From Cyanophora paradoxa CCMP329 (Eukaryota; Plantae; Glaucophyta): a stretch of DNA of 64,000 nt. Numbering within the stretch: the stretch's first letter is position 1; each line of letters starts with the position of its first letter. Below the pieces are notes generated by a model, which was not told the DNA's origin, ran no database searches, and saw only the letters and a list, made by a program, of their open reading frames with translations. Shown one piece after another: positions 1 through 64,000 of the stretch. A program made the position numbers and the translations under genes. The stretch is taken from contig QPMI01000614.1 of the NCBI GenBank assembly GCA_004431415.1, forward strand, positions 1 to 64,000, in the 5' to 3' direction.

Positions 1-896
1 CGGAGGCGCGCTGGGACGATGCGGCGTTCAGCGCCGTCTGGGGCGTCGGGGACAACGCGCTCTCGCCCCCCGCCCCGTTCGGCTTCAGCGGGCGGCCCGC
101 GCTGGCGTTCGACGAGCACGGCCTCCCCGAGCTGGCGGACTGGGACGTCCCGGCGCCGGTGCCCGCGCCCTTCCCCCTTCCTCTCCTCCTCGGCCCCTCT
201 CACCGCCTCCTCCAGCCCCCGGCGTCCTCGGCTCCGGCGTCCTCGGCTCCGGCGTCCTCGGCTCCGGCGTCCTTGGCTCCGGCGCCCTCGGCCCCGGCCC
301 TCTGCCCCACCTACGGAGAGAGGTGTGCCCACCGCGCCGATTGCGCCCTCAACGGCTCCCACCTCCTGCCCGCCAAGAAGGCCCGCCTCGGCCTCTTCTC
401 ACCCCACCCTCTCAGCCCGGTGAGTGACTCTGAATCGGAGGGCTCGGAGGCCTATAGCACGCCCCGCGACCCCGACGCCCCGCCCCACAAGGCCGGCGCC
501 TTCGGCTTCTGTAAGTGACGCCCCCACGCAGGCCCTGCCGACGCCGCCCGTCGCCAACCGCGAGCCCCTCGTCCAGGTGAGTGCCCGGGCTGCCGCGAGT
601 GGCGGCTCGAGAACTTCTCGGCTCAGGTCCCCGCCACGCAGCAGGCCCGCGCGATCCCGGCCTCGCCGCCCGTCGTCCCCGTCGCCGTCGCCGTGGAGGG
701 CGGCGTCTTCGACATGGAGCTGGAGCCGGCGCCCTCGCAGGCCTCGCTCGCCTCGGCGCGCTCGGCGGCCCTCGCCACGCAGGGCTCGGCCGCCCCGGGC
801 TCGCCGCCGCCGTCGCAGGCCTCGGCCGTCGCCAACTCGCCGTACGATGACATGCCGCCGGTGCTCAGCCCCGAGGACGACTTCCCGGGCCACTGA
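1..896 (+). CDS. 3' part of a spliced, low-complexity (Pro/Ala/Ser-rich) hypothetical protein
   Basis: Frame 3 is open from the window edge (EARWDDAAFSAVWG...PASSA repeats). GTAAGT/GTGAGT donors near 511 and 577 with CAG acceptors. Last exon ...DDMPPVLSPEDDFPGH* ends at 896. No recognisable domain. Confidence 0.5.
219..293 (+). repeat. 15-bp coding minisatellite (CCGGCGTCCTCGGCT)x5 encoding PASSA
   Basis: Five near-identical tandem copies read directly. Confidence 0.9.
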
Positions 897-1219
897 ACGA
901 CACTGAGACGGTGAGCGCAGGCCCGCCCCGCCCTCCGGCCCCTCTCCGAGCAAATGGTCCACAACGCCATAGTGGACGCCATGTGGGATAACAGGGGCCG
1001 CCTCCCCCACCCATTCCGCTACGTCTCTATGGCCCTCCGCGGCCTCGCCTTCCCGCCCCCCTGCACCGAGCAGCTCAACCAAATCCTGCGCGGTCTGATT
1101 CATTACAGACTCGCCTACCCGGCCTGGGCCTGAGCTACACCAAGCTACGGTGAGTCCGACCAAGAGACGTGTCTGGACCCTCCCTACTTTCTTTATAGAT
1201 TATTGGAAAGGTCCGGACA

Positions 1220-1875
1220 CTAGAGGAGGGCGTACAACTTAAACTCGCGCAGCGCCGCCTGCTCCTCGCTGAGGTTCTCTGACTTCATTCGATCGCTGTA
1301 GGGCTCGGGCGGAGTTCCAGCCTTGACGTGCATCCAAAATAGATGTAAGCACTTCCTCATGAGCTCGATGTACCTCTCGTCCCGTCTGACGTACCACGTT
1401 TGCACGCACAGAGGAGTGAAGCAAAAAAGTTCGGCCCACTCGCGGCCCGTGATGTCCAGAAGTCCTTGCAGTTGAGGCATTATAATAGGTAGGAACTCTA
1501 TCATAAAGTTCGCCCTTGTACGGGCATTTCACCTCTAAAATTCTATCATTTCCTATAAGTCCGTCGGGACTACCGGCGAGGAACGCATTTCTTTATGTTC
1601 GTGCAGTCCAGTATGTTTAATGTCAACGTTATCGTTCAGTGCCTTGTAGATAGAGACCGCGAGGGGCTTCATAGTCATGCCCATAGGTTAGGGCAGGGTT
1701 GTCAAAGTTGTTTTCCTCCGCTATCCCGCTTAGCTCCGCCCACAGGCGGGCCCTGGATTTCCAGGGGTTTATGCCGCACGCAGCCGCAAAATTAGATGCA
1801 GTTAGTTTTTCACGGCGCGCCGCGTCCACGCTGCGCTCCCCTGTTGCAAAGTCTCGCAATTTGTATCGTATGCAT
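1220..1875 (-). pseudogene. YqaJ-like viral recombinase / lambda-exonuclease family nuclease, intronless, broken by about 4 single-base frameshifts (pseudogene or assembly indels)
   Basis: Joining frames gives LQQGSAAW/AARREKLTASNFAAACGINPWKSRARLW...ALTYGHDYE/LAVSIYK...TGLHEH/FLAGSPDGLIG..ILEVKCPY...VPTYY/MPQLQGLLDITGREWAELFCFTP...LFW. This covers the QxSxxW, LTAS, SPDG, ExKCP and YxxQ motifs of the PD-(D/E)xK YqaJ family. Confidence 0.9.
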
Positions 1876-1925
1876 AGCGTAGCCTCGCAGTAGCGTTTAG
1901 AATTTCTTGATGTGTGCAATTGCAA

Positions 1926-3410
1926 ATGTCGGATGCAGAGGAAGCGCCCAGGGACGTGATCGCACAGTTCATAGATCAGGTCAAGACCTTAGACGCTGGT
2001 GGTAGAGCAGGCCTCGCGACCGAATCGACAGCGCCAACCCTGGCCGGTGCTAGAGCTGGCCCGGGCAGGGTGGCTAGACACGCATTACAACTCTGGCGGG
2101 GCCCTTTACGTTCGGAGCCACGACGAGGGCAGGATTATCGACGAGTTCAAGCGCATCTGGTTCGCCCTGGGCTCCAAGCTCAGCATACTCTCGACCCTCC
2201 CGGACCACATTCGCATGCAAATCCTCGAGTGGTACGCGAAGGCAAGGGACTCGCAATGGGACGACGTAAATTTGCGCGACCTCTCGCGCTTGCGCTCGCT
2301 GTGACGGCGTATGTCACAAACTATGATTATCACGTCAAAAGCCCCAATTCGAAGTTGAGCCAATTCCGATGAATCTGGTACCCCTGGATGGGAAGAGTAC
2401 CCCGAGTACTCGTGAACAGGGGCCTCAACCCCCCGCGCCAGCCCTGCCAGCCCCGCCCGCCCCACCGATAAACGCCCCCGCCCCGCGTGACGTCAGACGG
2501 ACATACGCGAATGGGAGGAGTGAGCAACGACCCGAAGAACTGGCTACCCGGGAGGCGGGAGATGCGGAAGCGCGCGAGGCTGATGCCCGGCGACAGGTAC
2601 CCCGACCGCGAGTAGGGGTACAGGTATAAATTCTCACCGAGCCGCGAGCATGGCGCGAAACACGCGAGTCCGACGTGCTGTACAACAACGGCGACCTGGA
2701 CGGGGAGATTCGACAGCGGAACGTGGACTTGGAGGATGCGAACGCAGTGCTGGAGGGGAGGCGCACGTCCTCAGGGGGCGGCTCGCCGGCGGAGAACTTC
2801 ATGGAGCGCGTGCTCTACCTTGTGCGCTGGATTAGAGACGAATTCCACGACGAGCGAGAGCTCCCGGACAGGGAGATGATCAGGGCCGCGGGCTTGATGG
2901 TATGACAGAGAACCGAGATCGTACCTGAGGCGCGAACGCAGGGATCTGAACGGCGATTGGGCCGACCTGCAAGCGCTGTGGACGGCCTTTGCGAACCGCA
3001 AGAGCCAGATCTTGCCCTGCCCGCGCAGGTACAGCAGCGTATCATTGATTTCGTAGCCCCCTGGCGCGACGAGTCCCTCCAGCAGCCATTCATGCACCAC
3101 GCTTCCTCTCGGGCTCAGGAGCGCGTTCTTCCACTTGGCCGTGAGCAGCGACCGGTATTTCACACCGCAGAGGATCGTTCACGGCGAATTCGGCATACCC
3201 CCCGAGTGGCTGAATTTTGCCACCGTACCCCCTTCCCCACCCCGCCTCGAAGGCCCCCCTCCCCTACCCCCGAGCAGCGTGAGTCACTCAAGCGTCAGAG
3301 GGAGGTACGCGAATGGATGGACGACACCAGCCACTGGGTACAGGGCGAGGCCGAATTACGCAAGTTCGGAAGGTTCGGGCAGTAACAGCGGGGGTACAGC
3401 ATTCAGTTAG
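1926..3410 (+). pseudogene. Cluster of about 3 short, intronless, apparently frameshifted ORFans (1926-2304, about 2370-2905, about 2900-3400)
   Basis: Protein-like stretches (MSDAEEAPRDVIAQFIDQVK; RIIDEFKRIWFALGSKLSILSTLPDHIRMQILEWY; NFMERVLYLVRWIRDEF; LPAQVQQRIIDFVAPW) jump between frames. Lower GC than host genes and no introns seen. No family recognised. Confidence 0.45.
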
Positions 3411-3894
3411 AGCCTGAGCATCGTTAGAGGCCGGGAGCCCCCCGAGGGTACACCGGCTGTTACTCCCGCGTCGGTTAGTGCTAGCCCCCCTGTTAGTGCA
3501 GCGTGTACCTGATCGCAATATAACACCCAAACCTCCGCGACGCGTGACTCATGCAACCTCCGAGGGTTAACAATGCATTGACAGCGAAGGGCAAGCTCGA
3601 GAGCTCAACGCTTCACAAAGGCCCACCTATATATATCCAGGTTCTCAAAGTCCCTACGCCCTGACCTAGCATGTGGGGCCTTCGACACAGATTTTCCCGA
3701 GGCGTAGGGGTGGGGCTCGTGAGGGTGGTGTGGACCCGGGGGATGTGGCATCAGGAACAAGTTGATGGAAAAAAAAGCATGAGTATCATTTCGAATCGAT
3801 GAGCAAGAAATTACGAAGGGGAAGAAATCCAACTTCACGCTGTCAATGGAATGGGATCAGATCTGCACTAAGTCCCTGAGTCCTGGAGAGCACA

Positions 3895-4901
3895 AGCCCC
3901 GAGCTCTCGCGGACTGCGCCCCGCGGACATCTGCGGGCGGACATCTCAGAGATAGTTGCGAGAGCCGCCCGGCCGCGCCGCCGCTCACCTGGCCCGAAGA
4001 GCGAGGCCCGCCGGACGAGCCCCGAGCTCTCGATCCGCTTCGGCGCCCTGCGGGCTGCGGGCGCGCGCTACGGAGGGCATCTGCGTGAGGATATATCTCA
4101 GAGATCGTTGCGAGAGCCGTCCGGCCGCGCCGCCGGCTCACCTGGCCCAAAAGACCCGCCGGACGAGCCCCGAGCTCTCGATGCGCTTGGGCGCCCCGCG
4201 GGCTGCGAGCGCGCGCTACGGAGGGCATCTCAGAGATCGTTGCGAGAGCCGTCCGGCCGCGCCGCCGGCTCACCTGGCCCAAAGAGCGAGGCCCGCCGGA
4301 CGAGCCCCGAGCTCTCGATGCGCTTGGGCGCCCCGCGGGCTGCGGGCGCGCGCTACGGAGGGCATCTGCGTGCGGATATCTCAGAGATCGTTGCGAGAGC
4401 CGTCCGGCCGCGCCGCCGGCTCACCTGGCCCAAAGAGCGAGGCCCGCCGGACGAGCCCCGAGCTCTCGATGCGCTTGGGCGCCCCGCGGGCTGCGAGCGC
4501 GCGCCACGGAGGGCATCTGCGGGTGCATATCTCAGAGTCCGTTGCGAGAGCCGGCCGGCCGCGCAGCCAGCTCACCAGGCCCGAAGAGCGAGGCCCGCCA
4601 GACGACCCCCGAGCTGTCGATCCGCTTGGGCGCCCTGCGGGCTGCAAACGCGCGCTACGGAGGGCATCTGCGGGTGCACATCTCAGAGACCGTTGCGAGA
4701 GCCGCCCGGCCGCGCAGCCGGCTCACCTGGCCCAAAGAGCGAGGCCCGCCGGACGAGCCCCGAGCTCTCGATGCGCTTGGGCGCCCCGCGGGCTGCGAGC
4801 GCGCGCTACGGAGGGCATCTGCGGGTGAATATCTCAGAGACCGACGCGAGAGCCATTCGGCCGCGCCGCCGGCTCACCTGGCCCAAAGAGCGAGGTCCGC
4901 C
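3895..4901. repeat. Tandem repeat array, 151-bp unit, about 6.5 copies
   Basis: Anchor ATCTCAGAG at 3943, 4095, 4227, 4378, 4529, 4680 and 4831 (periods 152, 132, 151, 151, 151, 151). Whole units are similar, with no unique spacers. Confidence 0.95.
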
Positions 4902-6103
4902 GTCTGTGAAGGAACCCGTGAGACTTCAAGTGAACCTGCCGGGCGGGGCGAGCGCACCATGCACGATGTGAAGAAGACAGTCTTCAAGTGAGCACTTGCC
5001 GTCCGGAGGGCATTGATAGCCCAAGGCAGGGCGAGCTTTTTCAGTTCGCCTGAATCGGACGTCCCACTGCGGCCAGCGCGGTCAGGGCGGCCAGCGCAGA
5101 GCCATCCAAGCAATAGCGTACGTATACATCCTCTGATGCTTCAAGGAGCCGATCGTCTATCCAGGCCGGCCAGCGAGCCAGAGGCGCGCGATGGGAGTGT
5201 TAAAGCTCTGCGCGGTCCGTGAACGCGGCGCAAGACCGCGGCGCGTGAATAAGCGGATCGGGAGGGATGAACGATGTTGCAAGCAGCGGTGCGGGCGCGA
5301 TGTCAGCCGCGGGCGCAGAGCTCGTGGAATTCACCTGAAGGCGCTCTCTCCCGACCGGCGCCCGGTCCCGAAAGGCAACAGAACTGTGCTGCTGCCTCGC
5401 GACTGCGTCTGTTGTGCGCTGCACCTGCAGACTGCGCTTTACGAGCAGCTGTGGGCCCCCGTTGCGTATACCCCCCACGGGTTTTTTTAGATCCGCGGTT
5501 CGAACGTCAACATTAACGCGGCCCGAATTCGAAAGCTAGCGCGAGTCAAGGCCTCGCGCGCAGTCGGGAGTTGAAAAACGCATCCGCGCTCATTTTCGGG
5601 TGCCCGGCGGCGCGCTCCGGCGACATGCATGGACGTCGACTTAACTTGCATGCATATGCACGATGTATGTCCCCGTTCTCGGCAGCCGGGCAAGCTACGG
5701 GCTTGCCGCTAGCTCGAGCGCGTAGCTATATAGAGGAGGCCTTTCCCGGTTGTCTCCAATTTTTGCAACTCGTTCCGGTGGGCAATCCCGGTCGTGGCCA
5801 CAGGGAAACCGATTTGACGAGGCGGCATATGAAGGGGTATATACAAATTGAGCCGTTGGCGAATATTCCAGGACTAGGAATGTAATTGGGGAAGGGAAAA
5901 TCACTTCCCCTGTCCCTGTCCCTTGGGCCCAACCCTACCCAAAATCCCATTTCCCCGACCTCCGCAAAACCCGGGCCGCGCGGTATATCCTGAAAGCGCA
6001 TCTCAAGGGGACCCCGAAACCGTGTCTCCCGGTCCCTTCCGACCAAAGGGTGATCCACGAACAGGCACCAACACCCGGGACAAAAACGGGTCCAGCGAGG
6101 CAT

Positions 6104-7579
6104 ATGGAGCAGATATACGGGCCGGACCAGTTCGAGGTCAATGCTTGCATTATGCCCGACATTCCGTACTGCAAGAGCGAGGCCGGGCGCGAGCGCGGTC
6201 GCGTAGGAGGACGCCGCGCGTGCTAGCCAATCGCATTGGAGAGTGCGAACTTACCCTGCAAAAACCTCTTCGAGTACCCCAGCAAGTCGCGCGGGAAATG
6301 CTGTCGAGCAGCGCGCTGGGAGGACGCCGCGGGCAGCGGTGGCGCGAAGCCACCGCCCGGCATCGCAATTGGAGTCGACATCGAGCCAGCTAGCCAGCCC
6401 TGCGGCCTACCGGGTTGTGGCGGGTCTAGGCGCCAATACGGCGGCAAGTGCCTCCACTGTGCCCAGCATTTCTGCACGAGAGACGCGCTTTACAGTCATG
6501 TGCTGCGATGTAGACATCCGGCGGCAAGCAGCGCAGCCGTGAAAACCCGGGCAGCTGGCGCCCACGCGTTCAGCGAGCGGCCTGAGTGCGGGGACTGTCA
6601 GCAGAAGAGCAAAGCCACCGGCAGCAAAGACGTGTGGGGCTGTGACCTCTGCGCTGCCCACTTCGTGCGCTTCGGCCCGGCGAAGGTGGTGGCACACCAC
6701 GCAACTGCATCCTGTGAAAAGAACAGCTTACGTGGTACGCGGTCATTATGCTTTCGCAGCGTTCGAAACTTACCTTTTCGCTACGTGTATACGCTGTCGC
6801 AGATGAGCCGGAGCTGCAGAGCATCGCTGCGCGCGCGGAAGCCGCGACCGCCGCCTCAGCGCCTGTACACGTCGGTCCGCGAGGCGCACCAAGTGCTCGA
6901 CTTGCGATGCAAGCTCACAGCGCTCAATCGCAGAGCACGGGCAGCCGGCTGCTGCGGGATCGATTCCGCCTGCTGGCAGTCACAACCTCGCCTCGCGGCG
7001 CGGCTGCAATCGCTGCACGGACAAGCAGCTGCAAGCGGCGGCCGGTGCGAACGTCTGGGCTGCGACTACTGCGGCGAGCACTACGTCGGCTACAAACCAT
7101 CGCGCGTACACGCGCATTTCAAGACTTGCAAGAAGCGAGGCACAGCCAGTGCAGGTAAGCCAGGCCAGTGCACAGCTCTCTAGCCTGCGCTGCCGCACAT
7201 CTCATTCCTATACTTTCCTTTGCACAAGAAGAGTCTGGGCAGGCGAATGATGATGGCAGAGGTGAGCACCGATTAGTAATCTGTGCCAAAGCATGCTGCT
7301 CACTCCAATTTTGCAGGCGAGAACACAGTCTCCGATGAAGCGCATAGCCAGAACGGCTTTTGTGCATCTCAGAGTTATGTGAATCATGACCATCGTGATT
7401 CCCTTGTCCCTGAAAACCCTGAATCCCCAAGGGCGGAGAGAAGACCAAGGCCGTGCAGTGACAGTGCAGTCCCGCACGGGGCTGCCAAACTGCAGCCCCC
7501 CCCGCCCATTTTGTGCGAGTCTTGTGCGCGCTGTGAATGCCAAGCCACTGCAGTGCAACAGTCCCGTTCACATGATTAA
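6104..7579 (+). CDS. Cys/His-rich protein with three C2HC (BED-like) zinc-finger modules
   Basis: ATG 6104 MEQIYGPDQFE, intron, PIALESANLPC. Modules CLHCAQHF..YSHVLRC, CDLCAAHF..AHHATASC and CDYCGEHY..HAHFKTC. 3' exons uncertain. Confidence 0.6.
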
Positions 7580-8722
7580 ATTCCCTTCCCCGGACCCAAC
7601 TGACGCGCGCGGCAAGTCAGTGGCTCTTTTATATATAGCTAGTAGCTGTCTGGCTAGCAGTGGGCCACCGGTCGAATCCATGGGCTCAGTCAGATAGGCA
7701 AGTGACGTCGAGAATCGAAATCGAATACCGAAGCTCGAGATCGAAACCTATAAATAGCTATAGCTAGGTCTACTTACCCTACCGCAGTAAGATCAAAAGA
7801 TCAAAGTGCGGGCCGTGCCCGGAGGCTCGCCCGCGGCCGTTCCCGCCACGGACTGGCCGCTAAGGGAGAGGAATGCTGCCCGAGGGGGCCGGAACCCCAA
7901 TGAGCCCCGGACCGGGAGACCGGTACCGTGCCCCATATGCATCCAGCTCGAGCTCACCCTCGTCGAGGCCCGCACCCCGCCCGCCCCGCCCCCTCCCCCG
8001 CCGACCCCGCGGGGTCCGGCAGGTCACCGGGTCTTGTAGAGGGCATGGCCCATGCAGAGGGCTGGCCCATGCAGAGGGCATGGCTTAATAAGGGAGTAGA
8101 AGCCGAGGGCCTAGCGAAGGGCTAGAACCTGAGAATACAAGCCGAAGAGCCGAGCGAGTCGGAAAAGTGGATGGCACAGCTAACAGAACGGGGGAAGAGA
8201 TTCTCAAATGCATGATAATGAATGAGCAGGCAGAGGGGGGAAGGAAATGTCCAACTCGCTAAAGTGCCGGGACGCGACTGGCGCGAGCCCGTCAAAACGT
8301 TGCGAGCTGTTGATAGTATCCGCAGCGTGACAAGACCCAGGGCACAGGAGAGCCGAGAAGTCAATCAGAACTGCGCTTACAACCCCGTCCAATCCATACC
8401 TTATCTGCGCCGCTTAACTTGTAAGTGATGTGCACGGGCACTGCACGCCTCACCCAGAATCACTGAGGCTCTCTGGAAAAGAAATTCGGCGGAAAGAGAA
8501 GGAAAGAAGACTTTGTATTGGAGACTGGCGGCTCGCTTCGGTCGGAAGCCCGGGCTATCGGTCTAAGTGCTGGAGGAGCCCGGCGGCACAAGACAGAACA
8601 CTAGGCGACTGGACGAAGAATCGACTTACGAAGCTTCCATTGTGAACATGTACAAGCAAAGCCCTTAGAAAGAAGGGTCACTGCAGAACCAACTGCCCAC
8701 CTAACGCCCAGGGATGCAATGA

Positions 8723-9498
8723 TCACCGGCGACGGCGCGGGGGAGATGTCCTGCGCAGGCAGTGAGTAAAGGGCGGCAAAATAACAGGCGACGCATCTAT
8801 AGAGCATGCAACTGCGGGGAGAAACGCACCGGCGCCGCTGGGTGGTCTTCCGGCGGATGGGGCCCTTGGAGAAGGCCCAGTCAACCTGCACGGTCTGCTC
8901 GAGCAGCGTTGCCCCGTTCATCTCAGATATCGCCGCCTGCGCCTCGTTGAACTTCTCGTACTCGACCAGAGCGTAGCCCTGAGCAGATGCGTGGCCGCAT
9001 GGGCGGGGGTTGGTGAGTACTCGCACGGCGAAGGCGTGGGGACGGGGTTCGCTAGCTGACCTTCACGAAGCCGGTTCTGCGATCGAGGTTGAGGTGAAGG
9101 TTCTTGACCTCGCCGAACTCGGAAAACTTCTCAAAGATGTCATCCTCCTGGGCCTCCTCATGCACGCCAGTTACCATCACGATCCATCCCTCGACAGCTA
9201 ATCAAGCGAAAGAAGAACAACCGGAGAGGCAAGGCGCGAAGACGAAGTCAGCCGAGGAACCATTGCGCGAGGAACAACGGGGCTCACATCGTTGGGGACC
9301 CGGGCCACTGCCGCTATCCGGAATGGACTCGAAGACGCCGCCGCGACCGGCGTACCGCTCCTTCGCCTCGACGTCCATGGCAGAGTTGTTCGCGCCTCGG
9401 CCCTTGATCTTCCGGCCTGCGGCATCGTGTCCGCGGCGAGGTGCCGCCTCCGCACCCTCGTCGAGCATCTCATCTTCCAGCTGCTCGTCGTCCGCCAT
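8723..9498 (-). CDS. RBM8A: RNA-binding protein 8A / Y14 (exon junction complex), 4 exons
   Basis: KIKGRG, GPQR|[20 protein letters not shown]...[13 protein letters not shown]|GYALVEYE...VQVDWAF. GT-AG introns 9287-9198, 9060-8979 and from 8829. Ends RTSPPRRRR*. Confidence 0.97.
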
Positions 9499-9988
9499 GT
9501 TGTCTTGAGTATGACTGTACCCGGGCAAGAATCGTCCCCCTGGGTTTGCCGCGAAAACTTTGCACCTGTCTTAGCTGGAGACGCCCGCGTCTCAACTGCC
9601 CAGGAAGAGAGGATAGAGAAGCGCAACTCAGGTTCGAGCTCGACCGCGAGTGAAGGACGACTGACAAGTTTCAAAAAACCACTTGTCAGCTCGCCCTTCT
9701 CGGCATGCCGGCCTGAGGCGCTTGGTGCAGGCGTTACGTACTCCTGCAGATATCCAATTTCCGCCCGAACATAGACTGAAGCCGTTCGAGGGTCCCTTCA
9801 ACGGACCAACGACACCGGTCAATCGCGTACCCGTCAAATTCAGTGGCTTCCCAATCGAACGCGCCAAGCGCGGGAGCGACTCACGACAGCAGCCAGTGAA
9901 GCCCACCATCTCCGATAGTCACTTCTAGCGTATAGGGCGGATTGCCCGGCGCCGGAGGCTCGTGAAGCTTTTCCCGCTGGCCGAGGTG

Positions 9989-12900
9989 ATGCCAGCGATG
10001 AAGCTCACCGAACGAGACTCCAGCGCTTATCTCGCGAATGTAAGAGTCTCGTGTGAGGTTCTCCGACATTCTGCGCCAGTCTAATGCCGGGCGGCAGGTC
10101 AACCCGTCGCCCTCTCCGCAGCCTTCGACCTCCTTCGTCGGGGGCGTCTCCGCGGTCTTTCCGGCCGGTTCCCTTCACTCCTTGAAGCATACTGGAGGTC
10201 AACCGACGATCCGGCGAGCGGACGGGCCGACCCCTGTCTCTGAGCGAGGTGATTCACGCTTTGCTGACCTTGGTGGGAAGATATCCCATCACTTCGGCTG
10301 GTGTTCTGACGCATCGTTTGGGCGATGCAGAAGCTATCCGCGTGCGGGAAGTTGTTCGCCAGAAGACCAGGATTGCGCGAGCGCGGGAAGTCGCGACACG
10401 GCCCTCTCCTCGCGCGGTGCCTGGCCGCAGGGCGTTCTTCGGCTCCAGCCTCGGCAACGGATCTCTCCTTCATGCATCACTTGTTCAGCTAACCGCAAAG
10501 ACGGGGAGGCAGCGCCTCAGGCTCAACCCCGGCTCAGTCGGGGGTCAGACCGGCCGGACCTTTTGGCTCCGCGCCTCAGCAAGCTCTGTTGCGGATCCGC
10601 CTTCTGAAGCTGAGGATATCGCTACGGAGTCGGAAGAAGAACCAGCGGATGAGGATTCTGTGGAAACGCTCGAAACCTCGACAGCAGCAGCGCCGGCGGG
10701 CCCGACTAGCGAAGTTCTCCGTGCGCGGGGCTTCTCGAATCTTTTCGAGTGCGTTGGACCAGCCGTTGAGCGTGGCGAGCCAGCGTGGGACCTCAAGTTG
10801 CGGCGCACTTACGACCTGCCGTTGACATCACAAGATATTGTCCTGTTCGGCCGCGTCGTGAGGGTCTGGAAGCTCTTCGTCACTGTTTCTCCCTTAATCA
10901 GCCTCGTTATCCCTCCCCCGATCATCTTCGCCATCTGCGCGGCGATCTTCGCCGCGTACGACTACCGCCGGCCCAACGGCGTCGCGGCGGCCGCGCGACG
11001 CTTCGCGGAGAAGCCACCAAACCCTCGGGCGATCGTCGTCGGAGCCTATACGCGCGCGGTGGACGGTGTGATCAACGCCTGCCGGAGTGTGAGGCGCGGC
11101 GTCCAGGAGACGGCCGACAACGCGCGGCAGTCAGTCGTGCGCGGCGTCAACAACGCGACGGGTGCCGTTGCGCGCGCGGCGGAGCACACGACGGGCTCGA
11201 TCGCTCGGACCTTCGACAACGCCACGGGCGCCGTGCGGACGAGCGTGACGAACACCGGCCGCTCGATCCACAGCGGCGTCACGGGCGCCGTGGGCGCGGT
11301 GGCGCGGACGGTGGACGGGACGGTCGGCGCGGCGGGACGGGGCGTGGTCTCGGTGGTGGGCAAGGTGCTCCCCGTCGGGCGTGCCGCGGCGACCGTTTCG
11401 GCGGTGGCGGCGGCGCTCGTGTCGGACCCGGGCCCCATCCCCGTCGCCATCTCGGCGAACAAGACCCGCTCCATCGCCGCGCCGCCCTCGGCCATCTCCC
11501 TCCGCCCCGAGCGCCGCCAGCGGCGCCGCCCGCTCGCTCAGCGCGACTCGGGCGCCCCCGCCGCCTCCTTCAGCCTCCCCTCCCGCTCCGCAAGCCCCGT
11601 CTCCCGCCGCCCCCGCCGCGCCGCCGCCCCTGCCGCCGCCAGCAGGGCCGCCACCCCCCGCTCCCGCCCCGGCCCCGCCGCCTCGCCCATCTCCCTCAGC
11701 CCCCCGACCTCCTCCGCGTCCCCCTCCGGCGCGCCCGCCCCGACGCCCCCCGCGCCTCGCCGCCCCCGAGCCGCCCCGCTCCTCTCCCTTCCGGGTGGCC
11801 CCCGCCCGCAAGACGCGGCCGGCGGCGGCGATGGACCCCGTCGGGCCGCCGCCGGGGCTGGACCCCAACGTGAGCGTCCTCGTCGACCCCGACAGCCGGT
11901 TCGCCGCCATGGAGGGCCTCCAGGTGCCGTCCCGCCCCCGCCCCTGCCCGCCCGCCCCGCGCCGCCCCCGCTGAGCGCCTTTGGCAGGTTCACTACAAGA
12001 TGGCGACGGCGCTGCGGGCGGCGGAGGCTGCGCCGGCGCCCGACTCTGGGGCGGTCTACATCCACGGCTTCGGCGGCTCGTCGTTCACGTGGCGGCACGT
12101 CCTCGAGCCGACCTCGGTCGTCGTCGGCGCCGCCATCGCGTTCGACCGGCCGGCGTTCGGCCTCACGTCGCGGCCCAAGACCCGCACGCCGACGCCCGGC
12201 TCGGGGCCCTACGCGGACGCCTTCGCGGCGCGCCTCGCGGCGCAGTTCATCGACCGCGCCAAGCTCCGCCGCACCGTCCTCGTCGCGTGCGCCCCGCCCC
12301 GCCCGCTGGGCCGGCCCCGCTGACGAGCGGCGCGCGCAGGCACGCGTCGGCGGCGCCGATCGCGATCGAGGCGTACCTGAAGCGGCCGGACCGCGTCTCG
12401 GGATCGTGCTCGTGGCCCCCTCGATGCCCCTCCCGACCCTCGCGGAGATGACGGCCGGGCCCTCGCCCATCTCCGCCGCCCTCTCCTTCGGCAAGCGCCT
12501 CGCCTCGCGCGCGGCGGCCTCGGCGGCGATCGCGGCGTCGGGGGCGGAGACGGTGCGGGCGATGCGGGAGGACCCGATGGGCTTCCTCTCCCAGGCCTTC
12601 GCCGCCCCGGAGGCCATCGGGCAGGACACCGTCGAGGGCTACACCCGCGTGCGCCCCGCCGCCCCCGCTGCATTTGCCGCGCCCCCGCTGACGCGGCGGG
12701 CCCCGCAGGCGATGACGCTGCCGGAGTGGGAGGCGGGGATGCTGGCCTCGGTGGCGGCCAACGCCGGCGGGCCGCTGGCGCAGGACGTGGCGATGCGGCT
12801 CGCGGACATCGAGATCCCCGTGCTCATCCTCAACGGCGAGAGCGACGCGGTGGCCTCCAAGGGTACGACCAGCAAGCTGCGGCGGGTGCTCCCCAACTGC

Positions 12901-13008
12901 ACCGTCAAGACGCTGCGCGGCTGCGGGCACCTCCCCCAGGAGGAGCAGCCGGTCGCCTTCGTGCGCGCCGTCGCCGAGTTCATCGCCACCATCAACGCCG
13001 ACGAGTGA
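9989..13008 (+). CDS. Alpha/beta-fold hydrolase with long N-terminal extension (transit-like region, TM segment, 11-mer repeats)
   Basis: YIHGFGGSSFTWRHV, AFDRPAFGLTSRP, IPVLILNGESDAV and CGHLPQEEQP motifs across exons. Start codon uncertain (9989 or 9998). Confidence 0.88.
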
Positions 13009-13479
13009 GCCCCGCGGGGCCCCCCTGCCCCCGCCCTTTCCAGCGTATCCACCTACGTACCGTCATTTCCATTTCGAGCGCTGGGCCGGCCCCGCGGCCC
13101 CTCCGGCGCGCCCCGATTTTGATTTTCGCGTGCTCTTTGTGTTTGCAGGAGTACAGTTAGATGTAGGATCGAGGAACGTAGTATCGTTCATGGCTCTGTA
13201 TAATCAGCCGTTCTTGAAGCGAGGTGTAGTGTCCATCCAGTGCGTGAATGCAAGCAAGATTCAAGGTCCCGTGCGAGGGCGGGTTGGCGGGGTGGGAATC
13301 GCTCTGGAGTCGCCGCGGCGCTAGCCTCCATGGCCAAGGGCACGCCTCGCAGAGAGAGTCGCAGGGCAGGGGCCGATCGATAGCTCGGGATAGGCGAGTT
13401 TGCTATTGGAAGGGTGCACAGGCGCATGCGCATCGCCCAACTTGGCGGCACGCGAGCGTGGGCGCAAGCGCAGCCGATG

Positions 13480-16400
13480 CTAGTACTCGCCGTCGCCGCC
13501 CTCATCGCTCCAGTCGCTGCCGGCGCCGGCCGGCGCCCCCGCCCCCTCGTCCTCGTCGTCGTCGGAGGGCGGGGCGTCGTGCTCCTCGGCGAGCTCCTCG
13601 ATGAGCGCCGCCGTCGCCTCGTCGACGTCCTCGCCGCCGGCCGCGTACGCCTCCGTCCGGTCAAGCAGCTCCCGCAGCTTGAAGAAGCGCTGCCCCCCCG
13701 CCCCGCGTCACGCCCCGTGCGCGCTGCCCGGGGCGGCGGGGGCGGCGGGGGGCGGGGCGCACGCTGTGGATCCACTTGCGCGCCGAGCGGGTCGAGAAGA
13801 CGCGCTCGACCCACTGCCGCCCCGCGTCGGGCGCGAGCGGCGGGCGGCGGGGCGGGCGGGGCGGGGCGGGGCGAGCGGGACCTGGGGCCGGGGCTCCTTG
13901 GGGCGGCGCGGGTGGCGGGCGTGGAGGAGGCGGACGCGGGCGGCGACCTTGCGGGCGAGGCGGAGCGGCAGGTGGTGCAGCGAGTGGAAGAGCACCGTCC
14001 GCGCGTGGCAGTGCCGCCCCAGCAGGAACACCCGCGAGGCGCCCCGCTCCGCCCCTCCCCGCCCTGCGCCCCTTGGTACCCCGCCGGCGGCGCGGGCGGG
14101 GCGGGGCGGGCGGGCAGCGCACGGCGGCGCCCTGGCTCCAGCACGCCTCGGCGTCGTACGGGCTGCCGATGAGGGTCACCTGCGGCGCCGCGTGAGGGCG
14201 GGCGGGCAGAGGCACGGGCCGGCGGGACCGAAGGGAGCGGGCCTTCCAGCTGGAGGGGTGGTTGGAGCGCCCGCACGCCTCGCAGCTGCCGCGGGGCGCC
14301 CTCGGCCGGGCCCAAGGCGCGCGCGGGCGGCGGGGGCGGCGGGGGCGGCGCGCACTCGCCAAGGGGCAGGGTCAGCTTGAAGTCGTCGTAGCGGGGCAGG
14401 GAGCGCAGCGCGGTGCGGAACGGCTCCTTCCACGCCGAGGAGGTCACCAGGAAGCGGTTGCGGTCCTCCACCGCCCGCCGCACCGCCCCGATCGCCCGCC
14501 GCCACTTCCCCTCTGCCCCCGCCCGACAGTCAGGGCGGGGCGGAGGGGGCGGAGCCGGCAGATTGAGCCGGGGCGCACGGTGGGCGTAGCGGGCCGCGAA
14601 CTGGCGAAACAGGGGAAGGGTCAGGCGGGCCCTCAGCGCTTCAACGCCCCCGAAGCGAAGCGCTGGGCCGAGGACCGACCTGGGGGTTGGCGGTGCAGTT
14701 GGCGTAGAACTCGACGAGCGCCGCGAAGTGCTCCTCCAGCGTCGCCGACGCCCCCGCCCCTGCCCCGCCCCCGCCCCCGCTCGCACCCCCGCAGCGGCGG
14801 GGGGTGGGGCGCGGCGCGGCGGGCGGCGCGTGGGCGCACCCATCTGGCTCAGGAAGCTCTGGATCGTGCGCGTCCCGTCCGCGTTCCCCCCTTCCTCCTC
14901 CTCTTCTTCTTCCTCCTCCTCGTCCTCGTCCTCGTCGCCTGCGGCCTTGTCCCCTCGCCGCGCGGCGCGCCGCTTGCGCTCCTCGCGGTCCTGCCGCCGC
15001 CCCGTCACGGCCGGGTCGGGCGGGCGGAGCGGTGCGGCGGGCGGACGACGGAGGAGACGAAGCGCTCGAGGCGGCGGTCGACGGCGGCCTCGGCCTCCTC
15101 CTCCCGCAGCGCAAAGGCCCGGTACACGTCCACACCCTCCCCGTCCCCCTCCTCCGGCCCCCCACCCCCCCTCCTGCGTGCCTCTCATGGGCGGAGTGCG
15201 GCGGGGCGTGCGGGGCGGGGCGCGCGGGGCCGGGGCGGACCGGGAGCGGCCGCTGGAGGGCGTGTCGCGGCGGCGGGAGCTGGAACCGGCGGAGCGGCGG
15301 CCGGTCGAGGGCCTGCGGGAGCTGCTCGAGGGCGCCCCGGCCCCGCCCCCGCGCCGCCCCGGCGTTTTCGCCTCCTCCCCGCCGCCGCCACCGCCCTCGC
15401 CCTCGCCCTCGCTCGAGTCGTCCCGGCGCCGGCGCCGCCGGCCGCTGGACCCTCCGCTCGGCTCCCCGGCCGCTTGGCCGCGGGCGGTGCGCTTCCGCTT
15501 CGGCTCCGGCCCCTTCTCCTGCTCGTCCTCCTCGTCCCCCTCCTCCCCCTCCTCCTGCTCCTCCTCCTCGCCGTCGACGAGCCAGCCGTCCATGTCGTCC
15601 CCGCCCTCCTCCTCCTCGCTCTCCCTGCCCCCGCCCGCCCCGTCGACCCCGCACATCTTCCCGGCCCGCCCCGCGCCCCGCACCGGTCTGCATGCAGGAA
15701 GCGGCTCTTCGGCCGCGCCCGCCGCTCCACTGGCGCCCGCGCCCGCCGCACCCTGCGCCACGGCTCGCCGGCCGCGGAGGAGGCGAGCATGGGGGGTAGG
15801 GGCAGGGGCGCACGGAGACTCCGGTTCGGGCTCGGGCTCGGGCTCGGGGGAGGCCGGCGCGCGCCGACCGCGCCCCGGCGGCTTCCGCCGCGCCGGAGAG
15901 GCCTGGCCCCACGCAATCAGCTCCGATCCAGGACCCCGGGGCGGCAGCGCGCGCACCGCTGGCTTGCGGGCCCCCCTGCCCCGCGCGGCCTCCTTGTGAT
16001 CCTCCTCCTTCTCCTCCTCATCCTTCTCCTCGCCCCGGAGCCCGCCGCGCCGCCGCTTCCTCGCACCCGCCCCCGCCGCCGCCTCCTCCTCGTCGTCGGC
16101 GGAGCGTCGGCCGGGTCGGCCCCGCGCCGGCCGCCGCCGCTTCGACGTGCGCCTCTCCTCCTCGACCTCCTCGTCCTGCTCTTGCTCCTCGTCCTCGTCG
16201 TCACCGCGGGGGCGGCCCCGGCGGGCGCGGGAGCTCCGGGCGGCCTCCCGCCCGCGGCCCCGGGCGCTGCGGCCCAGCTCCTCGCGGCCCGCCTCCTCCT
16301 CCTCATCCCCCTCCTCCTCGGGCTCGTACCCCTCCTCCTCCTCCTCCTCCTGGCCGCCGCCGCCGGCCTCCTCGTCGTCCTCGATGAAGTCCTCCATCTC

Positions 16401-17994
16401 GGGGTGCACGCGGCTCCTGCGCGGCGCCCCGCTCAGCGCCGGAGGAGGCAGCCCCCGCCTTCTTGTGCACCGCTTGCGCCTGCCCCCGGTGCCGCCGCGG
16501 GCCGGCCGCCGCGCTACTCTCCGCGAGGAGGGCTTCTCCTCCACATCGTACTCCTCTTCCTCTCCCTCATCCTCCTCTTCGCTGGCGGGGCGGCGACGGG
16601 AGGGGGCTCGGCCTCCGGGTGTGCGGCGCGCGCGGGGCGGGGGCGCCGGGGCCTCCGCCTCGTCGCTCGACTCCGAGGCGCCAGACGGGCGGAAGCTCTC
16701 GTCGCTCTCCGCCCCGCCACCACCCCTGCCCCCGATGTCAGCTCCCGCGCCGCCCGCGCCGCCCCGCCCCGCGCACCGCTTCCGCCGCGTCGCGCGCGCC
16801 GCGGGCGAGGCCGCCGCCGTCCCGCTCGCCCTGCTGCGCAGCGCGTTGGCCCAGAGCGCGACGCGGCCGCAGCGGCGCTGGGGCACCGGCTCGGGCGCCG
16901 CGGCTGGGGCTCGGGCTCGGTCGCCTCCCCTCCCCCTCCTCCTCTTCTTCCGCCGGCTGCCGCCGCGACGCCGCCGGCCTCCGGGCGCGACGCTTCGGCT
17001 CCGCACCCTCTTTCGGGCTCGAGTGCCGATGGCTGCGCGGCGCGCGGCGGCGCTCCTGGTGCGCGCCCTCGCGGCCGCTGCGGGGGGGTGGGCGGGGCGG
17101 CGGGGCGGGGGCGGGCGGGCCGCACGAGGCGTCGGGGTCGTACTCGGCCTCGCCCTCGGAGCCGTCGCCCTCCTCGCCCTCCGCCCCGGCCTCGGGCTCG
17201 TACTCCGCCTCCCCCTCCCCCTCCGACCCGCCCGCCTCCGCCGGCACCTGCGCTCCCGTCAGGGCATCCGTCGGGAGGCGGGCGGGCAGGGCGGGCACCA
17301 GAGGGACGGGCGGGGTCGGCGGGGCCGGGGAGGGCACCTCGTCGTCGTCGTCGTCCACGAGGTCGACGACGATCGGCGGCGGCCGCGGCGGCGGCGGCAG
17401 CACGATCACGTCGTCGTCCTCCTCCTCTTCTGTCCCGTGCGCCGCCGCCGGTGCCGCCGGTCCGCTCGGCTGCTCCGCGCCGCCCGCGGGAACTTCGGCG
17501 GGTGCGGGCGCCAGCTGTGGACTCAGCGCGGGCTGCGGGGCACGCGGAGCTTGCGCCTGGAGTTCCACCGAGTGCGAGGAAGCGCCCTGCACGCGCTGAA
17601 AAGCAGCCGACGCAGCGGGCGCTGCGGCTGCCGACGGCTGAACGCTCTCTTGCGGATATGGCGGCACCGGCGAGCGCGACGGCGTGCTCGAACCACCCTC
17701 CTCGTCATCGTCGTCTATGATGCTCTTGTTCTTGCGCCTTCCGCGCCTCGAAAGAGGGACGAAATTCTCGTCGTCGTCGCTTCCCGCGTTTCGCTGGGCG
17801 GGCGTCGAGAGGAGCTGGAGCGGGTCATCGGTCTGTTCTCCACTCTGATCTTCCTTGCTCTGCCTGCTGCGCGCGTGCGGCTGGCCTTGGTGCTGGGCAT
17901 CGCGCCGCTGCTGCAGCTGGCGCCGCAGGTGCTCTGCCGTCTCCCGCGCTGCAGCCTCTTCCTCCTCGTCGATGTCGATGCGGTATCGCGGCAT
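13480..17994 (-). CDS. DUF4211 / CCDC82-like protein with very long acidic/basic low-complexity N-terminus
   Basis: C-terminal exons LVTSSAWKEPFRTALRSLP, CEACGRSNHP, LIGSPYD, FLLGRHCHARTVLFHSLHH. Start MPRYRIDIDEEEE at 17994. Confidence 0.8.
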
Positions 17995-18077
17995 CCCGCC
18001 GCCACTGCAGCCGACGGCACCGCAGGCAGGAGGGGGGGAGAAGCGGCGTTGCAACTTGTCCTTGGGCCGACCGAACG

Positions 18078-19275
18078 ATGCCCGCCTTCGCCTTGAGCAC
18101 GGCCGCAGCGCCTGCGCAGCGCGCGCGGCCCAGCCCAGCAAGCTATGAAAGGCACGCCTGCTACGCGTCGCGGCCGGCGGAGGAGCTTTCCAGCCGCGTC
18201 TCGGCCGACCGCGCGCCGAACGCGAGGCGAGCGCGCTTCTTCGGCTCTCCGGTGTTCGTCTCCGCCCGCCCGTCGTGCTCGGGGTTCCGGCACGCGGCGG
18301 CGCCGTTCGTGCCGGCCGTCGCCTCGCAGCGGGTCGTGCCGGGCAGGGACATGCGCGAGGTGTACAGGGTGCGCCGCCGCCTCCGACGTCTCCTAGGCTT
18401 CGACGTTGGCGGCGCGGTGCCCGAGCGACGCTGCGCGCAGGCGCTGGCGGACGAGCTGCTGGCGAAGATGCCGGCGGAGGGCAAGTATATCGTGGCCATC
18501 GCTGGGGCGCCGGGGAGCGGCAAGTCGACGACGGCGGGGGCGGTGTGCGAGCTGGTGAACGCCGCGCGGCCGGGCTCGGCGGTGGTCTTCCCCATGGACG
18601 GCTTCCACCTCTACCGCCGCGAGCTCGACCTCTTCCCGGACCCCGCGCAGGGCGCGCCCCGCCCCGCCCCGCTGGTCCCGCCGGCGAGCGGGAGCCGCCG
18701 GCTAACGTGGCGGGGCAGCGCACGCGCGGCGGGGCAGCCCGTGGACCTTCAACCCCGAGAAGCTCGTCGCCGTCCTCCGCAAGCTCCGGGCCGATGGAGC
18801 TGTGCGCCCGCCCGCCCGCCCCGTCGCTGCCCGAGCGGGTGCGAGCTGGCGGGGGCAGGTGAAGGCGCCGTCGTTCGACCACGGGGTGGGGGACCCGGTG
18901 GAGGAGGACATCGAGATCACGCCGGCGCACCGCGTGGTGCTCCTCGAGGGCAACTACGTGCTCCTCGACGAGCCCCACTGGCGCGACATCGGCCCCCTCG
19001 TCGACGACACCTGGCCCGCCCCCCCGCCCCGCCCCGCCGCCCCGCCCCGCCGCCCCGCGCCGCCCGCGCCGAGGCGGGCGGGGGCGGGGCGCAGGTACAT
19101 CGACGTGGACGTGGACGCGGCGATGGAGCGGGTGGTGCGGCGGCACATGGCGGCGTGGGGCGTCGACGAGGGGCGGGCGCGGGCGCGGGCGGACTCGAAC
19201 GACCGGCCCAACGCGCTCCTCATCGCCGCCACCAAGCCCCGCGCCTCCACCGTCGTCCCCTCCCTGCCCCTCTGA
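18078..19275 (+). CDS. P-loop kinase, uridine/pantothenate kinase-like (YFH7/YggC type), predicted plastid transit peptide
   Basis: IAGAPGSGKST, MDGFHL, RRGSPWTF, PSFDHGVGDP, LEGNYVLL, DSNDRPNA. N-terminus MPAFALSTAAAP. Three introns. Confidence 0.9.
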
Positions 19276-19694
19276 GCCCCGGCCCCAGCCGGCCCCGCGC
19301 CCCGCCCCCCCACGCCACCCCACCTGCCTCTCCCGAGCCTCGCGCGTCCCCGGCCCAACCCGTGACCAACCCCTCCCCTCCCCTCCCCGATCCACCTTCC
19401 CGATAGTTTCGTGAATGTAAATTCTTCGCGAGTTCAACGGCCGTTTGGGCTAGTGGTTCGCGCGCTCCGTCGCAGCTCCGCCGCGGTGCGCGACCTTGAG
19501 CTCTGGCCTGGGGCGCCGAGGGCGCATTCCCGTGCAAGTCGAAGTTGAAGCTGACCGATAACTTCGTAACGCGCGCGTTTGAACACAAATGTGAACGGAA
19601 TGGAGGGGCAGAACGACGTTGACATTCAGATCTGAAGAGGACAGAACGAAACGGTCGTGGGCGGCGCCGGGGTCGGTGGTGCGAGCGGGGGGCG

Positions 19695-21849
19695 TCAGAG
19701 GCCAGCGGGGGCGGGTGAGATGACGAGGCCCGGGGGCAGGCCGGGCCCCAGGCTGAGAGCCCCGACGCTGGAGCTGTCGAGGGCGAGGTGGGCGAGGAGG
19801 GGACAGCGGGCGACGCGGAGGCGGCGGACGGAGGGGCAGTCGGAGACGGCGAGGCGGCGGAGGGCGGGGAAGCCGTCGAGCTCGAGGGCGGCGAGGGGCC
19901 GGCAGCGGGCGAGGGCGAGGGCGGTGAGGCCGTGGCGGGGGGCGGCGAGGAGCGGGGCGAGGAGGGCCTCCGTGAGGCAGTCGAGGTCGGCGAGGCGGAG
20001 GTCGCGCAGCGCGGCGCCCGCCGTCACCCGCACCAGCCCCGCCCGCAGGCCCCCCAGCCGCAGCGACGTCGCCCGCGGGCACGCCACCGAGAGCAGCGAG
20101 AGGCGCCCCGCGGGGGCCTCCAGCCGCACCCCGGCGAGGTCGACGGCGGGGCAGCGCGGCAGGTGCAGGAGGAGGGAGGGTCCCCGCACGGCGAGGCGGC
20201 GCGCGTAGAGGGCGCAGGGGGCGGCGAGGCGCACCTCGCCGCCCGCCTCCTCGGCCCACGCCTCCTCGGGGCCTCGGGGGCGGCGGCGGGGCGGCCGGCG
20301 GCTCCCACCAGGGGGCCCGGGGCGGGGCTCGGGGCCGGGCCCGACGAGGAGGCGGCGGAGGGGCAGGGCGGCGAGGGCGGCGGCGGAGGCCCCCCACTCG
20401 AGGCCCCCACAGGCCTCGAGGACCTCCACGGGGGTCCCGCGGGCCCCGTCGAGCGCCAGCGGGCAGCCCTCCACGCGCACCCGCCGCAGCCGCGGGCACT
20501 CCTCCAGCCACACCGAGAGCACCAGGTCCCCGCCCGCTGCCCCCGGCCTCAGGAGGGGCGCGGGCGGGCGGGGCGGGGGGCGGGGGGGCGGGGCGGGCAC
20601 AGTCGCGATCGTGGGCGAGGAGGAGCTCCTCGAGGGCGGGGCAGGCGCGGGCCTCGAGCGAGGGCACGGCGAGGCCCTCGGGGGCCCCCGCCTGCGGCCC
20701 GCAGTAGAGCCGGAACGACCGCAGCCGCGGGCATCCCGCGAGGACGAGGGGCCCGATGGGCCCCTCGAGGAAGCTGAGGTCGAGGGCGACGAGGCGGGCG
20801 GCGAGGGCGGCGAGGGCGGGGGCGGGCGCCCCGCAGAAGAGCCCGCACGTGTCGAGGCGCTCCAGGGCCGGCGCCTCCGCGAGGCGCTCGAGCAGCGGCT
20901 CGAGGTCGGCCGCCCAGGGCCCCGCCTCCCGCTCCAGCCGCAGCTCCCGCAGCGGCTCGCGCCGGGCGAGCAGCCGGAGGAGCGCCGCCACGCCGGCCCC
21001 GTCCACCCCGCCCCCACCGCCAGCCGCAGCCGCGCCAGGCGGCCCCACGGATCCGCCTCGCCCCCGGAGCCGGAAGCGGTGGGGCCGGGGGCGGGCTGGA
21101 GGGCGGCGTGGAGGGGCGGGACGGCCTCCGGCTCGGCGGAGAGGGAAAGGGATTGCAGGCGCGGGGCCGCGCCGGCGAGGGCCCGGCACACCGCCCGCTC
21201 TGGCCCCGCCCCGCCCCGCGGCGTCGGAGGGGCGCGGAGAGGGACCGGGGGGGCGGGGCGGGGCGCACGAGGGGCACGCGGTCGGAGAGGGCGAGGTGGC
21301 GGAGGGAGGGGCCCCAGGCCTCGAGCAGGGCGGCCGCGGCGGCCCCGAACTCCTCCTCGTGCGAGCCCGAGAGCAGGTGCAGGCCCGCCACCGCCGGCGC
21401 CGTCGCCATCAGCGCCCGCGCCTGCGCCCCCGCATCAAGGGCGCCGGCGCCGGCGCACGGGCCGCGCGCCAGGCCGCCGCAGGCGCACCTGGGCGACGGA
21501 GAGGGGGCCGTCGATGCAGATACTCTCGATCGGCGCAGTCGATGCTGTCCGCTTCGCCCGCCACTGCGCGAGCGCCAGCACCTTCGTCGCCGACCCGTGG
21601 AGCACGCACGACGACCCAAGAGCCTCCGTTGCGAGTCTGCAAGAGCGGCACACGTCGGCCGGTGCGACCAGTGCTAGACCAGTGCACGGCTAGAGCAGTG
21701 CGAGTAGCTATGGTGCTCGGATTGAGCGCGCACGCGCGCGTTCACCTCAGGAAGGACGAACAGACGAGCGAGAGCCGCACTGTCTCGACGGGCCCTAGGG
21801 TGTTCAACACTGAGACTAACACCGCGTCGGGAAGATCCAGGAGGTGCAT
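19695..21849 (-). CDS. F-box / leucine-rich repeat protein
   Basis: First exon MHLLDLPDAVLVSVLNTLGPVETVRLSLVCSSFLR (F-box). Downstream LxxLxLxxCPxL repeats (GCPRLRSF, ACPALEEL, ECPRLRRV, DCPSVRRL). Confidence 0.8.
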
Positions 21850-22098
21850 CGCGGCACGCTCCCTCTGTGAGACGGTCCGAACTGGATCAAGAACCGCTGC
21901 GGCGACGATCCGAGGTGGATCGTGGTCAGCGCACGAAGTGTTGGCGCTACCGGTCGGTACCCTTGTGTTGACCAGCGGCGGCTCTTTGCACTCGGTCGAA
22001 GCTGCGGCACGCTTCTCTTCATCTGCAGGCGATGGTGTGTCAATGCTGAGCAGCTGAGCAGGCCAGCTGCGGGCCAGCCGGAGCAGTAGCCGCAGCGC

Positions 22099-24783
22099 AT
22101 GGCGGGCCTAGCCGTCGTGCCCGGCGCCGGCGGCGCTGGGCGCGTGCTCGCAGTCGAAGCGAACGGAAGTAGAGAGCGGAACAACGAGGTTACGCCTGTG
22201 AACGGGGAGGCAGACGTCGAGCAGCTGACACCGCCGCCGAAGCCCGAGGACCCGCCGCGACTCACGGTCCGCACCAAGTACCTTATCTACGCGTCGGTGC
22301 GTCCTCCTGCCACGCAGACGGCGCCGCGGCCGACGTCGACCCCGCCACCGCTCTGGGGGCCAACCGTGCACTTGGCTTCGACGCTCGACCGACGGCTGCC
22401 GCAGGTGACGATGTTCATGCTCGGCGTGCACTTCCCGCGGCCGATGGTGCGCCCCGGCGCGCGCGCCGCGGGGGGCCCGGGGCGGGTTCGAGGGGGGGCG
22501 GCGCGGCAGCTGCCGGGGATGTGCCGCGAGATGTACAGCTTCCCCCCCGACGACGTCGGGTCCGCCCGCCCGCCCTCCCGCCCGCCGCTCCCGGGCCCCG
22601 AACGAACCCGAGGGGGCGGGGCGGGGCGTGCAGCTTCTGCAACGGGGCGATCCTGGCGACGCTGCAGGTCGGCTCCTTCCTCTCCGCCTTCCTCCTCGGC
22701 CACTGGTCCGCCCCCGCCCACGCCCCCGCCCACGCCCCCGCCCCCGCCCCCGCCTCCCCGGCCCCTCACGCCCCCCGCAGCTCGTGCGCCCCGCCCGTCC
22801 GCCGCACGCGAGGGCTCCGGGGCGGCGGGGCGAGCGCGCGCGCGGCAGGGACGTGCTGGGGCGGAAGCCGGTGCTGGTGGTCTCGGTGGCGGCGACGGCG
22901 GTGGCGCTGGGCTCCCTCGGCGCCTTCGACTCCTACTCCTTCGCCCTCGTCGTCCGCCCCGCCCCGCCCCGCCGCGTCCCCACCCTCGCCCCGCCCGGTC
23001 TGACCGACCCGGCCCTGCGCCGCGCCCCGCAGAACCGCTTCCTCGGCGGCTTCCTCGACGGGTGCCGCCACCGCCCCCCCTGCGCCCCTCCCCGCCCTCC
23101 CCCTCTTGCCTGAAGGCGGCGGGGCGACGGCGGGGCGGGGCAGGACGCTGCCGGTGACGAAGGGGTACGTGGCGGACGTGTCTGCGGGGACGGAGCGCTC
23201 GTCGGTGCTCTCCTTCTACGGCGGCCTCTTCGCCCTCTCGCGGACCCTCTCCATCACCCTCGGGGGCCTCCTCTCGCTCCCCAAGTGGGTGGACCCCGCC
23301 GACACCGCCGACTGGGACTGGGTCTCCCCCCACAACTACCCCGACCCCGCCGCCATCCAGTCCGCCCCGCCCCGCCCCGCCCCGTTCCGCCCCGCTCCGC
23401 CCGTCCTTTCTGACGCGGCGGCGCAGGCGGATCCACGCGGCGTCGGGGAGCGGGTACGCGCTGATCTTCGCGCTGGGGAGCCTGCCCTTCGTCGCCCTCC
23501 TCGCCGCCCTCCTCCTCGCCCTCCCGGAGTCCCGCCGCGCCGCCGACGGCTCCCGCCGCCCCGTCACCCCCGCCGCCCTCGGCTCGGCGCTGGGCTCGAT
23601 CTTCGGGACGCTGTGGCGGGGCCTCGGGGTGGTCGTCCGCGACCCCGTCCTCCTCCGCCTCAACGCCATCTACTTCCTCCAGGCGAGCTCCGCCTACCCG
23701 CCTACCCCCCCCCCCCCCTGCCTGAGCCCCCCTCTGCCCCTCAGGCCTTCTCGTACGGCGGCTCGATGCTGGGGCTCGTGCTGTACCCCCTCGCCCCGCT
23801 CCACTCCCGGGGCCTCGCCTTCACCCCCTTCGCCGTCGGCTTCGCCTGGGGCTACAACGGGTGCCCACGTCCTTCCCCCCCATCTCTCCCCCCCTCCCCA
23901 GCTTAGGGGGTACGTGCGGGGCAGGCTGGTGGGGTTCGTGTACCGGCTCTTCTTCTTCGAGCGGCTGCTGGTGCGGCACGGCCTGCGCCGCCTCTACCAG
24001 GCCGGCCTCCTCTGCTTCTTCTGCGGCTGCCTCCTCCTCGTCCTCGAGGCGATGCCCTTCTCCCTGGGGGTGCCCCCCGAGCGCCGCCCCTGGGCCCTCT
24101 CCTACGCCGTCCTCCTCGCCGCCTCCACCTTCTTCGGGCTGGGCTGGATCATGGGCTTCCCCCTGCTGGGCGCCATGCTCTCGCACGCGGCCCCGCGGGA
24201 GTGCCAGGGCCTCGTGCAGGGCGTCGCCGAGTCCCTCGCCGCCCTCGCCAAGGCCGCCGCCCCGGGCCTCCTCGGCGCCCTCTTCTCCGCCTCCCTGCGC
24301 GCCCGCGCCCCGCAGCTCATCTTCGTCGCCGAGTTCGCCATCTACGCCGCCTGCTTCCTCATCTCCCTCACCATCCCCCGCCACGTCGGCGCCCCCACGG
24401 GGGCCACCCCCGCCCCGAGCCCCGCCCCGCCCGACCCCGCCGCCCGCCGCACCGCCGGCGCCGCCGAGGCGGCGGCGGTGCTGACCTTCCCCGCGCGGCG
24501 CTCGGGCTCCATCTCGGACCCCGAGGACCTGCGCTCCGCCCAGGCCGCCGCCGCCGCCCTCCGCGGCCGCCTCGCCCTCTCCCCGCCCGCCCCGGCCTCC
24601 CCGCCCCCGGAGCCGGCCGGGCCCGCGGGGGGCGCCGGCGTGCCCCTCCCCGCCGTGCCGTACCCCGCCACCTCGGAGCAGATCTCGGGCCCGCCGGACC
24701 CCGCGCGCACCGTCGTCCTGCCCCCGACCCACGTCTGGACCACCCCGCAGCGCGGCCCCGCTGGCCGCCGCGGCGGTACCTGA
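22099..24783 (+). CDS. Major facilitator superfamily transporter (tetracycline/ZIFL-like)
   Basis: Motif A-like GHWxDVLGRKPVLV, NRFLGGFLD, VTKGYVADVS, CQGLVQGVAESLAALAKAAAPG, and many TM helices. Confidence 0.88.
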
Positions 24784-25807
24784 TCATAAGCGCCTCGCCG
24801 GGCCGCGCGGCGCCCATCTCTAGTTCCAGAATGCATTTTGCACCCGAATTCGGAATCATAGTCCTTGACTCATGATCCACTGAGTCAGAGAATCATGTTT
24901 CAAGTGTAACTTTGATCCCCCCCGAGCCCGGGGCCATCAATGATCATCGGATCTGGGCGACTCGGCGACTCGGCGATGCGGGGGGCCCCGGGCCCGGGGC
25001 TATCAATCATGAATGATTAGGGTGGCCTGATCTGATCATGGATCCTCGGCCATTCAATGATTCCCGGAGAGTCCTGGCCCAGCCCGGCCTGGCAGCCTGG
25101 CAGTGGGTCGCCGAGTCGCTGCCATGCCATGATCATCGGATGCCATGCCATGACCGTCGGACGATGCATGACTCAGTTACTCCCGAGTCCGATATCGATT
25201 CTCTTGGCCCGGCGACGAGGCTCCTTGATGATTTACTGGTCACGGGTTAGAAGTTGATTTGCAAGCCTTCAAGGCTTGACTCCAGTGGCGCCGGGCGCCG
25301 GCAGTGAAGCCCCCCGGGGCCCGCCCGCCGGCCGCGGCCCGCGGCCGCCGGCCGGCGGCCTCGGAACTTCGGAACCGTTGAACTTCGGAAGCTTGCCAAC
25401 TTGCGCATGCAGGCCAAGTTGGCCATGCCGCATGCACCGTGGCACAGTGCTCGAGCTCGAGGCTTCCTGGTCATCACGGTCATGATCATCGGATCATGAT
25501 CACTGATCATGAGTCATGAAACTGAATTCAAAACCGTCAATTCAAGCTGGCCAAGAATTGAAACCTTGAGCACTGCGGCAAGCTGAGCAGGGCCGGCCCG
25601 GCGGGCCTCCGATAGCTAGGCTCCGGGCTCCTTCTCCCCCGCCGTGCCGGTCCCCAACCCCCTGCGCGTGCCATGCCCCCCGCAGCCGTGGCGGGGCAGG
25701 CTTGCACACAATAAAGAGGCCCTTCAAAAAAATTCGCAAGGAGGCAGGGCCCGGCGGGGCGCGAGAAAGCATTGTGCGCATGCCTCTCCAAGAGAGTGGA
25801 GGGCATG

Positions 25808-27742
25808 CTAGCGTCCCCGGGCCTGGCGCTGCATGCGAGGGTCAGGAGAAGGGGCAGGGCAAGCACGGGCACCGACGGGACGCGCCTGCGCGGCCTGGAA
25901 GCGCTGGTGGGCCTCCACCAGCGGCCCCGGCTTCCCGCTCCAGACGTTGCAGAAGATGTCGACGTCGCGCAGGAGCTGGGGCGAGGCGGCGAGGGCGTCG
26001 AGCAGCGCGGGGTACTCCCCCCACTTGTCGGGTAGGAACAGGGAGGCGTGCGCCCCTCGGCGCAGCACGGAGAGCAGCGCCACGAGATCGCCTGCGCGGG
26101 ATGAGCTCGCATTTTCCAAGATAGGGTGTCAGGCAGGGCGTACCGGGAGAGAAGAGCACCAGATCAGTGCTCCAGCCCCAGATCTCGAGCTTTTTCACGC
26201 CCTGAATGAACGCCGCTTCTGCATATGTGGCGTCTCTGGTCAGCCGCAGGGCTCGGGGCAGTTCGGTGACTTCTGAGGCGGCGCATGCGCGTGTACGCAC
26301 CCCGGAGCGCGCGCAGCACATCGGGGGTGAGGCGGCAGCGTTCCAGCTTAAGACTGCGATTGCAGAAAAGCTCGTGACGCGGGACAGGGGGTCGGAGGGG
26401 CCGGGGCGCACCTGCGGACGCCCTGAAGGGCCCCGACAGGCCACTCGAGCGGGAGGCGGCACTTGAGAAGGAACAACTCGGCCCTGAAGCGATCCACCGC
26501 GGCGGGGAGCGCCCCGTACTCCAGAGGGCGATGCACAGTTAGGAGCGAGGTCAGGGCCGCCGGGTCCGCCAGGTCCATCACGAGGGCTGGATCACTGAGG
26601 AAGCCCGGGCGCGCTGCTCTGCGGATGTGGACGCTCTGGCAGCTCACGCCGCCCGCGGCCAGCACGCCCGTGGACGCGGCGTCGAGGACGGCGCTACGGA
26701 TGCGCCGCAGCGCGGGGAGGGCGGCGACGAGGGCGCGCGCGTCTTGGCCCTCGCCAGACAACAGGTCTTTCATGTGCGTGCCGAGCCGCTCAATGGCCAA
26801 GTGCTTGCCGCCCGCGCCGATGGAGCCGATGATAACCCACAGGCGGGATGCATGAGCGAAACGAAGGGTAAGGGGGGTTAGCGAAAGGGCTGGGCGGCCG
26901 CAGGCGGACTCACATTGGTCGAGCACTCGTCGACGCCTCCGATGAAAAGGTCGCGGAGGCCGGGGGCAGACTCGGCGAGCCTCAAAGAGCGCAGGATCGT
27001 GTACGTCTTGACATGAACGACGAGAGTCTGCAGCGAGGGCGGGGCGGCTCGCATCACTCTCCACAGCGTGAGCTCAGGCGTCGACTTGGTCGGTCTAGGG
27101 ACCAGGCTGGACGCGTAGAGATAGAGACAACGAAGCCCAGCGAAGCGTGGTGCCTGCACGAGCGCGATCGCCTCCTGAACGGACAGCGGACGGATCCCCA
27201 AGTACGCTGGCGGCTGGCACCCCCGCGGCGTCGGCCAGCCGCCGGACCGCCGCGCTGCCGCACGCTGAACTTCTTCATCCTGCCATTGCTGGACGTCTGC
27301 GACCACCCTGCGCGCGCGCCGAGGCATCAGCGATCTGCGATTTGATGAGAGCAACGTGAAATGGACGCACCACAAAGTGAGCATGGGATTCAGATCGGGA
27401 GAGCAAGCGACTGCTCTCCACCTCCGGCAGACAGCGCTCGCAGCGCGCAGGTCGCGTGCTTCGAGGAGCGAGAAGATTTTGGCGAGCACATCGTCGGCCA
27501 CGGCGCCCGGGCTGCTGTGCTGCTCGTAGTCGCGGTACTCGTCATCGTACTCGCGATATAAGACCGCCGGCGCCTGCGTGTGAGAGGAGAGTCAGAGGGG
27601 GTGTGCGCGACAATTCAAATTGTCTCACCGCCGCCGGCGACGCCGGCGCCGGCGACGCCGCCGCCGGCGCTGATTTCAGCTGGGAATCCGAAGCCCTCGC
27701 AATAGAGAGCCTCGTCCGCTTGCTCACGGGCTCGTCGCGCAT
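25808..27742 (-). CDS. F-box protein
   Basis: VADDVLAKIFSLLEARDLRAASAVCRRWRAVA is a canonical F-box. Start MRDEPVSKRTRL spliced to it. 3' exons approximate. Confidence 0.78.
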
Positions 27743-27901
27743 CGAACTTGGCCTTCAGGTACCCCGGCCTGCACCGCCCTGGTCCGCCCAGGTCCGTCCT
27801 TTGACTCGCGTGGCGTACGCGTGGCGGCAACGTTGAGCGCGACTCTGCAAGACCAGCTCTGCAAGCCAGCGCGGCGGGCCAGCGCGTTCCGGAGCCCCGG
27901 A

Positions 27902-29993
27902 ATGGCGGCGTGCACGATCGGGGCGCTCATCGCGCACCTGGTCGTGTACGATGAAGCGCTCGGCCGCCGCGAGGAGGACGAGGAGGAGCGCGTTCTGTAC
28001 CACTTCCCGGAGGACGCGCCGCTCGCAGACCAGCTCCGCAACGTCGGCGTTAGCATGGGCCTGCGCGGCTTCGCGGGGTCCGTCTGCGCCGCTCGAGCCC
28101 AGCGGGGCCTGCGCGTCGCCGACCCGGCGGCGCAGGTCGTTCTCGGAGCGGCCGTGCCGGGCGGTGCGGACGGAGAAGCTGCTGTACCTTTTCAACCAGT
28201 GCGAGGGCACCATCTGCATGTCGATGGTGTGCCCGTGCGCCCGCGCGGGCCCGGCGCGCGCCCCGCGACCGAGCCGGCAGGCGCTGCGGCTGGCGGGGGC
28301 GGGCGAGGGCGGCGTGCCCGACTCGGCGGTCCTCATCCTGCACCAGGCCTACACGCTCTTCACGGCACGCGCCCGCCCCCGCCGCCGCCGCCCCGCCGCG
28401 GCGCGGCGCCGCTGAGCGCGGGGCAGCTCTTCAACGGGCGGTGCGGGGACGTGGTGGCGGGGGCGGGCGGGAACGTGGCGGCGCTGCGGGGCCGGCTGGG
28501 GACGTTCCTCTCGCACTTCGTCGGGCTCGCCCGCACCGCCGCCTTCACCCTCCTCGACGCCTTCGACGGTGCCCGCCCCGCCCCGGCCCCCGCCCTGGCC
28601 CTCCCCGCGAGGCGACGGGGCCGGCAGCGGTGCCGCACGTGCCGGTGGAGCGCGGAGAGTACCTCGCTGCCCAGTCCGCCTTCAACTGGGCCCAGGCCGC
28701 CGTCCCCGTCCGCCCCGCCCGCCCCTCCCCGCCCCGCCGCGGGGCCGACGGGGGCGGCCTGCGGGCGGGGCAGGGTGTGCGGGGCGGGGCGGTGCTGCTG
28801 GACGAGGCGGTGGCGTGGAGCGACTTGCCGGCCGACGACCTTCACGCCCTCCACCTCTACGCCTCCTGGTGCCTCCGCTGGCCCCCGGTCCGCCCCGCCC
28901 GCCTGCCCCGCACCGCACCGCACGCCACGCCGCCCACGCGCGCCCCCGCAGGCCGGCTCCGCGCCCCGCTCGATGCAGGCGCCGCTCGGCACCCTCGCCC
29001 CCTCGGACCACCGCCTGCTGTGCGCGCGCCGGCACCCCGCCGCGCGCGGGCGGGGCCCGACGCGGGGTTGCAGGGTGTCGCTGCGGGGGAGGGACGGGGC
29101 GGGGCGGGAGGAGCTGGTGGCGGGGGCGCTGCAGCCGGCCCTCCACCTCCCCTCCGCCATGGGGCCCGCCCCTCCCACTCCTTCCTCGTCTTCACCGTCC
29201 GCCCCCGCCCCGCCCCGCCCCGCCCCGCCCCGCGGCCTGCGACGGGGCGGGTGCGGGGGCAGCACGGGCGGACGACGGCGCTGCTCGTGGTCGAGGGCCG
29301 CGCCTCCGACGCCGAGGTCGTCGCCCTCGGGTCCGCCCCCCCGCCCGCCTCCCGCCCCGCCCACTTGCGGGGACCCGGCCGAGGCGGGCGGGGCGCAGGG
29401 AGGGGATGGCGGCACAGCTCGGGCCCCTCAACGCCGCCCTCGCCCGCGCCTGCCCCGTCCCCTACGCCCTCCCCGCCTCCGCCCCGGGTGCGGCCCCGCC
29501 CCCCGCCTCCCCCTGGAGCGCGGCTACAGCTCGCGGCAGGGCCGGGGGCGGCTCGCGCTTCGTGTTCGTGGACCACGAGCGGCGGGTGCTGGTGACCTCG
29601 CTGCCGCGGGGCCCGCGGCACAGCCCCGCGGAGGCCCCCGCCGCGCCGGCGGCGCCGGCGGAGCTCGCGCGCGTGGCCGACGAGCTCCTCCGCGACGTCC
29701 GGTGCCCCGCCCCGCGCCCCGCGCCCCGCGCCCGTCGCTCGGCGGCTGCGTGACCCCCGTGGCGGGGCGGGGCGGGCAGGGGCCGGGGCGGGGCGGTGGA
29801 GGAGGCGTGCGTGAAGACGCGGGGCGGGGCGTGGGCGCTGGCGCGGCGGAGCGGGGCGCGGGAGCTGCTCGTGCTCTTCGACGCCAAGAACGCCGACATC
29901 GCCGACCTCTCCCACGCCGCCGCCCGCCTCGCCGCCGCCCTCCTCCCCGTGCCCCTGCCCCCGGCCCCCGCCCGCGAGCCCCTCACCTGCTAG
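27902..29993 (+). CDS. CCZ1: Vacuolar fusion protein CCZ1 (longin domains, Mon1-Ccz1 Rab7 GEF)
   Basis: VYDEALGRREEDEEERVLYHFP...QLRNVGVSMGLRGFARSFS..PC, AYTLFxLFNG, and C-terminal ACVKTRGGAWALARRSGARELLVLFD. Confidence 0.85.
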
Positions 29994-30526
29994 CGCCCCT
30001 GTAGCCCCTCGTCGCAATTCCCCGAGTTAGCCTGCCGCTCTCAGAGTCTGTTGCTATTGGCGCGCGCTGGCCGGATGCGCTATGTAGCTAGCGCTCTGAT
30101 GGCGCCGCGCTCCTAAAGAGGCCTGCAGTTGAGAGATGGACAGGGGAAGGAGTATGCGCCATCAGAACTGCGCGCGCACTGTGGCCGCGCCGCGGCGGCT
30201 GCCGGCCGGCGGCCGGCGGCCGGCCGGCGCCATAGGTGAAACCTCGGACCAGGAATCGAACCCGCATTGCGGGAGCCAAAAGAACTTTCGGAAGCCAAAA
30301 ACAAGCAGCGCAAAGCATTCCAGGCAGACAACAGCACGATTCCAGGTGGCGGGGCGAAAGTGCACGATCTCGCTTGAGAAGCTTGCCCCTAGCTCAACGA
30401 GCGCTGCTTCCGAGCGCTGAGGCCAGCGTGGCAGGATTCTCAACGCTTCCCCGTTAGCTATACGCATCAAAGAAGCCGTCTAAGTGGCCAAAGCCGACCC
30501 AAGCCGGCGACTGCCCCCGTCCAGGA

Positions 30527-31731
30527 ATGGCCGCAGTTCTTGCCGAGCACTCCTGGGATGCGGCCGGTGCAGCGCCGCCCGCGGAAGCCAACGAACCGCT
30601 GCTGGACGACGACCCGCTGCTGGATCTGCTCGACCACGAGCCATTCCTCGCCTCGCCGCTGCCCGTCGTGCCCGCCCCGCGCTGGGTCTCGACGAGCTGG
30701 TCAAGGCCGGGCTCTGCGGGCCCGCGGGGGCTGAGGCCCGGCAGCGCGGCTCTCTCGCGAAGCCAGCCGGACCTCGCCGGGATCCCCGTCCTGCCCGACT
30801 CGACCACGCGCTCTTTGGACCTTTCGTTCAGGTTCGCCGCCGTGCGACTCGCGCGCGGCTTGGGGCCGACGGCGGGGCCAGAGACGTGCTGCTGGCGGTG
30901 CACGGGCAGCCGGCGCCGCTGCCGTCGATGGAGACGAGCGCGCTCATGCGCAAGCACAGCGTCCAGGAGCTCATCGCCCGCACGGGGCCCGCCGCCGACC
31001 TCCCCCTCGCCCGGTGCGCCCCCACAGCCCCGAGCGAGAGCCGTCTCTACTCCCCGGTCACGGTCCGACGCGGGGGGCCAGGCGGCGGCCGACGTCGGCG
31101 GCGCCGGGGCCGCGCGAGGTGGCGCAGCGGCGCGAGCTGCTCGTCTCGCGGTCGGACGTCGGCTCGCGGTACCCCAGCAACGGGTACAAGGCCTACCTCT
31201 CGGCCACCAGCGCCCTCTCCTTCCACCCGCCCCCGCCCCCGGAGCCCCTCCCGGGCTCCGACACCCGCTACTCCTTCCAGCCCTGGGTCCGCCGCCCCCG
31301 CCCCGCCCCTCCCCCCGCCCCGCCGCCCCGCCCCGAGCGAGCCGCCGCGCAGGGCGGAACGGGCCGCAAGCAGCGGGAGATCCGGCGGATGATTCAGTGG
31401 AGCCAGGTGCGCGGGCCGGCGTGGCGGGGGCGGGGCGGGGGGCGGGCTCTGAGGGCGGGGGCAGAGCCAGCGGCGGGAGGTGCGGGAGACGACGGCGGTC
31501 TCGGCGGCGCACTTCAAGGGCTTCTCCCCGGCCCGCGCCCTCGCCCTCGTCACCCGCGGCGCCCCCGCCCCCGTCTCCCCCGCCGGCCCCGCCCACGCCC
31601 CCAACGCCAACCCCAGCCGGCCCCAGAGCGCCGCCCCGGGCCGGCCGCAGAGCGCCGCGCCCGGCCGGCCGGCGAGCGCGGGGCCTGCGCGGCCGCAGAG
31701 CGCGGGTCCAAGCCCCGGCGGGCACCCCTAA
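30527..31731 (+). CDS. Hypothetical protein, spliced, with C-terminal RPQSA repeats
   Basis: Consistent exons (METSALMRKHSVQELIAR; YPSNGYKAYLSAT; RKQREIRRMIQWSQ) separated by typical introns. No family recognised. Confidence 0.6.
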
Positions 31732-31816
31732 TGGCGAGCGGGGATGTCCTGTATTCTACGCTATGCTGTTGAGAGTGGAGGGGGCGGGGGCAGGGGCGGG
31801 GGCCGGGGCCGGGGGC

Positions 31817-33510
31817 TCAGTGGGGCAGCTTGGGCCCGGGGTCGGCGAGGGCCTTGAAGTCGGCGGCGGCGGTGCGGAGGTAGGCGAGGAGCTCGGGGCC
31901 CAGCGCCAGCGCCGCCACCGCGCACATCGCGAACACCGTCGGCCCCGAGAAGAGCTCCAGCGGCTCCACGAACGGCGGCGGCCGCCGCGGCCGCCGCGGT
32001 AGCGACGCCGCCGGCGTGGGCGCGGGGCCGGGGCGGCGCGGGGGCGGGGCGGGCGGGGTACGCGAAGGGCATGATCTCCAGGGAGGTGACGGAGCCGAAG
32101 AACTCGGTGACGAGCACCTGCCCGCCCGTCGCGCCGGGCCCGGGCCCGGCGAGGGGGCGGGGGCGCGCGCGCCTGGTCGATGCGGCGGGGGTACAGGTCC
32201 GTGCGGTACTCGGGGGTGGAGTGGAGGAAGCCGGGGTCGTAGGAGGTGAACTGGGGGCGGTCAGGGGGGGACAAGGGGCGGGCGGGGCGGGGCGGGGCCG
32301 CACGAGCTGGGCGAGGGTGTCACGGGAGTCGATGTTGACGGAGGAGAAGAACTGCGCGGGCCGCGTCGGGGCGGGGGAGAAGGGCGGGGCGGGGCGAGGG
32401 GCAGGGGGCACGTTGAGGGTGTGGTAGGTGAAGCGGTCGACTGTGGAGAGGCCGAGGCGCGCGTCGTTGTTGTACGAGTACGACGACTGGCCCAGCTGCG
32501 ACGACCCGATCGAGAGCACGCCCGGCGAGTACATCTGCGAAACCCCTCGGATCGGGCGGGCACGGCGCGGGGCGGGGCGGGGCGGGGCGGGGCCGGCGCA
32601 CGTGCTTGGCAAGGGTGGCGGCCTGGCAGGTGTCCGACACGAAGAGCACCTCCCCGTAGCTGCCGCCCGCCTCGGCGGGGGCCGGCGGGCGGGGCGGGGG
32701 CGGGGCGGGGCGGACCGGCCGGCCTGGCGGGCCTGCTCGAGGGCGTCGGCGATGTCCCAGCTGTGGATCTCCTCCACGTCCTGCCGCCAGCTCGGGCGTC
32801 GCGCCGCGGGGCGGGCGGGCGGGCGGGCGGGCGGGCCTGGAACTTGAGGAACTCGTCGCCGCCGTGGCCGGTCATGAAGAGGAGCACTTTCGAGTGCCGG
32901 TCCGTCAGCAGTCGCTTCGACCGCGGCACGTCCGCCGTGTGCCGCCCTGCGCGCGCCCCCGCGTCGGCGCGGGGCGGGGCGGGGCGGGGCGGGGGCGGCG
33001 GGGCGGGCCCTGGATGAGGCGGACGAAGTTCTCGACGGTGACGTCGTAGCCGCGGTAGTCGACCTCCGCGTCGTCCGTGTAGAGGTTCAGCGAGTGCGCG
33101 TCGTCGTTGAAGATCTCCCCGAAGCGCCCGTTCCGCGCGTTGCACGCCATGTCGTCCGAGAGCATCAGAATGATCTGGCTGTCGGGGATCCCCAGCCGCT
33201 TCACCGTGTAGTAGATCGACAGCGCGTTCGCCACGTGCCTGTAGTTGAACCAGAACCGCGACGTGCAGACCTGCGCCGCGCGCTCGGCCGCTGTAGCGCC
33301 CCGCAAGCCGCGCCCGGGCGAGCGCACGATCACGGCCCAGTTGTTCACGCTGGCGGACTGCCCGAAGAAACTGTAGATCGCGTCGCTCGCCTGCAGCGCC
33401 ACGGCTTCGCCCGAGCCGTCGGCCGCGGTGTCCGCCGCGCCCTCGTCCGCCGCCGCCGCCGCGCCCAGCGCCAGCAGGGCGAGTAGGGCCAGCGCGGCAC
33501 GCGCCGCCAT
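31817..33510 (-). CDS. GPI8: GPI-anchor transamidase catalytic subunit (peptidase C13)
   Basis: Signal peptide, [38 protein letters not shown], catalytic TGHGG and DTCQA, C-terminal TM segment. Confidence 0.96.
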
Positions 33511-33617
33511 GGCTGGGCCGGTTTGGCTGGGCCGGGCTTCTTCTTGAGTCCCGGTACCCCGCCAAGCTGAGCGTCGCGTTCTGGCAGCCCAAGCAGCGAC
33601 TCGACACAGCAGACGAG

Positions 33618-34728
33618 ATGCTGGCGGCGTCGCGGGTCGCCCTGCACAGGCCCCCGTGCCTGCGCCGGCAGCTGAGGTGCGCCTTGCGTGCGCTCGCAGC
33701 GGCGCGAGCCTTGACGGCCTTGGCGCGCAGCACGTCGGTCGACCACGAGGAGGTTAGGAAGTTTACAGAGCAGGCGCGGAACTGGTGGGCGGCGGACGGG
33801 CCCGCCCGCGGCCTGCACTCGATGAACGAAGTGCGGGTCCCGTTCATCGTCGCCGGCCTGCAGGCACAGCTGGACCTGCCGCGCTCCTCGGGAGCCGCCA
33901 GGCCGCTCGACGGCGTGCGCATCCTCGACGTCGGCTGCGGCGGTGGCATCCTCGCCGAGGCGCGCCGCGTCGCTCCCGCTCGCACGCCCGGCGCTAAGGG
34001 CCCGGGGCGCGCAGCCGCTGGCGCGGCTCGGGGCGCACGTGACGGGGATCGACGCGACGCCGGCGAGCGTGGAGATGGCGCGGGCGCACGCCGAGGCCCA
34101 GCCCGACATCGCCGAGCGCCTCGTGTACAGGCAGACCACCGCCGGTTCGCCGCGCTCGCGCCGCCCCAGCGCCGGGCGGGGCGGACGGGGCGGCGGCAGA
34201 GGAGGTGGCGGGGGAGGGGCGGTGTTCGACGCGGTGGTGTGCAGCGAGGTGCTGGAGCACGTGCTCAACGTCCCCGCCTTCGTCGCCACCCTCGCCGCCC
34301 TCGTCCGGGTCCGCCCCGCGCCCGCGCCCCGCGCCGGCGCCGCCGCCGGGGACGAGCGGGGCGGGCGGGGGCAGCCGGGCGGGGCGTGGCGGTGACGACG
34401 ATCAGCCGGACGCCGCTCTCGTTCGCGCTGGCGATCGTGGCGGCGGAGTATGTGGCGGGGCTCGTCCCCCGCGGCACCCACGACTGGCGCCGCTTCGTGC
34501 GCCCCGACGAGCTCACCGCCGAGCTCCGCCGCGCCGGCCTCGAGGTGCGGCGGGCGGCGGGGATGGCCTACAACCCGCTGCTCAACCGCTGGCGCGCCAC
34601 CGACGGCCTCGACGTCAACTACGCCTCTTCGCCGCCCGCCCCGCCCCGCCCGCCCCGCACCCCGCCCCCGCCGCCCGCCCCCGCCCGAGCCCGCCGCCGC
34701 CGCCGCCGCCGCGGGGCCCGCGCCATAG
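33618..34728 (+). CDS. COQ3: Ubiquinone biosynthesis O-methyltransferase (UbiG/COQ3), mitochondrial presequence
   Basis: [60 protein letters not shown]. Stop uncertain because of a probable 1-nt indel after VNYA. Confidence 0.93.
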
Positions 34729-34929
34729 CGCCGCGCCCTTCCCACCGGTGCCTTTCAATGAAACAGACTTGACTGTACATACGCATGCGCCTGGTCAGGA
34801 TCAAATTAAAGAAGCGCGGCCGCTGAAAGGAGAGAAAGTGGAGCCAGAGAGCGGCGGGGGCCCTGAGCCGCGTGGCGGGGCGCGGCAGGAGAGCTCCGCG
34901 CGGGCCGCCCGGAGGGGCCCGGGGCGGTG

Positions 34930-37900
34930 TCATCGGGGGGAGCCGGAGGGGGCGGGGCCGGAGGCGCTGGGGTTGGGGGGCGTGCTGTTGAGGAGGGGGG
35001 GCATGGAGGGGGGCGCCCCCTTCTGGCGCCGCCACATGGAGTGGTAGAGGCCGTTGCGGGCGAGCAGCTGCGGGCCGGCGTTAGGCCGGCGGGGGCGGGG
35101 CGGCGCGGGGCGGGGCGGGGCGGGCCTCGTCGTGGGAGCCGCGCTCGACGATGCGGCCGGCCTCGAGCACGATGATCTGCGCCGCCTCAGGGGGAGGGGC
35201 GGGGAGGGCGGGCGGGGCGCGCGCCTCGTCGGCGTCCTTAATGGTGGCGAGGCGGTGGGCCACCACCAGCGTCGTCCGGTGCGCCGCCAGCGCCTGCCCA
35301 GCCGCGTCGGCCGCCGGCGGCGGGCGGGGCGGGGCGGGGCGGGGCGGGCCTTGAGCTCGCGGACGATGGCGCGCTCGGTGGCGCTGTCGAGCGCCGCAGT
35401 CGCCTCGTCCAGCAGCAGGATCGGCGGGTTCTGCCCGCCCCGTCGGCCCCGGCCCCCCAGCCCTCGGCCCCCGCCCGCCCGCACCTTCAGCAGCGTCCGC
35501 GCGATGGCGACCTGGGGGGCCGCGACGGAACCCGGGCGGTCAGAGGGGGCGGGAGGGGCGGGCCACCGCGGGCCCCGCACCCGCTGCTTCTCGCCGCCGC
35601 TGAGCTTCGCGCCGCGCTCCCTGCGCCCGCCCGGAGTCACGGATCGGGGGCGGGGCGAGTCTGGCGCGTGGGCGCGCACCCGACGATGGTGGCGTCGCCG
35701 AGGGGGAAGCGGGACTGGGGCGGGCGCTCAGGGCGGCAGCGGGCGGGGCGGGGCGGGGCGGGGCGGGGCGGACGAGGGCCTGGGTGAGCTGTGCGGCGCG
35801 CTCCGCCTCGCGCACCTCCTCCTCCGTCGCCGACGGCCGCCCGTACCGCACCTGCCGCTCCGCGTCAGGCGGATGCGCGGGGGCGGGGCGGGGCGGGGGC
35901 GGGGCGGGCGTTGTAGGCGATGGACTCGTTGAAGAGGGCGCAGTCCTGCGGGACGACCCCCACGCGGCCGCGCAGCGACGAGAGCCGCGCTGCCCGCCCC
36001 TCAGCGGTGCGCGGCGCGGCGCGGCGCGGCCCGCCGCGCGCACCGTCGCGGATGTCGGTGCCGTCGATGCGCACGGCGCCCGACGACGGCTCGAACAGGC
36101 GGAAGAGCAGCTTCAGCACCTGCAGGCCGCTCGTCGGCGGGGCGGGGCGGGGCGGGGCGGGGCGGGGCGGGGCGCGTGCCGTGCTCTTCCCGCTCCCGGT
36201 GGGCCCGACGATGGCGGTGGTCGTCCCGGGGCGCACGGCGAAGGAGACGCGGTCGAGCACCCGCCGCCCGTTCGGGTACGAGAAGCACACCTGCGCCTCC
36301 TCAGGCGGGGGCGGCGGCGGCGGGGGGGCGGGGCGGGGGCGGGCGCGCCTCGTGGAACTCGACGAGGCCGGTGGTGACCTCGAGCTCGACGCCGGCCTCC
36401 GTGTCCGCCGCCGGCAGCTCCGTCAGCGCGATCAGCCGCCGCAGGTCGATCAGCGCCTGCCGCATCTCCCGCCACGCCCACCCCAGCTGCCCCCGCGCCC
36501 CGCTCGACGCGCAGCGAGGGGCGGGCGGCGGGCGGGGGCGCGCGTATTCGAGGGGCAGGTAGAGCTGCGTGAGGAGCCCGTTGATCGCGACGAGGTCCCC
36601 CACCGACATCCGCCCGCTCACCACCTGCGCGCCAGGCTCGCCGGCGCGCAGGCGGGGCCGGGGCGGGGCCGGGGCGGGGGCCGGGGGGCGGACCCCCTGG
36701 GAGGCCATGGCGAGGACGGCGATGAGGCCGGTCGCGTTGAGGAGGCCCTGCGCCCCCGCGTCGGGCCCGGAGCGGGCGGGGCTGGCGCGGGGCGGGGCGG
36801 GGCGGGGCGGGCCTGCCCGGCGTTGAGGAGGTTCACAGAGCGGGTCGAGATCTGAGCGCGCTCGCCCGTCGGGGGCGCCCGGCGCGGGGGGCGGGGCGGC
36901 GGGGGCGGACGAGGGCGGCGCGCTCGTAGGCGCGGAGCTCGGCCTCGTAGGCCTCGGCCTCGAGGCGCTCGTTCGTGAAGAGCTTGACGCCCTCCACGTT
37001 GATCACCGAGTCCACCAGCTTCGCCGACGCCCGCTCCTCCGCTTTGTTCATACGCTGCCGGCCCGTCGCGCCCCGCCCGCGCGGCGGCGGCGGCGGCGGG
37101 GGGCGCACCTTGCGGATTCGGACGCGCCAGTCGATGATGGTGACGGTCCACACGGTGTAGGCGGTGAGGAAGAGGAGGGAGGTGAGGGCGTAGCGCGCCT
37201 GCGGGGCGCTCAGCGGGGCCGGGCGGGCGGGGCGGCGGGGGCGGGGGCGGGCCCCGTAGCGGAAGAAGAGGAGGGTGAAGACGAGGGAGGACTCGATGAC
37301 GGCCGGCACCCACGTCGAGAGCGCCGCCTGCGCCCCGCCCCGTCGCCCCGCGCCGGCGGGTGGGGCAGCGGGGGAGGTACCTCGAGAAACTGAGAGATGG
37401 CCCTGCAAGGCAGGCGGCGGCCTCAGCGGCAGCGCGGAGCGAGCGGGGCGGGGGCGCGGGGAGGGGCGGGGGCGGCACCGGCAGCCGCGGTCGAGGGTCT
37501 GCGCGAGGGCGCCCGTCTGGCGCTCGACGTGGTAGCTGCGGGGGCGGCGGGGTGAGCGGGGGGCCGGGGGCGCGGGGCGGGGCGGGCGCGCGAGAGGTCG
37601 ACGTCGAGGAGGTGGGCGAAGAGGTCGCGGGAGACGAGGCGCGTGGCGCGCTGGATCACCGAGCTGAGGCAGTAGAGGCGGCCCTCCTGGCAGCACACCT
37701 GCACCAGCTTCGTCCCGTAGAAGGCCAGCAGCAGGCCCACGGGCAGCGCCAGCGGGCCGGCGGCCGCGCCGGACACGGTGAGGCGGTCGACGAGGCGCTT
37801 GACGAGCAGCGGCACGCAGACGCCGAGGGCGCTCGAGGCGAGCAGCAGCACCGCCGCCAGCACCACGCGCACCCGCACCCCCGCCCGGTGCGCCGGCCAC

Positions 37901-38425
37901 AGATACTTGCCAAGGAACGAGGTGACGAGCTCGATGTCCGACGAGCTGCTGCCTTCCGACGAGAAGCCCTGGCCCGGATCGAGGCCCAGGATTTCGAAGA
38001 GGTGATCCCGCAACGTCGGCTTTGCCGCGGCCGTTGCTGCCGCGGCCGATCCGGAGCCGCTGGGCTCCGTCGCCTCGCAGCGTGCGATCTGGGCGTCGAC
38101 GCCGCCGTCGATCTGGAACCTGACAGGCGGATTACCCGCGCCCCACCCCCGGACGGCCCCACGCAGACGGCGCTCACCTTCTAGACGGACGGTGACGGGC
38201 GTCCAACCGCACTCGGCTGCCGGCGAAGAATGATCTGTGCTGAATGACATGCCGATGGCGGCGCTGGCTGGCAGCCGACGCGGGCAGCCCGTTCGAGAGC
38301 TCGCACAGCGCGGACGCGCTAGCACTTCCTAGCGCTAGCGCTGGTGCTGCCGATCCGCATGGCAGCGCTCTGCTGCAATTGCGGGGAGGCGCGCCCGGCG
38401 ACGCGAATCCGGCCCGGGCGGGCAT
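34930..38425 (-). CDS. ABCB half-transporter, ATM1/ABCB7-like, with plastid-type N-terminal extension
   Basis: [75 protein letters not shown] 38425 MPARAGF... splices in frame to RFQIDGG. Confidence 0.92.
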
Positions 38426-38741
38426 CGGGGGCGGCTGGCTTGCAGTCAGTACAAAGCTAGCCGGCCGTGTAACGCTATTCGTACGAGCTCCGAGAGCGGC
38501 CGAGGAAGCGGCAAGTTCAGAAGTTGGGTAGAGGAATAATCGGATTTCGGGTACGGCAAAACGACTTTACTGGCCGGCCGCTCGCACAAGCGGGGAGCGC
38601 GGCCTGACCGCAAGAGTTGCAGTAGTTGCGTTAGAGCCTTGCCAAGGCCTAGCTGACGGCTCTATTTCCGGTCTGGCGCACAGCCGGTCGTAGGGCAGCA
38701 GCTAGCGGCAGCCGCCGGAATCTGGAGACAGGGTGGCCACC

Positions 38742-41700
38742 ATGCCAGACCTGGAGCTCAACAAGCACGCTGCCGACATCGGCAAGCTCCTGCTACAAGT
38801 CCAAAATGAGCTCAAGACGATCCGCTCAACGATCCAGCCGGGGTCGCAGCCCGATGTCAGCGCCCTCGAGTCCATTATCGAGCGGGCGGAGTCGGACCTG
38901 CGGGCAAAGGCGCGCCCGCCCCGCCCCGCCCGCCCCGCCGCCGCTAACAGCGCATGGTAGGCGGAGGCGGTCCTGCAGACTGTGGTGGACGACAATGTCA
39001 CGACGCTGCCGATGATCCGGGAAAGCACGCCCAAGAGCCAGTCGCTGCGGAGGGAGGCCAGCCCGTCGGAGCAGGACTACGGCCCGCAGGCGGGGCCGAG
39101 CACGGCGCGGGGCCCGCGGCCGCTGCTGCGGAGGCCCCGGCCCCGGGACGAGGTCGCCCTGCGGGAGGTTTGCAGCGGCGGCTGGCGGGGCCGGCAGGGC
39201 GGCTGACGGGGCGGCGCCGCAGATGCTACGGAACCCGACGGGGGAGAACGCGCGGGCGTTCCTCCTCGAGCGCTTCGGGGTGCCGGCGGCGCGGGAGACG
39301 GGCGGCGTGCGGGCCGTGGGCCGCGTCCGGCTCGACCGCAAGCGGCTCGCGACGGGCAAGCTGAGCTCCGCCGGCGGGCTGCCGGCCGTCGGCCGGAAGG
39401 ACCCGACGGCGCCGCCGCCACCGGTGCCGGAGGAGGAGCTGGGGAAGGGCCTGCTGCACCTGGTGAACCGCGGCTACCTGCACCCGAGCGCCGACCTGAC
39501 GCTCGCCTTCACGCGCGCACCCGCCATCATGTCCGCCGCCCCCGCCACCTACCACGAGTGGTGCGCCCCGGCCCCGCGCGCCCCCGCCCGGGCCCCGGCC
39601 CGGCGCGGCGGCGGAGTACATGCAGCGGGGCTGAGGGCGGGGGCAGGTACGAGCAGTTCGAGCGGGGGGAGGTGCTGCTCTCGCCGGGCGCCTTCAACTT
39701 CAACGCCGTCCGCCTCGATCTCGCCGACGCCAAGGGCGCCGCCAAGCGCCGCCCTCCCCCGGAGCGCAAGCAGGCCACCCTCGCCACCGCCACCGTCGAC
39801 GCACCCGGCGGCATCGCCCCGAACCCGCCGCCCGCCCCGCGCGAGGAGGAGCGCGCCGAGGCGCGGGGCTACGACGCGCTGATGGACCAGTACAGCCTGC
39901 ACGAGTTCATCATCCGCAAGGGGCGCACCCTCGACTCCACCCCGGAGTTCGTCTCCTACCGGCGCACGTACGCGCACGCGTGGGGGCCCATCGCCGCCGC
40001 CATCGGCCGCCTCGAGCGCATCATGGCCGAGCACCACGGCGCGCCCCGGCCCGCCCCGCGCGCGGCGCGCCCTCTCTGACGCCCCCGCAGTGTTCGCGGC
40101 GTACGTGGACGGGAAGGCGCTGGCGGAGCTCGCGACGGACGACCTGCGGGCGCCGACCGTCGCGGAGCTCGTCGCCTGCGTGAAGAACGCCGACCAGCTG
40201 CCGCAGCTCAGCAAGCTCCCCGGGCGGCGCTTCAAGGGCAACAACGGGAAGGAGCGGGCGGCGGCCGCCATGCAGGCGACCTGGCGCATGTTCGTCACCC
40301 GCCGCGAGTACGAGGAGGGGCAGCGCCGCCAGCGCGCCGCCCGCCGCATCCAGGTCCGCCCCGCCCCGCCCCGCCCCGCCCCGCCCCGCCCGGGCTGAGG
40401 CGGGGGCAGCTGGGGTGGCGGCTGTACGCGGCGGCGCGGCGGACGCGGGAGGCGATCGCGGCGACGCGGGCGCTCGAGGCGGCGACCTTCAAGCAGCTCG
40501 CCGCCGACTTCCACCGCGCCTGGCCCACCATCAAGACCAAGCCCCGGTCCGAGCCCCCGCCCGCCCGCCCGCGCGGCGCTCCGGCGGGGGCTGACGGGGG
40601 CGGGGCGCAGGGTTGTGATCCACCTGCCGTCGTTGACGCGGGACGAGTCGCAGCGGATGAGCACGACGAACTTCGCGGTGCGGCAGAACTCGCAGATGTC
40701 GCGCCTGTGCGACGCCGGCGACCCGCTCGTGGAGGTCGTCTACGTCGCCCCCTTCCAGCTCGCCTCCGACGTCCAGCAGTACTACGAGAAGCTCCTCGCC
40801 GTGGGCGGCGTGCGGGACGCCCCCGCGCGCATCAAGGTCGTCTACCCCGAGAACCACCACCGCTTCCCGGCGCACTTCTCGACGACGACGCTGCTGCTCT
40901 ACTCGCCCCGCGCGCTCAAGCGGCTCGCCAACTTCATCCGCGGCAAGACCGCCTACATCGTCCCCGGCCACGTCGGCCCCGACGAAGTCCGGCTCGCCGC
41001 CGTGCGCCGCCCCCTGCCCGCCCGCCCGCCCGGCCGCGCCGCCCCGCCGCGCGCCGCCGACGGGGCCGGGGGAGCAGAAGCTGGGGGTGCCGGTGCTGGG
41101 CCCCGACCCGGCGGTGGCGGGGATCTACGGGACGAAGTCGGGGGCGAAGCGGATCTTCGCGGCGGCGCACGTGAACACGGCGCCGGGGGCGCACGACCTC
41201 TACGAGGAGCGGGACCTCGTGGCCCGCCTCGCCGAGCTCATGGTCCTCCACCCCGCCGTCCCCCGCTGGCTCGTCAAGATCGACGACGAGTTCGGCGGCC
41301 GCGGCCACGCCGTCCTCGGTCCGCCCCCTCCCCGCCGCGCCCCCGCGCCCCGCGCCCCCGCGCGCCGGCGGCGGCCTGAGGGGCGCGGGGGGCCAGACGT
41401 GGCGCACGTGAAGGGGCACGAGGCGGTGCGGGAGGAGTACCGGCGGATGCCGGAGGCGTACGAGCACCCGGGCCGCCGCGAGGCCGCCGTGCGCCGCCTC
41501 GCCGAGGAGCTGCCCCGCGCCCTCGCCCGCCGCGCCGCCATGGCCGTCCCCGAGCTCTACCCCTCCTGGGCCCACTTCGCGGAGACCCTCGCCCGCGTCG
41601 GCGGCGTCGTCGAGGCGGCGCCGCCGGTCGTCGTCGGCTCGCCCTCCGCCAACCTCCTCGTCGAGCCCGACGGCACCGTCTCCCTCCTGAGCACCCACCA

Positions 41701-42758
41701 GCAGCTCTTCCTCCCCGGCGGGCCCGGCCCCTTCTGCTTCGGCGGCGCCCTCTTCCCGCAGCAGAGCGTCCCGCACGCCGCCGTGCGGGAGGCGGCGCTG
41801 GCGATCGGGCGGGAGTGCCACGGGAAGGGCCTGGTGGGGTACATGGGGGTGGACTTCCTGGCGCTGCGGGAGGCGGAGGGGGCGGGGCTCGTCATGTGGG
41901 CCGTCGACCTCAACCTGCGCCTCACCGACACCCAGGCCGCCTTCGCCCTCTTCCACTTCGTCACCGCCGGCCGCTACAGCCCCGCCGACGGCTCCTACCG
42001 CCTGCCCCCCGCCGCCCCGCTCCTGCCCCCGATCCCCCTGCCCCCGGCCTCCGCCCCCTCCGGCCCCCCCTCCGCCTCCTCCTCCGCCCGCTCCCTCGCC
42101 CCCTCGCCGCCCCCCGGCCCCGAGGGCCCCGAGGCCGGCCCCAGCGGGTCGCCCCCCGGGAGCGCGCCGCAGGCCTCGAGCTCGCGGAACGCGCGGGGCT
42201 CGCTGGCGCTGCAGGCGCCGGAGGGGGAGGAGCGCTGCTACGTGTCGCTGGACTACGTGGCGCACCCGAACCTCGCGACGATGCAGTACGGCGTCTTCTT
42301 CAACCTGTGCCGCCTCAAGGGCGTCTGCTTCGACCTGCACGCGCGCGCCGGCACCTGCTTCTCCCTCCTCGACTCCTTCGCCGGGGGCGCCCTGGGGCTC
42401 CTCTGCTCGGGCCCCCGCCCCGGCGACGCCGCCCGCGCCGCCCACGAGGCCCTCGACTTCATCCAGCAGCAGGCCCGCCCCGCCCGCCCGCCCGCCGCCT
42501 TTGGCCGGCGCCGCCCGTGACGCGGGGCGCGCAGGTCGGCTTCCTCCGCTCCGACCCGACGCACCGGGACCCCCTCAACCCGGACTCCAACTTCAACGTG
42601 CGCGCCGCCCCCCGCCACGCCCGCCGCGCGGGGCGGGGCCGACGCGGCCGCAGGAGGTCTTCGGGATGGTGAAGGGCCTCTGCGACCGCCTCAAGGTCTC
42701 CACCCGCAAGGCCTCCAAGCACCCGCCGCCCCGCCCCTCCGCAGCCGTCGCCCGCTAG
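38742..42758 (+). CDS. IQCH: IQ domain-containing protein H-like (IQ motif plus ATP-grasp-like region)
   Basis: LMDQYSLHEFIIRKGRTLDSTPEF, IQ motif AAAMQATWRMF, RVVIHLPSL, GTKSGAKRIF, WLVKIDDEFGGRG, WAVDLNLRLTD. Confidence 0.85.
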
Positions 42759-42963
42759 CCGGCCCCGCCCCCCTCTCCTCCTGCGTCCCCCCGTTCTTCC
42801 AAACGCCCCCGTCCCTCACTCTCCTCCCCATCCACTGATCGGCCCTCGCCCCATTCCGTCGGGTTCCCGCGCCCCCGCGCCCCCACTGCTCTTGCTTTTC
42901 TGCGTAGTCTCGAAATGCATGCGAATCGGGAGATCGAGAGGACGGGGCGGGGGCGGGGCGGGG

Positions 42964-44656
42964 TCAGGCGGGGAGTTCCTGGTAGGGGGCGGAGCCCTGG
43001 AGGACGAGCTCGAGGAGGCGCTGGGCGAGGGGCGAGGCGGGGTGCGCGGCGCAGAGGCCCTCGATGGCGGCGAGGCGCTCGAGGTACGCCTCGCACTCCG
43101 ACGCCAGCGCCCCCAGCACCTCCCGCGTCCGCCCGTGCGCCTCCAGCCGCTCCCGCATCTCCGACTTCTGCGCCCCCGCCCGCGTCGGCCGCCAGCCGGC
43201 TCTCGGGAGGGGCGCGGCGCGGCGCCGCCGACCAGCAGGGCGATCAGGTTGGCCATCTGCGGCGGGGCGCGCGCGCCGCTGAGGCCGGTCCCGGCGCGCG
43301 CGCCGCGGCGCAGAGGGCCCGCCTCTCACCTCGGCGAACTCCTCGTGCTGCCGCGAGGCCCCCGCGCCGCCTCCCTCCCGCTCCGGCGCCGGCGCCGGCG
43401 CGGGTGCAGGGGCCGCCTCGGGGGCGTCGAGGGAGGCGCCCGACGAGGGGGCCCCCGCCGCGCTCGACGGCAGCGAGCGCGCCGTGGAGGCCTCCGGCGC
43501 CGGCGCGTGGCCGCCCAGCGCCGACGGCGGCCGCCCGGGCGAGCTCGCCACCTGGCTGCCTGCCGGGCCGCTCGCTGGCGCCGGCAAGGGGGCAGGCGCG
43601 CGCGCCAGCCGCACCGCTGTAGCTGCGCAGGCTCTCCACGTCTGCGGGCGAGCGGTCGGGGAGAGGAGGGGCGGCGATGGGGGCCGGCGGGCGCGCCTGC
43701 GAGGGCCAGCTTGGGGGCGACGGCCTGGGAGCGCGTGGGGAAGGGGGGCGAGCTCTTCTGCTTCGGCAGGAGCCCGATCGCCTCGACCTTGTTGGGGAGG
43801 AGGTGGCTGCTGAGGCCGCCCTGCTGCCCCGAGCCGCGCGCGTCCGCCCCCATCGCCCGCTTCTTCCTCTGCTCGAAGACCCCGAGGCCCGTGGGCGCGG
43901 CGCCGGCTCCGTGGAACTGCGGCCCGTGAGGCGGGCAGGCGGGCGGGCGGCGGAGGCGCGCCGGGGGCGGGCCTTCTCGTAGTATGAGCGGAAATATGTC
44001 AAAAACTGGCGAGAGATGAGGCGATGTAAGCTATGAGATTGAGATGAGAGAGACCAAGTGGACGATGCGATGGGCACCTCGATGCATGCAGCGAACTGGC
44101 CTGCGCAAGCGGGTCACCGATGTGCACCTCGGCAGTGCATTCGGGGGCTGGGCACCCTTCGAAAGGGCCTGCAGAGGCACAGGCCGCAAGTCCAGTCGCC
44201 GCATCGCCGTGTCCAATAGGCGCAGATTTTGCAAGTTCTCCTCCGGCGTCCGCGCAGTGTACAGCAGCCGCGACAGCGGGACCGCCTTCGGGTGGAGCAT
44301 GTTCAGGCTGCGCGCCCGTCAGCTCGAGTCGAACCGGCCGAACCGTGAGCTCTGCATTCTTGCAAGCACACACATTTCGCAGAACGCGATCCCGTCCTGC
44401 GATCCCGGGGTCGACAAAACCGCCGCCGACGCGGCCGGGCGACGGCCGGCGGCAGTTTAGGCTGGGCTGCATTAATGGCAGTTTAGGCGGCAGTTTTACA
44501 CACCTGAAGCTGCTCTATTTTGATATAGTCGGCGTCCAGCAGCCCATTCAGCCACTGCAGCGCCTGCAAGCGTTCCGGTCAGAGCGTTCAGCAGCGAGGC
44601 CGGGGCGAAATCAGCACCTCCGATCGGCCGTGGATTGGGCGCTCGAAACGGGCCAT
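42964..44656 (-). CDS. Divergent RP/EB (EB1-like) microtubule end-binding protein
   Basis: CH domain GRSE|ALQWLNGLLDADYIKIEQLQ|DGIAFCE..NMLHP..NLQNLRLL. C-terminal EBH-like ECEAYLERLAAIEGLC...LAQRLLELV. Confidence 0.8.
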
Positions 44657-44999
44657 CCGACGACGGAAGCGTGCACCGCTCGCTTTTGAAGAGCAGATGC
44701 AGCGGCTGCTGCCAGCGCCTCTGCGAAGAAGTTCACGGCCAGCCTCCGAGCGCTTTCGTAGCGGCGAAGGGGACTGAATGTGCCGCGCGCGCCTATAGCG
44801 CAATAGCTTGTAGCAGTCCAAAGGCGTTGAGAACTGGCGGGTTCGAAATCAGCACCTCCGAGCGCCCGTGGATTGGGCGCTCGAAGCTGGCCATCCGACG
44901 ACGGAAGCGTGCACCGTGCGGCGAAGGGGACTGAATGTGCCGCGCGCGCCTAAAGAGCAATGGTTTGTAGCAGTCCAGAGGCCTTGAGAACTGGCGGGT
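44606..44999. repeat. Tandem duplication of promoter and first coding exon (A 44606-44678 / A' 44844-44916; B 44761-44841 / B' 44918-44999)
   Basis: Two pairs of about 70-80 bp near-identical direct repeats read directly. Confidence 0.9.
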
Positions 45000-45035
45000 G
45001 CTTGAACCGAGGAGTTGCTATACCCTGGCAAAACG

Positions 45036-46686
45036 ATGTCAGCCGGCGGCGCCCCCGCGCCCGGCCCCCAGCCGGGCGAGGTTTACATCGGCAGCGAAGG
45101 GCGCATCGTGTCGGCAGTCCGCTTGATGTCCGCCGCCCGTTCCCGCAACTGCTCTGCGCCGGCTAAGGATCTCGCAGTGCGCAGACGCCCCTCGAGGTGC
45201 TCCCGATGGAATTTTCAATGGTGCGAAGCTTTGCGAAGGCTTAGTTGAAGTCGGAGCGCTTCTCGCCGCCTAGTAGCCCTGTGTCCACGCTCCGGCCTCA
45301 CGCCCGGACGGCTTAGCTAGAGAATCGGAATCAAACAAACAATCGCCCCGCCGAAAAGCGCCGCGCTCGTCGCGAGCTGCAACGTGTTAATCACCTTGCA
45401 GGTGTTCTTCTCGGCCGTGAGCCTCCACGACTTCGCAAGGGAAGGTAGCTTCGCTGGCGATGCCTCCGATTCAGAGTGTGTGTGTTCCAGGCCGAGCTCA
45501 CTGTCAACTGCGTCAGATACCACCCGGGAGCTTGTCGTCAAGCACGGCGGGCTCACGGCAGTCATTCACCTGCTGCATTCTGGCCAGGCGGACCTCGCCA
45601 CGGTTGCTTCCCACACAGTGCTGACCCTGGCCACTGACCGTACGCCCCCGAACCTATGTGCTCCCTTACCTCTCTGACGTCTTCCTTGTCCAGCTAAGCT
45701 GCGCCTGGTCATGGGGGAGTCACCAGGCTAGTTGGCCGTGTCTCATGCTTAACGTGCATGTCACTGACTTTGTTGCCTGTAGACTTGATCCCAGCACTTG
45801 TCGGGCTTGTGGGCCCTATTCGAGCCGGTGACAGCTTCTACTGGAACAACGCGTTGCTGGAAGCAGCGACTGGAGCATTGCAGAATCTATGTATGCCTTG
45901 AACCTAACAGTCTCTAACTTGACTCTAAGCATATAGCTAGCTATAGTCCGAGTCCGACGGTGCTCTTTGCTCTAAAGATGCTGATATCCTTGCAGGCGCG
46001 CACACACCAGGAGTCGATGACCAACGTGTGTGGCTGCTTACTACGCATTTGCAAAACGTCTGAAATGAGCTGAACCCAATTTAACGCAGAGCACTCCTCT
46101 AGGAGCGACCGCCGAATGCGAGTCCATGATGCTGGGGCTGTGCAGCGACTTTCGACCCTCTTGGCTAGCAACGAGACCACCGTGCCAGTGAAGCGCAACA
46201 CGCTGTGGGCGCTCTGCAACCTCTCTATGCATGGTGCGCATACAGAAGCTCTTGCGTGCGATGTCTAAACAGGGAATAGAGAGGATTGCAAGGACTGTGG
46301 CTGACAAGGCCTTGGACCCGATTCTTCGCATCATCTTCAACAGCTATGCTCCCCCCCCAGTAGACGCTCAGGAGCAGGTCCAATGCTGTTCTGCATTCAG
46401 CAATCGTACCTGCTTCTTACCCGTCCTTGGCAGATGGAACTAGAGAGCGTTGCCCTTTTCTGCCTAAACTCCGCTGCCATTCGAGGTGGCCGGAGGGATA
46501 TTGTGAAGAGGGACCCTCGCCTCCTCCAGGTACATCCTGTGCACTGATATGTTCTCTTTTGCCCCCTTCCTAACGTCAGTATCTATCCCATTGCAGCGCC
46601 TCTCTGAGCTGGAGGGATCTCAGGACCTCAGGGTCCGAACTGCAGCGAGCGAACTCCTTGCCCCTCTCCGCGGGAAGGGCCGATGA
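45036..46686 (+). CDS. Armadillo-repeat protein
   Basis: RELVVKHGGLTAVIHLL, ATGALQNL, RMRVHDAGAVQRLSTLL, NTLWALCNLS. Many short introns. Confidence 0.75.
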
Positions 46687-46902
46687 GCATCCCTGAGTGC
46701 TCTGTCTAGCCATGCCCTTCCTTGCTGTGTCTTAGCTAGGTATAGCCCGTAGGCCCCTCAACTTTGTACAGATCTACAGATCGCGATCAAAACCATAATC
46801 GCTCGAAGCGAAGCCGCGCGAGCCCATGTACATGTGCACTGCCCGGCTGCAAGACTGAAGACGAGTACCCCCCCGGAGAAGCCGGCACCCGAGCGGCACA
46901 CC

Positions 46903-47444
46903 ATGGTTCGCCCTCTTATAGATCCGCCGAAGCAGGACGGCCCTCCTCCGGGCGGCTTCAAGGTCATCAAGTTCCAGCGGAATCTGCCGACCGGGGGCCC
47001 GTCCGCCCTGGCGCTCTTCGGCTTCTTCGGCGCTATGTGCGTCGGCGGCCTTGCAGTTGTCGCCCACTACAACCAGCAGGCGTCCCGGTGCGCAGCACAC
47101 CTGGCGCACCGCGCGGCATGCCCGCGGCCTCTGGCTTCCGTTCACTTTCTGCCGCGGCAGGGCACTCGGTGATGTCCAGATTCTTCGGTGCGCCTCAGCG
47201 AAGCTGCGCACCATTGTCATGTCGTAAGCCTCGCCGCAGCACCCCAGACATCCTCTACGACAAGGAGCTCAGCGCCTTCAAGCAGTCGATGGACATCGTT
47301 ACCGAGGGCCGGTGCGTGTTAGCTCATTTGCGTAGGTTCCAGTCGCATCGCACCCCGGCACGATGCTGAATGCACACCGGCTTGCTCAGGAGGCGCACCC
47401 TCGCTGGCCTGAAGGCGCAGGCGGAAGTCACGAAGCCTGAGTAG
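46903..47444 (+). CDS. NDUFA13: NADH dehydrogenase subunit B16.6 / GRIM-19
   Basis: KQDGPPPGGFKVIKFQRNLPTGGPSALALF followed by a TM segment. Three GT-AG introns restore the frame to TAG at 47444. Confidence 0.9.
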
Positions 47445-47929
47445 ACGGCACATCTCTGTGTGATTAGTTTCGTTAGATTGTCTTGTATAACAATTGAATT
47501 TCCTCGCATATGCATCCTGCCTTGCCTGGCGTGCCCTTTTTAGGCGCTAAGGCGAGCTCGAGATCTAGAAGATCTAGATTAGAGATGTGAATCCAGAGCA
47601 TTTTGGATTCCAGAGCATTTGTCGGTTTCAGAGCTTTTGGTTTGACTTTCATTCATGATCAGGTTGGTTCTGATGTTCGCTAGCGGCTAGCCTGAGCTAG
47701 CAGCACATCATGGCATCTGTGATCCACCGGGCTACAATGAGACGTTACTAACGGAATAATCAGACTAGAGTAATGGTACATGTGCACAGGTACAGTACAA
47801 GCATCTGCAAAAGCAGACAAGCAGGCATCTGCAAAAGCGGATAGCGTGGATAAGAGCTAACTTTGTTACACTAGCTGTGTAAAAAAGAGCCAGCGAAGAG
47901 AAAAAAGCAAACGGTCGAAACAATCTCGT

Positions 47930-50903
47930 TTACAAAAGCTCTGAAGCGAGCTTTGCCAGCGACGAACGCTCCCCCTTCTCCAATCTGTATACAAGCAAGA
48001 GTAAGGGAAAATCTGACAGAAATCCGTGACATAGGACGTACGTAATGTGGGCGTAGCATGCCTGGCCCCGCATACGCGAGATGAGAAAATGCAAGCCATT
48101 GGAGAAGCGGTCCAAGTACGGCGTGTCAATCTAAGACATAAAGGTGAGCATCACTACAACAGATCAGAAAATGAAAACCCCGACCTGCTGCACGTCGCCA
48201 GTGAAGATAATCTTCGTGCCCTCACCAGCGCGAGTAATGATGGTCTTGACCTCAAGAGGTGTGAGGTTCTGAGCCTGGAGCAAATCTTAGCTTTCATATG
48301 AGGATGTCAAAATGTGAACAAAAGGAGGACCTCATCAACGATGAAAAAGCACTCCTGCAGGGACCGGCCGCGAATGTATGCGAGCTGCGAGAGACTCTCA
48401 GCAAGGAGGCGACATTTCGCTTCTGGGTCAAGGCAGACCGGCGTGATCACAAGCTTCTCGGAATTGACGACGTCCTTGCCAGTGCTCTCGCCACCGTTTT
48501 TGCTCTTCTTCTTCGAGGAAGAGTCGCCCTCACCCGCAAACTAGAGACACTGGAGTGAGGTGGAGGCACTTGGGTGCTGGAGTTGGGGGTTTACCTGGTG
48601 CTTGATCACTGCGAGGTTGTCGTAGAGCGGCTGCATGTACGGATCGATCTTGGCGTTCATGTCGCCTGGAAGATACCCAAGATCACGATTGCTCAAAGGG
48701 ACGATCGGGCGAGCCAGATAGATCTGCAGGCAAGTATGATGGAAAGCTGAATTCTCGGTGTGGGGGGCCTGCCTGCTGGTACTTCGCGTGCTTCTGCAGA
48801 GCCGCCGCCAGGGCCAGGAGAGTCTTGCCCGTGCCGGCACTGCCGGAGATCGACTGCGCGGAGCTCAGCGTCGCCGAGGCAGGCGGCGCAGCAGGGCATG
48901 CCACGAGTGTGATCTTGTCGTTCAGGAGGTGGGAAAGTGCGAAGGCTTGCTCGGCGTTGCGCGGGCTGATTCGGCTTGCGGGTTCTTTCGCCACGCGGAC
49001 GTACGCGGCGAGCTCCTCGTCGTAGTAGGCGAGCACAGAGCGCGATGGCCCCTTCAAGATGAAGTTCTAAGAGGGGCGTGAGCGGGGATAAGAGGCCAGT
49101 CTCGGGGGGCGGGCGCGCCTCGTTGGCCGTCGGGTCGGAGATGAGGTGCTCCAGCTCTTCGGCGGCGACCTGATGCACCGCTTAGAGGGCCGTCGGGCAT
49201 CACGGGGCTACGGGGCTGTCGGCTCACATGAAAGGGCTCCCTGTAGAAGTCGTCGATGACGCTGGACGGCACGTTCTCGATGGTACGCTTGCCAGTGAAC
49301 TCCTGCATCACGAGAGAAGTATCGCGATCCGTGTTGTAATCTGCGGAGGGGCGCGGGGGTCAGAGGCGTCGCTGTTACCCTCCGAAAAGGGCCCTCGCAC
49401 CCTGGGCCTGCAGACCGAGCGCGCGGGCTTTCATTCGCAGGTTCACTGCAGGAAAGGGGCCTCAGGACCTGCCCCCGAGCTCGGAGGCTTCAGGAGGTCC
49501 GACGGGGCGCACCGTCCTTGGAGACGAGGACGATGGGCTGCGCTGAGCCCGCCTTCTCCTGTTCGAGCATCTCCTGCTCCCGCTGCATCTGGTACACAAC
49601 CTGTCGGATGGGATGCTTGAGCGCGAGCAGCATAGCCCACGAAACCAAGAAAAGAGGCACGTTGAGAATCCTGTGGTCCGCAGTATTCTCGTGAAAGACC
49701 CGCTGGGGGCGCTGTCAAGACAAGCGAGAGCGCTCGTGAACAGCACTGAAAATACCGCAAAGACTTCGCTCGCGATAGATTCCTTCTCCGTCAGCGCAAC
49801 ACGAATGCGGCCGTGCCTGCGCGAGGCAGGTGGGTGCATCGCACGTAGATTCGGGATGAAAAGGAAACAAACCCTTCGCCAATGCGCACCCCAGCGCCTG
49901 TGCACGCAGTAAGAGGCAAGAAAAGAAACCAGCGATGACTGGCAGACCATAGAACAGCTCGTCGCTGCCTTCGGACTGGCGTTTGGACGCCATTTCCGTG
50001 GCGACGCAAAGGTCGTCAATCTTGCGCAGGAACTCTCGCGCGTGCCAATTGATCAGCTCATTGCCCTTCTTGAACCGGTCGAGCTCTTCGAGGACCGCTA
50101 AGACAGGGGCGAGTGAGCCGTGCAGGGGGACTTGGTGCGGCCAGGCGGGCCCGGCGGGCTGATGGGCGGCGCACTGATTGGGATCGCCAAGTCGTTATCC
50201 GTAAAACTGAAGATACATGAGCTGTCGTGCAGAATGACGTTCGTGTCCTGAATGAAGTAGGGAGCAAGCGTCAGATGCGCTACCGAATCTAGATCTGGCG
50301 TGCGCGGCGCGACGGAAGACCGTGCGTACAAGAACAAAGCACTTCTTGCGCTTCTCTTTCGCTTGCGCCGAGCTGTCAGCCGACGCCGCTGTCGCCTTGG
50401 TTTTCGTTGAAGCTTTCCGAGAGGTGGTTGACTTGCGCGCGCGCGCGGCGGCGGCACGCTTAGTCTTCGGCGCTTCGAGCTTCTCCTCGTCCGCCACCAA
50501 CTCTGGCGCTGCGGCGGCGCGCGTCAGCAGCGGAGCTCACTAGGCGCACAACCGACCTGGAGCTCACTGGGCTCAATGACAGACGGCTCCTTCGTGCGCT
50601 TTATCTTCGCCAGTGCCTTTTCTAGAAGTGGGCTGAGCGGCTGCTGGCTCCGCTTTGGCGCCTCGGCGACGGCCTCCCCTGCTTCGACACACGTCACATC
50701 GCTCCGGGAGCGACACACGGGGATGATTGCAACGTACCATATACGTACAGAGGGCGAGGGGGCGCCGGGCTCGTCGGCGAAAACCGCCGGGGCGCCTTGT
50801 AGGAACTTTTTTGAAGGCTGATGCCGCGGAATGGACAGGCCAAGCTTAAAGGCGTCGTTCGGCTGGATTCAGTGGCAGGAACTGCTAGAATGAAGCCGGC
50901 CAT
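47930..50903 (-). CDS. PIN-PhoH fusion (PhoH2/YlaK-type RNase plus ATPase/helicase) with predicted plastid transit peptide
   Basis: PIN: FVL|[31 protein letters not shown]|VNLRMKA. PhoH: [37 protein letters not shown]|AQNLTP, GDVQQ|ID, GERSSLA. N-terminus [10 protein letters not shown]. Confidence 0.93.
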
Positions 50904-50959
50904 GCCTCTGTCGGCGTCGCGCGTGCAGCCGCAAGCCGCCTTTGCGGGTACACGCTCCA

Positions 50960-51642
50960 ATGCTCCGCCAGGCCTCACGGGCGCTCTCGGGCCTCGGCGA
51001 GCAGCGCTTCGGCGCGCTGCAGCGCTCGTGCGCGATCTGCGCCGCACGCCGCGCGAGCGGATCGCCGAGCCCGAGCGGATCGCCGAGCCCGAGCGGATCG
51101 CCCGGTGCGCGCGCTGCGCTGCCGTCTGATTCAGATTGTGCACGTTGTCGCGTTCAATCGGTTTACCCGCGATCCTGTTTGCTGCTGCGCCCCGAATTTG
51201 CGCAGGCGCGCGCTCACGGACCCCGCGGATGCGCAGGCGCAACACTGGTGGAGAACGTCGACAGCACACGCATTGATGAGTCCGGTGCCGCGCCGCCCCG
51301 CCTTGCATCCGGTGCGCGTCCGATTCAATCTCGTCATGATCCGCGGCCTGAACGCCGAACGCTCGCTTCAGACGTGACGCCGGAGGTCCTCGACGAGCTC
51401 TTGAAGCACAGAAAGCCGAGCGGTCTGAACCCCTTCGCGCTGCAGGGCCCGGGGCGCCGGCCTTCCCACCACCTGATGTGAGCGCAGGGAGCCCGCGGCC
51501 GCCGCCGCCGCAGTACACCGACGACCAGGGGCAGCCCGCCGGCGCCGGCGACGAGAAGCCCGGAGCGGAGGGCCCCGGCACGCGCAGCGGGGCGGACTCG
51601 ACGAAAGGCGGCGAGCCGGGCGCTCTCTCAAACTCCGGCTGA
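50960..51642 (+). CDS. Small hypothetical protein, possible mitochondrial presequence
   Basis: MLRQASRALSGL... start. Exons ATLVENVDSTRIDES|DVTPEVLDELLKHRKPS|GSPRPPPPQY...NSG*. Confidence 0.55.
51054..51102 (+). repeat. 18-bp tandem repeat (GAGCGGATCGCCGAGCCC) x about 2.7, likely intronic
   Basis: Read directly. Confidence 0.85.
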
Positions 51643-51949
51643 CGGGCTGCGTATCATAGTATGCATACGTGGCATCGCGGCATGGCGAATTCGAATTCGA
51701 AGCCCTGCATGCGCAGCTGCAAGCGCGGCGTCCCGCGGCCGTGCCCCGGATCACTCTGACAGTGTTGTCTCAGATGTATATAAATAATCCATGCACATGT
51801 GCAGCCTGGCAGTCCACGGGCCCGAGCCCCGGCCCTAGGCCTGCCGGCGCCGGCCGGGGCCCGGCCCGGCGGGGCGCGGCCATGGCACCGGTGAGGCCTG
51901 CGGCCGGGGCCCCACGGTATCCTCATTGGTAGCTACAGAAACGGGGCGC

Positions 51950-51973
51950 GGGGGGGGGGGGGGGGGGGGGGGG
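51950..51973 (+). repeat. Poly-G tract (about 24 nt) between convergent genes
   Basis: Read directly. Confidence 0.9.
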
Positions 51974-52191
51974 CCACTGCTCGAGGGACGGCCAGGGATA
52001 GCATATTGTTGTCACAATTAGAAAACTAGCGCGCGCGCAATTGCACAATTAGCGCACACGTGCGAGCAGCGACGACGGGTGCTCAACGATCGCTTCCGAT
52101 TCGAGAATACATTACATCGGAGACGAGGGCCGAATCCTTGAAGAGTCGTGCACGGGCCGCCGGGACGGATGCAGCGACTTGCTCAGCTAGC

Positions 52192-54239
52192 TCAGAAGGG
52201 CATGTCGATGTTGACGTTGTCCCAGTTGTCGAAGTTCTGCCCCGGCTGGCGGGCGGGCGGTCAGAGCCCTCACAGATTCGCCCCCTCGAGGCTTGAGGCG
52301 ACCTACACGAGCTCGAGGCGCGTACAGGGGGCAGCGGGGGCGGCGAGGGCGCACCTGGCCGCTTGTGGACGACAGCTCGGACTCCCGGAGGCGCTGGCCC
52401 GAGCCCTGCTGCATGCCGCCCTGCGACTGGAAGCCGGCCTGGCCCTGGAAGCTGCCCTGGCCCTGCGGCTGCGAGGAGCGCTGTCCCTGCCAGCCCTGGC
52501 CCCTCTGCTGCTCGGCCCGCTGCACGGAATCCGGGGTAAGGGGCGCCAGTGTCGAGAGGCGAGGGCGACGCACGCTGAAGAACGTGTTACCGAATGCGCC
52601 GAAGCCGCCTCCGCTCGTAGCCCGCTGCCATCCCTGCACGTGAACGTGCCCAGTCGGGCTGCCGGCTTGGCCGGGCGACAGCTGCAGAAAACTTCAGATC
52701 TCACCTGCGGGATGTTCGGCTGGCCCCAGCCGCCCTGCTGCTGCTGTCCGCCCCAGCCGCCCTGCTGGCCACCCCAGCCACCCTGCTGGCCGCCCCAGCC
52801 TCCTTGCTGGCCGCCCCAGCCGCCCTGCTGGCCGCCCCAGCCTTGCTGCGGGCCACCGAAGCCCTGCAGAATAGTGGGTCCTCAAGCAGGCGGAGGTCAA
52901 GTGCGACTCGGCGGCGATCAGGATACGCACGCCCTGGAAGCCGCCCTGCCCGAAGCCCTGCGCACGAAAACACCAATCTGCAAGTCAGAAGGGGCTCGCA
53001 CGCTCGTGACGTGACAACATACGCCCTGGAAGCCCTGGCCGCCGAACCCCCCGAAGCCTGTCCGAAAGCATGTTAGCGGTGCGGGGCCCGCGAGGCTGCG
53101 GTGGGCGCACCGCCAGGCCCGCCTCCAAGCTGCCGGCCGAGGCCGCCGCCTGAGACGCGTGAGACGGGCCTCGAGTGTGCGGGAGGCGGGACTCGCACCG
53201 GGGAGCCCTGGCGTGGCGTACTGCGCGAAGGGATCGTCCGGCTGGGGCAGCACCATCAACGGGCCGCCGCCAGGGACGCCGCCCGGGAACGCCTGCAGCG
53301 GAATTCTCTGAGCCCGACACCGGCACGGCACACACCGCGCGACGTGCTCGGGACCGCACCAGGGTGGCCGGGTCGCTAGGGTTCAGGCGGTTCGGGTCCA
53401 CACGGCCAGCCTCCTGCGAAGCGCAATTCAGTCCAACCCTGAAATATTCGAGGCCGGTGCCGCACGATCTCGCGACGGATGAACTCCTGCATGCGCGTGT
53501 CATAGCGCGGCGGGAATTCGACGCCGCATCGCTCCGACTCACCTCCATGGCCTGCGCCTTCCGCGCGTGGTACTGCGCGCCCATGCGCCGCATCAGGAGA
53601 AACGGGCGAGGAAGCGGCGGAGTCGATGTGTATAAACCAGCGCGCCTGCGCGGGAATGCCGCCGCCGATGACGGCGTGGGGCGTGCGCTTCCGCTGCTCC
53701 AGCCTCGCCATGCAGATCTACGAAGCGAGCGTCAGGAAGCGAGGCTGCCGCGCGTCGACGAAAGGCGCGCCTCGACGGCCTGCTCATGGGTGACTCCGGC
53801 TGCGCGGGCTCCTCGTGAGCAACGATGGCGCAAAGTGGCGGGGCTGCACGCACGAGGGATCAGGATCTGCCAAGCCAAGCGAGGACGGCGAGTCAGATGC
53901 AGCGCGCGTCGCGTACAAGCGCTCGGAAAACGCGCGGCGCGTGAAATAAGCAGCCCAATGCGCAAGAGCCAACTCTACGAGAACTACGGGCTAGCGCTCC
54001 ACGTGCACGCGAAGCAATCCGATCCGCGGCAGACCTCGAAGCCGGCGCTCGTCGGGATGACCTCTGCGGCCTGGCGTTCGGCCTCCCTGTTCGCAAGCGC
54101 CGGCTTCAGCCAGGTGCCCACTCAGGGTAAGCCCGGGAGAGCTCGGGAGAGCTCGGGAGAGCAGCCGGCGCGCGTGCGCGCGTCACCGCAGGGCCGCTCA
54201 CCGGATGAGCTCCTGTCCGCTCTTCTGATAGGATGCCAT
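52192..54239 (-). CDS. Gly/Gln-rich GWG/FG-repeat protein of unknown function
   Basis: Start MASYQKSGQELIR. Microexons GFGGFGGQGFQG and GFGQGGFQG, then about 6 GGWGGQQ-type units at 52720-52845. Last exon NFDNWDNVNIDMPF* has all G/C-ending codons. Confidence 0.72.
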
Positions 54240-54430
54240 CGTCGACGTCGGATCGTGTGCGGGGTGGCGGTCGGTGCGATCGTTGGCTTTGTACCCGGGT
54301 CGCACCACTGGCCGTACCGGTACCCGCCCGGCAGCCTTCCTCTGTTTTTCGCGATCGGTCACAGGAGCCCGCGAGCAGCTGCAGCGCGAGCATATTGGCC
54401 TGGTGCTTTTGGAAACATACAGGCCGCGCG

Positions 54431-57400
54431 CTAGGCTCCGGGGCTGCTTCCCGCCGCAGGTGCTGGAGGGGACGCCGCGAGGATGGCTGTGGCGGCCGCC
54501 GCGCCGTGCCCCTTCTGTCCGCGGTGGCCTCGCGAGTGACGCCGCCGGTGCGGCGGCCGGCCCGTCGAGTCCGCGGCGCCGACCGCCTGTGGCGAGAGGC
54601 GCGGCCCGCGCGGCTGGGGCGGCTCCGGCTGGAGAAGCCGGGCGCGCGCTGCGGCTGGGGCGGGGTGTGTCGCGGGTGGTGGTGCTGGGGTGGGGTGGGA
54701 GGGTGCGGCGGCGGGCCGTCGGGCGGGTGGGCGAGCTGCGGGCGGGGCGGGGAGGAGTGGTGCCTCTCGCCGGGGGCGTGGCCGGCGTGGCGCTGCCCGC
54801 GCTGGGGCCCTCGGGAAGGGCGGCGGCCACTGGGGCGGGCCCCGGCGCGCCCGCGGGAGGCTCGGCTCGAAGAAGGCCGCCGCGAAGCTTGAAGAGGCGG
54901 CGGCCTGGCGCCTCAGGAGGGGCGCGAGGGGCGCCGGCGGGCTGGCGGCGGCGCGCTCGCCCGGGGCCCAGCTGGCCGTGAGCGCCATCGCGTCCCGCAG
55001 GGTCACCCACGCGCTCCGCCTGCGCGGGCGGCGTCGGGTCTCACAGCGGGCTCTCGCGGCGCGCGGGGGGCGGACCAGTGGGCGGCGGGCGGCGGGCCGG
55101 GCAGCGGGTGGAGGGTCGTGGGAGGCGCCACGGGCGGCGTCGGGTCCGGGCGGGACGGCGCAACCGGTGCTGGAAGCATATCACCTTCGGGCCTGCGGCG
55201 TGCATGAGAGAGGAGCGCGGGGCTAGCGGCGGGCGGGCTGGGCGGACGCGGCGGCCGGGGCGGGGGCGGGGGAGGAGGACGGGGAGGAGGTGTCGGCGCT
55301 GGAGGGAGGGGACGGGCGACGCGGAGCCCGGCGAGGAGGAGGGGCCGGAGCGGAGGCCGGGGCCGGCGCGGGCTTCGGGGGGCTGGAGGGCGAGCTGGGG
55401 CCACTCCGCGCGGGAGAGGGGCGCCGCCGCCGGGGCCCGGTGGGCTCGGGGTGGGAGGGGGAGGCGGGACGCTCGAGGCGCGCCTTCTCGGGTGAGACGA
55501 CCGCCGCCCACGACGAGGCGGCGCCCGCGGCGCCCTCCGGCCCCGCCCCCGCGCCCCGCCGCCTGGTGCGCCCAGAAGGCCGGCCCGCCGCCGCTGCTGT
55601 TGTGAGCGCCGGCGGGGCCGGCCGCGGCTTGGGCGCGGGAGCTTGCGCGGCGGCGCGGCGGCTGGTCCGCGGGGCGGGGCCGACGCGCGGAAGCGGCGCG
55701 GAGCGGGTGCGTCTGCGGTCGACGAGAGACCAAGCCGCCGCCGGGTCGTCATCCGCCGCCGCCGCCGCTGCTGCTGCTGCTGCTGCGGCCGCCGCCTCGG
55801 CCGCCTGTGCTTCGTGCTCCTCGCTCGATCCCGCGTCCTCGTCCTCCTCGTCTTCGCCGTCCCCCTGCCGTCCTCGTGGTGCGCATCGTCCTCCTCGCCG
55901 TCGCCGTGCTCCCGGGGGCCCCGGCGGGGGCGGCGGGGCGGCCTCGGCGGGGCCGGCGGCGGTGGCGGCTGTGCTCGCCGTCGCGCTCCCGCTCCCGCAC
56001 GCCGACCCGCTCTCCTCCTCGCTCTCCAGCCTGCGCCCCGCCGCGTCGGCCCCCGCGCCCGCCCCCCGCGCCCGGGAGCCGGCACCCGCTGTCGCTGGCG
56101 TCGCTGGTGGCGACGGCCGCTGCGGCGCCCTCCACGCCGAGCTCTGCGCGGCCGCCGTCAGCCGGCGCGGCGCACAGCGGCGCGCGGGCCGGGCGCACTC
56201 TCGAAGGGGAGGGCCGCCAGCCGCGGCGGGAGGGGCCGCTCACCCACCAGCTCCCCTACGGCCCCGCCCCGCCGTCAGCGCCCCGCAAGGCAGACGGGGC
56301 GGCCGGCGCACCGCTCTCGTAGTACTGGAGGCAGAGGCGGGCGGCGCGGGGCTCGGGGGGTGGCCCCTCGGCGCCCTCAGCCGCGGGCGACGCGGGGCGC
56401 GCGTCGCAGGCGTAGATCATGAGCCCCTCCGGCTTGCCCATGCGCCACGTTCCCCGGTACCTGCCGCCCCGCATCGGCCCCGCGGAAACAGCTGGACCGG
56501 CCGGCGCCGCGCACCGCTCGCCGCGCTCGTTCGCAATGGTGCCGCTCACGAGGTAGCCGGCCCGCCACTCCCCCTCCCGCACCGTCCCGTTCGGATCCGT
56601 CCGCTTTCCGCGCGCGAAGGAGCCTGCCAGCCCGCCCCGGCTCGCCCTCGCGCTCGGCCCCGCTCAAGCTGCGCGGCGCACCGTCCTTGGGGTTCCACGT
56701 CCCCTCGAAGAGCGTGCCGTCCGCAAGGCGGCGCCGGCCTGCGAGGCCCGGGGTGTCAGCGGTGCAAGGGGCCTTCAGGCGCGGGCCTGTGCGAACCGGA
56801 GACAAGGACGCCGCCGGAGAACTCGCCCTCGAGCAGCTCCCCGTCGGAGGTCACCTGCCGCCGGCGCCCCCTCAGGTGGGGCGCGCGGCCGCGGCGGGGC
56901 GGGGCGGGGCGGGGCGCGGCGGGGCGGGCCTTGGAGCAGCCGGGCCCGTGGAGCTTGCCGTCGGACTCGCGGAAGGTGCCCTGTACGCGCGTGCCGCCGC
57001 ACGAGATCGAGCCCCGCACCAGCTAGCGAGGGCCCGCGTCAGATCAGCGGCTCGCCCCGCCACGGCGCGGCCGCCACCTTGTTCCTGACGAACTCGCCCT
57101 CCTCGCGGCGCCCGTCGGGGAAGAGCTGCACGAAGCCGTCGTCCAGGGCGATCGGCCCCGGGGGCGGGGTTGGGGTGGGCGCCTCACCTTGAGGCAGTTC
57201 TTGCCACTGAGGGCCCCGTCCACCCACGTGCCTGCGTCCTTGCCCCCGTCGGGGTATAGGTACACGCCCTGCGCGGCGCGGCGCCCTCGCTTTCAGCTGC
57301 AGGGCGTGGGGCGAAGCGGAGGGGACGGGGAGGCGGCGGGCCTTGCCGTGGCGGCGCCCGAGGCGCAGCTCGCCGATGTAGCGGTGCTTATCGTACTGCG

Positions 57401-58194
57401 CGGCGGGCAGGAGGAGTTCAGGTGGCGCGAGAAGACGCGGGGGGCAGGGCGCGGGGGCGCCTGGCCGGCGTAGACGATGATGCCGCGCTCCATGCTGTCG
57501 TTGCTCCACACGCCCTCCCACACGTCCCCGTTCGTGGAGATGTACTTTCTGATCGGTGCCGCCATTCAGCGCGGGCGCTCTGTCGCGGCAGAGGGAGCTC
57601 TCGCACCCCTTCCCGCTCCGCTTGCCCGACCGCCACTCCCCCTCGTACCTGCTCCCATTCCCCTGCGCCCGGGTGAGCATGCGGAGCGGTCCCTGCAGTT
57701 CATATACTCACCCACTCGTAGATCCCCGATCGGAACGAGCCCTCGACCCACGTCCCCTGGGCTTTGTCGCCGTTCGCGAACTGAGCGCGGCTGCGTGTCG
57801 ATCTCTACGCTCGCGCCGTGCGGCTCTGCAGTAGAGCGCACCTGTATCGAGCCTTCTCCATGGAACAAGCCCCGCACGAACTCGCCCTTGTACGCCGCGC
57901 CAGCGCGCTCCTGCGGATCGAGGCGGAGGGTCGGACATCGAGAACGTGAATGTGTCCAGGCGGAGCCCCTCGTGCCCTCGCTGGACGTCATGAAGACATG
58001 CCGGACGCGGGCGTCCACTCGCTCGCGTTGTGCGTGGGGCCGCAGCGCACCTTGCAGGCGAGGCTTCCGAGCCAGCTGCCCTCCGGCTGGCTCTGGCTCG
58101 TGTGCGGACGACCGCGTTGCAGCGGTCCGGAGTAGATCGATCCGTCTGGGAGCTGCTTACGCTCCACGACGACGACCTCGCCGGCGCTCCCCAT
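54431..58194 (-). CDS. MORN-repeat protein with low-complexity C-terminus
   Basis: PDGSIYSGPL, YKGEFVRGLFHGEG, NGSRYEGEWRSGKRSGKG, YRGTWRMGKPEG and similar MORN units. Confidence 0.85.
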
Positions 58195-58492
58195 GGCCAC
58201 CGATCGCTATATAGCTACGTTTGAGGAGCCGTAATGACACATCCTGCGACGCCGGTCTGTCTGTGTTGAGCTCGAGGAGCAAGTCGCGGCAAGGCGTCTG
58301 CGTGTACCCGTGAGAAGATCATTCCCCGTGAAAATTGATCAAGAAACCGTCATGGTCACCTCTGCGTTGAATGGACTGCGACGCAGAACGGGGTGCCAGA
58401 ACCGCACACACATTTGTGAAACGGATGCGCAGGCATAAACGTTAACACACTCGCAGCCGCGGAAACTACAACGCGGGGATCCTAGACTAGGA

Positions 58493-61400
58493 CTACTGCA
58501 TGGCGGCCTCTGCGGGCCCGGGGGGTGGGGTGGAGGAGGCGGGAGGGGCGCCGCCGGGGCCGAGCTGGCGCGTGTAGGATTCGAAGCGGGCGAGTTCGTG
58601 CGGGGAGACGGTGCGGGGGCAGCGGACGAGGGCCGCCTCGAAGTCCTCGAGGGCCACCATCCGCGGCGGCACCACGTGGCCCCGCTGCAGCTCCTGCCGC
58701 CCCGCCACCCGCGACGATGAGCGGCGAACGGCAGCGCGCGGGGCGCCCGCACGAGGAGGGAGATGCGGAGGGCCGTGGGGTCGGTGGGCGGGCAAGGAAT
58801 GGCCACCTGCCGCAGCCCCTCCGGCGTCTGCACCTCGATCTGCGCGGGAGGTCGCACGCGGGCGGGGCGGGGCGGCCCGGGCGGGCGGGGCGGGCGCACG
58901 GGCTTGAAGTGGGTGGCGGCGAGGAGGTCGCGGACGGGCTCCATGAGGGCGTCCCGCGCCACGCACTCGAGGTCCGAGCCGCTGTACCCCGCGCACCGGT
59001 CCGCGAGGCGCAGGAACTCCTCCTCGCCGAGCGCGCACGGCGTCTCCCCCACCTGCAGCTGCCCCCCCCGCCTCGGTCCCAGCGCCGCCCAGCCCTGACC
59101 CCGCGCCGACGGACCTGGAGCATACGCGCGCGCGCGGCGCGGTCCGGCAGGGGCACGTAGATGCTGCGCTCGAATCTGCGGGGAGTTGGGCGTCAGGGTG
59201 GAGGTGGGGGAGGGGCGGGGGCGGGGCGGGCCGGCGGCGGAAGGCGGAGTCGAGCTGCCAGGGGATGTTCGTGGCGGCGAGCAGGACCACCCCCTCGTTG
59301 TCGCTCCCCAGCCCTGCCCGCCCCTCAGCGCCCATCCCGGCCACCAGCACGTGCGCAGGCGGGCGTGCCCTGGATCTGGACGAGGAACTCTGCATGCGGG
59401 GGCGGCGTGAGGGCGCGGGAGGGCGGGGAGGGCGGCGCGGGCACCATTCTTGAGGCGGCGGGATGCCTCGTGCTCGGCCTCCTGCGGCTGCGGGTGAGGG
59501 CGGCGGGGCGGCGGGGCGAGCGCGGGGAGCGGGTGCGGGCCTGGCGGGTGCGGAAGAGGGCGTCGGCGTCGTCGAGGAAGATGACCGCCGGGCGCCGCTC
59601 CCGCGCCATCGCGAACAGCGACCGCACGAGCCTGCCGGCCCCGCCTCGCCCCCGGCACGGCGCGGCGGGGGGCGGGGCGGGGCGGGGCCGCACTTCTCGG
59701 ACTCGCCGTACCAGCGGGAGAGGAGGTCCGCCGAGCTCACCGAGAAGAACGTGCCCCCCTGCGGCCGCCTGAGCGGCGGCGGGGGCGGCGGCACGGGGGG
59801 CGCGCCTCGAGGGCCCCGGCGGCAGCCTTCGCGAGCATGGTCTTCCCCGTGCCCGGCGGCTGCGGCGCCGCCTGAGGGGCCGCGGCGCGGGCGAGGGCGC
59901 GGGGCGGGCGCACGCCGTAGAGGAGGATGCGAGAGCACGGGCGGCGGTTGCCCGTGAAGAGCTGCGCCCCGCGTCGGGAAGGGGCGGGGCCGATGCGGGC
60001 GGGGCGGGGCACGTGGGGGAAGCGGAGCGGGAGGAGGACGGCCTCGAAGAGGGCCTGTTTGGCGTCCCGCAGGCCCACGATTTCACTCCAGCGCACCCCC
60101 GGCGCCTCTGTGATCACCGCACCTGCCCCGCAGCCGCTGGCGGTGAGCCCCCGCAGGTGGCTGGGCACGGCTCGCAGCGGCGCACCCTCGAGGGCCTCCC
60201 GAAGCTGTGCGTTGTACTCGCCACCCTCCGACCCCCCCGGCGCCTTCTTCGGCGCCCCCCGCCTCGCCGGCGGCGGCGCGCCGCCCCTGCACCGCCCCGC
60301 CTCGCACCGGCAGGAAGGTGGGAAGGGGGGCTGGAGCACCTCTTGGGCGCGGCGGGGGCGGGCTTGCGGAGAGAGGCGGCCCACGCATCCCCCTCGAAGT
60401 CCTCGTACCCCGGCCCCCCCGGGGGCTGCGTTGGGGCGTGCGCTCCCGGAGTCCGGTGCCCGTGCGGCACCGGCGCCGAGTAGGAACGCCGCAGCGGGCC
60501 CGCTGGCCGCGACGGCGCCGACGGTGGCGCGCGTGCGGCCGGGGCTGGCGATGGTGCGCGCGGCGCCGGAGACGGGGCGCGGAAGGCCGGGGTCTGGGTC
60601 TGGGCGGGCCGTGGGGGCGGCGGCGGGCCGTCGGCGGTCTTCCGGCGGGCCTCGACGCGGGAGATCGCGGCGCGCAGGGCCGCTCGCGCCCTGCCGTGGC
60701 GCGTGAGGGCGCGGGGGGGCGCAGGGCGGGAGGGCGGGGCAGGCGTGCCGCTCGGGCTCCTGAAGGCGGGCCCCCTCGAAGCGGGCCACCGTCACCTCCC
60801 GCCGCCTGCCGCCCCGCCGTGAGTCTCTGCGTTCATCCCGTGGCGGGACATGGGCCGCGAGGCGCACGTGTCGCCCATCATCGGCTCGTCCGCGTAGCTG
60901 GGGAGCGGGGGCGGCAGGGGCGCCGGGCGGCTGCGCAAGTGGGAATCGGCGGGGGCCGGGGCCGCGGAGGGCGGGGCGCACGGGGCGGTGTCGGGAGGAA
61001 AGCCGGTGGGCCAGCCGGCGTCTGCGAGGGCCACCATCTCCCGCACGGTGGCCGCCCCCGGCGGGCCCGCCGCGTACCTGCCGCGCCCCGGGTGACTCTC
61101 CTGTGCTGGCGGGCCGGGGCAGGGGGCCGGACGCACCCGACGCCCGGCTGGGCGAGGTATTGCTCCATTTTGGCGGCGAGGGCGCCCATCGCAGCCGCGC
61201 GGTGCGCCACGTCCGTGTGTGCAGGCGAGGCCCGCCGCACGCCCACCGACCCGGGCCCAGCATGCCCGCCGGGACTCGACCGTCGCGTCCCGGGCCCCGA
61301 CGAAGGCACGGAGCCGACCAGCCCGGGCGTTGCGGGGGCCGGCGCGGGCGGGAGATCGTGGGCGGCGAAAGGCAGCGCGAGGCCGCCGGGGGCGCGGAGG

Positions 61401-64000
61401 GGCGAGGCGGACGGCGGGGCGTCCTGAGTTGGGGCGGAGCCCGGAGCGTGGGAATGCCCCGGAACGGGGACCGGTCGTTGCCGGGCGGCGGGGGCGGGGG
61501 CGGGCTGCGGCACGGAGGAGGCTGCGAGAAGAGCAGAGGCGCGCTGCTCGGCGGTCGCCTCGTCGAAGGGACGACCTGCGGGGGAGATCGGGCGGGGCCG
61601 GCCGGGGCCTCAGGCCGAGCGACGGACCGGCGAGGAGGGCGAGGGAATGGTCCCAGCCGAGGGAGGCGGAGAGGACGGGCATGCCGTGGAGCACGCCGAC
61701 CTGGCGCGGCTCGCAGAGCGGGGCCGCCGGCCACGCTGCGCCACGTTAGCACCTGCTTTCGCCCCTGATCCCCACGGTTCTTACCCGGGTGTCCCAGCTG
61801 GCCCCGCGAGTTCGAACCGAACGTATACAGCCGCCCCGCCTCTGCCGGCCGCCTGAGGCCCGCCGAGCGCTCGGCGAAAGGCGGCGGGTACCCGTGAGGA
61901 CGGCGGAGTGGCGGAGGCCGGCCTGCACGGAGGCCGCCGCGTCCCCTGGCCGCAGGGGCACCTTCACCGGCGTCTGCGGCGGGCTCTGTCGGGCGCCGGG
62001 CGCCGGGCGGAGCGGGCCACAGGGCGCACCGGCCCCGCGCGGGAGAGGAGATCGCCAGCGCCGAGCTGGCCCTCAGAGCCACGTCCGAAAGCGAGCACTT
62101 GCCCGTTCGCTGCACAAGGCGTCGGTGTGATCGGACAGCGAGGCCGGGGAGGAATGCGAGCGGCAGGGCGCACCGGCGAGGCAGAGGGTGTGGAATCCGC
62201 CGGCTGGCCCCGAGGTCGGTGAGGCGTGCGGACAGACGGGGAGCTCAGCGTGGGGGCGCGGACCGGCGGCGGAGCGGATTGGGAGGCCCTCGAGGGCGGC
62301 GACGCGGCGTGGCACCCACTCGCCCTCCAGCGCCCCGTGGCCCAGCTGCCCATACGCGCCCCACCTGCCGCACGCGCTCAGTCATGGGCGCCGGGGGGAG
62401 GGGAGGCAGGCGGGCCCGAAGGTGTATAGGTCGCCGCGGGAGGTGACGCATGCCGTGTGGAACGCCCCGCACGAGACCTCCACCACGGCTCCCGCCCCGT
62501 CCCCCGCCGGCAGCCCCACCTGCCGCCCACGTCAGCCGTGCATCCAAGGGATGCGCGCGGTACGGGGCACCAGGGCCGGCGTAGACGAGTCGCGGGCCTC
62601 GCGGCCGCGGCCGGTGCAGCCGAGCGGCCCGCTGCCCCAGCAGAAGAGTCGCCCGCCTTCGGTCACGGCCGCCGAGTGGTAGCCCCCACAGGCGACGGAT
62701 AGCACGCGTTCGCCTCCGAAGCCCTCGACCCGCCGTGGCGCCGGTGCCTGCTCCTGGCGTCAGGGGCGGCGGCGGAGCGAGTGGCGCACGTTGCGCACGC
62801 GGCGCTCGTCGCCGATGCCAAGCTGCCCGAACGCGCCGTACCCCATCGCGAAGACCGCCCCGCCCTCTGCGCGGCGCGTTGGCGACCGGAAGCGGCGACG
62901 GGGGTTCAGCACGACGCACCGGAGAGGATGAGGGTGTGCGACCAGCCGAAGGCGACCTGGCGGGCGGCTGAGGACGGCGGGGCGGGCTCGCGGTGGCGGC
63001 GGACCTGGCGAACAGAAAGGCGCTCCAGGGAGGCCACGGGCCGCGGCACGGGTTGCTTCAGGTTCGTCTCGTGCCTGCTCAACCCGCGTCGAATCGCAGC
63101 GGTGGGCTCCAGGGCGCTCGCGAGCGCACCCGATGCGGCCGTACTTGCCGGAGCCCCAGGTGAGGAGGGAGCCGTCCCCTGCGGCGCGTGAGGGACGAGG
63201 GGAGAGGCAGGTCGTGAGTAGAGCACCGGCGATGGCGGCGGAGTGGTTCCAGCCGCAGAAGACGGCGCGGAGGGGCCCCGCGGCCTCGTCGAGCGCCGCC
63301 AGTGCGGGGAAGCTGCGGTCGGCCTCGTCCCCCGTCCCCAGCTGGTGGTGCTTACCCGCACCCCACGCCACCACCTGCCCGCCCCCCGCCCGCGTCCCGC
63401 GCACAGCCGGCAGCGGCGCCTCGTCGGGCCGGTGCGGGATCTCCGGCCCGGAGCTCTCGCGGCGGGGGGACTCCCGCTGGCCCCGCTGTGGCGCGCGGTG
63501 CTCATCCTCGAAGCGATCCTGCGGCGGCCAGGCCGGCTCCTCGCGATCACTGGCCGCCGGCGGCCGGCGCGGGGCGCCGCCGCCGCGCGTGGGGGAGACG
63601 CCGCGGTGCACGTCGGCATCGTGGGGGAGGCGGTACGCGGAGGCCGAGGCGCCTGAGCCTGGGTGATCCTCTCCCGCCCCCGCCGGGCCCCGGGCGCGCC
63701 AGAGATCCGTCGTGTCGATCAGCAGCACGCCCTTCCCCGTGTCCGTGACGTCCCCGAGCTGCGACCGCGTGGGCAGCCGCCCCTCGGGGGCAGCGGGGCG
63801 CGGGGGTCACCCGTGTAGTGGCCTTAGCAACGTTCTGCTCGTACGCGGCCGCGGGCAGCGGTTCACCGTTCCGGGGCGTCCCGTGCGCGTGGCGGAAAGC
63901 GTCGGCGAACTCGACGTGGCCGAGGTCCACGACGACCGCCTGAGAGCGATCGGTTGTCTGTGGGTAAAGAAAGCTCAGATAATGACTCACTTGGCTGTAG
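58493..64000 (-). CDS. RCC1-repeat plus VPS4-like AAA+ ATPase fusion protein (5' end outside window)
   Basis: RCC1 blades ([55 protein letters not shown]), a Pro/Ala linker, then [55 protein letters not shown], a beta-domain and the VPS4-type C-terminal helix. Confidence 0.82.

Follow-up and report, generated by a model that had tools for sequence, protein, structure and literature searches.

Published work describes PhoH2 from bacteria, archaea, and phages (PMC5499597, PMC7390352). The mycobacterial protein, which is encoded with PhoAT, has been shown to unwind RNA in an ATP-dependent 5'-3' direction and to act as an RNase; helicase/RNase activity and a hexameric ring are known for the mycobacterial enzymes only (PMC7390352). 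Other PIN-PhoH proteins include YlaK of Bacillus, SYNW1946 of Synechococcus WH8102, and Wcw_0503 of the Chlamydiota. The gene for SYNW1946 shares a genomic island with a DNA-binding partner, and the protein restrains a phage. The PIN_4 family, with its active site of four acidic residues, also comprises SMG6, SMG5, and Swt1 (PMC5499597), and the PhoH ATPase domain is also found in single-domain PhoH/YbeZ proteins (E. coli PhoH, NF007827; cyanophage PhoH). Our literature search, which combined PhoH or YlaK with Cyanophora, red algae, Chlamydiae, and plastid, retrieved nothing on an algal PIN-PhoH.

Here we describe a PIN-PhoH gene of the glaucophyte Cyanophora paradoxa, located in a window of 64,000 nucleotides (contig QPMI01000614.1). 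As in mycobacterial PhoH2 and the family model NF053827, the encoded protein comprises PIN_4, a middle region, and PhoH over its whole length, and it has the COG1875-type PIN-PhoH architecture in common with Bacillus YlaK. The acidic residues and Walker motifs of the mycobacterial enzyme are shared, and by analogy 5'-3' unwinding and cleavage are presumably shared as well. In contrast to actinobacterial PhoH2, to which it is about 31% identical, the algal protein has a 150-residue leader and is encoded by a nuclear gene with introns and no phoAT-like partner upstream. The absence of phoAT is common to Wcw_0503, but neither this protein nor SYNW1946 is among the closest hits of the algal protein. 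SMG6, SMG5, and Swt1 differ in that they lack PhoH, have a eukaryotic ancestry, and function in nuclear/cytosolic mRNA surveillance; their kinship with the algal protein goes no further than the PIN_4 family. The single-domain PhoH/YbeZ proteins have the same ATPase domain (100.7 bits) but lack the PIN domain and middle region; the "cyanobacterial PhoH" against which the initial annotation had set the protein belongs to this different subfamily. We assign a probability of roughly 0.6 to the reading that algal PhoH2 is an ancient horizontal acquisition from a non-cyanobacterial source and now serves as a plastid-targeted RNA helicase-nuclease.

The gene is identical to a public gene model of 622 residues (tig00021352_g20690.t1, EukProt EP00741 Cyanophora paradoxa; hereafter P0001), which a phmmer search with a single exon (window:48776-49066:-) matched at 100% identity. 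Every base matched when P0001 was mapped onto the window, from the start ATG at 50903 to the end of the stop codon at 47930, and these are the limits that had been proposed from the sequence beforehand. Where a dozen or more host-style introns had been noticed, the exon map gives 19, of 48-82 nt, comprising 16 of the GT-AG type and three of the GC-AG type (Table 1). The junctions of all three GC-AG introns align to bacterial proteins without gaps, as illustrated by intron 12 (ANE/NFILK in the alga, PNENFILR in bacteria); introns 13 and 14 follow ITLV and KYQQ, respectively. The 16 codons of intron 13 are missing from P0001, such that residues 1-97 of the exon query pair with 81 residues of the record. 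The gene is monocistronic, with its own leader exons on the upstream side, and is adjoined at a distance of 800 bp by an exon of the eukaryotic gene GRIM-19/NDUFA13. The initial annotation's proposal of a bacterial PhoH2 in an algal nucleus is thus borne out by the 19 spliceosomal introns and this neighbor: bacterial-type PhoH2 is an intron-rich gene of the C. paradoxa nucleus. The GC content of the gene stretch is below that of its flanks. All full-length analyses used the database record P0001, whereas exons were searched singly and were joined only for the mapping check and for calculating GC by codon position.

Table 1. Positions of the PIN-PhoH (PhoH2) gene and its features in the window.
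Feature	Position	Strand	Basis
Whole PIN-PhoH (PhoH2) gene; 20 exons, 19 introns	47930..50903	-	exact mapping of P0001
Exon 1, residues 1-55, transit-peptide-like	50738..50903	-	sequence
Exons 2-3, residues 56-152, Lys/Ala-rich basic linker	50330..50678	-	sequence and AlphaFold model
PIN_4 RNase domain, residues 150-315, exons 3-11	49336..50338	-	Pfam PF13638 and conserved columns
Intron 12, GC-AG, donor GCGCGC, 52 nt	49067..49118	-	exon map
Middle region between PIN and PhoH, residues 316-400	48971..49335	-	alignment, NF053827
PhoH P-loop ATPase / RNA helicase domain, residues 401-608, exons 13-20	47975..48970	-	Pfam PF02562
Intron 13, GC-AG, donor GCATGC, 48 nt, in frame, directly upstream of Walker A	48854..48901	-	exon map
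Walker A GSAGTGKT, residues 427-434	48821..48844	-	alignment and exon map
Intron 14, GC-AG, donor GCAGGC, 49 nt	48724..48772	-	exon map

Both domains are complete. On the whole protein, PIN_4 scores 114.7 bits over profile positions 1-131 of 132 and PhoH scores 161.6 bits, so that the profile search suggested at the outset places the two in one protein. When exons were searched singly, the Pfam models matched them in colinear pieces (profile positions 1-28, 29-68, and 91-115 for PIN_4; 24-45, 49-90, 108-127, and 127-158 for PhoH). The four acidic positions of the PIN active site, D153 (DTN), E180/E181 (EELD), D264 (DHRI), and D298 (SKD), are invariant or nearly invariant columns in the alignment with bacterial PhoH2, as are both Walker motifs. 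Walker A has invariant G430, G432, K433, and T434, and the conserved Walker B is VDEAQN (residues 543-548). The intact PIN domain fused to a full PhoH ATPase that had been read from the sequence is therefore present as described. The middle region, for which Pfam offers no separate model, is conserved with bacterial PhoH2 and has a confident beta-rich fold in the AlphaFold model. Few gaps are needed to align the protein to bacterial proteins of 441-466 residues, with both domains in one polypeptide. NF053827 ("RNA 5'-3' helicase PhoH2") matches lone exons only in weak pieces and the whole protein colinearly at positions 2-423 of 427. Its score of 233 bits is below the curated cut-off of 680 bits; since a bona fide bacterial relative (P0028) likewise reaches only 251 bits, the model is specific to the actinobacterial branch and does not delimit the wider family. 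The AlphaFold model shows a confident fold for residues 148-622, and among solved structures 3b85, which is the PhoH domain from Corynebacterium PhoH2, matches best in both sequence and fold.

Upstream of this core, the N-terminal leader has the sequence features of a plastid transit peptide. Residues 1-55 are rich in Ser, Thr, Pro, and Arg, contain a single acidic residue, and start with MAGF, in agreement with the Ser/Pro/Arg-rich extension first noticed there. Exon 1 is in phase, with donor G/GTACGT and acceptor CAG; its assignment is based on the BRAKER model, the consistency of splice phase, and analogy. In the linker that follows, one short helix is predicted (residues 72-82), and the end of exon 3 opens the PIN domain (KKCFVL). 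With the exception of this helix, pLDDT is below 50 throughout residues 1-143. Import into the plastids of glaucophytes and red algae is marked by Phe or another bulky aromatic residue within the first ~10 positions (PMC4510345, PMC2222254, PMC7038456). The Cyanophora leader has Phe at position 4, similarly to the proven cyanelle leaders MAGFVSIVPL and MAFVAPIVAV, and this early Phe is accompanied by an acid-poor, Ser/Thr/basic-rich, and unstructured N-terminal region. Among orthologues, Phe occurs within residues 2-10 of eight of the nine credible N-termini. With a chance of 0.30 for each, this would arise at random with a probability of about 4e-4, assuming independence. The early-Phe leader of glaucophyte and red algal type that had been proposed for the Cyanophora protein recurs in the orthologues. 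Because the extension opens with the Phe-type signal used by these algae, import into the plastid (muroplast) is the most likely destination, and on this leader pattern PhoH2 of Cyanophora probably acts in the plastid.

Other features of the leader are also shared. A motif, [KR]RS[KQ]xLSxxL, is common to the leaders of Cyanophora, Cyanoptyche, and orthologue P0104. Leader length is 150 residues in Cyanophora and 70-260 in orthologues, which far exceeds that of a typical transit peptide; the Lys-rich part could have another use or be a nuclear signal.

The gene is not confined to Cyanophora. Full-length glaucophyte orthologues with N-terminal extensions were found in Cyanoptyche and in two further glaucophyte-like sequences, and red algal orthologues are present in the unicellular Galdieria (two species), Cyanidiococcus, Porphyridium, Timspurckia, and Rhodosorus. 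These originate from independent genomes and transcriptomes. Green algae, plants, and algae with secondary plastids provided no orthologue among the best 120 hits of each protein list. The initial annotation had taken PIN-PhoH to be purely prokaryotic; in fact, public databases already contain this small algal clade, one member of which is named "protein YlaK [Porphyridium purpureum]", and the acquisition is consequently not specific to Cyanophora. Algal PhoH2 thus extends an established family by a new eukaryotic member and is an old bacterial gift rather than a one-off. Shared intron positions were considered as proof of common descent and proved uninformative, given that the sole intron of the Galdieria gene lies nine codons from the nearest Cyanophora intron.

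Maximum-likelihood analysis recovers the algal proteins as a single clade (UFBoot 92 / SH-aLRT 94), within which glaucophytes (100/99) and red algae (98/100) are each monophyletic, as expected of the old acquisition that had been surmised. The phylogeny that had been called for also places this clade inside a bacterial PhoH2 subfamily: a larger clade (96/99) encloses the algae together with Planctomycetota, Marinimicrobia, and FCB-group genomes, and quick trees agree. Support for Planctomycetota as sister group is 50/90 in the careful tree and 94 in one quick tree, while another quick tree leaves the position unresolved, and we claim no donor phylum. The outgroups were PIN-PhoH matches from a plasmid collection, which contained no full-length cyanobacterial PIN-PhoH; the tree includes neither cyanobacterial (SYNW1946) nor chlamydial (Wcw_0503 type) sequences.

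Similarity searches indicate the same bacterial neighborhood. Three protein searches were made, over 5.8 billion proteins. The named top hits, and the 80 best-ranked among the more than 594 species hits from genomes, are 50-58% identical and come from Planctomycetota, Marinimicrobia, and further FCB/PVC groups; neither set includes a cyanobacterium or a chlamydia. The closest bacteria are Planctomycetota and Marinimicrobia, with 55-58% identity over the core (Pirellula staleyi, Rubinisphaera, and the Bremerella "PhoH family protein"). Identity to the Cyanophora protein falls to 49% in Bacteroides and 35-41% in Firmicutes YlaK. The Porphyridium orthologue bears the YlaK name; the Firmicutes proteins branch in the outgroup portion of the tree. 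The initial suggestion that the protein looked more like those of Bacteroidetes and spirochaetes than like cyanobacterial ones is correct as to the FCB/PVC type, with no cyanobacterium among the best hits, and needs amending as to the nearest relatives. Fibrobacterota and Bacteroidota relatives are also among the near relatives of FCB/PVC type. A virus was considered as carrier of the gene; however, PIN-PhoH proteins of viral contigs reach at most 49% identity, below that of bacteria, so that nothing points to a viral carrier.

Two alternatives concern the donor, and for both a sister relationship is unlikely on similarity ranking alone, since neither group is in the tree. The gene could derive from the cyanobacterium that became the plastid, in which case its planctomycete look would reflect the loss or replacement of PIN-PhoH in most modern cyanobacteria. 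Some cyanobacteria do encode PIN-PhoH, as SYNW1946 demonstrates, apparent plastid targeting common to two primary-plastid lineages is the usual pattern of endosymbiont genes, and a tree without cyanobacterial sequences leaves room for such an origin. However, cyanobacteria are missing from the top-ranked hits described above, and the known cyanobacterial copy, accompanied by a partner gene, is carried on a mobile genomic island and so does not count among conserved core genes; we regard endosymbiotic transfer as very unlikely. Alternatively, the gene may be part of the chlamydial set thought to date from the onset of plastid endosymbiosis. PIN-PhoH without phoAT is conserved across the Chlamydiota, which share the PVC superphylum with the Planctomycetota, the closest sampled relatives, and several chlamydial transfers are common to Cyanophora and red algae (PMC6704402). 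Against this, chlamydial proteins are likewise missing from the named top hits and the 80 best genome hits, and neither g20690 nor PhoH appears in those parts of the Cyanophora genome paper supplements, which list chlamydial transfers, that were available to us. A chlamydial donor is therefore very unlikely as well.

The remaining alternatives concern location and authenticity. A protein of bacterial origin could act outside the plastid, with cytosol, nucleus, and mitochondrion as candidate sites and antiviral defence or surveillance of RNA as examples of its function, if the Phe is coincidental or the start wrong. The long extension with its Lys-rich, NLS-like second half would suit such a role, and the homologue SYNW1946 restrains phage replication. 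Timspurckia and three metagenome-derived orthologues have no Phe in their first 10 residues, and the names PhoH, PIN, and YlaK are absent from the portions consulted of the cyanelle proteome supplements, from a study that covered mainly abundant proteins with older gene models. Conversely, early Phe recurs across deep lineages far beyond the chance level calculated above, the Phe motif separates plastid from mitochondrial precursors in these algae, and the first 55 residues have the composition of a typical transit peptide. Action outside the plastid is thus unlikely. Bacterial contamination or an assembly artefact, which could be suspected from the 55-58% identity of the core to bacterial proteins and the low GC of the gene stretch, is practically out of the question: it is already refuted by the intron structure, with 19 spliceosomal-type introns whose junctions are gap-free against bacteria, and also conflicts with the nearby GRIM-19 exon and the orthologues in independent algal genomes and transcriptomes.

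A toxin-antitoxin framing was also introduced initially, with reference to the mycobacterial protein. This framing is unsupported, as no partner is conserved upstream of the closest bacterial genes: among the 80 closest bacterial loci the upstream neighbor varies in size, strand, and sequence, and a co-transcribed phoAT-like partner was detected neither there nor upstream of the algal gene, although a diverged partner may exist elsewhere. That the gene has been retained for more than a billion years with no such partner argues that this PhoH2 subfamily is a housekeeping RNA enzyme, not a selfish toxin.

Our preferred reading, an ancient non-cyanobacterial acquisition targeted to the plastid, would entail the following history. 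A bacterium with PhoH2 of the subfamily now found mainly in Planctomycetota and Marinimicrobia, which judging by similarity was not the cyanobacterium that gave rise to the plastid, would have donated the gene to the common ancestor of glaucophytes and red algae. Spliceosomal introns and the N-terminal extension would then have been gained, followed by vertical inheritance. The precursor would be imported into the muroplast through its Phe-type signal. By analogy with mycobacterial enzymes, from which we infer its assembly, activities, and substrates, the mature protein probably forms a ring that uses ATP to thread and unwind RNA from 5' to 3' and would hand the single strand to a ring of PIN nucleases, with a likely role in plastid RNA turnover or quality control.

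Of the three primary-plastid lineages, two possess this conserved, intron-bearing, and apparently plastid-targeted PhoH2 clade. Few candidate factors for plastid RNA decay are listed for glaucophytes and red algae, and PhoH2 joins them as an uncharacterised enzyme. It would also be one more dated instance in which the plastid recruited a bacterial gene of non-cyanobacterial origin ahead of the split between these two lineages, with subsequent loss from the green line. Numerous bacterial genes with plastid leaders have been described in these algae, and the surprise is accordingly moderate. More speculatively, and with odds against it, PhoH2 may have been taken from a PVC/FCB-type bacterium at or near the time of the primary plastid endosymbiosis and have joined the ancestral machinery for plastid RNA decay, in effect as a ring-shaped helicase-nuclease "degradosome", kept by glaucophytes and unicellular red algae and replaced in green algae, plants, and multicellular red algae. 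If true, it would be a molecular relic of RNA handling in the first plastids and would add to the non-cyanobacterial contributions that helped to establish the plastid.

To our knowledge, none of the PhoH2 proteins of Planctomycetota and Marinimicrobia has been studied. They are encoded by stand-alone genes with no conserved partner and, at 441-466 residues, differ from the algal protein in having neither leader nor low-complexity inserts. The glaucophyte proteins are additionally distinguished from bacterial ones by a Lys/Ser-rich insert after VIKHQF.

The minus-strand gene encodes a 622-residue protein (database record P0001) that is a new eukaryotic member of the PhoH2 (PIN-PhoH) family, as judged by its architecture, colinearity, catalytic residues, and phylogeny. 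Reviews place the PIN-PhoH fusion in bacteria, archaea, and phages (PMC5499597, PMC7390352), and the initial annotation likewise treated it as confined to prokaryotes; this view is superseded by the orthologues in glaucophytes and red algae described here. Our literature search found no paper on algal PhoH2, though the proteins are already in public databases under automatic names.

A three-frame read of the minus strand between 47800 and 51000 revealed a series of short coding pieces with PIN and PhoH motifs. Separate stop-free pieces colinearly match positions 1-28, 29-68, and 91-115 of the Pfam PIN_4 profile and 24-45, 49-90, 108-127, and 127-158 of the PhoH profile. Splice sites were first read by eye. 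When one exon region was used as a phmmer query against 1.8 billion cluster representatives, P0001 was retrieved at 100% identity, with 16 in-frame codons of the query removed by splicing. This record, EukProt EP00741 Cyanophora paradoxa tig00021352_g20690.t1, is the basis of all full-length analyses; its contig name and BRAKER-style gene name agree with the 2019 Cyanophora assembly (PMC6704402). Mapped base-for-base onto the window, it falls into 20 exons; the 19 introns measure 48-82 nt, and 16 of them are GT-AG and three GC-AG. Gap-free alignment of the spliced protein to bacterial PhoH2 across the GC-AG junctions confirms them. At 3/19 (16%), GC-AG introns are far more frequent here than in eukaryotes at large, where about 1% is the norm. 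The other annotated isoform, t2 (P0239), is one alanine apart from t1, the difference lying in a tandem AAG/CAG acceptor, 3 nt apart, in intron 1.

Features of the PhoH2 gene and its surroundings
Feature	Window position	Strand	Basis
GC dip (0.47-0.72; flanks 0.75-0.83)	~44000-54500		500-bp windows
GRIM-19/NDUFA13 exon	46834-47172	+	Pfam PF06212, 37 bits
PhoH2 stop codon (end)	47930	-	P0001 mapping
Introns 12-14 (consecutive, GC-AG)	48724-49118	-	P0001 exon map
Exon query	48776-49066	-	phmmer
Glaucophyte leader motif (exon 2)	about 50600-50650	-	P0001 residues 66-82
Tandem acceptor, intron 1	50676-50681	-	t1/t2 comparison
PhoH2 ATG	50903	-	P0001 mapping
Three-fold direct repeat	51045-51100		

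Profile searching confirmed the complete PIN-PhoH fusion previously proposed, with PIN_4 matched almost entirely at residues 150-315 (114.7 bits) and PhoH at residues 401-608 (161.6 bits). When eight algal proteins were aligned with eight bacterial ones, the conserved columns took in the four PIN acidic positions (D153, E180/E181, D264, D298), Walker A (G430, G432, K433, T434), and Walker B (D544, E545). The residues needed for the nuclease and ATPase/helicase activities are all intact, and are conserved in at least nine algal species. AlphaFold models residues 148-622 with confidence and leaves 1-143 disordered apart from a short helix at 72-82. By sequence as well as by fold, the closest solved structure is the ATPase domain of Corynebacterium PhoH2 (3b85); full-length PhoH2 has no solved structure. 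P0001 falls short only of the narrow actinobacterial equivalog cut-off of NCBIfam model NF053827 (680 bits), scoring 233 bits in an end-to-end match (positions 2-423 of 427). A typical bacterial relative, P0028, also stays far under this cut-off (251 bits), so the model covers actinobacterial members specifically and does not delimit the family as a whole.

After itself, P0001 best matches long algal proteins: P0103 (760 aa, MMETSP), P0002 from Cyanoptyche gloeocystis (690 aa), and P0104 (728 aa). Next come hundreds of bacterial proteins, 441-466 aa long and 55-58% identical; those with names belong to an FCB-group bacterium, Planctomycetota, Marinimicrobia, KSB1, and Rubinisphaera. Cluster look-ups identified red algal members in Galdieria yellowstonensis (P0008/P0227), Porphyridium purpureum (P0052, annotated 'protein YlaK'), Cyanidiococcus yangmingshanensis (P0098/P0231), and Rhodosorus marinus (P0063/P0232). 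A profile of eight algal sequences placed ten algal clusters on top, followed by bacteria; new in this search were Galdieria partita (P0240) and two sequences from metagenomes. Timspurckia (P0260) emerged when the divergent Porphyridium protein served as query, and the named bacteria in that search are nearly all Planctomycetota (Pirellulales, Bremerella, Pirellula, Rubinisphaera). No orthologue from green algae, plants, cryptophytes, haptophytes, stramenopiles, or alveolates was among the best 120 matches of each search.

Some orthologues show individual peculiarities. The G. yellowstonensis gene (L086:3001-5314, JANCYU010000038.1) is interrupted once, by an intron of ~70 nt that follows residue 587 (..RPIVPL/SNRD..), a position matched by no Cyanophora intron. 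A 588-residue database variant, P0225, stops exactly at this site, presumably through intron read-through. The branch leading to Porphyridium P0052 is very long, at 1.5 changes per site. This protein also contains large inserts of low complexity and has a small deletion in the ..QIDxPYLD.. segment, which is otherwise conserved; relaxed or altered constraint may be acting on it.

Bacterial contamination is rejected by the 19 introns and the adjoining exon for GRIM-19/NDUFA13, a mitochondrial complex I subunit, which is convergent with the PhoH2 gene (3' ends about 800 bp apart). Cyanobacterial and chlamydial PIN-PhoH proteins exist (PMC5490813, PMC12038028); these were left out of the tree, and such donors are disfavoured solely by their absence from the similarity rankings. 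In a scan of one genome per bacterial species, neither group was among the best 80 of >594 matches, in line with the non-cyanobacterial affinity originally suggested. These 80 were mainly Planctomycetota and Marinimicrobia, with Fibrobacterota, Kiritimatiellota, Desulfobacterota, Ignavibacteriota, and KSB1 also present. The Bacteroidetes/spirochaete affinity suggested earlier gives way to these closer relatives. Elsewhere, identity to the algal protein is 49% for Bacteroides, 35-41% for Firmicutes YlaK, ~31% for actinobacterial PhoH2, and at most 49% for viral contigs.

Old transfer from bacteria agrees with the maximum-likelihood tree (63 sequences, 442 columns, LG+C20 PMSF, rooted on Firmicutes YlaK). 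The 13 algal sequences form one clade (UFBoot 92/SH-aLRT 94; 90% of bootstrap trees), within which glaucophytes (100/99) and red algae (98/100) are each monophyletic. Quick trees also recovered algal monophyly (93 with 103 rows, 84 with 63 rows). Algae group with Planctomycetota, Marinimicrobia, and two FCB-group genomes (96/99). The bacterial origin and the old age of the gene are upheld; Planctomycetota come out as a weakly supported sister of the algae (50/90). The simplest reading is a single transfer into the common ancestor of glaucophytes and red algae, then vertical descent. Algal PhoH2, probably organellar, adds one to the many bacterial genes known to have been recruited to primary plastids. 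Genome bins L009 and L011 (both labelled Candidatus Kuenenia stuttgartiensis) and L028 and L060 (both labelled Chitinophagaceae) group tightly with Pirellulales, L011 being almost identical to a Pirellulales bin, which suggests mis-binned contigs or recent inter-bacterial transfer.

All algal proteins carry an N-terminal extension of 70-260 residues that bacterial proteins lack. Among glaucophyte and red algal proteins, plastid precursors are distinguished by a Phe within the first ten residues, which cyanelle import requires (PMC4510345, PMC2222254, PMC7038456). The first Phe is at position 4 in Cyanophora, 8 in Cyanoptyche and Cyanidiococcus, 2 in P0103, 2 and 10 in two Galdieria species, 3 in Porphyridium and Rhodosorus, and 14 in Timspurckia (7 counted from the second Met). 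Eight of nine sequences thus have Phe in residues 2-10, which is unlikely by chance at 0.30 each (3.9% Phe in these proteins). Cyanophora PhoH2 starts MAGF, as does a cyanelle proteome protein (MAGFVSIVPL). In the Cyanophora protein, Ser, Thr, Pro, and Arg abound in residues 1-55, where a single residue is acidic; residues 56-150 form a basic, Lys/Ala-rich tract. The leader is of the plastid type first recognized, and the protein is probably organellar; the cyanelle proteome tables examined do not name it. Three of four glaucophyte sequences (Cyanophora, Cyanoptyche, metagenomic P0104) share the motif [KR]RS[KQ]xLSxxL, followed by a Lys/Thr/Arg-rich tract, within an otherwise unconserved leader. 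The motif coincides with the lone predicted helix of residues 1-143, and this region may be retained in the mature protein, for example as an RNA-binding tail, rather than belong to the transit peptide.

The toxin-antitoxin framing fares less well. In mycobacteria, PhoH2 and its small partner PhoAT come from one transcript (PMC7390352). The algal gene is monocistronic. The upstream neighbour varies in size, strand, and sequence across the 80 closest bacterial loci, and Chlamydiota PIN-PhoH is likewise without phoAT (PMC12038028). Members of this subfamily would thus seem to be enzymes that act on their own rather than toxins restrained by a neighbour. By analogy with mycobacterial enzymes, the mature protein would probably form a ring that binds single-stranded or 5'-tailed RNA; ATP would drive 5' to 3' translocation and unwinding, and the unwound strand would be handed to the PIN nucleases. 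Its plastid role may be RNA turnover or quality control.

Base composition differs along the window, which has a GC content of 0.70-0.82. The PhoH2 gene lies within a local dip, and its coding sequence has a GC of 0.59 and GC3 of 0.75. The very GC-rich flanks contain long ORFs in all six frames. The direct repeat, with a unit of about 18 bp (GGATCGCCGAGCCCGAGC), lies ~150 bp upstream of the start codon and may represent either a simple repeat or an element of the promoter region.
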